From: Leucoraja erinacea
Lineage: Eukaryota
Reading direction: 5' to 3'
Assembly: GCF_028641065.1 (NCBI RefSeq)
Contig: NC_073413.1
Span: 12,338,001 to 12,402,000 of the forward strand
Length of the DNA stretch: 64,000 nt
Under the pieces are notes generated by a model. The model was not told the origin of the DNA. It saw only the letters and a program-made list of their open reading frames with translations, and did not search any database. Positions 1 through 64,000 of this stretch are shown in pieces (positions within the stretch are counted from its first letter, which is position 1; every line of letters begins with the position of its first letter). The position numbers and the translations under genes are program-made.

Positions 1-1237
1 GGGGGGGGGAGAAGAGAAGAGGAGGAGGGGAAAGGGGAGGGGGGAGAGGGAAGGAAGAAGGGAGAGAAGGGAAGGGGGGAGAGGGAGGAGGAGAGAGGGG
101 AGAAGGGGGGAGAAGGGGAGGGAGAAGGGGGAGGGGAGAGGGGAAGAGGGGGGGGGAAGGGAGAGAGAGGGAGAGGGGGAGGAAGGGAGAAGGGAAGAGG
201 GGAGAGGGGAGAGGGGAGGAGAGAAGGGGAGGGGGGGAGAAGGGGGGGAGAGGGGAACCGGGGGGAGAGGGGGAGAAGGGGGACGGGCCTCGGATTGTCT
301 CCACTGTAACGTGAATCGGATCCCAGCCTCAACGGCGCAACAATGTAGCGCACATTTGTAGCAATTTCCTGCCCCCCTCCCCGGCCTCTGATACATTAAC
401 GGCCCTTTATCCCCAAANNNNNNNNNNNNNNNNNNNNNNNNNNNNNNNNNNNNNNNNNNNNNNNNNNNNNNNNNNNNNNNNNNNNNNNNNNNNNNNNNNN
501 NNNNNNNNNNNNNNNNNNNNNNNNNNNNNNNNNNNNNNNNNNNNNNNNNNNNNNNNNNNNNNNNNNNNNNNNNNNNNNNNNNNNNNNNNNNNNNNNNNNN
601 NNNNNNNNNNNNNNNNNNNNNNNNNNNNNNNNNNNNNNNNNNNNNNNNNNNNNNNNNNNNNNNNNNNNNNNNNNNNNNNNNNNNNNNNNNNNNNNNNNNN
701 NNNNNNNNNNNNNNNNNNNNNNNNNNNNNNNNNNNNNNNNNNNNNNNNNNNNNNNNNNNNNNNNNNNNNNNNNNNNNNNNNNNNNNNNNNNNNNNNNNNN
801 NNNNNNNNNNNNNNNNNNNNNNNNNNNNNNNNNNNNNNNNNNNNNNNNNNNNNNNNNNNNNNNNNNNNNNNNNNNNNNNNNNNNNNNNNNNNNNNNNNNN
901 NNNNNNNNNNNNNNNNNNNNNNNNNNNNNNNNNNNNNNCAAACAAGAGAGAGGGGGGAAGGGGGAAGAGAGAAACCTCCCTCGGCCTTGATCGCTTGTTT
1001 TAACTTTGCATTCGGCTAAAACCAGAGCCCATGTTTGCAACGCAGAGCGGTGGCGGCCTTGCTCCAAACTGGGAGAGGAGGGGGTGGGTGGAGGATTGAG
1101 GTGGGGGGAGGAGTGGAGGGGATTGAGGGGGGAGGGGGGAGAGGAGGGGGGGTGGAGGGGATTGGGGGATTGAGGAGGGGGTGGTGGAAGATTGAGGAGA
1201 GGGGGGAGTGGTGGGGATTGAGGGGGGGGGGGTGTAC

Positions 1238-1332
1238 CTGGCTTTCACTCCTGACGCTGCCCGGTCGTAGCTCCATCCTTGCCCCGTTCCCAGCGGATCT
1301 CCGAAGCTGGACGCCGGGTAGTTTCTATCCAT
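1238..1332 (-). CDS. PRR12: PRR12 (proline-rich protein 12) first coding exon; gene continues beyond window start
   Basis: Translates to MDRNYPASSFGDPLGTGQGWSYDRAASGVKA(S), matching the vertebrate PRR12 N-terminus ([29 protein letters not shown]); ends in AG|GTACAC donor, phase 2; syntenic with PRRG2-NOSIP-RCN3. Confidence 0.93.
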
Positions 1333-1504
1333 GGACCGCACTTGGCGCTGGGATTGTCGGCCCGGCTCGCCCTCACCCACCGCGGCCCGGCTCGTCCCAA
1401 CACATCCAGCCCGACCCGGAACAATGGGCCGCTCCGCTCCGCTCCGCCTCACAGCAGCGCTCAGTCCGTCTCTCTCTGTGTCTCTCTGTCTGTCTCCCCC
1501 CCAC

Positions 1505-1576
1505 TCACATACACAGCCCGGCCATGGCAGCAACAGCAGCAGCAGCAGCAGCAGCCAGTCACCACAACGCCATGTT
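1505..1576 (-). promoter_or_regulatory. PRR12 5' leader: YY1-type motif, (CTG)n tract and two short upstream ORFs
   Basis: CGCCATGTT at 1568-1576; CAG/CTG repeat 1527-1555; uORFs MALW* (1573-1559) and MAGLCM* (1525-1505). Confidence 0.5.
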
Positions 1577-1639
1577 TGCGCTTCTCCCTCCCTCCCTCCC
1601 TCCACCCTGTCTGTCTACCCACAATACCTCCGCCTGCGA

Positions 1640-2480
1640 GGGGAGAGATCAGATGTCTGGGGGAGAGAGAGAAGGGGAGAGGGGTGGGAGAGAGGGAGAG
1701 AAGGGGGCAGAGAGGTGGGAGGGGAGAGGGAGAGTGGGAGAGAGGTGGGAGAGGAAGAGGGGCCAGAGAGAGAGAAGGGGAGAGAGAAGGGGAGAGAGAG
1801 TGGGAGAGAGGTGGGAGAGAGATAGAAAGAGGGAGAGAGAGGTGGGAGAGAGAAAAAAGGGGGCAGAGAGGTGGGAGAAGGAGAGAGAAGGGGAGAGAGG
1901 GGGAGAGGGGGGGGGTGGGAGAGAGAGATGGGGAGAGAAGTGGGGGGGAGAGTGGTGGAAGAGAGATAAAAAAAGGGAGAGAGAGAAAAGTGGGGAGGAG
2001 AGGGAAGAATAGGAGAGAGAGAAGGGGAGAGAGGTGGGAGAGAGGATGGAGAGAAGAGGGAGAGAGTGGAGGAGAGAGGGGGAGAGGGGGAGGGAGAGGA
2101 AGAGAGAATTGGGCTGAGAGGTGGGAGAGAGAAAAAATGGGGCAGAGAGAAAAGTGGGGAGGAGAAGGAGGGGAGAATTGGGCTGAGAGGGAGAGGGGGC
2201 AGAGAGAAAGCAGGAGAAAAAAGGGGAGAGTGAGGTAGGGAGGGGGAGTGAGAGAAGGGGAGAGAAAGATAGATAGAGAAGGAGAGAAAGAGGGGTGAGA
2301 GGGTGAGAAAGAGGGAGAAAGAAAGGGGGGGAGAGGGAGGAAGAGAGAGGGTGGGGAGAGAGCAGGGATAGAGGGAGACGGGGAGAGATGAAGGATAAAA
2401 AGACGAGGAGAGACAGGGGAGAGATCAGACGTCTAAGAGGGGGAAGAGAGGAAGACTAAGGGGGGAGATGAGGAGGAATT
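1640..2480. repeat. GA-rich polypurine low-complexity tract upstream of PRR12 (similar tract at 1-280)
   Basis: Nearly pure G/A sequence built of GGGAGA-type units. Confidence 0.9.
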
Positions 2481-3336
2481 TCTTTAGCCAGAGGGTGGTG
2501 AATCTGTGGAATTCTGTGTAGGCCAAGTCAATGGATATATTTAAGGCTGAGATAGGTAGATTCTTGATTAGTGCGGGTGTCAGGGGTTATGGGGAGAAGG
2601 CAGGAGAATGGTGTTAGGAGGGAGAGATAGATCAACCATGAATGAATGGCGTAGTAGACTTGATGGGCCGAATGGCCTAATTCTGCTCCTATCACTTATG
2701 ACCTTATGGAGGGGAGAAGGTAGACAAAAATGTTGGAGAAACTCAGTGGGTGAAGCAGCATCTAAGGAGCGAAGGAAATAGGCGACGTTTCGGGTCGAGG
2801 CCCTTCCTCTGAAGAAGGGTCTCAACCCGAAACGTTGCCTATTTCCTTCACTCCATAGATGCTGCCGCACCCACTGTGTTTCTCCAGCATTTTTGTCTAC
2901 CTTCGATTTTCCAGCATCTGCAGTTCCTTCTTAAACATTATGGGGGGAAGAGGTTGAATGATTTCTCCCTGAACCCAACAGCCACCCAAAGGTGTCACTG
3001 AGACCCAGGAGGGATGGGATAAGGGGGGGAGGTCTCTCCACCAGCAGGGAATGTCTGAAAGGATTCCTCAGGAAACTCAGCAAAGATCCCAGCCCCACCC
3101 GCCCCCCCCCCCCCCCCCCCCTTCCCCCCCCCCCCCCCTCCCCTCCCACACACTCCCTACCACAACAGCCATGGAGAGCTGTTATCAGGACATGTATTCC
3201 AAGGGTGAAAGTGCACGCTTGGTGCAAGGGGAATGTGCTGCAGAGTAAAATGAAACTTGGTCGGTGCAGAGAAGGTCCGATGTGTCTGCACTAATTGGGC
3301 TGGCAGTGTGGACCTAGGTGTTTGTTATAGGACTAA

Positions 3337-3735
3337 GTGCTGGAGTAACTCAGCGGGTCAGGCAGCATCTGTAGAGAACATGGATAGGTGACGTTTCACA
3401 GAGTGCTGGAGTAACTCAGCGGGCCAGGCAGCATCTGTGGAGAACATGGATAGGTGACGTTTCACAGCGTGCTGGGGTAACTCAGCGGGTCAGGCAGCAT
3501 CTGTGGAGAACATGGATAGGTGACGTTTCACAGAGTGCTGGAGTAACTCAGCGGGTCAGGCAGCATCTGTGGAGAACATGGATAGGTGACGTTTCACAGA
3601 GTGCTGGAGTAACGCAGTGGGTCAGGCAGCATCTGTGGAGAACATGGATAGGTGACGTTTCACAGAGTGCTGGAGTAACTCAGTAACTCAGCGGGTCAGG
3701 CAGCATCTGTGGAGAACATGGATAGGTGACGTTTC
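3337..3735. repeat. 66-bp tandem minisatellite (~6 units) derived from Penelope-like element terminal repeat
   Basis: Unit GTGCTGGAGTAACTCAGCGGGTCAGGCAGCATCTGTGGAGAACATGGATAGGTGACGTTTCACAGA; period 66 (3337, 3403...). Confidence 0.9.
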
Positions 3736-3959
3736 AGGTTGGGGTTTTTCTTCATCAATGTTTCATGTTTCCACGTTTCTCCCCCAACCTCCACGCTCCC
3801 AGTTTGTCGAAGGGGCCCGACCTGAAACGATGATTGATTGGCGACGGTCCAGATTAATAAGGGGTTAGTTATTCACCCCACAATTAACTCATTCAAAACT
3901 AGAGGAGGGGCAAACTTTGGAGATGTATTTATAATAAAGCAATGTTTTGATCGCAGCTA

Positions 3960-4600
3960 TGGACAATACGATACGATAGAGCTTTATTAATCCCAGGAGG
4001 GAAATTGACACAAAATACACAAAATACATGAAACATGAAATTAAAGTGACAAGTGGAAAGGATTGGGGATGTGCAAATATTGGGGGGGGGGGGGTCAGTC
4101 TCAGTCTCAGTCTACCCCACAATAGAAGCGGGAAGAGTTGTACAGCTTGATAGCCACAGGGAAGAAGGATCTCCTGTGACGTTCTGTGCTGCATCTTGGT
4201 GGAACCAGTCTGTTGCTGAAGGTGCTCCTCAGGTTCATGGAGGGACCAGTGATGTCACGGAGCGGGGTGTGAGCTGTATTGTCCAGGATGTTCCGCAGTT
4301 TAAGGAGCACCCTCCCCTCCAAGACCAACCTCCCATGAATCCAATTCCAACTCCGCCCCCAGGATGGAGCCGGTCTTCCTGATGAGTTTGTTGACCCTGT
4401 TGGTGTCTGCGGCCTTTGCCCTGCTGCCCCGGCACATGGCAGCACGAAGATGGCACTGGCCACCACCGATTGGTAGAACATCTGCAATAGTTGAAGGAGC
4501 GGAGCCTTCACAAAAGGTACAGCCGGCTCTGTCCCAGGGCCTGAGCGTTCCTGGACCAGTCCAGTTTACCGTCCAGGCACATTCCAAGGTCCCTGGTAAA
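3960..4600 (-). mobile_element. 5'-truncated, degenerate Rex1/Babar-like LINE 3' end
   Basis: Frameshifted ORF2 C-terminus: FYQSVVASAIF...CRGSRAKAADTNRVNKLIRK...NLRSTFSNRLVPPRCSTERHRRSFFPVAIKLYNSS; same tail at ~14045-14200 (+) and ~15355-15450. Confidence 0.7.
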
Positions 4601-5709
4601 CGGCAAACAAACTGCATAGCTCACCCCTTCCAGGTAACCTGCTGAAGTTTCCAAATTGGTTTTGAACCCCTCTTGGGAGGGGATTTCTGAAAGGGATTTC
4701 CCCGGGCACGTTTGTTCCACTAGGGATTTTCTCTAGTTGTTCAACACTCCAGTAGAGCTGCTGCCTCACAGCGCCAGAGACCTGACGTCAGGCACTGTCT
4801 GCGTGGAGTTTGCATGTTCCTCCATGTGACCGCATGCTGCGGTTTCCTTCCACATCCTAAAGACGTACGGGTTTGTAAGGTTGATCCTGGTGCAGGAACA
4901 GCTTCTTCCCTACAGCCATCTGGCTATTAAACATGACAACAAATAACCTCTGACTTTAATTATTATTGCACTGTATTTGTTTATTTATTGAGTATGTGTG
5001 CATGTGTATATATACACACTGAACTTTTTCCCCCCGCTATGTATTATGTTTACATATTCTATCGTGCTGCAGCAAGTGAGAATTTCATTGTCCCCTACCT
5101 GGGACACATGACAATAAAACTCACTTGACTCTTGTAAATTGCCCCTCGTGTGTGTGAAAGTGGGATAACATTGAAATAGTGTGAACGGGTGATCAATGGT
5201 CGGTATGGACTCGATGGGCCGAAGGGCCTGTTTCAATGCTGTATCTCGGAACTAAACCAAACCATCAGGTTGTTGACAACTGTACAACATTAACCTCAAC
5301 TGTGATCTATGGACTTTGACTTTGCACAATGCACTGTTATGGTCTGGTTTCCTGCTACTGATTATTAATTTAGCGACTATATTTATCAGCGTGTCCCCAG
5401 TGTGTGTAGGATAGTGTTAGTGTGCAGAGATACTGGGGTCGGTGGGCCGAATGGCCTGTTTCCACACTGTATCTCTAAACTAAACAGCAGTGATTACACT
5501 TCCAAGAGTTATCGTGATGTACAGCATTGAAGCAGGAACTTCGGCCCAGCTTATCCATTCAGTACCAAGTTGGCATATTGTAGAGCGTCTCACAGAACTG
5601 CTGCCAGAGAGAGGCGAACTTGTTCATACTGGGCACACCTTGAGATGTCGCAGTGGAGTAGACACAATTTTTGTACATGAATTCTGGGGTTGGGTCCGGA
5701 CTGGGACAC

Positions 5710-6025
5710 TTTACTTTAGACTTTAGAAATACAGCACGGAAACAGGCCATTCGGCCCACCGAGTCCGTGCCGACCTGCAATCCCCGTACACCAACACTAT
5801 CCTACACACACACACACACTGGGGACAATTTACAATTTTTACCGAAGCCAATTAGCCTGTAAACCCGCACGTCTTTGGAGTGTGGGAAGAAAACCGGAGC
5901 GCCTGGGGAAAACCCACGCAGGTCACGGGGCGAACATACAAACTCCGTACAGACAGCACCCATAGTCAGGATGGAACCCGGGTCTCTGGCGCTGTGAGGC
6001 AGCAGCTCTACCCGCTGCTCCACCG
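5710..6025 (-). mobile_element. tRNA-derived HE1-like (V-)SINE
   Basis: Reverse complement of the 10716-11017 element, with tRNA-like head, central core and CR1-derived tail. Confidence 0.8.
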
Positions 6026-6858
6026 TGATGTGAGAGGGGGAGAGGAAGAGAAGGCTCGGAGTGTGGCACCGTGCCACCATGGTGGTAACACGGTGAAGTT
6101 ATTGGAGCAGCGAAGAGTTCACAACCACCCATAGAGACGCAAGTTCAAATCCCAGCTCGGCAAGGACAAATCACCCCAAGTAATTAAAGCAATGAGATTT
6201 AAGTAGAACAAGACCCATGTAGTATGTAGGTTAATTGGCCCTCTGTAAATTGCCTCTAGTGTGTAGGGAGCGGATGAGAAAATGGGGATAACACAGAACT
6301 CGTGTGAACGGCTGATAGGTCGGCATAGATTCAGTGGGTCGAAGGGCCTGTATCCATGCTGTATCTCTAAACTGAACTAAGCACACTAAGGAGTGTGGGG
6401 GGAAACCGGAGCACCCGGAGAAAACCCATGCAGGTCACGGGGAGAACGGACAAACTCCATACAGACAGCACCCGTGGTCCGGATCAAACCCGGATCTCTG
6501 GCACTTTAAGGCAGCATCTCTACCCACTGTGTAATGAATTCCACAGATTCACCACCCTCTGGCTAAAGAAATCTCTCCTCATCTCCATTCTGGAAGGTGC
6601 TTCCTTTAATACCAACACTGTTGAGGGGCACCTATTCCTTCTCTCCACAGATGCTGCCTGACACGCTGAGTTACTCCAGCACTCTGTGAAACGTCACCTA
6701 TCCATGTTCTCCACAGATGCTGCCTGACCCGCTGAGTTACTCCAGCATTTTGTGTCCAGCTTTGGACTGACTCTTTGGTCAGTTAACGAGGAACCTTTAG
6801 ACCGAGCAAATTAATTTCAGAGTAACTTGACTGTAGATCACAGTCTACAACAGGGATA

Positions 6859-6912
6859 TTTATTCAAAGATTTATTAAAAACAAAAGAACTTGAGCTACA
6901 AGCCAGTTTATT
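6859..6912 (-). terminator. Probable PRRG2 polyadenylation signal cluster
   Basis: Three AATAAA on the minus strand (TTTATT at 6859, 6871, 6907) in a unique AT-rich patch ~2.2 kb past the PRRG2 stop. Confidence 0.55.
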
Positions 6913-8104
6913 ACAAAGTAGTTACTATACACTTATTTTAATCTATGTAAAATATTAACATCTGATGCAAGGCACAGTGAATTGGTTTCTCCTGTCTGTC
7001 CGAGACTTTGATCATTTTCTACACAACCCCATCGACCTATCCTTCCCCCACCTTCCCAATCCCCCTCCCCTTCTGCCCAAGGAGATGGTGATGTTACATG
7101 GACATCATCAGCGGAGGATACATGTCAGGCTGGGATCATAAGCAGCCGTGGCAATCAGCTCCCCACAAAGTTTGGTTAAAATTGTCCCCCCCCACCCCCT
7201 GAGTGCAGCGTAGGTTCACCAGGGACGGCGGGACTGTCATATGTTGATAGAATGGAGCTGCTGGGCTTGGATACTCTGGAATTTAGATGGATGAGAGGTG
7301 ATCTTATTGAAACATATTGAGGGTTTGGACACGCCAGAGGCAGGAAACACGTTCTCGGTGTTGGGGGAGTCCATAACCAGGGGCCGCAGTTTAAGAATAA
7401 AGGGTAAACGGAGACAAGGAACAACTTTTTCATCCATAGAGTTGCGATTCTGTGGAATTCTCTGCCTCAGAGGCCGGTTCTCTGGATGCTTTCAAGAGAG
7501 AGTTAGATAGAGCTCTTAAAGATAGCGGAGTTAGGGGATATGGGGAGAAGGCAGGAACGGGGTACTGATTGTGGATGATCAGCCATGATCACAATGAATG
7601 GCGGTGCTGGCTCGAGGGGCTGAATGGCCCTCTACATTGTCTTTTGATTTTTCAGATTCAGATTCCATTGTCTTTTACAGAGACAACGAAATGCATTTTC
7701 CCTCTCCAACTGCCAACCTTTGGGTAATTTTTGTTGTTGTTAATTAGAAAAGCCTTGTTGCCCATCATTCAGGCCAGGCCCAGGATCGGAGCAGTCACGG
7801 ACTAGGCCCGGTAACCATGGAAACTCCCACCAACAAGATGGAAGTCTCGGAGTGTTTATAGTTCACGGTACAATTATGTGGACTCGTTCTTGAGAGTAAG
7901 TACGCACAGATTCACAGAGATATCCTGATTGCAAATTCTCGGAGACTCCCCCTCTCACCTGTATCCAGCAGTGGGGGATGGGGGGGGGGGGGGGGGGGGG
8001 GGGGGGAGAGGATGTGAGGAACCATTCTGCCACACTAGTGGACACTAGAAGCCCATGGAAATAAATCCAGGCAGAGTATTCTGGAGCATGATTGAACTTA
8101 AAGA

Positions 8105-8500
8105 GGGAGATAGCTTAGAAACTTACAAAATTCTTAAGGGGTTGGACAGGCTAGATGCAGGAAGATTGTTCCCGATGTTGGGGAAGTCCAGGACAAGGGG
8201 TCACAGCTTAAGGATAAGGGGGAAATCCTTTAGGACTGAGATGAGAAGAACTTTTTCACACAGAGAGTGGTGAATCTCTGGAACTCTCTGCCACAGAGGG
8301 TAGTTGAGGCCACAGTTCATTGGCTATATTTAAGAGGGAGTTAGATGTGGCCCTTGTGGCTAAGGGGATCAGGGGGTATGGAGAGAAGGCAGGTACGGGA
8401 TACTGAGTTGGATGATCAGCCATGATCATATTGAATGGCGGTGCAGGCTCGAAGGGCCGAATGGCCTCTACTCCTGCACTAATTTCTAATTTTCTATGTT
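8105..8500 (+). mobile_element. CR1 (HER1-like) LINE 3' fragment; related copies at ~7240-7640, 22860-23132 (-), 26245-26485, 31855-32090, 42725-43030, 43215-43390 (-), 58100-58520
   Basis: Encodes ETYKILKGLDRLDAGRLFPMLGKSRTRGHSLRIRG, typical of a CR1 ORF2 C-terminus, followed by a shared 3' UTR and TTTCTATG tail. Confidence 0.85.
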
Positions 8501-9112
8501 TCTATACCACGAGAAAACAGGCCCTTTGGCCCATCGAGTCCGCGCCGACCAACGAACATCTGTGCACTAGTTCTATCCCACATCATAGGGGCAATTTGCA
8601 GAAGCCAATGAACCTACAAACCTGTACGTCTTTGGGATTCGGGAGGAAACCGGAGCACTCGGATGGAAACTCACGAGGTCGCAGGGAGATGCTTGCAAAC
8701 TCCGCACAGACAGCACTCGAGGTCTGGATCGATCCCGGGTCTCTGGCGCTGTGAGGCAGCGGCTCTACCCGCTGCACCACCGTGCCGCCTACACTGCAGC
8801 AGAGCATGGGTAAAGGGGAGAGGGGGGAGAGAGAGAGAGAGGGAGAGAGATCACAGGACGATCAGCTTGAAGTGAGGAATATTCACAGAGCGGAGGGGCA
8901 AGAGTGTGTGCGAGGGAGGGAGGGAGGGCTCGCTGCACCCTGCAGTTTGTCCAGGATTAGTCCTGGGCCTCATTATTCCAGCATCTCCCGCCACCTCCCC
9001 CAATCCCACCCCCCCATCATGTCCCGTGATGCTTGAAACACTGGCCAGCTTCGCCTCTTCCCACTGGGATTCTGTGGAAACCAGGAGTGGAGTCGGGATG
9101 GAAGTCCATGTT

Positions 9113-9143
9113 TCAGCTGGGCTGATGCTCCCGCGTAGACCCA
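9113..9143 (-). CDS. PRRG2: PRRG2 last coding exon
   Basis: Strong acceptor GCTCTTGTTCTCTGCAG; phase-2 join gives (S)GSTREHQPS*; human PRRG2 also ends in a tiny exon after PPPY. Confidence 0.7.
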
Positions 9144-9894
9144 CTGCAGAGAACAAGAGCGCATGTTAGAACGCCAGGAAACGTTAGAATGCCCAGCCCA
9201 GCCCACCCTTCAATATCACCATGGCCAATCTGCCGCTGGTCTCATCTCCTCCACTGCCAGATAGGGTCAATAGTCAGAACCTTCTGCCCAATGTGGACAA
9301 CTCAAATACTAGTGTGAAGACCCGAAACGTCACATATCCATTTTCTTCAGAGATGTTTGTCTGATACACCGAGTTACTCCAGCACTTTGTGTTGGTTTGC
9401 CACAGGGCATAGCTTGCAGGTGAAACGAGCAAGGTTTAACGGAGATTTTTTTACTCAGAGGGTGGCGAGTGCCTGGAACATGCTGTGGGTGGTGAGGTGA
9501 AGGCAGATTCACTGTTTAAAAGGCTTTTAGATAGTCACATGGATATGCAGGGAATGGGCAGACATGGATAATGAGCTAGCACAGCCAGTGTGGGCCGAAG
9601 GGCCTGTTCTTCTGCAGTTCTGCTTTATGTTCCATGCTCCAGTTCCGTGTAAAATCCCTGATCTTTCAAACATGGAGCTTGTTCCTCTTTAAATAACTTG
9701 AATGTCCTGATGAGCGGAGACCAACTTCCTGCCCCCCCCTCTTCCCCCCCTCCCCTCTCCCTCCCCCCCCCCCTTCCTCTCCAGGGAGTGGTTAATATTG
9801 GGACCTATGGGTGAATGGTGGAGTATTGCATTCCCTGTGACACACCCCCCCCCACCTCTCCCTCTCTACCCCCCCTCCCTCTCCCTCTCCCCCC

Positions 9895-10365
9895 CAACCT
9901 CATCTATTGCATCCGCTGTTCAAGGTGTGGACTCTTCTACATCGGCGAGACCAAATGTAGACTGGGCCATCGTTTCACTGAACACCTTCGCTCAGTCTGC
10001 CTGAACCAACCTGATCTCCCTGTTGCCAAACACTGTCATTCTCCTTCCCATTCCCACACTGACCTTTCTATCCTAGGTCTCCTCCATTGTCAGAGTGAGG
10101 CTAAATGCAAATTGGAGGAACAACATCTCATATTTCGCTTGGGAAGCTTCCAGCCCAGTGGAATGAATATTACCCACAGCTAACAATGGCCAGTTTCCTT
10201 TATCATCATTACTTTTTTGCATATCTTTCGTTCATTGTTTTTTATCTCTCCACATCACCGCCTATATCTCTCGTTTCCCTTATCCTTAACCAGTGTGAAG
10301 AAGGGTCTCGACCCGAAACGTCACCCATTCCTTCTCTCCAGAGATGCTGCCTGTCCCGCTGAGTC
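9895..10365 (+). mobile_element. Penelope-like retroelement 3' fragment (GIY-YIG endonuclease plus terminal repeat)
   Basis: NLIYCIRCSRCGLFYIGETKCRLGHRFTEHLRSV...EEQHLIFRLGSFQPSGMNI is a GIY-YIG motif; followed by the GAAGAAGGGTCTCGACCCGAAACGTCACC terminal sequence. Confidence 0.85.
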
Positions 10366-10715
10366 CACAGGAGAGGAAGGCACCCACACAACCGGAGCCA
10401 AACGGCCAGAGAGGCACAAATCCTGTGTGTGGCTACCGAGCTCAACTTCCTGGTTAATCACGGCACAGATTCTGCAGAGGCAGGAGAGACGGCAGATGCA
10501 GAAACACAACAAGTGCTGGAGGAACTCAATGGGTCAGGCAGCATCCGAGGAGAGAAATAGATAGATTATGTTTTGGGGAGTTATTGATCCAGAAGTGACC
10601 AAAGGTCAGTAAAGGTCACTCAGTAACAAAACAGAAACTCTGTTTAATTATCTTCACTCAGTGCACTTTATGAAAAGATCCAATTCGGGGATAGAAACAC
10701 AATCCCATCCAGGGA

Positions 10716-11017
10716 GGCACAGTGGCGCAGCGGGTAGAGCTGCTACCTCACCGCGCCAGAGACCCGGGTTCGATCCCGACTATGGGCGCTGTCTGTACGG
10801 AGTTTGTACGTTCTCCCCGTGACCGCGTCGGTTTTCTCCCAGATCTTTGGTTTCATCCCACTCCAAAAAGAGGTACAGGTTTGTTGGTTAATCACTTGGT
10901 ATAAATGTAAATTGTCCCTAGTGTATGTAGGATGGTGTTAGTGTGCGGGGATCGCTGGTCGGCGCGGACTCGGTGGGCCGAAGGGCCTGTTTACGCGCTG
11001 TATCTCAAAACTAAACT
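10716..11017 (+). mobile_element. Full-length tRNA-derived HE1-like SINE (other copies ~13430-13690, 17790-18095, 28800-29060, 43480-43720 (-), 63230-63480 (-))
   Basis: A-box TGGCGCAGCGGG and B-box GGTTCGATCCC, conserved core, GGGCCGAAGGGCCTGTT CR1-like tail ending in CTAAAC. Confidence 0.85.
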
Positions 11018-11089
11018 GGGCGATGACGCATTCCTTTCCCTATTGACTGGTGGAGTTCTCTGGCATGTTGGAACACAATCTTTGTTCCA

Positions 11090-11630
11090 AAAATAAACAT
11101 TATTGAGAAAAATATATATTTATACAGTACAGGTACCAAAACCGTGCAAAAAGTCTTCACACATTCTCATCGTCTATTCATCCATTAGAATCATACTCAG
11201 TATGTTTGCACCTGTCTTTAAACAACCCTTGCCACTCATGTGGCCCCCTGGGGTGCTCCCCCTTCCCTTGTTTGAGGGGTGTTCGCACTGGACTCTGCCC
11301 CCCCCCCACCGAGCCTTGGCGTTGGCTGCACCGAGCTTCAGTGAGTCCCTCAGCATGTACTCCTGCAGTGTGCAGCGGGCCAGTCGGCAACATTCCCCGA
11401 CGGACATCTCGCTCCGCTGGGTGGTCAACAGCGCTCAGGCAGACCAAAGAGCATCTTTCACCGAGTTGATGACCCTCCAGCAGCACTCGGTGTCAGTCTC
11501 TGAACGTGTCCCCGGGAACAGTCCGTAAATCACGAGTCCTCTTGTCACGGGGCTATTCGGAACGAGACGTGACAAGGACCCATGCATCTTTCTCCAGACT
11601 CGCTTCACAGATGTGGTGCAGCAGCAAGTT
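11090..11630 (-). mobile_element. 5'-truncated Tx1/L1-type LINE (ORF2 C-terminus plus 3' UTR) in the last PRRG2 intron
   Basis: VKRVWRKM...VIYGLFPGTRSETDTECCWRVINSVKDALWSA*ALLTTQRSEMSVGECCRLARCTLQEYMLRDSLKLGAANAKARWG resembles the C-terminus of fish Tx1-clade ORF2; one in-frame stop. Confidence 0.65.
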
Positions 11631-11899
11631 CTGATCGTGGGTGCTGTCTGTACGGAGTTTGCACGTTCTCCCTGTGTCAGTGTGGGTTTTCTCCGGTTTC
11701 CTCCCACACTCCAAAGGCGTGCAGGTTTGCAGTTTAACTGCCTTTGGTCAAAAATTGTCCATTGCCCCTGGTGTGTAGTAGGATAGTGTTAATGTGTGTA
11801 GATCGCTGGGCAGCACAGACTCGGCGGGCCGAAGGGTCTTTCGGCACTGTATCTCTCAACTATCAGGGGAGGTGTGGAGAGACGAGCTGACGTACAAAC

Positions 11900-12070
11900 C
11901 TTGCGTAGGGAGGTGGCGAGGCGTCGTGATGGCCCGCTCTCCGGAGAGCTTCCTCGTAGGAGGGCAGTGCTGGTGCATCGTCACCCAGAGTGGCGAGGGG
12001 CACCTCCTCCCCAGGCCCCTCGGCAGGCGGCCGGCTCAAGGCCTGGGCATGCCCGCGGTAGGTCGGAGGT
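11900..12070 (-). CDS. PRRG2: PRRG2 cytoplasmic PY-motif exon
   Basis: 171 nt, phase 2-2: (R)PPTYRGHAQALSRPPAEGPGEEVPLATLGDDAPALPSYEEALRRAGHHDASPPPYA; AG/GT boundaries. Confidence 0.88.
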
Positions 12071-12149
12071 CTGGAGGTGATAAACAGCGAGGCAACTTAC
12101 AAACGAAGCAAGTCATAGTGTCGTACAGTGCGGAAACAGGCCCCTTGCC

Positions 12150-12770
12150 CACCCCGACCAACATGCCCCATCTACACTAGACCATCTACACTGCCCACCC
12201 CGACCAACATGCCCCATCTACACTAGTCCCACACCCCGACCAACATGCCCATACCGACCAACATGCCCCATCTACACTAGTCCCACCGGCCCACCCCGAC
12301 CAACATGCCCCATCTACACTACACTAGCCCCACCTGCCCACACCGGGCAACATGCCCCATCTGCACTAGTCCCACCTGCCCACACCAACCAACATGCCCC
12401 ATCTACACTACACCTGCCCACCCCGACCAACATGCCCCATCTACACTAGTCCCACCTGCCCAGCCCGACCAACATGCCCCATCTACACTAGCCCCATCTA
12501 CACCTGCCCACCCCGACCAACATGCCCCATCTACACTAGCCCCACCTGCCCACCCCGACCAACATGCCCCATCTACACTAGCCCCACCTGCCCACCCCGA
12601 CCAACATGCCCCATCTACACTAGTCCCACCTGCCCAAGCCCGACCAACATGCCCCATCTACACTAGTCCCACATGCCCCATCTACACACTATGCCCCATC
12701 TACACTAGTCCGATACCCCAACCAACATGCCCCATCACACCTCTCCCACCTGCCCACCTAGACCCACATG
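12150..12770. repeat. ~42-bp tandem minisatellite within a CR1 3' tail (second array 40360-41240)
   Basis: Unit CCCCGACCAACATGCCCCATCTACACTAGTCCCACCTGCCCA; both arrays run into CCATATCCCTC.AAACC.GTCCTATCC LINE sequence. Confidence 0.85.
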
Positions 12771-13191
12771 CCCCTGTTTGCTCCATATCCCTCTAAACCT
12801 GTCCTATCCGTGTACCTGTCGAAATGTTTCTTAAATGTTACAATAGTCCCTGCATTAACTACCTCCTCTGGCAGCTCGTTCCATAAACCTATGTCCTCTG
12901 GTCCTCGATTCCCCTACTCTGAGCAAGAGACTCTGTGCCTCTACCCGATCTATTCCCCTCATGGTTCCGTATATCTTTATAAGATCACCCCCTCATCCTC
13001 CTGTGCTCCAAGGTATAAAACACTAGCCTGCTCCTCTTCCCCCGTCACATTTCTGATTGGCACCCCTTGGTCCCCCGACACCTCTGGCCGGGAGAGACGG
13101 GGGCAAACAGCACCAGCCTCCGTGTCTATCTACAGCTTGTCACTGAGCTTGTCTGTAGGTATATCGGACATATACGCCAGCTGGTACACAC

Positions 13192-13321
13192 CTGTCTGTG
13201 CGCTTGCCGTTGCGTTTGCAGAAGTAGACGACGAGGAGCCCGGCCAGAATTAACAGGATGAAGCCGCCAATCAGTCCGGCCACCAGTCCGGCCACATCAA
13301 ACCTATGGGCAGTGGGGCTTC
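13192..13321 (-). CDS. PRRG2: PRRG2 transmembrane exon
   Basis: 130 nt, phase 1-2: (G)SPTAHRFDVAGLVAGLIGGFILLILAGLLVVYFCKRNGKRTD; hydrophobic TM followed by basic stop-transfer residues. Confidence 0.9.
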
Positions 13322-13861
13322 CTGTGTGTGGGTGGACAAGAGGCCGCAGAGCCATGAGCTGTACCGCACCAAAACACACCCTTCCACCCAGCTGGCCCTC
13401 GACGACCAAGATGCCCCATCTACACCAGTCTGTAGAGCTGCTGCCTCACAGCGCCAGAGACCTGCGTTCAATCCTGACTATGGGTGCTGTATGTGTGGAG
13501 TTTGCACGTTCTCCCCGTGACCACGTGGGTTTTCTCCGGGTGCTCCGGTTTTCTCCAACACTCCAGAGATGTACAGGTTTGTAGGTTAATTAGCGTCAGT
13601 AAAATTGTAACTTATCCCCAATGTGTGTAGGAATAGTTAGTGTGCGGGGATCGCTGGTCGGCGCGGACTCGTTGGGCCGAAGGGCCTGTTTAAGATGCCA
13701 ATGGAGGACAAGGGCAAGAGTGGACGGGTTGGGCTGAACAGCCAGTTTCTGCCGTGAACATCCAATGTAATATCACAGTCTGTGACTGGAGGAGTCACAG
13801 CACGGCTACAACATGGGAGGGGAGCACGGAGTACAAACACCCCTTCACAACCAACACTTAC

Positions 13862-13901
13862 CTGGCTGCTGGCTCTGCTTGTACTTGTTCCAGAACGCCA
13901 G
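13862..13901 (-). CDS. PRRG2: PRRG2 aromatic-stack micro-exon
   Basis: 40 nt LAFWNKYKQSQQP(G); FWxxY aromatic stack of Gla proteins; TTGCAG acceptor and GTAAGT donor. Confidence 0.9.
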
Positions 13902-15017
13902 CTGCAAGAAAGGATAAGACACGGTGGCACTCAGAATAATAATGTCACTCAGGGTATCGCAAAACGGGTCAGGAACGCATCCAGGATCCACCTCACACCA
14001 AAGAACAATACTCTCTCTCTCCCTCCCCCTCCCTTTCCATCCTTCCCCCTCCGTGACACACTGGTCAACCTGAGGAGCACCTTCAGCAACAGACTGGTTC
14101 CACCAAGATGCAGCACAGAACGCCACAGGAGATCCTTCTTCCCTGTCGCTATCAATCTGTACAATTCCTCTCCCTTGTGTCGTGGGGTAGACTGAGGCTG
14201 ACTCTCCAACCCCCCCCCCACACACCGCCTCCCCAAACTTTGCACATCCCCAATCCTGAACGGGTGTCAAGGATTATGGGGAGAAGGCAGGAAAATGGGA
14301 TTAGGAGGCAGAGATCAGCCATGATTGAATGGCAGAGTGGACTCGATGGGCCGAATGGCCTAATTCGACTCCTATAACGTGAACTTGTGACTTTCCACTC
14401 TTAACTTTAATTTCACGTTTCATGTATCTTGGGTTTTGTGACTGCTGGCAGAAGAATTTCCCTCATGGGGTAAATAAAGCGATATCATATCGTAACTAGT
14501 GTTAACAGGTGATCGCTGGTCAGCGCAGACTCGCTGTTTCCACGCTGTATCTCCAAACTAAACACCGAAATCAAAATGCGAGCTGTGCTAGAATGCTGCC
14601 TGGATTNNNNNNNNNNNNNNNNNNNNNNNNNNNNNNNNNNNNNNNNNNNNNNNNNNNNNNNNNNNNNNNNNNNNNNNNNNNNNNNNNNNNNNNNNNNNNN
14701 NNNNNNNNNNNNNNNNNNNNNNNNNNNNNNNNNNNNNNNNNNNNNNNNNNNNNNNNNNNNNNNNNNNNNNNNNNNNNNNNNNNNNNNNNNNNNNNNNNNN
14801 NNNNNNNNNNNNNNNNNNNNNNNNNNNNNNNNNNNNNNNNNNNNNNNNNNNNNNNNNNNNNNNNNNNNNNNNNNNNNNNNNNNNNNNNNNNNNNNNNNNN
14901 NNNNNNNNNNNNNNNNNNNNNNNNCCAGTAACGTGGAGGTGGAGCAACCAGCCGCTAGTGTTGTTGTTGCTGCAAGGATGAAGCAGACCAGACTGTCGTC
15001 TCTGGGGCAATACTCAC

Positions 15018-15181
15018 CGCCTGCTCGTTGTTCTCGAACACCTCGTGTGCCTCCTCGAAGTTGCACACCTCCTCGTAACATTCACGCTCAATATCCCCCG
15101 GAGTGATGAACTCAAAATCCCAACTATTGTAGAGCAGCCTCCGGCCCAGGAAGAGTGCGGCTTCATTTTCATCCAGGAAAA
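15018..15181 (-). CDS. PRRG2: PRRG2 propeptide and Gla-domain exon
   Basis: (V)FLDENEAALFLGRRLLYNSWDFEFITPGDIERECYEEVCNFEEAHEVFENNEQA contains the vitamin K-dependent Gla signature ERECxEExC...EEA.E.FE. Confidence 0.95.
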
Positions 15182-16222
15182 CTAAACACGACCAGAAACC
15201 ATCAACCGGCCAGAGGTCAGAGGAGCAGAGATTACATTCTGTTTATTACAATTAGTCTACATATTCTGCTGTGCTGCAGACACAGACACAGACACAAAAT
15301 GCTGGAGTAACTCAGCGGGACAGGCAGCATCTCTGGAGAGGAGGCATGGGTGATGATTGCTTCTTTCCTGTGGCTATCAAACTGTACAACTCCACCCCCT
15401 TCTGTCGTGGGGTAGACTGACCCCTCCCCAATCTTTGTACATCCCCAAATATCACCCATTTCCTTCTCTCTGGAGATACTGCCTGTCCCGCTGAGTTACT
15501 CCAGCATTTTGTCTACCTTCGATTTAAACCAACACTTGCAGTTCTTTCCTACACGGGATAATAATCCACTAATTGTACAGATGTGTGTAGAGAGAGAAAA
15601 AGAGAAAAAGAGAGAGTGGGAAGTTTTATGTGCACCTCCCCTGCATGGTGTATGCGTGTGTGATGGAGTCAGTATCTGTGCATCAACCTGCATTTGATGC
15701 GGTGTGCAATAGTATCTGTGCATGCGGGGATAATTGTGTTTGTAAATAGTAATGTGTGCATTATTTGCAAATCACAAAGTGCTGGAAGAACTCAGCAGGT
15801 CAATCAGCTTGCCAAGCCACCATCCCTTCCCCAGCTTTCTCCCCCCCCCCCCCCCCCCCCGACGACCACAATCAGTCTCTCTGTACATTCTCCCCGTGTT
15901 TCCCCAGGTGCTCCATTTTCCTCCCTCACCCCAAAGACATACAGGTTTGTAGATTAATTAGCTTTGGTAAAAATATTGTAAATTATGTGTAAGATGGTGT
16001 TAATGCGGTAATCGCTGGTCGGCGCTGACTCGCTGAAGTGCCAGTTTCCGCGCAGTATCTCTAAATTCTAAAGTGTCCCGATCCAAAACGCTGACTGCCC
16101 ATTCCCTCCACAGATACTGCTTGACCAGCGAGTTGCTCCAGCACTTTGTGTTTTGCTGAGGATTGCAGCTGCTTGCGCCTCCAGAAAGCTTTAATTGGAA
16201 GCCGGTGAGATGGCACACTCAC

Positions 16223-16331
16223 CTTCCCCTGCGGCGTCTCCCCGCTGGGTCAGTGCCCGTGCGTCCGCACAGCGAGGACCGGCCAATGCCCACACCACGA
16301 GCAGGACGAACCCTAGGCTGCTGGGCACCAT
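16223..16331 (-). CDS. PRRG2: PRRG2 first coding exon (signal peptide); exon acceptor at 16376
   Basis: MVPSSLGFVLLVVWALAGPRCADARALTQRGDAAGE + G|GTGAGT; phase 1 joins the Gla exon. Confidence 0.85.
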
Positions 16332-16989
16332 GCTGGCGTCCGGTGCCACGAGGCTGACAGTGGAACAGACTTCCCCCTGTAGACAGACAACAAGAACCCA
16401 GTCACTCCCGGCCTGACACAACCCCACCTCCACCCCACCTCTCACCGCAGCAGCGCCTCACAGCGCCACAGACCCTGGTTCAATCCTGACTACGGGTGTT
16501 GTCAGTACGTTCTCACTGTGACTGCGTGGGTTTTCTCTGGGTGCTCTGGTTTCCTCCTCCCACACAGATTCAGATTCAGATTCAATTTTAATTGTCATTG
16601 TCAGTGTACAGTACAGAGACAACGAAATGCATTTAGCATCTCCCTGGAAGAGCGACATAGCAAACGATTTGAATAAATAATAATAAGTGTCCGGGGGGGG
16701 GGGGGGGGGGGTGATGGTGATTGGCAGTCACCGAGGTACGTTGTTGAGTAGAGTGGGGTTTCTCCGAAAGATGTGCAGGTCTGTAGGTTAATTTGCCCCT
16801 CATGAGTGGGGTGGAACTAGCGTATGGGGATCGTTGGTCAGCACGGACATTGTGGGCCAGAGGGCCTGTTTCCACACTGTACTTTTATATGTTCTAATGA
16901 CAGGCATAGCTGAGAGGATAAACTTAATCCATTTTTTAGGGCACCTTTGGTGAGCCCAGAATTATTTATTGTATTTTTGAATTTAGTAA

Positions 16990-17545
16990 TTCAGCGGGTC
17001 AGGCAGCATTTGTGGAGAACATGGATAGGTGACGTTTCACAGAGTGCTGGAGTAACTCAGCGGGTCAGGCAGCATCTGTGGAGAACATGGATAGGTGACG
17101 TTTCACAGCGTGCTGGAGTAACTCAGTGAGTCAGGCAGCATCTGTGGAGAACATGGATAGGTGACGTTTCACAGAGTGCTGGAGTAACTCAGCGGGTCAG
17201 GCAGCATCTGTGGAGAACATGGATAGGTGACGTTTCACAGAGTGCTGGAGTAACTCAGCGGGTCAGGCAGCATCTATGGAGAACATGGATAGGTGACGTT
17301 TCACAGAGTGCTGGAGTAACTCAGCGGGTCAGGCAGCATCTGTGGAGAACATGGATAGGTGACGTTTCACAGCGTGCTGGAGTAACTCAGTGAGTCAGGC
17401 AGCATCTGTGGAGAACATGGATAAGTGACGTTTCACAGAGTGCTGGAGTAACTCAGCGGGTCAGGCAGCATCTGTGGAGAACATGGATAGGTGACGTTTC
17501 ACAGAGTGCTGGAGTAACTCAGCGGGTCAGGCAGCATCTGTGGAG
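16990..17545. repeat. 66-bp Penelope-derived minisatellite (~8 units); further arrays at 6640-6755, 29458-29655, 34950-35450, 39240-39420, 42325-42430, 44880-45050, 45305-45770
   Basis: Same unit as 3337-3735, found in both orientations. Confidence 0.9.
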
Positions 17546-19950
17546 ATGCAACAGTGGCATTTAAGAGACTTTTGGATAGGCATATGGATATGCAGGGAAT
17601 GGAGGGATCACATGCAGGCAGACAAGACAGTGCTGACGTCATCTTTAGCACAGACATTATGGGCTGAAGGGACTATTCCTGTGCTGCTCTAAGAGCTGCT
17701 CAGGGAGGTAGTCGAGACAGGTACAATAACAATACATTTAACAGGTGTATGGATAGGAAGGGTTTTGTGGGATTTGGACAAATATGCAGCACGTTGGAGC
17801 AGCGGATACAGTTGCTGCCTCACAGCACCAGAGACCCGGGTTCCATCCTGACTACCGGTGCTGTCTGTATGGAGTTCGTAGGTTCTCCCCGTAACCTGTG
17901 TGGGTTTTCTCCTAGATCTATGGTTTCCTCCCACACTCCAAAGACGTACAGGTTTGTAGGTGAATTGGCTTGGTATGAATGTAAAATTGTCTCTAGTGTG
18001 TGTAGGATCGTGTTAATGTGCGGGGATCGCTGGTCGGCACGGACTTGGTGGGCCGAAGGGCCTGTTTCTGCACTGTATCTCTAAACTAAACTAAAACAGG
18101 GACTAGCTTGTTTGGGACATCCTGCTCTCCAGGCATGCGTGCAGGTTCGTTGTGTGAATTCCCTTCCCTCAGAGTGATATATACGCATCAAGTGGAATCT
18201 AATGCTGGGACCGCAACTTAAATTGAACTGCACCGCTGCTTCCTTCCTCACAGAGCTCTGCAACCAGGCATCACTCACTACTTTACTGCGAGACCCAAGA
18301 CTACAAATGATTTCAGTGCGAGTTCCCCTGAGTGCCACATCAAACAGCTGGTGACAGAAGGGACTGCCCCATCGGTACATTCACGCCCCTCCGGGTGCTC
18401 CGGTTTCCTCAAAAAACACATACAGGTTTGTAGGTTAATTGTCCCTGGTGTGTAGGATAGTGTTCATGTGCGGGGATCGCTGGTTGGCACAGACTCAGTC
18501 CGCGCTACACGAAACCTCACTAACATCCAATGCAAGCTCTCAACACTTAAACCAACCTGTGGACTCCAGAAGTCCGCACAAGGCGAGCATTTAATACATT
18601 GACAGGGACCCAAGTTTGAGAGGCTGGAAATAATGTGGCGTGGCTAATCAATAAACCAACAGGATGTGGAACTGCATCACAAAATAGAAGTCAGGAAAGC
18701 GTAACATCCACCCTGTTACACTCCTCTGCCAGGAACCACCTACTACTCACAGCCCAAACCCGCCAAGCTCAGGTTTATGCAGCATTTCCCATGACTTCAG
18801 TGTGGCCCATAGCCAAGTACTTTTGGCATCTAGTCCCTCTCGCCGAGTAGGGTAGGTGGCAAACCACAGCAAGATTCCACAGGTGTGTAAGAAAGAACTG
18901 CAGATGCAAGTAAAATCAAAGGTAGACACAAAATGCTGGAGGAACTGCCAGGTGAGGCAGCATTTATGGAAAGAAGGAATGGGTGATGTTTCAGGTCGAA
19001 ACCCTTCTTAAGACGAGGCAGTTGTCTGAAGAAGGGTCTCGACACAAAACGTCACCTATTCCTTCTATCCATAGATGCTGCCTCACCCGCTGAGTTCCTC
19101 CAGCATTTTGTGTCTACCCACAGGTGTATGTTGAGTGTCAGACATCAGCAGCAACTCACCTGCTCTTTGACTCGTGCTGGGAAGAGATGGGGCTGAGGAT
19201 TAAGGCCCCAAGTGAAGACGGCACTTCACCAACAAGGTGCTCGCTCGGCACGGCACTGTAGTGTCACTGCAGACTTTGTGCTCGAGTTTCTGGAGCGGAA
19301 CTTGAACAGAGTCAGGTGAACTGAAACTCACTGAGTCACTTATTAGTCATCAGGAAAGATTCAGGACGTAAAATAACCCTTCGTTGGCGAGACCAAAACT
19401 GCGTTCAACGCTTCAGATGTGGTCTTTGGTAATCTGGTTAAAAATGCTTTTCAAAGCCTGCGGTACTTGCAGCATTTGTGGAGTGAGGAAACACAGCACG
19501 GAAACAGGCCCTTCGGCCCACCGAGTCCATGTCCACCATCGATTACTGTACACACTAGTTATTTCCCACTTTCCCTCTCCACACACACACACACGAGGGG
19601 GCAATTTACTGAGGGCTGATTAACCTACAAACCTGTGCGTCTTTGGGATGTGGTAAGAAACCGGAGCACTCGGAGGAAACCCACGTGGTCACAGTGCAAC
19701 AAACCTCAGCCACAAAGTAGCCCTGGGATCTTTTGTAGCAGTGGAGAGCCACTCTCTTCTCCCCTCTCCCATCGGGCAAAGGGTATCGAAGTGTGAAAAC
19801 GCACACCTCCAGATTCAGGGACAGTTTCTTCCCGGCTGTTATCAGGCAACTGAACCATTTGACCAACAATGAGAGAGCAGTCCTGAACTACTATCTACCT
19901 CTTTGGTGACTGCAAATGATTGTAATCATGTATTGTCTTTCTGCTGATAT

Positions 19951-20626
19951 TGATGAAGCCAAATTTTAGTTAAAAATATAAGAAGATATTAAATTGGCTT
20001 CTGGGCTAGCTTACAGCTTGTATTTAGTGTCAAATTAGGCTTTCCTTAGGTTGCGGTGTGTGAGATAATAAATCCTATAACATTGTCTCCCAAGTGACAG
20101 GCAGAGAGGAGAAGCTAGAGAGATATCTTTGAAGTAAGATGCCATAAACCAAATGACCAATGTTTTTTGGGGGGAGGAGGCAATAAAGGAAGAGATAATA
20201 GCTAGTCACATCTTTGTAAACAAATGGTCTATGTTTATGAGGGACCAAGTGACAGAGGAAGCAGCGAAAAGATAAAATGACCTAAAGCAAATGGCCAATG
20301 TTTTTAGTATATCTTGTACCATGTAAACAAAAGGTTTGATGTGATGCATTCTGTGGAAACCTTTTCCTGTACCTCTGACCATGACTAATGTCTGTGGAAT
20401 GTGCTAAGGGGACAAAAAAACCCTATTTAAGGCAATGTAATTCTGTTGTTCGGGGAAGAGGACCGAGGACAGTTGAGTGTCTACATTGGTCACTTAGCTG
20501 GACTTCTCGCTCCCTTCCATCGGCCGATGTTAAGTAAAGTTTTGAACTGGTCTACCAAACAGTTTGTGTGGTGTCTGTTTATTAAGAAGCGAACCTGGTT
20601 TAGTAGTTATAAAAGTAACTTTTTCA
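19951..20626 (+). mobile_element. Solo LTR (676 bp) in PRRG2 intron 1
   Basis: Begins TGATGAAG, ends CTTTTTCA, flanked by 4-bp TSD ATAT; internal TATTTAA (~20424) and AGTAAA (~20533); interrupts an older LINE tail. Confidence 0.7.
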
Positions 20627-21359
20627 ATATGACACAAAAAGCTGGAGTAACTCAGCGGGTCAGGCAGCATCTCTGGAGAAAAGGAATAGGTGAAGTTTTG
20701 GGTTGAGACTCTTCTTTCCGCTGATTAGTTAGCACGCAACAAAAAATTTACATTGTACCTCTGTACACGTGACAATAAACCAAACTGAAACTGGGACTAG
20801 TCTCACCCAGCTGACAGGGAACACACCCTTAGGCCTGAGCCACAGGCTAGCGACGAGCCCAGGTAGTCAAACTTCCACCTACCTGGGGAACGTTTACTCT
20901 GTGACCCACAGTCAGCCCCCTTCTCCCCCCTCTCCCCAACCTACACACTGCTGTCTGCTTTAACACATGGCTGCAAACATTTGGGGGGGAAAGGAGCCCA
21001 AACTATCATTAAACTCCAAGCATAAGGCACAGCCTGCAACAGCCAGGGACCTGAATTTCCTCGTATGGCGGGCGGCAAAAGTCCTCCACTGTTCCGGGAC
21101 AATTTAACACAACAACTAGTGAAGGGTTTTCACAATGCTAGTGGGCATCAGTTAAAGTAATGTGGCCCCCATCAACAGTTCACTCATTTAACCCCTTCAC
21201 AACCCCACAAAGTCATAATCCACTGGGATCCCATGGATAAACAAACAATGCTCGGCAGGAAGGCAGTGGGCGGGAGAGGAGGGGGGAGCAGCTGGGCACT
21301 CCATGGCAACTCAAGGGCCGTGTTCGATGTGGCAATCACAGGGCTTGCTGTCTCTATCT

Positions 21360-21800
21360 CCTTCCCTCCCATTCCCTTCCTCTCCCTCCCTTCCCCTCTC
21401 TCCCTCCCATCCCCTCTCCTCCCCTCTCCCCCTCCCTACCCCCTCCCCTTCTCCTCTCCCCCCATCCCCATCTCCTCCCTCTCCCCCTCTCCCTTTCCCC
21501 CCTCTCTCTCCCTTCCCCTCTCTGCTCTCCCTCCCTTCCCCTCTCCCTCCCATCCCCATCTCCTCTCCCTTGCCCCTCTCTCTCCTCTCCCTTGGCCCCT
21601 CTCTCCTCTCCCTCCCTCCCCTCTCCTCCTCTCCCTTCCCCTCTCTCCCCTCCCATCCCCTTTCCTCTCCCTCCCTACCCCTCCCCTTCTCTCTCTCTGC
21701 TCCCCTGAAAATTCAGGTTCCTCTTCGTCTCCCCACCCCATTCCCTTTCCCCCCCCTTTATCTCTCCAGTTTCCCTGTGCCTCTTGCTTTTATCTCCATG
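21360..21800. repeat. CT-rich polypyrimidine tract (another, with N gaps, at 24960-25760)
   Basis: Nearly pure C/T low-complexity sequence. Confidence 0.9.
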
Positions 21801-21841
21801 TCTCTCCATCTCCGGCAGACAAGCCCGGACAACCCCACAAC

Positions 21842-22416
21842 CAAAGATCTTACGATCTTTGCCCACAACCTTTGTCAGATGAGTAGCGAACAAACAAACA
21901 GGGCTGTGGCTGTTGTGGGAAGATCACTACCTCCCTGAAGGAAGGCAGCCGGGCTCCAGCCGGTAGGTAGCAAAGATACTAGAGGAGCCTCTATAATCTT
22001 TGGTAGGTAGCGCGGTGTCGCAACTCACACACACACACATTGTTGCTCTCAATGCAAAACCTGAAATTCAGGTTTAACTCTGGAGTCGTCTCCTCGACAC
22101 CCCATCTCCGACCTATCTCCCCCCTCGTTATACGCGAAACTGCCAGTTTACATAGTATTTTTTTAACTCAGCATCCACTCAGTGGCGAAGGAGAACGGTA
22201 GCATTTGTTAGTCACATCAACGTGGAACTGATACAAGCCCAGAGTAACTCTCCCCAACTCACCGGCAGCGCAGGTTCCCGGCTCCTCGCTCCAGGTCGCT
22301 CTCTCCTCTCTTCTGTTCTCCTCTCCTCTGCTCTGCCGCTCGGGGAGGCTCAGGTGCAGGGGTGGGGATGGGAGGCAGCAAAGATCCTATAGCAAAGCTT
22401 TGCTATAAGATCTTTG
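21842..22416. mobile_element. Cluster of three ultra-short hAT-like MITEs (21842-21861, 21971-22002, 22379-22416)
   Basis: Each has CAAAGAT...ATCTTTG terminal inverted repeats and its own 8-bp TSD (CCCACAAC, GTAGGTAG, GGAGGCAG). Confidence 0.75.
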
Positions 22417-22520
22417 GGAGGCAGGGCCAGGGCACAGAGACAGAGAGAGAGCGGTGTACACACAGCGCCGCTTCTCAGCCTCGCCACCTACTAGTCGCCG
22501 TGTGTGTCCCGCCCGCCCGC
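22263..22520 (-). promoter_or_regulatory. PRRG2: Probable PRRG2 non-coding exon 1 and promoter
   Basis: CpG-containing patch with GC box (~22507-22520) and GCCG|GTGAGT donor at 22263; head-to-head with NOSIP as in mammals. 5' boundary uncertain. Confidence 0.5.
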
Positions 22521-23180
22521 GGGTGGAGTTACACAACACTCACAACTAAACAAACTTCTCACGAACTCCCCGCAGCCATTCACATCTCCCCTGATCAGTG
22601 GTTAAAATGCAAGCTGTCACTTACCCACCCCGCCCCTCAACTTGCAACACAGGGGGGAATTCGACCCATCGAGTCAATACTTTTTTTTTTTTGGCCTACA
22701 TTTTTTGTTTATGTAAAATGTAAATTATGTTGTGTCTGGGGTCTATTTGTGTGTAATGTATGGCTGCAGAAACGGCATTTCGTTTGGACCTCCAGGGGTC
22801 CAAATGACAATTAAATAGACTATTGACTATTGACTACTTGCTATCCTATCCATCCCTATCATAGAAACATAGAAATTAGGTGCAGGAGTAGGCCATTCGG
22901 CCCTTCGAGCCTGCACCGCCATTCAACATGATCATGGCTGATCATCCAACTCAGTATCCCGTACCTGCCTTCTCTCCATACCCTCTGATCCCCTTAGCCA
23001 CAAGGGCCACATTTAACTCCCTCTTAAATATAGCCAATGAACTGGCCTCGACTACCCTCTGCGGCAGAGATTTCCAGAGACTCACCACTCTGTGAAAAAA
23101 GTTCTTCACATCTCGGTTTTAAAGGATTTCCCCCTATCCATCCCATGGCATTGGAACACGGGTCGATGCAGGGAACTGCA

Positions 23181-23214
23181 GTCTGAAGAAGGGTCTAGAC
23201 CCGAAACGTCACCC
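23181..23214 (+). ncRNA. Minimal hammerhead-ribozyme-like motif in a Penelope-like terminal repeat
   Basis: CTGAAGA-A-GGGTC(TA)GACCC-GAAAC-GTC: hammerhead core boxes with helix II; helices I and III are minimal. Related copies at 2809-2838, 24360-24393, 23931-23963 (-), 51502-51535 (-). Confidence 0.5.
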
Positions 23215-24795
23215 ATAACTTCTCCCCAGAGATGCTGCCTGACCTGCTAAGTTACTCCAGCATTTTTGTGTCTATCTTCGGTGTAAACCAGCATCTGCAG
23301 TTCCTACCTACACACAGCATCTCTGGAGAACATGCATAGGTGACGTTTCAAGTCACCGTTGCAGAGTGTGCCAACCCAATCTATCCACGTTCTCCAGACG
23401 ATATTTTGGTTTGGGACTATAGACGAAGGTTTCCTGACACGAAAAACATTGTCTGCTCATCTCCCACCACAGATGCTGCCTGACCCACTGAGTTCCTCCA
23501 ACACTTTGTGCTTTTATTTTGTTCTATATTCCTGCATCCTTGCATCTGCAATCCCATCCCTTTGTTATGAATCATGGCCTCCTTCTCGCCCCACACACTT
23601 TGCCTGACCTATCAGTCTTAATTATTTTATCATTATCTTCTCAACTGTGTTAAAGCATACAAACTTTGCCAGCACTATCTATATCCAGTGTATGAATGTA
23701 TTTAAAAACAGCCAGTTGCCAACCATTTTAACTCCCCTTCCCATTCACACACTGACCTTTCTGACCTGGGCCTTCTCCATTGTCAGAGTGAGGCCACACA
23801 CAAACCGGAGGAACAGCACCTCGTATTCCGCTTGGATAACTTACAACCCCACGATATGAATATCAAAGACAGACCCAAAAAGCTGTAGTAACGCAGCGGG
23901 ACAGGCAGCATCTCTGGAGAGAAAGAATGGGTGACATTTCGGGTCGAGACCCTTCTTCAGACTGGTTAAGGATAAGGGAGACAAGAGATATAGACAGTGA
24001 TGTGGAGAGATAACGAAAAAAGAATGAAAGATATTGTATGGTATTATCAAGTATCGAATTCTCCAATTTTAGGTAATTAATCAAAAACTATTTTCTCTCC
24101 CCCCCTCCCTTCCCTGCACATTACCTGAATGAACACCCATTTCTCCCATTATCCCAACTCCATCTCTCCCATTTCCACCTAAATCCCTTCCTCTGGCCCC
24201 AAGATTTACACCTCTTCTCTCCTTCCGACACCCTTTAGTCTCCTTTTCATATCTAGCCGTCACTTATTCCATCCACCTGCCAATCAGCCCCCCCTCACCT
24301 GTATCCACCACACACCTTACACTTCCTTATCTATGTATCTCCCTCTCCCCTGACTCCCAGTCTGAAGAGGGGTCTCGACCCGAAACATCACCCATTCCTT
24401 CTCTCCACAGATGCTGCCTGTCCCACTGAGTTACTCCAGCATCTGTGTCTACCTTGGAAAGCTTTTCTCGCTTCATAAATGTTCTTTGACCCACTGAACA
24501 TCTTTTGCTTTCTAGGCGTTTGATGGAACTTCAGATAAATAACAAATCCTGGGAAAAAATCTAACCAGGAAAACTGTGGAAGCGAAACATGTTTAGAAAC
24601 AGAGAAAATAGGTGCAGGAGTAGTAGGCCATTCGGCCCTTCGAGTGTTTGCCATCTGCTAGCAGATCCCAATAGTTAATAACCTGGCCAAGAGTCATGTG
24701 GTGGTGGTGGATGGTAAACATGAAGTGTCATAGAGCGATACAGGCCCTTCGGCCCAACTTGCCCATACTGTCCCTGGGGGGGAGAGTGAAGGCCT

Positions 24796-24898
24796 CGTTG
24801 CCACGGGCAACGCCTAGGCCCAGCCTGGCCCCGCGCATGCGCTCTCGCCGACGCCACGGACTCCCTTCCGGTGTGTCCGACCCACTTCCGGCGCGCGG
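24796..24898 (+). promoter_or_regulatory. NOSIP: NOSIP core promoter and non-coding exon 1
   Basis: RFX X-box-like palindrome GTTGCCACGGGCAAC (24797-24811), NRF1 motif GCGCATGCGC (24833-24842), two ETS/GABP CTTCCGG motifs, donor GG|GTGAGT at 24898. Confidence 0.7.
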
Positions 24899-26090
24899 GT
24901 GAGTCCCGGGTTGAAAACATCAACGGCTCCTGTCAAAGAAAAACCGGTTAAAGCGGCGGCGTCTCCCCCATTCCTCCCCCCCCCCCCCCCCATCTTCTCC
25001 CCCTCCCCCTCTCCTCTTCCTCTCCCCTCCCTCTCTCTCCCCCCCTCTCCCNNNNNNNNNNNNNNNNNNNNNNNNNNNNNNNNNNNNNNNNNNNNNNNNN
25101 NNNNNNNNNNNNNNNNNNNNNNNNNNNNNNNNNNNNNNNNNNNNNNNNNNNNNNNNNNNNNNNNNNNNNNNNNNNNNNNNNNNNNNNNNNNNNNNNNNNN
25201 NNNNNNNNNNCCCTCCCCCTCTCCCCCTCCCCTCCTCCCCCCCCCCCCCCCTCTCCCCCCCTCCCCCTCTCCCCCCCCNNNNNNNNNNNNNNNNNNNNNN
25301 NNNNNNNNNNNNNNNNNNNNNNNNNNNNNNNNNNNNNNNNNNNNNNNNNNNNNNNNNNNNNNNNNNNNNNNNNNNNNNNNNNNNNNNNNNNNNNNNNNNN
25401 NNNNNNNNNNNNNNNNNNTCTCCCTCGCCCTCTCCCTCCCTCCCCCCCCCCCCTCTCCCCCTCTCTCCTCCTCTCCCCCGTCTCTCCCTCTCCTCCTCAC
25501 TCCCCCTCTCCCCCCTCTCTCTCTCCCCCTCTCCCGTCACTCTCTCCCTGTCTCTCTCTATCACTCTCCCCCTATCTCTCTCCCTNNNNNNNNNNNNNNN
25601 NNNNNNNNNNNNNNNNNNNNNNNNNNNNNNNNNNNNNNNNNNNNNNNNNNNNNNNNNNNNNNNNNNNNNNNNNNNNNNNNNNNNNNNNNNNNNNNNNNNN
25701 NNNNNNNNNNNNNNNNNNNNNNNNNNNNNNNNNNNCCCCCGCCCCCCCTCTTNNNNNNNNNNNNNNNNNNNNNNNNNNNNNNNNNNNNNNNNNNNNNNNN
25801 NNNNNNNNNNNNNNNNNNNNNNNNNNNNNNNNNNNNNNNNNNNNNNNNNNNNNNNNNNNNNNNNNNNNNNNNNNNNNNNNNNNNNNNNNNNAGGCGATCT
25901 ATGACTGGAAATTAACCCCAGACCGGAGGGAGGGGGGAGGAGTTGTAACCGGTACCAGCAGCGGGGCGACGGGCCGAGCGGCCGCTCCCTGGTCTCCGCG
26001 TGTGGGATGGCCCTGACCCCTGGCCCGCTGCACCTTGCCTTCACTAATGCGGCTTCTCGTTGCCCCCCCCAGTAGGCGGCGAGTGGCAAC

Positions 26091-26160
26091 ATGACCCGGC
26101 ACGGGAAGAACTGCACGGCCGGGGCCGTCTACACCTACTATGAGAAGAAGAAGGACACAG
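26091..26160 (+). CDS. NOSIP: NOSIP (nitric oxide synthase-interacting protein) coding exon 1
   Basis: MTRHGKNCTAGAVYTYYEKKKDT(A), near-identical to the vertebrate NOSIP N-terminus; GTAGGT donor. Confidence 0.97.
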
Positions 26161-26818
26161 GTAGGTGGGGGAGAGGGGGAGAGAGGGAGGGAGGGAGAGG
26201 GGGAATGAGGGGGAAGGGAGGGATAGAAGGGAGAGGAGGGGAGGCTTTTACCCAGAGAGTTGTGGATCTGTGGAATTCTCTGCTACAGAAGGCAGTGGAG
26301 GCCAATTCACTGGATGTTTTCAAGAGAGAGTTAGATTTAGCTCTTAGGGCTAACGGAGTCAAGGGATTTGGGGAGAAAGCAGAAACGGGGCACTGATTTT
26401 GGATGATCAGCCATGATCATATTGAATGGTGGTGCTGGCTTGAAGGGGCGAATGACCTACTCCTGCACCTATTGTCTACGTTTCTATGGGAGGGAAGGGA
26501 AGAAGTTAGGGAGGGATTGAGGGGAGGAGACTAACTGTCTCCCCCACCTGGTTTGCCAGGTGAGGAGGGGGCTGTGGACCCCCAGCAGGACCAAAAACAA
26601 GACCTGTCAAAGGGCGGATGACCTCCTCGCGAGCCAACGGCCATCCACACTTCAGTAGAACTTGCGATCACTGTCATACACAACATTGTAAGGCACCGTG
26701 CCGATTGATGGTTTCAACGATGATGATGATGAACATGCGCGAGATATGGTGCGGTTGATGGTGCTGGCCTGCCTGCAGTGAGGCCCCAGTGACTGGATCT
26801 CCTCTCTCCCTCTCGCAG

Positions 26819-26924
26819 CTGTCTCGGGCTACGGCACCCAGTCTCTGCGGCTCAGCAAGGATGCCATCAAGGACTTTGATTGCTGCTGTTTGTCCCTGCA
26901 ACCCTGCAAAGATCCCATCATCAC
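26819..26924 (+). CDS. NOSIP: NOSIP coding exon 2
   Basis: VSGYGTQSLRLSKDAIKDFDCCCLSLQPCKDPII(T); 106 nt, AG/GT. Confidence 0.96.
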
Positions 26925-27496
26925 GTGAGTCTCCATCACTTGTCCATCCTCTGCCCTTTCTCCCTCTGCCTCTGGGCTTCACCCTCACACACCAAACACC
27001 CCCCCCCCCCTCAATAGACAATAGGTGCAGGAGTAGGCCATTCGGCCCTTCGAGTCCTCCTACCCTCATCTTGCCCCGAAGCACCCTGTTATGCCAGCCA
27101 TCGCTTTGCTACTCACAGACCAGAGCTGGATGCCAACCATCAAGTAGCCTCTGTGCCAATATTGGTCCTAAGCCTGTGCCTTGGTGATCTAGGTTAATAA
27201 TTAATCTGTGTGCAGCGTTAGAGTTATAGAGTGATACAGTGTGGAAACAGCACTTCAGTCCAACTTGCCCACACTGGCCAACATGTCCCAGTTACACTAG
27301 TCCCACTTGCCTGCGCTTGGTCAATATCCCTCCAAACCTGTCCTATCCATGTACCTGTCTAACTGTTTCTTAAACTTTGGGATAGCCCCTGCCTCATCTA
27401 CCTCCTCTGGCAGCTTGTTCCATACACCCACCACCCTCTGTGTCACATGTCGGACAGGTTTGTCACACTAATGGGTATTTTATTCCTGACCTGCAG

Positions 27497-27578
27497 ACCG
27501 GATGGTTATATATATGAAAAAGAAGCAATTCTTGAGTACATCTTGCACCAGAAAACCGAAATTGCGAAAAAAATGAAG
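27497..27578 (+). CDS. NOSIP: NOSIP coding exon 3
   Basis: PDGYIYEKEAILEYILHQKTEIAKKMK; 82 nt. Confidence 0.96.
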
Positions 27579-28584
27579 GTAGATTTCTCTCTTTAATATC
27601 TCTCTCTCTCCATCACCGGCTTCCGTGCAACGTAATCCGTTCCCAATGTTAAAATGGTGTCGCTCAAAGAGGTAGGCAGTCTGACCTGCGGTTCCTCAGC
27701 ATCCTCGGCTGTGCTTTGTTCCCCAACCCCACCCCGTTACCAATCAGCTGGAATAATAAAATGTGAGGCGACGGGGCCAGGGAGAGGAGTCACTTTTTGC
27801 ACAGGCTTATTGCATCCACTCTCTGTGGCTGGCTCATCGAGAGCTTCATCTGCAAGGTGGCTGTTAGTTCCTGAACAATACTCACCCCCTCAACCAATCT
27901 CACACAAACAGTTCATCTTTAGTCAGAGGGTGGTGAATCTGTGGGATTCATTGCCACAGACGGCTGTTGGAGGTCGTCAGTGAATATTTTTAAGGCAGAG
28001 ATAGATTTTCATGTTGTCCACGATCAATGTTGCTGCATCTCACACGCACTGCATCTCACACGCACTGCATCTCACACGCACTGCATCTCATACACACTGC
28101 ATCAGGTGGTGGCTCCTGTGATCTGAGGTGCTGAAGGAACAACAAGATCCGTCTGAAAGAGACACAAGGAACTGCAGATGCTAGAATCCTTGACAAAACA
28201 CAAAGTGCTGGAGTAAGTCAGGCAGCATCTGTGGAGGGTAATGGACAGGCTAAAGTGTGTCCACTTCAACCACGATGGACCATCTAAGCTGGTCCCATTT
28301 GCCAGCATTTGGTGCATTTCCCTCCAAACCTCTCTTACCTATGTAGCTGTCCATTTAATATATTTTAATCTTATAGAACCTGCTTCAACTCCCTCCTCTG
28401 GCAGCTCGTTACATATCATCCCATCCATCAACCTCTGTGTGGAAAACGTTGCCCCTCAAGTTCCTATTAAATCTTTTGTGTACGTTCAGTGTGTGTGTGT
28501 GCGTTCAGTTTAGTACTAGTGTGTTAGTGTTAATGGATGTCCCGCACTCTCACTCTGCCTTTATAACCCTTGTCCCTTTCCCAG

Positions 28585-28726
28585 GCTTATGAGAAGCAGA
28601 AGAACGTCAAGAAAGTGGAGCTGGCAGAGCTGGCAAAGGCAGAGAAGGAAAGCAAGGTCAAGGCGTTTCTGGAGAAGGAGATGACCATCGTGAGCAAGCC
28701 GCTGAATCCATTCTGCTCCAGAGGGG
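28585..28726 (+). CDS. NOSIP: NOSIP coding exon 4
   Basis: AYEKQKNVKKVELAELAKAEKESKVKAFLEKEMTIVSKPLNPFCSRG(G); phase 0-1. Confidence 0.93.
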
Positions 28727-29742
28727 GTGAGGTGTACTGCCTTGTACCACGCGTGTGAACACAGAGAAATAAAGGGCAAGTCCACCCCATGAAACATCAC
28801 GCACGGTGGCGCAGTGGTAAAGTTGCTGCCTGTGCGGAGTTTGCACGTTCTCCCTGTCACCTGCACGGGTTTTCTCCGGGTGCTCCGGTTTCCTGCCACA
28901 CCCCACGCACGTGCAGGTTTGTAGGTTAATTGGCCCTCTGTAAAATTGTAAATTGTCCCTAGTGTGTGGAGGGTAGGGTTAGTGTGCGGGGATCGCTGGT
29001 CGGCACGGACTCGGTGGGTCGAAGGGCCTGTTTCTGCGCTGTAACACTAAACTAAACTAAATAATTGATTGACTGAAAGATAAGGCATGGAAACAGGCCC
29101 TTTGGCCCATCAAATCCACACCCACCTTCAATCACCCGTTCGCACTTGTTCTATGTTATCCCATTTGCTCATCCACTCCCTACACACTGAGAGGCAATTT
29201 ACAGAGGGCAGATTAACCTACAAGTCTTTGGGATGTGGGAGGAAACTGGAGCATCCGGAGGAAACCCACACAGACACGGGGAGAATGTGCAAACTCCACA
29301 AAGTCAGCACCCGAGGTCAGGATTGAACCTATTGGCATGGGCCGAATGGCCTATTTCCATGGTGTATCTCTAAGCTAAACTGATCTAAACATGCTGTGCT
29401 GACATCCCTGGCCAGTTGTCCAGCTGACTGTTTATGACTTAAAAGAAAAAGACACAAAGTGCTGGAGTAACTCAGCGGGTCAGGCAGCATCTGTGGAGAA
29501 CATGGATAGGTGACGTTTCTCATGGATAGGTGACGTTTCTCAGAGTACTGGAGTAACTCAGCGGGTCAGGCAGCATCTGTGGAGAACATGGATAGGTGAC
29601 GTTTCTCAGAGTGCTGGAGTAACTCAGCGGGTCAGGCAGAACATGGATAGGTGAGGCTTTGGGTCGGGACCCTTCTTCACGCTGTTTATGATGCTCTGTT
29701 CACCTTCCTCTGATGCAACTAAACTTGCCCTCTCGTCCCCAG

Positions 29743-29861
29743 GTGAAAGCCAGGCTGGACCCTCGAGTCGAGCGAGCCAGCAGGAACACGACAAGCAGTT
29801 GCCCAGCTTCTGGATCCCGTCACTCACCCCAGAGGCTAAAGCATCCACCCTCAGCAAACCG
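29743..29861 (+). CDS. NOSIP: NOSIP coding exon 5
   Basis: ESQAGPSSRASQQEHDKQLPSFWIPSLTPEAKASTLSKP; conserved LPSFWIPSLTPEAK. Confidence 0.95.
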
Positions 29862-30413
29862 GTCAGCTTCCTCCTCAAACCTCTTGCTACCCATTGATCA
29901 CCATTGTTCTTAAATCATAAGGTCGTATGGAATAGGAGCAGAATCAGGCCATTCGGCCCATCAAGTCTACTCCGCCATTCGATCATGGCTGATCTATCTC
30001 TCTCTCCTAACCCCATTCTCCTGCCTTCTCCATAACCTCTGACACCTGTACTGATGAAGAATTGATCCATTGTGCGTAACCTTGTTCTCCCTCACTGGCT
30101 GAGAAGCTTATACAGGAGCCACATATAAATAGCTGTGTTTGCAAGCTGCAAGATCCAGACAGAGAGTGAGGGTCAGTGGGAGTGTGGCCATGGTGGTATG
30201 CGTCATTGGGTGGTTAGGGTGGTGTGTGGAGTGGGTCAATGTGGTGGGTCAGTGGGTGTGGGTGGCCAGGGTGGTATGCGTCATTGGGTGGTCAGTGTGG
30301 GTCGGTGCAGCATGGGTCAGTGCGGTGTTGGGTCAGTGTGGGTCAGGGCGGTGTATGTCAGTGGGAGTGTGGCCAGGGTGGTGTGGGTCAGTGATGCTGC
30401 TGCTTTCCTGCAG

Positions 30414-30601
30414 GACAAGACGGTTTACTGCCCCATGAGTGGGAGGCCGCTGAAGATGAAGGATCTGATCCCGGTGAAGTTTCTGCCGGTGGATGAGAAA
30501 CTGGAGCGTGTGCAGCTGATCACCAAGCAGGAGCGATACATCTGTGCCGTGACGCGTGACGCGCTGGGCAACTCCGTGCCCTGTGCCGTACTGCGGCCAT
30601 C
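30414..30601 (+). CDS. NOSIP: NOSIP coding exon 6
   Basis: DKTVYCPMSGRPLKMKDL...ERYICAVTRDALGNSVPCAVLRP(S); 188 nt. Confidence 0.96.
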
Positions 30602-30952
30602 GTAAGTACCAGTCCACTCCTCATCCCCCTCCCACTCCCTCCCACGCCCTGCACCACTACATGGTCTCCACCCTACACTTAGTGTACAGTGTGGGCTCAG
30701 TGGGCTGAAGGGCCTGTAAACTATGCATGAATGCTTTACGTGTTAGTCAATGTTAGTGAGGGCTGCCTCACTATCTACAGAGGGACAGTATTATTATCAG
30801 TGAGGCTATCATGGCCGTACACTTGGTGCTCTTGGCCAGTGGTGGAGTTGTCTCCGTTCCTTCTCTCCAGAGATGCTGCCTGTCCCGCCGAGTTACTCCA
30901 ACATTTTGTGTCCATCTGTGGTTTGTGACGTGTTTGTTCCACTGATTTGCAG

Positions 30953-31061
30953 GGGAGCTGTGGTCACCATGGAGTGCGTGGAGAAACTGATTAAACACGA
31001 CATGGTCGATCCCATCAATGGGGCCAAACTGGCAGAGAAGGACATCATCGCCATCCAGAGG
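30953..31061 (+). CDS. NOSIP: NOSIP coding exon 7
   Basis: GAVVTMECVEKLIKHDMVDPINGAKLAEKDIIAIQR; 109 nt. Confidence 0.96.
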
Positions 31062-32335
31062 GTGAGAGAACAAATACTTTGTCTTCCTCTCAGCTCTGCA
31101 CTCGCCTCTGAAAGACTCAATGTTAACGTATTTTAAGAAGGAACTGCAGATGCTGGAAAATCGAAGGCAGACAAAAATGCTGGAGAAACTCAGCGGGTGC
31201 AGCAGCATCTATGGAGCGAAGGAAATAGGCAACGTTTCGTGACGAAACCCATTCTGAGTTTCGGGCCGAACGTTGCCTATTTCCGTTGCCTATTTCCTTC
31301 GCTCCATAGATGCTGCTGCACCCGCTGAGTTTCTCCAGCATTTTTGTCTACCTTCAGTGTTAACGTCACCTGCCGCAGCGGGTAGAGCTGCTGCCTCACT
31401 GCTCCAGGGACCCAGGTTCCGTGTGTGTGTGTGTGTGTGTGTTTCCGTGTGTGTGTGTGTGTTTCCGTGTGTGTGTGTGTTTCCGTGTGTGTGTGTGTGT
31501 GTTTCCGTTTCCTCTGGGTGCTCGGGTTTTCCTCCCACATCCCAAAAGACGTGTGGGTTTGTAGGTTAACTGGCCCTCTGTAAATCGCTCTTAGTGGGAA
31601 GGGAGGGGATGAGAAAGTAGGGCAACATAGAACTGGTGTTAACAGATGATCGATGATCAGCATGGACTCAGTGGGCCTGTTTCCATGCTGTATTCTTCAA
31701 TTGATCAATCGATTAGTCAATATGCCTCGCCCCCCCCCATTCACTTTTTCCTTATCTGACACCCTTTTGTCTCTTTCACCTCTAGCCTTCGTCATTTACT
31801 CCACCCATCTGATAGTCTACACCCGCTCACTTGTATCCTCCTATCAGTCTCCATGCTTTTACACAGAGAGTGGTGAATCTGTGGAATTCTCTGCCACAGA
31901 GGGTAGTTGAAGCCAGTTCATTGGCTATATTTAAGAGGGAGTTAGATGTGGCCCTTGTGGCTAAAGGGATCAGGGGGAATGGAGAGAAGGCAGGGATGGG
32001 ATACTGAGTTGGATGATCAGCCATGATCATATTGAATGGCGGTGCAGGCTCAAAGGGCCGAATGGCCTACTCCTGCACCTATTTTCTATGTTTATTCCCC
32101 CCCACCTCCTCCCCTTCCTCTCCAGCTTTCTTTCCCCCTCCCCTTCAGTTTACCCTGACAAAGTCCACTGCAAGAGTCTGAAGAAGGGTCTTAGCGTAAA
32201 ACATCGCCCATCCTTGTTCTCCAGAGATGCTGCCTGTTACTCAAGCACTGTCCTTTGTTCAGTAAACTCCAAGTTTAACACTGTGACTGGGAGCAGCTCT
32301 AGGATGTCGTCTGACTGATGTTGTTTTGGACACAG

Positions 32336-32407
32336 GGTGGGACTGGATTTGCGGGATCTGGCGTCAAGTTGGAAGCAAAGGAGTCGCGGCCAGTGATGCA
32401 GGCGTAG
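32336..32407 (+). CDS. NOSIP: NOSIP last coding exon
   Basis: GGTGFAGSGVKLEAKESRPVMQA*; AATAAA at 32563-32568; total CDS 888 nt = 295 aa. Confidence 0.96.
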   Translation, partial: GGTGFAGSGVKLEAKESRPVMQA

Positions 32408-32945
32408 TCTGCAGGTGGAGTCAAATACCCACTGTACCAGCAGGAACCCAGCAACAGGTTAAAACAAACCCGCACTCCCTTGTTTATCGTCTACTGCCAC
32501 TGAAATGCTCCTTTAATCATTCATCCACAAGTAAATGTCTTTATTATTACTGTTTTTATTGCAATAAAGGGTTGGTACATATAACTGAGCTATTGAGGGG
32601 AATTGTTTGTGGAGGTTACAGTGCCACGTTTATGCATATCCACTGCCTGTTGTCAGAGGACTTGTCCGATTGGGATTGAGGGCAAACTTGGCTTTCCAAC
32701 ACTTGCTGGGCAAGGGAGTGCATGCAAGATTATTTTTGTTTGTGTATAAAATCATTAAACAATGGTTGCCTTCTAAAAAGGAGTTTGGTCAGAATAAAGT
32801 CCCAGAAACATTACATAGTGATTTGCAGCAATAGATTGTTTAGTCTAAGAAGGAACTGCAGATGCTGGAGAAACTCGGCAGGCAAGGCAGCATCTATGGA
32901 GAGAAGGAATGGGTGATGTTTCAGGTTGAGACCCTTCTTCAGACT

Positions 32946-32980
<35 letters not shown>

Positions 32981-34240
32981 TGGAAAAATAAAGGAAGAGG
33001 TGGAGGCAGTAGGCTTGTGGGAGAGCTAGGAAGGAGGGAGAAAGCAAGGACAATCTGCAAATTGGGGAAGTCAATGTTCATAGCGCTGGGGTGTAAACTA
33101 CCCAACCAGCAACAGATCACTACACGGTCAGAGATGACGTCTTTCTGTCAGGTGTAGGTGGACATCCAACACCTTGAGGCACAGTTATGAAGGTAGAGCA
33201 GCTCTCCTGGGTGACTAACCCTCTGTCACCATTACTAAGAATATAACACAAAGTGCTGGTCACACTTTTACGACCTTTTTTTTTTACTCGTGGACATTTT
33301 TCTTCATGCTAGAAAAACGCCCCGACCTACTTGATGCCACGAGTACTTACAACCAGCATCACGGCCCGCTACGACCATGCTGCGAGTACGAGTCACGGGC
33401 AAACTCGGCAGAGCTCGTGAATTAGGCCGTGAAGGTGGGACAGGCCCTTCACCAAGTCCAGGAAAACCATCGATCACCCCTTGATGCTAATCCTATGTTA
33501 TCCCACTTTCGCATCCACTCCCTGCACCGTAGAGGTCAATTTACAGAGAGCCGATCGACCTACAAACCCGCATGTAGGAGGAAACGGGAGCACCTGGAGA
33601 AAAACCCACGTGGTCCCAGGCAGAACATGCAAACTCCAGCACCCAGCGGTCAGGATTGAGCCGAGGCAGCAGCTCTACCCGCTGCACCACTGCCGTCCAC
33701 ATCACTGTTGTAGAGGTTGGCTCAAGAACCCGAGTCGCAGGAAAGTACCTGCTCCCTATTCCAGTCACTTACAGTAAGTCAGCGACTGACGTGCAGAGTG
33801 GGGATGTAAATACAAAACTTATTAAAAAATGAGAGACAGAACACAGCGTTATATTAAAGATTTATTGGCAAGTTGAGGTTTCTCGTCAAAGGCACAGAGC
33901 TGGGTGCTATTAACACAGTGCAAGATGCTCATGTTCAGCTCGCAACCAAAGGAATCCAGCAGTAATGAGCAAGGCCATGCAATCGTGATAAACTCCTGAC
34001 GTTCAGATCTGTTTGTCAATCCCCCTCCAGTCACAGATACTGAACCTCACCAGGTATAAATCAATAACACTGTCACAATGCACAACACAAGAACAGGCCC
34101 TTCGGCCCACAATGTCCATGCTGAACATGATGCAAAGTTCATTCAGGGACCTTCTGTACAATGTAACGGCGCCTCACCACCTCTCCCCAGACTTTCCACC
34201 CAGTCACAGCGTAAGGGGGCAGAGAATAATGACATTCTAC

Positions 34241-34273
<33 letters not shown>

Positions 34274-36142
34274 CGCGGCCAGCAGATGTCTTGCTCTCTC
34301 TCCAAGATTGAACGTTAGTGGTTAGGTAAATATAGAAAGCAGTGGGTGGTAAAGCAAGCCGCCAGCACTAGAATGACTGGAATACTCTAGACCGTCTATG
34401 GGCAAGTGCTGAAAGATGGGATTTTTATGGGTGGATGCCTACTGGTCAGCAATGATGTGGTGGGCCGAATGGCCTTTTTTTATTCCTGCTGTAAGCGAGT
34501 TGTAGACTAAATAGCCAATTCCTCTTCTCCTTGGAGCAAAGGGTTAGTGGGCAGGGTCGGGGTCAGGGAGGCTGGGAGAGGAGAGATGCAGGGTGGTGTT
34601 AGGATACAGTGTCTCATGCCAACACTTTAGTACAATGGGACTGAGGGAAAAACTCCATGTAGATGGAATTGTGGGAACAATTCAGGGCTGGGAGGAGGAG
34701 AGTTTATAGGGCAGTGGGACAAGAGTGGGTCTGATGGGATTGCACACTCAAAAGGCTGAATGGCCTTGCCTGTGCTATAACAGAGCATTGAGACTGGTAG
34801 GACTAGCTGGTGTGGAGTGAGTGGGGAACACCTGAGACTTTGACCAACAAGGGTTAGTCGTGTGCAAGCTCAGGACCTGCCAGTGTGGCTGAGGACATTG
34901 TGTACGGAGGAACTGCAGATGCCGGTTTAAAACTGAAGACAGACATAAAAAGCTGGAGTAACTCAGCGGGTCAGGCAGCATCTGTGGAGAACATGGATAG
35001 GTGACGTTTCACAGAGTGCTGGAGTAACTCAGTGGGCCAGGCAGCATCTGTGGAGAACATGGATAGGTGACGTTTCACAGAGTGCTGGAGTAACTCAGCG
35101 GGTCAGGCAGCTTCTGTGGAGAACATGGATAGGTGACGTTTCACAGAGTGCTGGAGTACCTCAGCGGGTCAGGCAGCATCTGTGGAGAACATGGATAGGT
35201 GACGTTTCACAGAGTGCTGGAATAACTCAGCGGGTGAGGCAGCGTCTGTGGAGAACATGGATGGGGGACATTTCACAGAGTGCTGGAGTAGATCAGCGGG
35301 TCAGGCAGCTTCTGTGGAGAACATGGATAGGTGACGTTTCACAGAGTGCTGGAGTAACTCAGCGGGTCAGGCAGCATCTGTGGAGAACATGGATAGGTGA
35401 CGTTTCACAGAGTGCTGGGTAACTCAGCGGGTCAGGCAGCTTCTGTGGAGAGCAGGGCAGGAGGGGAGACGGTAAACTCTTTGAACAGGCAGTTGAGAGA
35501 GGAAATGATGACGGGTTCAAGTCGGGATGCTACATTTATTTCTCCAAGCTCATTAACACAGGCTTGAGTTGACTGTAATGGTCAAGTGGCAGGGCAGGGA
35601 GTGGTCATACTGGTCAGCTGGATCACACTGCTCCTGAATACTGAATCAGCAAGCTCTGTGTGAGAACACCATCAGTGATGGGAGAGCTTCATTATACACA
35701 TGGTTGGGGCCTATTCCTCAGCTTGCCTGTAGAGTTTTAGTTTGGATCCATCATTTCATTGGGCATCTTGCTGATCCCAGCCCAGTTTGTATTGGTTACA
35801 CCCTCATGATATTTGGTTTACACACTCCACACTCCCCCAATGCCAATACTGCGCTTTGACCCCTAAATCAGACAGAAGAATATGGAATTCTCTCCTCTTC
35901 CAGCCCTCAAGAGACTGTCCAAACATTCAACTCATGAATCTGGTTCAAAACTGCAAGGGAGGAGAGGTGAAGATTCCAGCGTAGAATACATTCTAGCACA
36001 GGGGGTCAAGGACAATGCCTTGAAAGAAACAAATTACATTTGTACACACAGCCAAATTAAGCACCCCATCCCTTATAAATCTTTTACAAAAAGCAATGGA
36101 GGATGCAGAACAGAGTGCAATCACACAGAGACCGTGTGGTGA

Positions 36143-36247
36143 CTAAAACTCATCGTGCTGGTCCATCAGCTCTCCGAAATTGGTGACACCACTTCCTACG
36201 AACCTGTTGTAGTTCTCCAGGAATTCCTCCTTTGTGAGTTTGCCATC
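36143..36247 (-). CDS. RCN3: RCN3 (reticulocalbin-3, CREC family) last exon
   Basis: [34 protein letters not shown]; minus-strand AATAAA candidates at 35535 and 33861. Confidence 0.9.
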
Positions 36248-38832
36248 CTGACGGGGAAGTAAGGGTTGGTTAGACACGGACCCACACACTCACTTAATAA
36301 CAATCGGAACAGTCCAAAAAAAACAAACAAAATACATTTACAGGCAATTATCAGTAACATGTTGCAACAGCTGGTCACAATAGTGTGAGCAGGGGCTGCA
36401 AGTCATGGATTAACCAATAATCTGAACCCTTGGCTCCATTTGTTGCAATGGGTTAATGTCAATGACAGATTCTGTCCTGATGTAAGTGGTGAGCGGGAGG
36501 TAATGTCATTAGCGGCACTAACTGGGCACTAAGAGCCTGTCGCTGGTGGGAATAAATGAGGAGCCGAATGCAAGAACTTGGCACGGTGTCAGGGCCAATG
36601 TCAATCCCAAAGCCGGGAAACGTTGTGGAGAAGGTTCGCCAATTTTAAAATTCAGCTCAGTTTGTCAGAGCAGCAAGTTGAATCTCGACTGTGATGGAGG
36701 TCCGATCCTAGTGACCGTACCACCGGTCAGCTTCACGTACATCCTCCCCCCCCCCCCCCCCCCTCCTACCTCACACAGTGGCTGGGGATGGGGCTCAGGT
36801 GCGGCTCGCAACAGTGGCGGGCAAAGATACAAGCAGGAGGCGGTTCCCATGCAGTCCAGGATCACGCACAAGCAGTGGCAGTGTCAGCCCATCTGCTGAT
36901 GAGCCAATAACCTTCACAAAATTAACATCACAAACTTTTACAGAAGATGGAGGTTGGGGTAAAAAAAAAAAAATAAAAATCACCAGCCAGCCAGCCAGGC
37001 AGGCAATTGTACACAAACTGTGGGGAACTCATGGAGAAAGCCAAAATCTGAAATGAATTAACCCAGTTACAACATCTCTGCTGGTGAGATGAGGGTCCAT
37101 GCCTGGGGCTGCTCCTTGGGTCAGAGGGGAGTCGGATTAAAGCATCACCAGAGCTTGGAGCCCCACCCACTGCAGGATGGAGGGGGCATTGAATGGGAAA
37201 CTCAGTCAGTCAAAGAGGAAATAGAACAATTGAACACAATTAATGTTTCTGATCACATTTCAAATTATTCACGCCCTGGGTTAGCAAGAAACAAACTGTT
37301 TTTGATGCAGTTTCTGTGGGATCGGTGGCGATCGACTGATTGATTGATTGATTGATTGATTGGAAATATTGATTTGCGACTCAGAGTTCGTCGTGTTTTC
37401 GCGTCAGGTCCTCCCCATAATTGGTCACTTGGCTGCCAACAAACATATTCCAGTTGTTTACAATCTCCTGCTTTGTCAGTTTACTGTCCTGTGAACACAC
37501 AGTGCAAGACAAGACAAGGTTAGTGTGAGCAGATGAAACTCAGTGGAGCAAAGCGTGCAGTCCTGCATTCTGGTACACTGAGAATAAACGCCTAGATTAT
37601 TTTCTAAATGGAGAGAGAGTGGGACTTGGGAGTGCTGGCGCAAGATTCCCAAAAAGTTAATTTGCAAGTCGAATCAGTAGTAAGGAAAGCAAATTCAATG
37701 CTAGCATTTATATCAAGAGAACAAGAGAGCTAGCATTCAAACAAGAGGACATGACTTCAGAATTAAGGGACAGAAGTTTAGGGGTAACATGAGGGGGAAC
37801 TTCTTTACTCAGAGAGTGGTAGCGGTGTGGAATGAGCTTCCAGTGGAAGTGGTGGAGGCAGGTTCATTGGTATCGTTTAAAAATAAATTGGATAGGCATA
37901 TGGATGAGAAGGGAATGGAGGGTTATGGTATGAGTGCAGGCAGGTGGGACTAAGGGGAAAAAAAATTTGTTCGGCACGGACTTGTAGGGCCGAGATGGCC
38001 TGTTTCCGTGCTGTAATTGTTATATGGTTAACTGGAATACAAAAACAGACATGTAATGCTGAGGCTCTATAAGGCGCTGGTCAGGCTACAAATTTGGGCC
38101 TCATTATCTGAGCAAGGATGTGCTGGCCCTGGGGAGGATGTTTACAAGAATGACCCCAGGATTGAGTGGGTTAGCATATGATGAGCGTTTAACAGCACTG
38201 GGCCTGTACTCACTGGAGTTTAGAAGGTTGAGAGGGGGACCTCATTGAATATGGTGGCAGAGTTGGTCCCTCACTGCAAGAGGGGCAACGCACTTACCCC
38301 GGGTCTGCCTATCTGAAACAATGCCCCACTTTCTACCTTCGCTCTTCCTTCTATTAATATTTAACGTGTCATTCCGAACTGTCACTGTATGTCATGTTGT
38401 CACTTGTGGGCGGAGCACCAAGGCAAATTCCTTGTATGTGAATACTTGGCCAATAAACTTATTCATTCATTTCCCCCCAAACGCCCTGCAATTCTGACCG
38501 GGTGTAGGAAGTGTGCTTCAGCTACAGGGAACGGTAGGATTGGTCACGGGCCGACATGCTAGAAGTATATAAGATAATGAGAGGCATAGATAGGGTCACA
38601 ACTTTGTCCCTGGGTGGAAGTGTGAAAGGCTAGAGGGCAGAGTTTTAAGGCGAGTGGGGCAGTTTAAAAAATGATTTGCAGGGCAACAGAAGTGGCGGGG
38701 GTAGTGGTGGAGGCTGCACTAAGGGGCAGATTGGGCAGCGCACATGTACAGTACAGACAGGAAGTCAGTGCATAAAGTTGCATAAAGCAGCTGGGGGGGA
38801 ATAACGAGTGGGACGGGACCGTGAAGACCAAC

Positions 38833-39032
38833 CTCGTCTTTATCGGACTCGTGGATCAGGTGCTTGGCCTCTGCCATGGCGTGGTCATAGTCACCAGGCA
38901 GGATCCAGCGCTCCACCTCCTCCTTGTCCATCTTCCCATCCTTGTTCAGGTCTCGGAACCGTCTGAACTGTTCCTGCTCGTTCTTCACCCAGTCTGGTTC
39001 GGACTCACCATCCACCGGGGAATACATGTCAC
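38833..39032 (-). CDS. RCN3: RCN3 coding exon 5
   Basis: (G)DMYSPVDGESEPDWVKNEQEQFRRFRDLNKDGKMDKEEVERWILPGDYDHAMAEAKHLIHESDKDE; EF-hand DLNKDGKMDKEE. Confidence 0.93.
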
Positions 39033-40047
39033 CTGGTGGAGGTGGGTCACCTGTTGGAGGTGGGTCATTGTCAATGTGTCCACAAACATGTCACCTGTTG
39101 GAGGTGGGTCAATGTCAATGTGTCACCTGTTGGAGGTGGGTCATCGTCAATGCGTCACCTGTTGGAGGTGGGTCATTGTCAATGTGTCCACAAACAACAT
39201 TGGCAGCTGAACAACACTGATGTGTGGAGAGACACACAGAGTGCTGGAGTAACTCAGCGGGTCAGGCAGCATCTGTGGAGAACATGGATAGGTGACGTTT
39301 CACAGAGTGCTGGAGTAACTGGGTCAGTGGGTCAGGCAGCATCTGTGGAGAACATGGATAGGTGACGTTTCACAGAGTGCTGGAGTAACTCAGCGGGACA
39401 GGCAGCATCTCTGGAGAGAAGGAATGGCCCACGTTTCCGGTCATAAGGTCTTAAGTCAGGGGTGGGCAACCTTGTTCTCTATAGGGGCCAGGACGCATGT
39501 CCATGAGCGGATGGTGGGCCACATCTATCACGTGTACACATGGATCCCACCCCGGATGACAGGCATCAAATCACGTGTTCACAGAAGGTGGACATAAATG
39601 CTGGTGAAACTCAGCAGGTGAGGCAGCCTCAAGCAATCCTTGCATGTCTCACCCGCTGAGTTTCTCCAGCATTTTTGTTTACCTTCCATCGTTCCAGCAT
39701 CTGCAGTTCTTTCTTTAACGTGTTCACAGAAGGTGTGCAGCCGTGCCAGCGGCTTTGTACAGCCGGAGCTCGGACGCTGCTCGGGGCTTAGCGGGACGGA
39801 TGAGGGGGAGGTGGGTACAGGGAGGGCCATGGATGGAAGGCAGACATCAACTCGGTCAAACCTTTTTCTTCAGTCTTTCCAGTTATCGAGTGTGTAATGA
39901 TCATATGTACCAACAAGGGCACAATGCCACTCTTACTTCAATCGGTCATTTGCTGGAGATTTTCCCGTTGTCCGTCACATTGTACAAGACTTAACTCACC
40001 AAAGTGTCTTAAATCAGGTCCAAAATTACATTCACTGACAGCCTTAC

Positions 40048-40108
40048 CGACATATTCTTTCTCATCCACCATGCCATCGCCGTCCTTGTCAATGTCCTCA
40101 ATGGTCTC
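40048..40108 (-). CDS. RCN3: RCN3 coding exon 4
   Basis: ETIEDIDKDGDGMVDEKEYV(G); EF-hand; 61 nt. Confidence 0.93.
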
Positions 40109-41394
40109 CTGTGGGTGGGGGGAGAGGGAGAGGGAGAGGGATTAAACTCCCATCACTCAATAGACAATAGGTGCAGGAGTAGAGGCCATTCAGCCCTTTG
40201 AGCCAGCACCGCCATTCAATGTGATCATGGCTGATCATCCACAATCAGTACCCCGTTCCTGCCTTCTCCCCGTGTCCCCTGATTCCGCTATCTTTAAGAT
40301 TCTCTATCTTGCACGGTTTGCAGAGATACGCTGTTCAAAGTGGATTTTAATTCTCCAGCCAACCAACATGCCCCATCTACACCAGTCCCACCTGCCCACA
40401 CCGCCCAACATGCCCCATCTACACCAGTCCCACCCCGACCAACATGCCCCATCTACACCAGTCCCACCCGACCAACATGCCCCATCTACACCAGTCCCAC
40501 CCCACCAACATGCCCCATCTACACCAGTCCCACCCCGACCAACATGCCCCATCTACACCAGTCCCACCTGCCCACCCCGACCAACATGCCCCATCTACAC
40601 CACCTCCCACCCCGACCAACATGCCCCATCTACACCAGTCCCACCTGCCCACACCGACCAACATGCCCCATCTACACCAGTCCCACCTGCCCACACCGAC
40701 CAACATGTCCCATCTACACCAGTCCCACACCGACAAACATGCCCCATCTACACCAGTCCCCCTCCCCACACCGTCCATGCCCCATCTATACCTGTAACCC
40801 ACCTGCCCACACCGACCAACATGTCCCCCAGCTACACCAGCCCTCCTCCCGCAGTTCCTTCCATACACACACAGTCCCCCCTTTGTGTGAAAACCGACCC
40901 TTGGATGCCCATTAACCCTCTACACCAGTCCCACTGGCCCCACACCGACCAACATGCCCCATCTACACCAGTCCCACCCGGACCGACATGCCCCAACTAC
41001 ACTTGTTCCACCCGGACCACACATGCTCTCAACTACACTAGTCCCACCTGGACCGACGTGCCCCATCTACACTTGTCCCACCAGCCCACACCGTCAACAT
41101 GCCCCATCTGGACACCAGTCCCCACACGGGCCAGGCATGGTCTGGGGGTCCCACCAGCCCACACCGACCAGGCAGGAAGCCCCATCTACACCAGCTGCCC
41201 ACACTGACCAGCATGCCCAATCTACACCAGTCCCACCTGCATTTGGCCCATATCCCTCCAAACCCGTCCTATCCATATACCTGTAACCGTTTCTAAAACA
41301 TTGTGATAGTCCCGGCCTCAACTACCTCCTCCAGCAGTTCCTTCCATAGACCCACCGCCCATTAAACCCTCGGGTGCCCCCCACTGGCCGTTAC

Positions 41395-41576
41395 CAGAAC
41401 TACGATGGGCTTCATGTAGTCAAACTCCTCTGGGTGCAGGAAGGCGGTGAACTCCTCCCGTGTGGCCATCTTGTCCCCATCCTTGTCTGCCGTCTCGAAC
41501 CTCCGCACATCCCGTTTCAGCATCTTCCTGTAGCTGGCCTTGTCCTCATCATTGCTCACGTCGCTGAACGACTCAT
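41395..41576 (-). CDS. RCN3: RCN3 coding exon 3
   Basis: (D)[60 protein letters not shown]. Confidence 0.94.
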
Positions 41577-42503
41577 CTGGGGGGGGGAGAGAGAGGACAC
41601 GGGCTCAGGCAGGGTGTGGGGGAAATAGAGGACACAGGCTCAGGCAGGAAGATGGGTGTCTGGAACGAGCTGCCAGAGGAGGTAGTTGAGGTTCAATAAC
41701 AACATTTAGACAATAGGTGCAGGAGTAGAGGCCATTCAGCCCTTCGAGCCAGTACCGCCACTCAATGTGATCATGGCTGATCATCCCCAATCAGTACCCC
41801 GTTCCTGCCTTCTCCCCATATCCCGTAACTCCACTAAATAAATATTTTCATGACAGAGATAGACAGAGTCTTGATTAGTGCGGGTGTCAGTGGTTATGGG
41901 GAGAAGGCAGGAGAATGGCGTTAGGAGGGAGAGGTAGATCAGCCACGATTGACTGGCAAAGTGGACTCGATGGGCCGAATGGCCTGATTTTACTCCTATC
42001 CCTTATGACAGGAAGGAACACAACTTGTAAAAAATTATTACAGCGAGTTCAACAGCAGCAATAAAAGTGATCGCAGCATTCATCGTGAATGATTAAAGTT
42101 CGGCTGGAAGTCGGGGAGATGAGGAAGTGTAAATAACTGGGCAGCTTCCAGCATGAGGAAGGGCAGGCATTGCAAAATGGCAGATGCTGGTTTAACAAAA
42201 AAGAAAAAAGTGCCAGAGTGACATTGGATCAGGCATAGGCAAATCCTTCTGGAAATAGGCAACGTTTCGGGACGAAACCCTTCCGGGTTTCGGCCCAAAA
42301 CGTTGCCTATTTCCTTAGCTCCATAGATGCTGCCTGACCCGCTGAGTTACTCCAGCACTCTGTGAAACGTCACCTATCCATGTTCTCCACAGATGCTGCC
42401 TGACCCGCTGAGTTACTCCAGCACTCTGTGTATTTAAAAAAATAAAATAAATGAACACCCGATTTAAAAATCATATCGCAATACAAAGTGAAATGCAACC
42501 AGC

Positions 42504-42537
42504 TGCAGTTGCGGATGCATGCCACAAGAGGACAGTG
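42504..42537 (+). promoter_or_regulatory. Candidate CTCF site with upstream motif
   Basis: TGCAGTTGC-spacer-GCCACAAGAGGACAGTG resembles the CTCF upstream motif plus core; sequence match only. Confidence 0.35.
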
Positions 42538-44540
42538 TTGTGCCATGGAGCAGAAGGGCTGGTTCTGGACATAGCGAGTGTTTTGACCTCCCCTCCCTTC
42601 TGTGAGCCCAGGGCACAGACTCCCTGCCCCCTGCCCCCTCCAGCCACTCCAAGGCATCTTTTTTGTTTTACACAGAGGGTGGTGGGGACCTGGAACACTG
42701 CCAGAGGTGTGGATCACCTGCAGGTAGAGGAAGTCCAGAACAAGGGGTCACAGTTTAAGGATAAGGGGGAAATCCTTTAGGACCGAGATGAGAAAAACAT
42801 TTTTCACACAGTGAGTGGTGAATCTCTGGAACTCTCTGCCACAGTTCATTGGCTATATTTAAGAGGGAGTTAGATGTGGCCCTTGTGGCTAAGGGGATCA
42901 GGGGGTATGGAGAGAAGGCAGGTACGGGATACTGAGTTGGATGATCAGCCATGATCATATTGAATGGCAAATGGTGCAGGCTCAAAGGGCCGAATGGCCT
43001 CTACTCCTGCACTTATTGTCTATGTTTCTATGTCAGTTTAACAGCATTGTGTACAGCACGGACATTGTGGGCTGAAGGGCCTGTTCTGTACTGTTTTTTT
43101 TGGCATATGCACTGGTCAAGGTCAGGAACAATTAGATTGTTATTTACAGTAATGGAGTCATAAGGCTTTGGCTCATTGAGTCTTCACCAACCATGAAGTG
43201 TCCATTGTAACAAATAGAAACATATAAAATAGGTGCAGGAGTAGACCATTAGGCCCTTCGAGCCTGCACAGCCATTCAATATGATCATGGCTGATCATCC
43301 AACTCAGTATCCCGTACCTGCCTTCTCTCCATACCCCCTGATCCCCTTAGCCACAAGGGCCACATCTAACTCCCTCTTAAATATAGCTATTTAAATCCCA
43401 TTCCATTTCCCCCTGATTCTCATTAACTCCTCCTGGGATTTACCACTCACCTCCGCACCAGCGCCAACCTACAGTGGCCAGTTTAGTTTAGAGATACAGC
43501 ACGGAGACAGGCCCTTCGGCCCATCGAGTCCACGCAGACCATCGATCACCCGATCACACTCGTTCTATGCTATCCCACTTTCTCATCCACTCCCTACACA
43601 CTAGGAACACCCGGAGGAAACCCACGCGGTCACAGGGAGAACTTGCAAACTCCACATAGACAGCAGCCGATGTTGGGATCCAACCCGTGTCTCTGGCGCT
43701 GTGAGGCAGCAGCTCTACCCGCGGGCTGCAACCTTGTAGGCAAGTTAACTTTAGATTAGAGACACAGCATGAAAACAGTCCCTTCGGCCTATCGAGCCCA
43801 TTCTAACCATCGATCAGCTGTTCACACCAGTTCTATGTTGGCTCATCCACTCCCTACACAACTAGGGGGTAATTTACAGAGGGTCCATTAACCTAAACGT
43901 GATAACAACAAAAATAAATGAGTTGGGCATTCCCATAAACTAGACCATGTTATTGCAAAACACCAGGGTACACAGAGCAAGTTAACTCCCCAACATGAGC
44001 AGTAGATGTTACTCTGCGGAGGGCGCTCAGCATCGCCAAGGACTGCTCTCACCCCAACCATGGACTGTTTACCCTCCTACCATCCGGGAGGCGCTACAGG
44101 TCTCTCCGTTGCCGAACCAGCAGGTCGAGGAACAGCTTCTTTCCGGCGGCTGTCACTCTACTCAACAACGTACCTCGGTAACTGCCAATCACCACCCCCC
44201 CCCCCCCCGGACACTTATTATTATTTATTCAAATCGTTTGCTATGTCGCTCTTCCAGGGAGATGCTAAATGCATTTCGTTGTCTCTGTACTGTACACTGA
44301 CAATGACAATTAAAATTGAATCTGAATCTGAAATCTGAATCTAGAGACCAGAGGTTTGGGGCTGAGCTGTGGCTGTGGTCAGTGTTGTGCAGTGTTCAAG
44401 AGCCTGATGGTTGTTGGCAAGAAGCTGTTCTTGAACCTGGAGGTTACGGTTCTCAAAACTCCTGCACGACTGATAGAAGCAGAATTAGGCCATTCGGCCC
44501 ATCGAGTCTAGGGGGAGGTGTGCCTGCCGTGTCTCCTTAC

Positions 44541-44734
44541 CCACGTGGAACCCGTACGTGGCGTTCCTGTACTCCTCCCACGATATTTGTCCGTCCCGAT
44601 TGGCGTCGTATTCTTTCCAATGCTTCTTGACATTGTCGTCGACGTACCGGTTCTGTGCCCGCTTGATCCACGCGGTCAGCTCGTCCGCAGTCACCAGGCC
44701 ATCCTGGTCATGGTCAATGCGGTCCACAATTTTC
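44541..44734 (-). CDS. RCN3: RCN3 coding exon 2
   Basis: KIVDRIDHDQDGLVTADELTAWIKRAQNRYVDDNVKKHWKEYDANRDGQISWEEYRNATYGFHV; two EF-hands and the NAT glycosylation sequon. Confidence 0.94.
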
Positions 44735-47026
44735 CTGGAAGGGGGGGGGGGACGAACGAACAAGACGGGCAGAAGGTCAGTGGAAGGGGCAAGAGGACAC
44801 GAGCGGATCAGGTCCACAGCCTCGCAGCTCCAGAGACCTGGTTTAAGAGTAGAATCAAGGAACTGCAGGCACGCATAAAGTGCTGGAGTAACTCAGCGGG
44901 TCAGGCAGCGTCTCTGGAGAACATGGATAGGTGACGTTTCACAGAGTGCTGGAGTAACTCAGCGGGTCAGGCAGCGTCTCTGGAGAACATGGATAGGTGA
45001 CGTTTCACAGAGTGCTGGAGTAACTCAGCGGGTCAGGCAGCGTCTCTGGAGAGAAGGAATGGGTGACGTTTCGGGTCAAAACTCTCCTTCAGACCTTTTG
45101 CAGTCACGACCCAAAACGTCACCCATTCCTTCTCTCCTGAGACGCTGCCTAATCCACTGAGTTACTCCAGCATTTGGTGTCTATCTTCAGTTTAAACCAG
45201 CATCTGCAGTTCCTTGCTGCACAAAGTGTCGGAGTAACTCAGCAGGTCGGGCAATATCATGGGAGAACAATATCCTGGAGGAGCTTCTTGAGGCTCAAGA
45301 AGTAATCTATCCATGTTCTCCAGAGATGCTGCCTGACCCGCTGAGTTACTCCAGCACTCTGTGAAACGTCACCTATCCGTGTTCTCCACAGATGCTGCCT
45401 GACCCGCTGAGTTACTCCAGCACTCTGTGAAACGTCACCTATCCATCCACAGATGCTGCCTGACCCGCTGAGTTACTCCAGCACTCTGTGAAACGTCACC
45501 TATCCATGTTCTCCCACCCGCTGAGTACTCCAGCATTTTGTGTCTATCATCATGAACCAGCATCATATCGGGTCAAAACTCTTTTAGAAATAGGCAACGT
45601 TTCGGGTCGAAACCCTTCCGGGTTTCGGCCCGAAACGTTACCTATTTCCTTCACTCCATAGATGCTGCCTGACCCACTGAGTTACTCCAGCACTCTGTGA
45701 AACGTCACCTATCCATGTTCTCTACAGATGCTGCCTGACCCGCTGAGTTACTCCAGCACTCTGTGTCTTGTTTTGTAAACCAGCATCTGCAGTTCCTCGT
45801 ATCTATATTAAACACTCTTGTAAAGCTCCCACCCCTAGTTCCCTAACAGCAGGATTTTACAAACTGCCTCTGGGTAATGGAGGGAGTGCAGAGTCATCGT
45901 TGGAAGCGGCTTAATGTTTTGGGGAAATATGTAACAGATCACTGGTTGGGGCTTGTCTGTTGGGTTGCTGGCTGGGTGGAAGTGGCTCAGTTCACTGCCA
46001 CGTGTGAGGCTGCTATTGACAAGTCGCTCGCTCCGGTGTGGGGGTGGGGAAGGGAACCCTCTCACTGCCACCTCAGCTCAGGAAGCAGCCGGCCATGTCA
46101 GGGAATTGTGGTGGGAGGGGAGGGGGGGAGAGAGCAGAGGCTGGAGTCTTCAATCTCAGGCACAAAGCAAAATAGCACAACTTCAGAAAGATTCCAAACT
46201 CCCAGCTTGTCGCAGAAAACACAAACCAGGATCCCCGCGGTCAGAGATTGGAATTCAGCTCGTAGCTGGAACGTCTAGTGGCCTGGGAGTCTCAAAACTT
46301 TTAAGTTAAATTAAAATTATTATTAAGTTGAAGGCACAATGTTTAAAGGATTGAAAAGTGCCAACAATAAGTCAAATTATTATTAAATTGAAGCTACAAT
46401 GTTTAGTGGTGTGGAAATGCCAACGGTACAGGATTGTTCACTGAAACATCACAAATGGGCAGAGGTTTATCAGGAGCTTCATCGCCTAACGGTTAAATAA
46501 AACGGCCTTCCAATAAAACAGACAGATGTTATCAACAAGTATTAAGGTCGAGAGAACAGGGACAACTTGGCAGCTAGCTGGTGTAATGCTGGCTGGTGTC
46601 AGCGGAGTGAATGGGGGGGGTCGTTGTGAAGGGGATGAGGGGCAATGAAGGGGTACACGAGAGTGTTGTGGGGGGGGGAGTTAAGGCGAGTCAAAATAGG
46701 GGGGGGGCGCACCAGGGCTGTCCTTGATCCCATCACTTTTGAGGTCTTGTTTTCACTCCTTACCCTTCCTTATCTCTGTGTCCCCTTTTCCCCCCCCGAC
46801 TCTCAGTCTGAAGAAGGGTCTCGACCCCAGACGTCACCCATTCCTTCTCTCCAGCGATGCTGCCTGTCCCACTGAATTACTCCAGCTACTTGTGTCTATC
46901 TTCTGTCACGTTGGGGGGCAGTTTAGGGGGTGCATTGGACCACCAGGGTGGGGGACAGTTTAGGTGAGTGTAGCTGATTTTCAAGGCTGAGATCAGGTAG
47001 AGCATTAGCATTGACATGGTGCCTAC

Positions 47027-47253
47027 CCCAGCCTCTCTTTGCTCTCCTCCGGAGTGAGTTGGTCGAAGGTCTTTGAGCCTTCTCTCCCCATGAAGGCCTC
47101 ATGATCGAACTGGAAGCCGTTCTGGTCGTTTGGATCCCGCTCATCCAGGTCCTTGGAATGGTGCACGCGCTCCTTCTTCTCCGAGGTGGGTTTGCAGAAT
47201 GCCACGGAGGCACAAAGGGCCAGCAACCCCAGCAGGCTTCGCTGCCTCATCAT
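47027..47253 (-). CDS. RCN3: RCN3 coding exon 1 (signal peptide)
   Basis: [32 protein letters not shown]...[29 protein letters not shown](G); acceptor at 47256; total CDS 969 nt = 322 aa. Confidence 0.93.
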
Positions 47254-48794
47254 CAACTGCAGGAATCACACACACACACACACGTTTAGACACAGGGACT
47301 GAGAGCCACGGGCAGGCGAAAATCCCAGCACAAACTCCCCCAATCTCCACAGCCTGGCGTGAAATCAGTCACAGCCACCCTGTTCTTTGTCCCACTAATG
47401 CTGCTTTAACCAATTGTCATGTATTCAATCAAGAACTCCCTCTTGAACCACCACAGGACATTTCCAATACTGGGGGCACTAAATACAAAATATTATTTTT
47501 GTAATGTTACTACTTCCAGGCATGGCATTTCAGGTTACAGCTTGCACATGAAACCTCAGTTTTCTACTCCATACGTGGCCCTTTTGACTAACGTAAAGCC
47601 CGTCTCTTCTATTACAAACTTTATTGCAGGACCAACAATTAAAATCTGTCTACTTTTATCACTATTTCAGATAAACAATCCCCTCTCAAAGTGATAAAAG
47701 AATTAAATGTCAGTAGAATATAAATTTTAAACAGCATGGCATGCAAATGTAATTAAATCAATTGCAGGTAATATTGAGGAATTAACAATTAATTTATTAT
47801 TTATGGGACAGAGAACATGCTGCAAAAGCAGATCACACTCCCCTCAAGATTAATCATCAGATATCCCATTACTCGAGTAACTCAGCAGGACAGGCAGCAT
47901 CTCAGGAGAGAAGGAATAAGGGTCTCAACCCGAAACTTCACCCTTTCCACTCCAGAGATGCTGCCTGTCATGCTGAGTTACTCCAGCATTTTGTGTCTGT
48001 CTGCAGTTCCTTCTTACATACACTAGTTAAGACTTAAGATTTTCCTTTAACATAAAATCATCTTGGAAGTTTATTACATTGATATATTCAGCATTATTAA
48101 TGTGCAAGATAAAATTATTGTACCCTACTCAAATCAAAAAGGTATTCATCAAATTTAATGCCAGATAATTGTTGCCAGCTTAAAGAAGTATAACTGGTCC
48201 CAAGAACCAGTTGATCAGCTCTGCGTGGGATATTTACTTACTAAAATCAAATTTCAGAATTTGCAATACAAAGTAAAACCTTTCCATTACCATCTTAGCG
48301 GCATTTATAGATTCTCAGCTCTATTTTGATATCACAAATCCGTCACGATCTTCAGTAATTATTAAAACATTCTCCTAGAGCTTTCCAATTAGCTTTTTAA
48401 CCCAACCCCAAAACTGTCATTTTACACCTTACAAGTTTTAAATAACATCGAATTGTGCTGAAGCTTTTATCAGCTTACAAAACAAAACTCCTGACATCTC
48501 TTTATCGAATTAATTAATTTGATACAGTGAGAGGCACCAAAGCATAATAATAATTCTGATCAATAAAAGTCTGAAAGGGAGTTATGTGCAAACTTTAGAA
48601 CTCAAGCTTTTTTTGCACAAATTAAATTGAAACTCCAAGGTTATGGGTAATAAAAGTTGAAATGTTTTTACTACAACACACACACACACACAAAATCAAA
48701 GTAGAATAAAAAGATTAGCCTTACCAGTGGGGTTATCAATGAGTCTGATAAGAAGTTACAATAATCACGCCCTGGACCCTGAATAAATACTCAC

Positions 48795-48970
48795 CACGGC
48801 CGGAGAGAGGATTGTAAACTCCTCCAATCAGCGCCAGCCTTTCTCCCGAATCGTTGCCCGAGCGCGTTTGTCACGGCTCCTGCCATTGGTCGAGCTGCCC
48901 CGAGTTTCCCATTGGCTGGGAACCGCCACGTTGACACGGGGAGCGACCACTGCGCCTGCGCGTCGCGCGC
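48795..48970 (-). promoter_or_regulatory. RCN3: RCN3 non-coding exon 1 and CpG promoter
   Basis: GTG|GTGAGT donor at 48795; CCAAT boxes (ATTGG ~48886, 48911); NRF1-like TGCGCCTGCGC ~48951. Confidence 0.65.
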
Positions 48971-49244
48971 ATTGCCTTCTGGTACTTGTAGTCGTACTTT
49001 TTTAAAAAGTTAAAATGGTATCTGTGAAGAAAGAAGACGGTCGGCATTTGCTAAACAACGTTAAAAGACCGGGGTTTTAAAAGCAAAAGTGAGAGGAAAA
49101 AGCGAGTTAAAACGACTTAAAAGTGATTCCACGAGTGATGGACAGGTCATCCTGCCAATGGCGTGTTGGTTTGGTGCAACGATCCTATAGGCTCCTTGAT
49201 TTGATGTACGTGTCAGTTAGTGAATGGGGGCGGGGACAACACGC

Positions 49245-49970
49245 CCTATGTCAGTGGCGACCAATCACAGGTCATGGGGGCCCGGTAAAGTCCCGCCCCC
49301 TGTCAGGGTCGACCAATCACAGGTCACGGGGGCCCGGTAATGTCCCGCCCTATGTCAGTGCCGACCAATCACAGGTCACGGGGGCCCGGCAAAGTCCCGC
49401 CCTATAATCAGGGCCGACCAATCACAGGTCACGGGGGCCCGGTAAAGTCCCGTCTGTGTCAACGTCGACCAATCACAGCGCTCCAGGGCACGGCAAAGTC
49501 CCACTCTGTGTCAGGGTCGACCAATCACAGGCTGTCGAGGCCCGGCGATGTCCCGCCCTCTGTCAGGGTTCGGTCAATCACAGAACGACAAGGAACCACC
49601 CTATGTCAGGATCAGCCAATCACAATGCGCCAAAGCTCGGCAAAGTCCCGCCCTATATCAGGCTCGACCAATCACAGCGCTCCAGGGCACGGCAAAGTCC
49701 CACTCTGTGGCAGGGTCGACCAATCACAGGCTGTCGAGGCCCGGCGATATCCCGCCCCCTGTCAGGGTCGACCAATCACAGGCCGTCGAGGCCCGGCGAG
49801 GTCCCGCCCTATGTCAGGATCAGCCAATCACAGTGCGCCAAGGCTCGGCAAAGTCCCGCCTTATAACAGGGTCGACCAATCACAGCGCTCCAGGGCACGG
49901 CAAAGTCCCACGCTGTGTCAGGGTCGGCCAATCACAGGCCGTCGAGGCCCGGCGAGGTCCCGCCCCACCC
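49245..49970 (+). repeat. 52-bp promoter minisatellite (14 units) of CCAAT and GC boxes
   Basis: CCAATCA at 49261, 49313, 49365, 49418, 49469, 49521, (49574 degenerate), 49616, 49668, 49720, 49772, 49824, 49876, 49928; most units also carry GTCCCGCCC. Confidence 0.92.
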
Positions 49971-51619
49971 CCCGGTGATTGACGGGCTGGTTTGGGCGGG
50001 AGCGCGGCGGCGGCGAGTTGTTCGCGGGCGGGCGGGCGCGAGGCCGGAGCCCGGAGGCGGCGCTGCAGCTCAAACAAACAAACCATCGCCTGTCTATTAA
50101 CTCTAAACCAGCCTGGAGGCTCCAACACTAAAAGCCACACAGGACAAGGTGGCTGCTCTATATCTAGCTCGCCAAACAAGGAGGTGAGGAGTGATAAACA
50201 ACACAATTGTGGAGGAAAAGAAACAATCAAGACTGATTTTTCCGTCAAAAGCCCGCAAATCTCTTAAAAAACACAGAACCCAAGGCACCCAAGGGTGTTG
50301 TGCTGGTGCCAGGCTGCATGCACCCTGTGGAAATGGGTGGGTGAGGGAGACCTCCACTTTAAATTCCATTTGGAATATTTTGGATGACCAAGAAACCAAG
50401 AACCAAGACTTGTCTTGAACCAACCCTTAAAAGTCAATGCAAATCCTTGCAGCAAAGTCCTGAGAGACTGCAGGTCAATCTGGTGGAAATATCTATCAAA
50501 CTGCAGCTGCTTAAAGCCTTTGGGGGAAAAACTCCAAAATGATGGATTACTCAGCAGGTCAAGCAGCGTCTGTGGAGAGAGAGAAAGAATACTTTGCCGT
50601 TTTGGGTTTTATGACCTTTAGCCAGTTATTTTGCTTGGTTAATGTGGTTCAATTGTTCACCACCCAGCTTCTGCACCAGACAAGACTTCAGGAAAATATC
50701 AGTCCAAAACTCATAACGACATATTAGATCACTTTATTTCCATCTCTCTTCCATTTTCCCCTCTAGCTTAAAAATTTTAAGTGTCCATCGCTTTGCAAAA
50801 GATGCATAAGAGTTTGGTTTAATGATACAACGTAGAAACAGGCCCTTTGGCCCATTGAGTCCAAGCCGACCATTGATCACCCTATGTTATCCTGTTGCAA
50901 TTTAATTTATCGAGGCCAACTAATCTGGGATGTGGGAGGAAACCCATGCGGTCACAAAGAGAACTTGCAGATTCCTCACAGACAGCACCCGAAGTCAGGA
51001 TAAAACCTAGGTCTCTTGCTATGAGATAGCAACTCTACCAGCTATGCCACCCTATAGAGAGTCACTGAAATTATGGGAATGAGGGAGAGGTACATTGGTA
51101 GACTGGAAAAATTGGGGTTGTGCTCCTTGGAAACAGGAGGAAGAAGGAATTGCAGATGCTGGTGTACAAAAGTAGGCGCAAATTACTGGAGTAGCTCAGC
51201 GGTGTGAAGAAAGGGTCCCGACCCCAAAACCTCACCAATCCCATGTTCTCCAGAAATGCTGCCTGACCCGCTGAGTTAATCCAGCACTGCGTTTTACTTG
51301 GAATTGAGGAGGTTGTCAGGGATCAGATAGTGGTATTTAAAATTTAGAGGATGTAAACAGATAAATTGACTCATTGACAGTGGGCCCAGTAACAGAATGA
51401 AGGTGTTCAAGAAGGAACTGCAGATGCTGGAAAATCGAAGGTACACAAAGATGCTGGAGAAACTCAGTGGGTGCAGCAGCAGCTATGGAGTGAAGGAAAT
51501 AGGTAACGTTTCGGGCCGAAACCCTTCTTCAGACTGAGTTTCTCCAGCATCTTTGTGTACCAACAGAATGAAGGTGATTGACAAAATAAGCCAAACTAAA
51601 AGATTTTCTTGCAGAGTGA

Positions 51620-52169
51620 ATTCAGTAAAACTGATGATCTGACACCCTCAGAATTTTGGTGGTGCTAGATTGGATTCCCTTCCTATTCATACCCAAACAC
51701 ACATAATTATTATTTTTTTACAAATTACACAATAATGTAATAAATTGTGATGAGCAAGAAATATACTAGTGCTCAAGACCTTGGCTTCAGTTGCAGATGT
51801 ACCTATGTTCCTCATCTTTGGTGCTCTGGATCCTGATCCAGTTTTGGCTGCAGACGAAATGTGTAGGAAGGAACCGCAGATACTAGTTTACACTATTCAG
51901 TAAAACTGATGATCTGACACCCTCAGAATTTTGGTGGTGCTAGATTGGATTCCCTTCCTATTCATACCCAAACACACATAATTATTATTTTTTTACAAAT
52001 TACACAATAATGTAATAAATTGTGATGAGCAAGAAATATACTAGTGCTCAAGACTTTGGCTTCAGTTGCAGATGTACCTATGTTCCTCATCTTTGGTGCT
52101 CTGGATCCTGATCCAGTTTTGGCTGCAGACGAAATGTGTAGGAAGGAACCGCAGATACTGGTTTACACT
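51620..52169. repeat. Near-perfect 275-bp tandem duplication
   Basis: 51620-51894 repeated at 51895-52169 with about two visible substitutions. Confidence 0.9.
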
Positions 52170-53947
52170 GAAGATAGACATGAAATGCTGGAGTAACTCA
52201 GCGGGACAGGGACAGGCAGCATCTCTGGAGAGAAGGAATGGGAGTTTGGGCTGCATTATCAGGAGGCAGATCCACTGTATCTTGGTACACATGACAATAA
52301 TAACCCAATACCAATACAGATATAATTTTGACCAGTGCCCTATATGCCATAAAGCTTTATGATCACAAAGACATGTTGTAACAGAACATTGTTCTTGTGC
52401 TAAATGACTACAAAGAATAGGGACTTCTTGAGCCATAGATTTATTTTGGAAGAAGTGAGCTGCCCAGTAATTGGAATAAAAATGCTTAAGCTTTATTCGA
52501 GTGTGAGCAAAATTACAGCTATGCCTATAAACTGATCCAAGTTTGATGAATTTATTCCTTGGAAGAATCAAGCTATTCAACAAACATTTTGACAAGAACA
52601 AAGAAGGATAACTGTAGGACACAGTTAAATTGTGGTTTTATAATGGCCTTTATTGCAATAGTGTCTTTTATGCCTTTTGCTAGAACTGTCTGTCACCCAA
52701 ACTTTCCACGTCAGAAATGCAGACAATTGGGATCACAAAAGTTGCGCTGGTTGGTTAATTACCTCAGTTAATTTTGGATCTCAGTTAGAATTAGCTAACT
52801 AGCATAGTAGATCTGAATTATGGATTCAAAACATGCTGGATCACAGAATGTGAGACTGGGGCATTTCAACATGTTTTGTGTATTCTTGACAGGAGTATCT
52901 CAAATTGAGAGGTACATATTTGCTTTCCTTTTCAGAGGAAGCTGAAAGTATTTTGAAAAGGCACCTTGGAGAGATCAAGGACAATTGAGCAGTCTTCATG
53001 AAATCATCAGAAAAACAGAAGCAAGAAGACTCCATGAAGGTTAGCAGCAAACCCAAGTAAGATTATGGCCAGGGACTTTATTTCAGGTCAACTTTTAGAA
53101 ACTGGTTACAGTACAGGGAATCTGCTTTGTTGTGTAGTAATAGTTAAGCTCTGCATTTTCAAAGAAATCTTTTGCTTAGCTGTACTTTTGGGAGAAGATT
53201 TATTAAAATTAGATTTTTAAGTCAAACCCATTGGCCCGTAGTGCTTGCCCCACTGTTTCCTAAAAATAAGATAAAATTGTGATAATAGGTTATAATGACA
53301 GGCATTTTAATGTGACTACTGATCTCGATTACTACATGGCACAATTATCTGGTAAAAATATACTCTAGTTCATGAGGACTGAAAATGTGTGTACTGAAAT
53401 AGCCATGGGTTTAAGGGAAATAAAGAGAATATCTGTGGTAAAGAATGTAAATTATGGCAATAATTCCCAGCTTGTTACAGTACTGGATTGTGTCTGAAAA
53501 AACATATTGCTTTGATCTTTTGTGGATAATATAAGTGTGGATAAGTATTAGTTTAGTATATTATTCCTATAATAGGACTCTTCTATTCAGCTGTTTGTAT
53601 GTAATATCACAAGAGTGGAAAGGAACTTTCTGTCAGATGCATGTTCGTGCAGCAAATACTGAAACGATTTAAAAAATGGCGTTAAATTTTATAATTATTT
53701 TAACTTTGGCAAACAGTTTAAAACTATCAGGTTAGTCAGATTTTGTGCTTTGAATTGTCTTTCAAATGGTTTTCTAAAGCTGAATGTTAAGAGTGACCAC
53801 CGGTGTGACGGACAGCTTTAGATTATGGTTCTGCCTAACCAATAAAGCTTTAAGCAAAAATCAAAGGAAAGAGATAAAGAAAGTAGTCTGAAGCATGCAT
53901 TTTTTTACATGTAAAATAAGGTAATCTGTTTGTTTTGCAAATAATAG

Positions 53948-54152
53948 ATGAAACCTATGGAGAGAGATGAGGCACCACTGAGAATAAACGCTTTCACCCT
54001 CATTCCAACTCAAAAATACAGAAGAAGCTGCAGACAACTACAATCCAAGAAAGGTGGTGATAGACTGGAAAACTTCCACATACAGTATAACTGTGGCTAT
54101 TTCCAGTTAATACCAGTTGAAATCTTTCACAAAGTGTTGTGTTACCTTTCAG
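53948..54152 (+). CDS. FBXO47: FBXO47 (F-box only protein 47) coding exon 1
   Basis: ...RINAFTLIPTQKYRRSCRQ...GYFQLIPVEIFHKVLCYLS(V) aligns by eye with human FBXO47 (RINTNFTLIPNQKLRRSNRQ...GNFKALPLEIFQIILKYLSV); start codon choice uncertain. Confidence 0.88.
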
Positions 54153-55592
54153 GTACAATATCACAATAAGTACATTTTTTAAGTAAATATTTTTTTTCTC
54201 CTTGTATTGATTTCTTTAGTTGAGTGATTTTCACTCCGTCTCTCCTGAAAATGTTGATTCGCGTGGAAGTCATGAGATTTTGAAGCATTGTGGTTGCGTT
54301 ATTGGACTAGCAATCCAGAGGTTTTCACTAGTATAGCAGAGATAGGAATTCAAATCCCATCACACCTTTTAGGGAATTTAAATGTCATTCATTAATCTGG
54401 TCTAAAAAAAGTCAATGGCATTTCCCAGTGACCGTTAAACAACTTGACATTATAAACACCCATGTGATTCACTAGTGAATAGACAGACCTGTGGCCTTGA
54501 CCCCTATTAACTCTAGATTTGTCCAAATATCCTTTGAAATGACAGGTTCAAGGGCATTTTTAAGGATGAATATTAAACAATGGTCTGATCACAATGACAC
54601 GTCCGTGAGGGAAAAGTAATATTCGGACAATAGCTCATCTCTCCAACTGGCTGAGTATCTTATTGAGCCCATTTTCTCAGTATTCTGCATACAATAGCTT
54701 TCCTTCAAAAGAGGTTGATGCTTTTTCAATTTTCCCTTCCCAATATCCTTCTTACAATGATAACACTCAGTACAGCTTAGTGATGGTGCCTGGGATCCTT
54801 GAGATTTCTAACCAGACAAGATGTGTTTCTGTGGTGAGACAATTCTGGTTAACTATTTTATCTGACAGTTACCTTGCTAACGATTGGTGATGAATTATGT
54901 TAGTGAAACAGTGGTTTCCATTGTAATATTTTCCTCAAATCTAAATTATAAGCATGGGGTATTATTTGTGTTTTACTATCTCTTTATAAAGAAAATCATT
55001 TAGTGCTGAGGCACTGAGATAAATAAACGATAAGGTCTCACGTTCAATTATTGCTCTGTCCTCAGTTTACAAATTCCTGAAAGCCTTCCCTGAAAGTGGA
55101 TGATATTTTTGTTGAAAACAAGATTGATGTTTTTCAAACCTGTTGTCTCTCCATTCACTGGTTAATTATTCACTGGTTAATTATTGTCATTCGGACTCTG
55201 TCTGGGATGAGATGGTAATTTTGAAAGATTTGGGGTGAAAGATTAAAAAAATAATTAATGAGTGGTGTGCCATGGAGCTGTCAGAAGCCCACATGAGCAT
55301 ACAATTCCACATAGATCAGGCCATAACAAAGACAAATTTCCTTCTACGAGAATTAATAAACCAGATTTTTGTTTGACAGTCCAGCAATGTTATGAATTCA
55401 CTATTACTGATGATGAACAAGTTTTTTATTTGACATCTTTTTAATTCATGTAAATTCCGCAGCTCGTGTCTGTGGATCTTAAGTGTGGGCCTCTGGATTG
55501 CTAGTAACCCAACCTATGCTACCATGTCCCTAAGTCTAGTTTTATGATAATAATCAGGTGTGGTACATTATTTTGTCTTCTGTTTTTATCAG

Positions 55593-55754
55593 TGACAGAC
55601 ATCAGTGTTCTGAGCATGGCATCAAAGGTGGTTGGCACTCAGGTTGTGGGTTATATTGCCACTTCATCGGGAATAAGACGGCTTCTATTGGAGGGTTTCC
55701 ATTCCACTGATGTTTCCAAGAAATCAGTTGCAATGGAACACTACAGATCTTTAG
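55593..55754 (+). CDS. FBXO47: FBXO47 coding exon 2
   Basis: TDISVLSMASKVVGTQVVGYIATSSGIRRLLLEGFHSTDVSKKSVAMEHYRSL(G); phase 1-1. Confidence 0.9.
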
Positions 55755-56659
55755 GTAATTTTCTAAAGGAGAGTAAGACATATAAAGTGGAGCCTAAGGC
55801 CATGATATAAAGCTTACAAATTAATATTCATGCAGATTCCAATTCGCCTGTCCATGAAAATCAATTTGCTAGGGTACTGATCCATGGGTATCAGCCACCC
55901 ACTGGCCTTTTGTTCCATTGGCGTATTTTATGAAGCAGAAATGTATTTCATAATAAAATATTTGAAGGTTAAATGTTTTTGTGCAGATGGTTATTGAAGC
56001 TGGTTTTAGTTATAATGTTACGGGAACATGACAAAGAATAATATGAAAGGGTTGGGAGAAAAGCTGCATAATGGCATGACGGTGCTTTGCTGATATTAAC
56101 CATGACATAGGCACAGTTGGCAGAAGTTGTTTCCTCCTGTGCTTAAATAGTTGTCATTCTGTGACATGCATGCATGTGGTTGAAAGGGCAGGAGTTTTGA
56201 CAATAGTTGGGGGAGTCAATAGGCAACAATGCAGAGTTCACCTTATCTCTCTCAACAAATAGACATGTACACAATTAGTCAGACACATAGAGCTCACTGA
56301 ACAGAATTCTGAGCAGCTTCACAACTTCCTTGGTTTTAAATATCACTGAAAGAAAAATAATAATGCATCTGGAATACTCAGAAAGGCCATTAAATGCAAT
56401 TAAAGAGCAGGAACTTGTCTCTTATGCTAAGGAGTGTCAAACAATTGAGCAACATTTGTAGCAGACATTAAGGCTTTTTGGCCAGTTAGGCTAACTGCTG
56501 TTAATGCATAACCTGAGATTGTCCCAATTTTTATTTTATCTCATCCTGACAACAGTTCCTGCCATACCTTTAATTTCCCAATACTACCTGGTTCTCCTGA
56601 AATGTATTTTTGCTGTTCGGCTTTATGTGGCCACAAAATTTAATAATCTTATCACATGC

Positions 56660-57090
56660 ATGATTTGGAAATGGATGTAGGAGGTATGATTAGTAAGTTG
56701 GTTGATGAGACAGAGGTTGGTGGGGTTGTTGATGGTGTGGAGAGTAGTCAGGCTTCAGAATGTTATGAGAATATTGGTGAATGGCCTGAGAAATGGCAGA
56801 TGGAGTTTAACCCTGGTAAATTGGAGTGATGCATTTGGGAGTACTAATGAGGCTAGGATATACACCATGACAGATATGGTTGGGGCATATTTGGTAAAAG
56901 AGGGACCTTGGTGTGCAAGGTCAAACATCTTTAAAGGTTCCAGCACTGGTAGATAACTTGGTTAGATAGGCATATGGGTTACTGGCTTTCATTATTTGGG
57001 GCACCAAATATAGGAACAGGAAGGTTATGCTCCATCTTTATAATATATTAGTCAGACCTCAGCTGCAGCACTACACGCAGTTCTGGTCAG
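56660..57090 (+). mobile_element. Old degenerate CR1 LINE ORF2 fragment
   Basis: Remnant of the W..KWQMEFN..K motif and ...LYNILVRPQLQHYTQFWS, typical of CR1 reverse transcriptase C-terminal region. Confidence 0.65.
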
Positions 57091-57198
57091 GGATAGGAAG
57101 GATTGGGCCAGATCTAGCAATATCCATTTTGCCATCATTGACCTTATCTATCTGCAGCACCATGTTATATAAACTAACATTTGGTTTTGTTTACTCAG

Positions 57199-57275
57199 GA
57201 TTGCTGTTTAAAAGATGTACGCTCCTGCTTCCCACGAAGGAAAGACTAAAATTTGTGCATAATCAATTATTAAAG
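57199..57275 (+). CDS. FBXO47: FBXO47 coding exon 3
   Basis: LLFKRCTLLLPTKERLKFVHNQLLK; matches human GLLFKRCTLLLPTKERLK. Confidence 0.93.
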
Positions 57276-60061
57276 GTAAGATATTGTATTTGTAAAACAA
57301 ATGCGCTGCATACAAAAGAGTAAGAATCTTTCAAGGTCAGTGTGTTGTCACATGCACCGATTAAGGTACAGAGAATTTGAGTACAGCCATACTAAGTGAA
57401 AAGCAACAAGCCACACATCCACATAAAAGGTAACATAAACATCCACCACAGCAGATTCCACATTCCTAACTATGATGGAAGGCAATAAAGTTCAAACTTC
57501 TTCCTCTTTGTTCCACGTGGTCAGGGCAGTCAAACCATCCGCAGTCGGGGCGATCAAAGCCCTCGCCGCTGACGATCGAAGCCCCCCCCCCCCCCATCGG
57601 GGTGATCGAAACTCCCGCGTCAGGGCGGCTGAAACTCTCATCGCGGCATGGAGCTCCCGAGTTGGCCTCTTCTTACCAGAAACTGCGGGCATCATGATGT
57701 TAAGTCCACAGGCCCCACGGTTGGAGCTTCGATTCCCGGCAAAGGGATCGCAAGCTCCGCGATGTTAAAGTCCCGCAGACTCCCGTGGCTTGGGGCGCCC
57801 GTCGGTCTCCAGGAAATGCCGCCAACTCCACGATGTTAGGCCGCAGTGGGGACGGAGATACGATATGGGAAAAAAACGCATATCCGGTGTGGTAAGAGAT
57901 TGAAAAAAAAGTGTCCCCCATCCCCCCCCACCCTTCCCCCAAGGAACACTAAAACATACTTTTTAACACATACTAAAAATAACAAAAAAGAAGAAAGGAC
58001 AGACAGACTGTTGGCGCGGCTGCCACTGCTGGTGGCGCCACCCGGTGTTCATTGACAGATAAAATAGATAACCAGAATAGTCTCACCATAGAAACTCATC
58101 TAGTCTGAGCTGCATGGAGAAATTGGGCAGGCTAGGACTTAATTCCTTGGAACGTAGGAAGCTGAGGGGAGATCTTGGAGAGGTGTATAAAGTCATGAGG
58201 GTAATAGATGGGGTGAATGTAGAGTATTTTTCCACGGGTAGGAGAATCAAGAACCAGAGAGCATAGGTTTAAGGGGAAAGATTAAATAATAAACTGAGGG
58301 GCATCTTTATCCACACAGTGGTGGGTATATGGAATGAGCTGTCAGACAAAGTTGTCGAGAGAGACACAATAACAACATTTAAAATATTTTTGGATAGGCA
58401 CGTGAAAGGATCACAGGGATATGGCACAATTGCGGGCATACGAGACTAGTTTAGATGGGGCATCTTGGTCAGCATGGACGAGTTGTGTGGAAGGGCCTGT
58501 TTACGTGCTGTATGACTCTGATTCTCACAGCACCTTCTGCTCCGTGCTACCTCGGACAATCAGCTCTGGTACAACAGTAATCTGGGTTTGACATGATCTC
58601 TGGTGCAGTCTGTAGAGTTTGCATGTTCTCCCTTAAGGGAGAGCGAGTTTCTTCAGGGTGTTCCAGTTTACTTTCATATCCCAAAGATGGGGAATAAATA
58701 GCCTATATGGAATACAGAAATATGAAAAAGAAACCTGTATGCCAATTAGTTTAATTGCTAAGTTTTATATTTTGTGTTCTTCAACACTAGTACTTTTTTT
58801 CTTTAACGAATATTATAATCTTTTGCTCCATTCTGATAAATATCTCAGAAAACGTTTGAAAGGAAATATTTTGCAACTGTTGATGTTGAGGGAAACCAAA
58901 GAAAATGGTACACGTTTCAATCATTTGTGCCTCAAAATTGCATCAGGTCTTACAAATGACATTTATCTCTGATTTTTATCTTATAACTGAACTTGTGATT
59001 GAGTTGTGTGAGTTTTTGATTGCTTATTTCTAAAATGGGTAACGTATGGATCAGCCAGTCCCCAAAGTGAGTCTTGAAAAAAGTGTCCTTTAATCTCTCC
59101 TGCCTTAGCCAAGAATGTGCTTTTTGGGTCTGACGCTGAACTGAGGATAAAAGAAACGTTGCCTTTGTAACTTCAGAAATGTCTAACCAATATAACTGAA
59201 ACAGATTATATGGGCACTCGTTGTTGAAGTTTGCAGGATGTTTTGTGCAGTAATTACTGCCATGTTTCCTACATTACGGCAGTGACCAGAATTTTAAAAC
59301 AGCTCCTTTTGGGATTGCAACTTTGCCTCAAAATTAAAAGAATTTGCTGATATTCTAATCATCTCAAGATAATTATCATTGTGATGCTTTAACCATTCAG
59401 AAAGCTGCCATTATCTCCTCATTTAATTCTTCAATTATTCAAAAAAATTGGGATAGAAATGTCCCAAAATTGATCACTGGTACAAAGCATGGAATATAAT
59501 AGCGGCCACTTATTGCACTCTGATTTCAAAATTTGATTTAGTTATAGTCAATAGAACTGCACTTTGAAATCACTGTGCAAACAGCTCCAACTTATGCATG
59601 TTTACTGAAAAGATTAGCGTATATTTCTCCCCCTGTTGGCTCTATCTTTTGTTTTATCCTAAACATTAATGACACTTATCATGCACTTGGTTGTAAATAT
59701 ACCTCTTGCTAGTTTGATCTCATGTTCTGTTGCCACATTCTCACAATTTAGTTGAAGTTGTTATTTCAGGCTTGTTATTTTCCTTTCCCTAACTCAAGCA
59801 AAATACAGCAGCAAAGAATTCAAAGAAACCCAGGGATTAGTCAGGATGTTAAATTCGCCACCAAATAGTACAGTTAATGTGAATACTATGCATGTGTTCA
59901 AGAGATAGCTAATTGGAGTCTGAAAGGAGAAAGGATTGAAATTGAAAGAATATGCTGGTAGGGTGGAGAAAGTCTTGTGTGGAGCGCAGACATTGTGCCA
60001 GACCAGTTTTACCTCATGACCAGCTTCTGTGTAGTATTTCAATGTTAGCTCTTAGCTCCTT

Positions 60062-60079
60062 AGATAGATAGATTATCCT

Positions 60080-60126
<47 letters not shown>

Positions 60127-60140
60127 GGATAGATAGATAA
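60062..60140. repeat. (GATA)n microsatellite
   Basis: Run of AGAT tetranucleotides. Confidence 0.95.
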
Positions 60141-60849
60141 GATATGAAACCATACTCCGTCTACTGAGTTTCCATCAACATCAAGTTCCCATTTACATTA
60201 ATCCTACACCAATTGCATTTTCTCCTCAGAATCGACCGTTCACCTACCTACACGCCAGAGACAATTTATGAGGCCAGTTTACCTACTGACTCGCACATCT
60301 TTGGGATGTGGGAGGAAACTGGAGCATCCGGAATAAACCATGCAACCGCAAAGGAACATGCAAACACCAGGCAAACAGAAATAGGAGTCAGGATTGAACT
60401 TGGGTTGTTGGACGTCCCTCTATCTCAGATCTTTGATTTGAGAAATCAGTAAAATGGCTCTCTGAGTGCCACCTCTACCACTTGAACGTTTAGAATCAAG
60501 TACTCAAGGTGCTTCTGACTGGAGAATTGTACATTGCTCATTAATTTCTCTGGCAGAAGACTAGTCCCTCTGGATTAGTTTCTTCTGTTTACGTGGTTCT
60601 TATCCAAGATTTTTATTGACATCAAAGAAATAACCATAAAAACTGCACCTTGAAATAAATTAACATGCCAAATGTTTTCCCAAGTCAATCAGCATCTGGA
60701 AGAGATGGGTGATGTTTGTGATGTGACTCATCATCAGAGATGGATAACCATAAAGGAATCCTACCAAACAATTATCCTGTGTTTTTATTAAGAATATTGT
60801 GTGTTAAAGATGTTCATGAAAGTATCTTTTTTATTTTCTCCTTTGTCAG

Positions 60850-60927
60850 AATCCATGTTTTAGGATGGGCGGCTGTACAATGGTCGTGCAGTGTTCAGGA
60901 TTTGCTTGTTTTGGGATGTTATTACAG
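60850..60927 (+). CDS. FBXO47: FBXO47 coding exon 4
   Basis: NPCFRMGGCTMVVQCSGFACFGMLLQ; four-Cys pattern matches human CFKFNGCAAPMQCLGLTCYGMFLQ; 78 nt. Confidence 0.9.
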
Positions 60928-62183
60928 GTAAGGCTCAAGCAACACTTTATATATCGTAGGTACAGTTATTTTATAGTGATCTAAAAGGATGTTGAAGGTT
61001 ATGGAGATAGAATAGATTTGTTTGATATACACAGAAAAACATCTAACTTGGAAGTCATGCAGGGCAAGTTACAGTAGGAATCTACTAACTTTTCATAGAA
61101 GGATAATATTGAAACAAAGTCCTGGGCTTTTATGCAGTGAAATATATCAAAATTGTCCTCCATGATGAAAAATGCATTATTATTATTTCATTACTTTATT
61201 TTTTAATTGATTTTATCAGTATGAAGGGCATTATTATTATTGGTTGAAGCACATTGGAACAAAGTTTCTGACAATTGGGCTGTAACTCAATATCACTAAA
61301 TAAAGAAAACATTTAGTCCTTAGTGCTAAACACATGAAAGACCATCAGTGCCCGATGAACTTACCTTTGCAGTTTTGGAATGTGTAGGGATCAGTGCATT
61401 GGGCTACCAACATGCTTTGTACACAGTTAGCAATCAGAGATGTGAAGCCTCAACGAATATCTTCCCCTTTCTCAAACTGCAGTTATATTACTTCCTTACA
61501 ATGCTGAATTGATACAGTTTTTGCCAGTGATCTAATTCTCCCTAAAGTATTGTGTGAGGGCATAGCGTGAAGGGAACATTTGGTGAATCATCTTGCCACC
61601 TCCTGTTTATTGTTCTATTTACTGACAGCAGGAGTTGGAAATTGTCAGGAGTTTAACAAGTGCTGGAAGGAGTACTTGTTGTGGCAGAGCTTACAAAAGT
61701 GTCAACCAAAGGTTGGGAAGTAGCAATAGTTTTAGTAGTTCATATTTGGCTAGAATGGACACAATGGACTGAATGGCCACCATTTGTGCTTCTTCTTATT
61801 GAGTCCACATCGCAAGATTAGAAATTGTTCAGCCAGACCTGAACACACCTCTCGGCGTCAAGTCAAGAGTCAAGAGTGTTTATTGTCATGTGTCCCAGAT
61901 AGGACAATGAAACTCTTGCTTGCTGCAGCACAACAGAATATTGTAAGCATAAATACAGATCAGTTCAGTTCAATGTACACATATATAAACAGATAAAGTG
62001 CATCTGCATAACAATGGCGCCTTGCGCTTCTTGTACGTGGTGGTGGAAAGATTGGTGGAAACAAGGCCGCGACGTGAATGCTCTTTCCTTGACCCCACCA
62101 TCTGTGCTGAATTTTTATGAGTTACAGGAAGTGTACATTTTGTTTTTGCCTTACAATAAATACTTTCTTGTCTCTTCTTGCAG

Positions 62184-62292
62184 ACTCTTATAGCGGGCTG
62201 GGATGAGCTGGAATGTCACCGAGTGTTCAACTTTCTGAATGAAAGTGCGAATCTGCCTCGAAAAATGCAAAGTGTGGTGTGCAGTAGACCAG
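62184..62292 (+). CDS. FBXO47: FBXO47 coding exon 5; gene continues beyond window end
   Basis: TLIAGWDELECHRVFNFLNESANLPRKMQSVVCSRP(G); AGWDELECHRV hallmark. Confidence 0.94.
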
Positions 62293-63643
62293 GTAACAAG
62301 TATCGCAATGAAGCAGACATGCTCAGCCTGTAAAACTATGATATGAAAACTCTGTACACATGCAGAATGATAAAACTAATTTTGCTATTGCTAGGTCAAA
62401 GGATGGTTTGAGGGAAAAGTGACTAAACCCTACATTGTTATAGAAATTAGATGAAATATTTGAAGATACTGTATGGCCATTAACAGTATTTCGCTTCAGT
62501 GAACATGTCATTCCAACTCTTGTCTGTTAATTCAACACCCATGCAATGCTAGACTCAGCAACTCTTTCCAGCCACGAGCCTCAGTGACTATCATTAGCAA
62601 TCACTGTTTGAATAAAAATTAATATGTACAGACAGTAATGATTCAGTGAGTAGGTGAAATCTTGGTATGACACTAAGCCTCTCCAACCAGCAAGTCACAA
62701 ATGTGATTGCTTCTTTGTATTGAAAGAACTGATTTCCAGCTAATTCAACAGTTGACTTCATTGTCATTCGATTGTACAGAACATGTCCTTGCTTCCAATT
62801 GTTTTCTGGTGACTGGAGTTTCCTAATATGTTGGAATTACGTGCTGGCTCTGACAAGCAACATTTATGCATGAAAAAGCCCAGCAAAGACAAAGTTTCAT
62901 ACTGTGGTAGACAAAAGTGCTGGAGAAACTCAGCGGATGCGGCAGCATCTATGGAGCGAAGGAAATAGGCAACGTTTCGGGCCGAAACCCTTCTTCATAC
63001 TGTGGCTAGCACCAACAAGGTGCAACAACTTCAAGGAAACAGGAATGTTGATTTCCTTGCATAATCTTACGTAACTATTTAAATTTAAGCAAATTCCTTT
63101 TTATAAAACTCCTTTTTTATACTCTAAACTAAACTAAATAATAATTATTTTACTTCAGAACATTTACAATGAATCACATTTAATTATATAATGCATTTTA
63201 CAGAGGATGGAATTATGAAATATACGATACGGCAGGGAAAGAGGCCCTTCGACCCACAGAGTCCATGTTGACCATCCGGCACCCGGTCACATTAGTTTTA
63301 TCCCACTTTCTCATTCATTCATTAGGGGCAATTTTACGACGGCCAATTAACCTACAAACCTGTTCGTGTTTAGGATGTGGGAGGACAACTGGTCGCAAGG
63401 AGAACATGCAAACCTCACGCTGACAGAACCTGAGGTCAGGATCGAGCCTGGGTCTCTGGAGCTCAGCTGCGCGACTATGCTGCCCTTATAAACTATTTAG
63501 AAAGGAGCTTCACCACTGAATTAATTTGATTCATTGATATAAAATAAATGGTCCCATGAAATCTCAATGTAAATAAGTTATAACAAATGGAAATAAATGA
63601 TCATTAAACTTCGGCTTAGCCCGATTTGAATAAATTTTGCAGA

Positions 63644-63676
63644 TGCAGTGATTAATCTTGCCACCAGAGGCTGCTG
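63644..63676 (+). promoter_or_regulatory. Candidate CTCF site with upstream motif
   Basis: TGCAGTGAT-TAATC-TTGCCACCAGAGGCTGC; sequence match only. Confidence 0.35.
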
Positions 63677-64000
63677 AGGTATAATGAAAATTGTATTTAT
63701 TTTGTCAAGTGAAGTAAAAGTTTTAAGGTCTCCTGTTAGAGGGTAAAGTTTAACAGCCCGATGAAAACATTGTTTGGAAGAACTGAAGTTGAAAGTTCTT
63801 TAGAATGGTGGTTCACGGTTCTGGTCAGATTTGTGTGTCTTGGTTTGGTGAGTTTCATACTCCTCACTTGATCTTTGAAAGGCAAAAGAACTTGGTCTTT
63901 AGCTTTTACCATTGGCATTCTTGGTCTGGTTGAAACAAGAGGCAACTACAAGGAAAACAAGGATTCCCATCTCTGACCTGGCTCTAGGAGAAATGCCTTT

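Follow-up and report, generated by a model that had tools for sequence, protein, structure and literature searches.

What is a tandem run of CCAAT boxes, repeated about every five helical turns, doing between two divergent skate genes, how did it arise, and does its period carry meaning? The locus lies in Leucoraja erinacea contig NC_073413.1 (positions 12,338,001–12,402,000, forward strand), a stretch of 64,000 nucleotides analysed as a whole and hereafter called the window, in whose coordinates all positions are given. A literature search, conducted mostly outside subscription papers, returned no report of the RCN3–FBXO47 array or of a genome census of the kind presented here.

The array and the genes on either side

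TRF placed a 52-bp tandem array at 49242–49965 (14.1 copies, 75% matches) and called 208 bp as a second period. The composition given in a preliminary description was borne out: 14 units, 13 of them with an intact CCAATCA (CAATCAC is present in 14 of 14), nine CCCGCC GC boxes and ten TGTCA motifs, the latter previously ascribed to most units. Units are pairwise identical at 65–96%, that is, up to 35% diverged, and fall into the following segments:

49241–49448, plus strand: units 1–4, one variant (type A), 87–94% alike (unit alignment)
49449–49966, plus strand: units 5–14, a four-unit higher-order repeat in 2.5 copies (TRF and unit alignment)
49554–49595, plus strand: unit 7, 42 bp (10 bp short), with a decayed box, GTCAATCAC

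The common variant previously recognized in units 1–4 is thus confirmed, as is a 208-bp higher-order repeat of four units (types B, C, D, E / B, C, D, E / B, C), which begins at 49449 with unit 5 rather than at 49616. CCAAT-to-CCAAT spacings along the array are 52, 52, 53, 51, 52, 95, 52, 52, 52, 52, 52 and 52 bp, the 95-bp gap arising because unit 7 is short and its box has decayed (on the minus strand, TGATTGAC). Open frames across the array were rejected as a by-product of GC-rich repeats.

The array has a CpG observed/expected ratio of 0.80, against 0.44 for the whole window, 0.20–0.51 in six other tandem repeats of the window and a customary threshold of 0.6, which suggests little germline methylation. 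A DNA search of the 2.19-Gb genome, in which common words were skipped, found the array at one locus, and all five genome matches to a 21-nt unit pattern fall inside it, in agreement with the earlier view that it is not a dispersed transposable element or satellite. Tandem arrays of 66 bp (3336–3736, 16985–17546, 34952–35451, 44879–45514) and 42 bp (12246–12774, 40362–40850), all low in CpG, also occur in the window and apparently derive from dispersed repeats.

The interval between the flanking genes contains the following features:

47026–47253, minus strand: RCN3 first coding exon (tblastn with shark and ray RCN3 proteins, 82–87%; RNA depth)
48790–48830, minus strand: likely non-coding RCN3 exon 1, 3' part (donor motif at 48790–48794; RNA depth)
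48885–48992, minus strand: RCN3-proximal promoter elements, with two minus-strand CCAAT boxes at 48885 and 48911 (sequence)
49137–49159, plus strand: one canonical DECA-CCAAT composite (GAnnGAC-11 bp-CCAAT), left of the array (pattern match)
49966–50190, plus strand: CpG-rich FBXO47-side segment, likely the exon 1 region (CpG ratio; candidate donor motif at 50184)
53948–54157, plus strand: FBXO47 first coding exon (homolog search, tblastn)

Named matches to the left gene are led by reticulocalbin-3 proteins from rays and sharks. The nearest of these, a skate protein (95%), falls among cartilaginous-fish RCN3 in a 24-row tree, separate from calumenin and mammalian RCN1. FBXO47 is intact, its ten exons covering a 458-residue relative and reaching 7.4 kb beyond the window end. 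Pfam gave no name to the FBXO47 exons or to RCN3 exon 2; homolog search and tblastn did, and together with the tree they uphold the head-to-head placement described earlier. Sawfish RCN3 and FBXO47 proteins apparently lie on one contig, a mere hint of old synteny. The last coding exon of RCN3 is duplicated (36146–36250 and 37384–37491, minus strand), each copy best matching the C-terminus of a different ray isoform, which suggests alternative last exons. A 275-bp two-copy tandem duplication with 99% identity (51620–52169, TRF) lies in what is likely the first intron of FBXO47.

Bidirectional promoters are defined by start sites within about 1 kb of each other and shared elements. The two head-to-head genes and the CpG-rich interval have the layout of a bidirectional CpG island (observed/expected 1.16 at 49966–50110), and RCN3 exon-1 reads (48681–48829) lie more than 1.1 kb from the array end at 49966. 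In an RNA sample of about 5% and 3% of two runs, low in depth and with many SINE reads, the bin 48681–48829 reached 0.7x (X24) and 0.23x (X23) and reads also fell on RCN3 exon 2; depth was zero over 48830–50170, with about one read at 50171–50290. A motif at 48720 is a second candidate donor for RCN3 exon 1. Since RCN3 has CCAAT boxes of its own, 330–350 bp left of the array, service of both genes by the array stays a candidate role only; the same segment (48885–48992) also holds what we take to be NRF1-like and ZNF143-like motifs. Directly after the last unit, a DECA-like site, TGATTGACGG, occupies 49976–49985 on the plus strand. Contigs of run X4 cover 48709–50290 and few flank bins, as those of a putative open-chromatin library would, with no weight given to missing cover; run X3 carries GATC-type insertions resembling ligation junctions.

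Constraint within the unit and change among relatives

A column test on the 14 CCAAT-to-CCAAT intervals (52 columns, 60 parsimony changes; one alignment, one tree) located the slowest-changing part of the unit. CCAATCA took one change in seven columns (0.14 per column vs 1.31; permutation p=0.0025), the core having been picked for testing because it had already been seen to be conserved, and CCAATCACAG was the best of 52 windows. The two positions that precede CCAAT took five changes, every one from purine to purine, and the 9-mer formed by CCAATCA and these two columns was not significant (p=0.11). Across units, no extra conservation was detected for the GC box TCCCGCCC (seven changes, p=0.30) or for TGTCA (four changes, p=0.32). 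By this measure, the CCAAT core is the constrained part of the unit. A reading of TCCCGCC as an E2F6 site was set aside, since the motif shows no special conservation.

These results run against the three-factor NF-Y/Sp/TALE cassette proposed previously. The array TGTCA is inverted and stands 7 bp from CCAAT, and GAnnGAC placed 11 bp upstream of CCAAT on the same strand occurs in 0 of 14 units, its one match being that in the flank at 49137; the suggested PBX/MEIS (TALE) sites are therefore not borne out in the units. Passages of bioRxiv 10.64898/2026.02.16.706105 define the TALE/NF-Y composite as GAnnGAC-11bp-CCAAT and model short spacings as clashing.

Comparison with relatives drew on four of 24 listed cross-species runs and four within-species runs. 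Array-type units were present in all four runs from other or unlabelled organisms, differing in order and number. In a contig of organism B, a single type-A unit takes the place of the four in the window, and the 95-bp gap is also present; the contig shows 24 differences in 217 array bases vs 20 in about 1010 flank bases, and G>C at 49615 removes the purine before one box. In organism C, there is one additional step of two units, and the last unit is 10 bp short, probably the same variant as unit 7; a 10-bp-short unit is seen in both B and C. The region 48377–49760 had no cover in organism C and was not counted as absence. In organism D, the flank is shorter by 32 bp and 10 bp, placing the upstream CCAAT 64 rather than 106 bp from the first array box. 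The flank is unbroken around the array in organisms B and D, and only point and 1-bp variants are readable in the within-species contigs.

Among the joints and gaps listed, the independent non-unit indels longer than 1 bp within the CCAAT-bearing region are −10, −10 and −32, all near whole turns (chance about 0.2 each, on a post hoc reading). Outside that region, those listed measure 2, 3, 4, 4, 4 and 2 bp, none of them near a whole turn, and lie in micro-repeats.

Helical phasing in the array and across the genome

With a helical repeat of 10.4–10.5 bp per turn, neighbouring array boxes differ by at most 0.05 turn. The earlier proposal that all modules face one side of the helix holds for neighbouring boxes and is less certain for the whole array, whose first and last boxes would be about half a turn out of register at 10.5 bp (0.13 turn at 10.4). 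Phasing as such cannot be shown by one array, which would fit by chance with a probability of about 0.2; the support comes from a genome census.

The census searched for three CCAATCA motifs with both spacings inside set windows that together cover 33–64 bp; it misses arrays whose two spacings straddle window borders. Later windows required purines before boxes 2 and 3, and the raw counts of the first six windows were all recovered from fetched loci. The loci yielded 46 regular arrays in 30 families, of which five were dropped (one dispersed repeat family and four with a modal gap under 33). The new observation is that 24 other NF-Y-type array families have periods near whole helical turns: across periods of 33–64, with the RCN3–FBXO47 array left out, V=0.40 at 10.5 bp (p=0.0024), and the best-fitting period is 10.3 (p=0.008 after scanning 8–14). 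The result weakened to p=0.045 under the harshest merging of possibly related families (n=18) and stood at p=0.0085 when the five dropped families were restored (n=29). In a split made after the loci had been seen, 17 CpG-rich families gave V=0.47 (p=0.0025) and phasing was not significant in the seven CpG-poor families; ten non-CCAAT repeat families used as a control gave V=−0.03.

Raw triples against the reversed pattern numbered 81/32 at 41–43, 85/25 at 51–53 and 42/45 at 62–64 near whole turns, and 7/138 at 36–38, 49/86 at 46–48 and 35/43 at 57–59 in the other windows. The clustering of the census periods supports whole-turn phasing as a property of the class, within the surveyed range of 33–64; NF-Y-type arrays with 23–30-bp units also exist. 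Within arrays, the variant gaps show only weak phasing (n=38, V=0.14, p=0.047; positive in 7 of 13 families), and a phase inherited at birth fits this better than one policed later. The simplest source of the phase would be a pair of phased boxes that underwent slippage and expansion. According to passages of PMC11269187, human NFY and Sp1 sites favour 10.5-bp positions relative to start sites, and those of PMC4889920 give human double-CCAAT distances of 24–28 and 35–37 bp, half-turn values if taken literally, with an offset that is not fixed.

At 29 loci, the neighbours of the arrays were scanned in 285 ORFs out of the 985 that had passed filtering. Exons matching the starts of pinin, Tom5, NUDT16-like, proteasome-alpha and RRM models adjoin arrays, and TRIM RING exons, a CBM21 (PPP1R3-like) ORF and an ASH domain also lie beside them; retrotransposon ORFs adjoin one array family, a further family is located at a TIP39 exon and another in a tubulin cluster. 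By these matches, several arrays sit at the starts of housekeeping-type genes. Many loci had no neighbour match among the 285 ORFs scanned, and no germline bias was visible in this sample of ORFs and loci. The germline role suggested earlier thus fares poorly, with arrays of the same class beside pinin, TRIM, PPP1R3-like, NUDT16-like, proteasome-alpha, RRM and ASH-domain exons.

Several census loci deserve separate description. Most listed rows of the 2136 matches belong to a dispersed CCAATCA family with 32-, 34- and 27-bp spacings (L007–L036; G000 C1 and others). A 42-bp CCAAT/GC-box array family occupies small contigs (L111, L113–L116, L121, L123), with TRIM RING-B-box exons at three of these loci, in L123 directly after the array. 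Arrays of 62–63-bp units at L170, L171 and L180 each hold 4–5 canonical DECA-11-CCAAT composites; L170 has a proteasome-alpha first exon at a distance of about 2.8 kb, and L180 adjoins an RRM exon. From L118:4135 onward, 35 CCAAT boxes follow a period of 51 (variants 41 and 62), adjacent to a NUDT16-like first exon. Two 52–53-bp CCAAT arrays with unlike units (L135, L136) lie on the same contig as the RCN3–FBXO47 array, about 6.6 Mb and 207 kb off. Shuffle z-scores between arrays, tried as proof of kinship, were rejected as inflated by shared GC boxes.

Origin, rival readings and known counterparts

The reading that we consider probable, if only somewhat so, is that of a single-copy promoter minisatellite that would have originated by slippage between boxes, grown by unequal exchange and come under selection on its CCAAT core, to serve as a redundant NF-Y platform keeping the island open. 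The earlier idea of a promoter built by tandem amplification is supported. Slippage between two neighbouring, similar NF-Y boxes about five helical turns apart may have started the array, their misalignment copying the 52-bp interval, so that the period would go back to the box spacing of the old promoter. From there, unequal exchange would have given rise to both the higher-order repeat of four units and the recent series of units 1–4, while selection would remove changes that break the CCAAT core and tolerate those in spacer, GC box and copy number. The same kind of slippage appears to have affected many promoters in the skate genome, and this would account for the concentration of array periods around 42, 52 and 62 bp.

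CCAAT binds NF-Y, and the array is predicted to be a redundant, multivalent platform for it. Bound NF-Y would hold the region nucleosome-free, most directly for the FBXO47-side start beside the last unit; that NF-Y keeps the upstream promoter border free of nucleosomes is described in passages of bioRxiv 10.64898/2026.02.16.706105. Two observations count against selection on the boxes, namely the decayed box of unit 7 and the purine lost at 49615 in organism B.

A neutral passenger is possible, if on the unlikely side. Slippage of phased boxes would have set the period, expansion would have been unselected, only one or two start-proximal boxes would matter and CpG would be kept by the island. 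The census is explained in this way with no selection on arrays, and the unconstrained GC box and TGTCA, the barely phased variant gaps, unit number and order differing between species and 1-bp indels within the species all agree with it; so do passages of PMC3188502, which treat local duplication as a common source of neighbouring sites. Against it stand the sparing of the core in units up to 35% diverged and the phase kept by three of the three larger indels listed, each with a chance of about 0.2. Box-centred misalignment could, for its part, itself homogenise the core.

Distinctly less probable is the model of the preliminary description, in which copy number of a phased NF-Y/Sp/TALE cassette tunes both genes or keeps FBXO47, which we take to be a meiotic prophase gene, open in the germline. 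The TALE geometry is lacking in the units, the GC box is unconstrained, other arrays flank housekeeping-type genes and RCN3 carries its own boxes. It is highly improbable that the array goes back to an insertion between the genes of a transposon or an LTR promoter, for it occupies one locus genome-wide, matches no fetched dispersed-family copy at E<0.01 and has an unbroken flank in organisms B and D. What speaks for an insertion is a dispersed family with clustered CCAATCA in the genome, the census family beside retrotransposon ORFs and a weak (58–65%) likeness between the array and both the 42-bp TRIM-cluster arrays and one 25-bp array, a likeness that rests on common CCAAT and GC boxes.

To return to the selected minisatellite, a bolder version, which we regard as doubtful, holds that tandem amplification of NF-Y modules is a routine means of rebuilding promoters in skates, and likely in sharks, with boxes and whole-turn period under selection and the arrays acting as evolvable dials of expression, and that the FBXO47 array is an old case in which the accessibility of a meiotic gene is set. 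If so, the census would amount to a natural experiment in the helical grammar of promoters. Two dozen unrelated arrays near 42, 52 and 62 bp indicate that promoter repeat expansion follows or preserves NF-Y spacing rules; they offer natural alleles with which to ask whether output is tuned by the number of sites and whether helical phase still matters farther than 120 bp into a promoter. In FBXO47, moreover, a meiotic gene has such a variable element beside it.

The closest counterpart is the CBF/NF-Y minisatellite enhancer of human ABO, with four 43-bp units at −3931 to −3650 (passages of PMC7187371). Both are single-locus tandem CCAAT units upstream of a gene with periods near whole turns, and the RCN3–FBXO47 array has the sequence features of an ABO-type NF-Y promoter minisatellite. 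Copy number varies in ABO, and unit number and order differ between species in the skate array, which departs from ABO in its 14 units of 52 bp, their divergence of up to 35%, its higher-order repeat, its CpG-rich intergenic setting and its sharing across species. NF-Y binding and activity have been demonstrated for ABO and are predicted for the skate array; the same passages record that ABO copy-number effects are disputed, which also suits a neutral passenger. The 33-bp promoter VNTR of human TRIB3 is likewise a tandem-copied promoter element but, according to passages of PMC7425993, consists of a C/EBP-ATF site in 1–5 copies, is human-specific and has a demonstrated dose effect.

Multi-CCAAT NF-Y promoters resemble the array in having several spaced CCAAT boxes with GC boxes between (passages of PMC4889920), but neither they nor the DECA-CCAAT promoters of TALE/NF-Y/Sp2 are tandem repeats (PMC4889920; bioRxiv 10.64898/2026.02.16.706105). 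The canonical DECA-11-CCAAT of the TALE/NF-Y/Sp2 composite occurs once, in the left flank, whereas the TGTCA of the array is inverted. NF-Y-bound LTR12/ERV-9 and RLTR10 carry multiple CCAAT boxes, as the array does, and show germline-linked accessibility; they are, however, dispersed retroviral LTRs (passages of PMC12065363), whereas the RCN3–FBXO47 array is single-copy.
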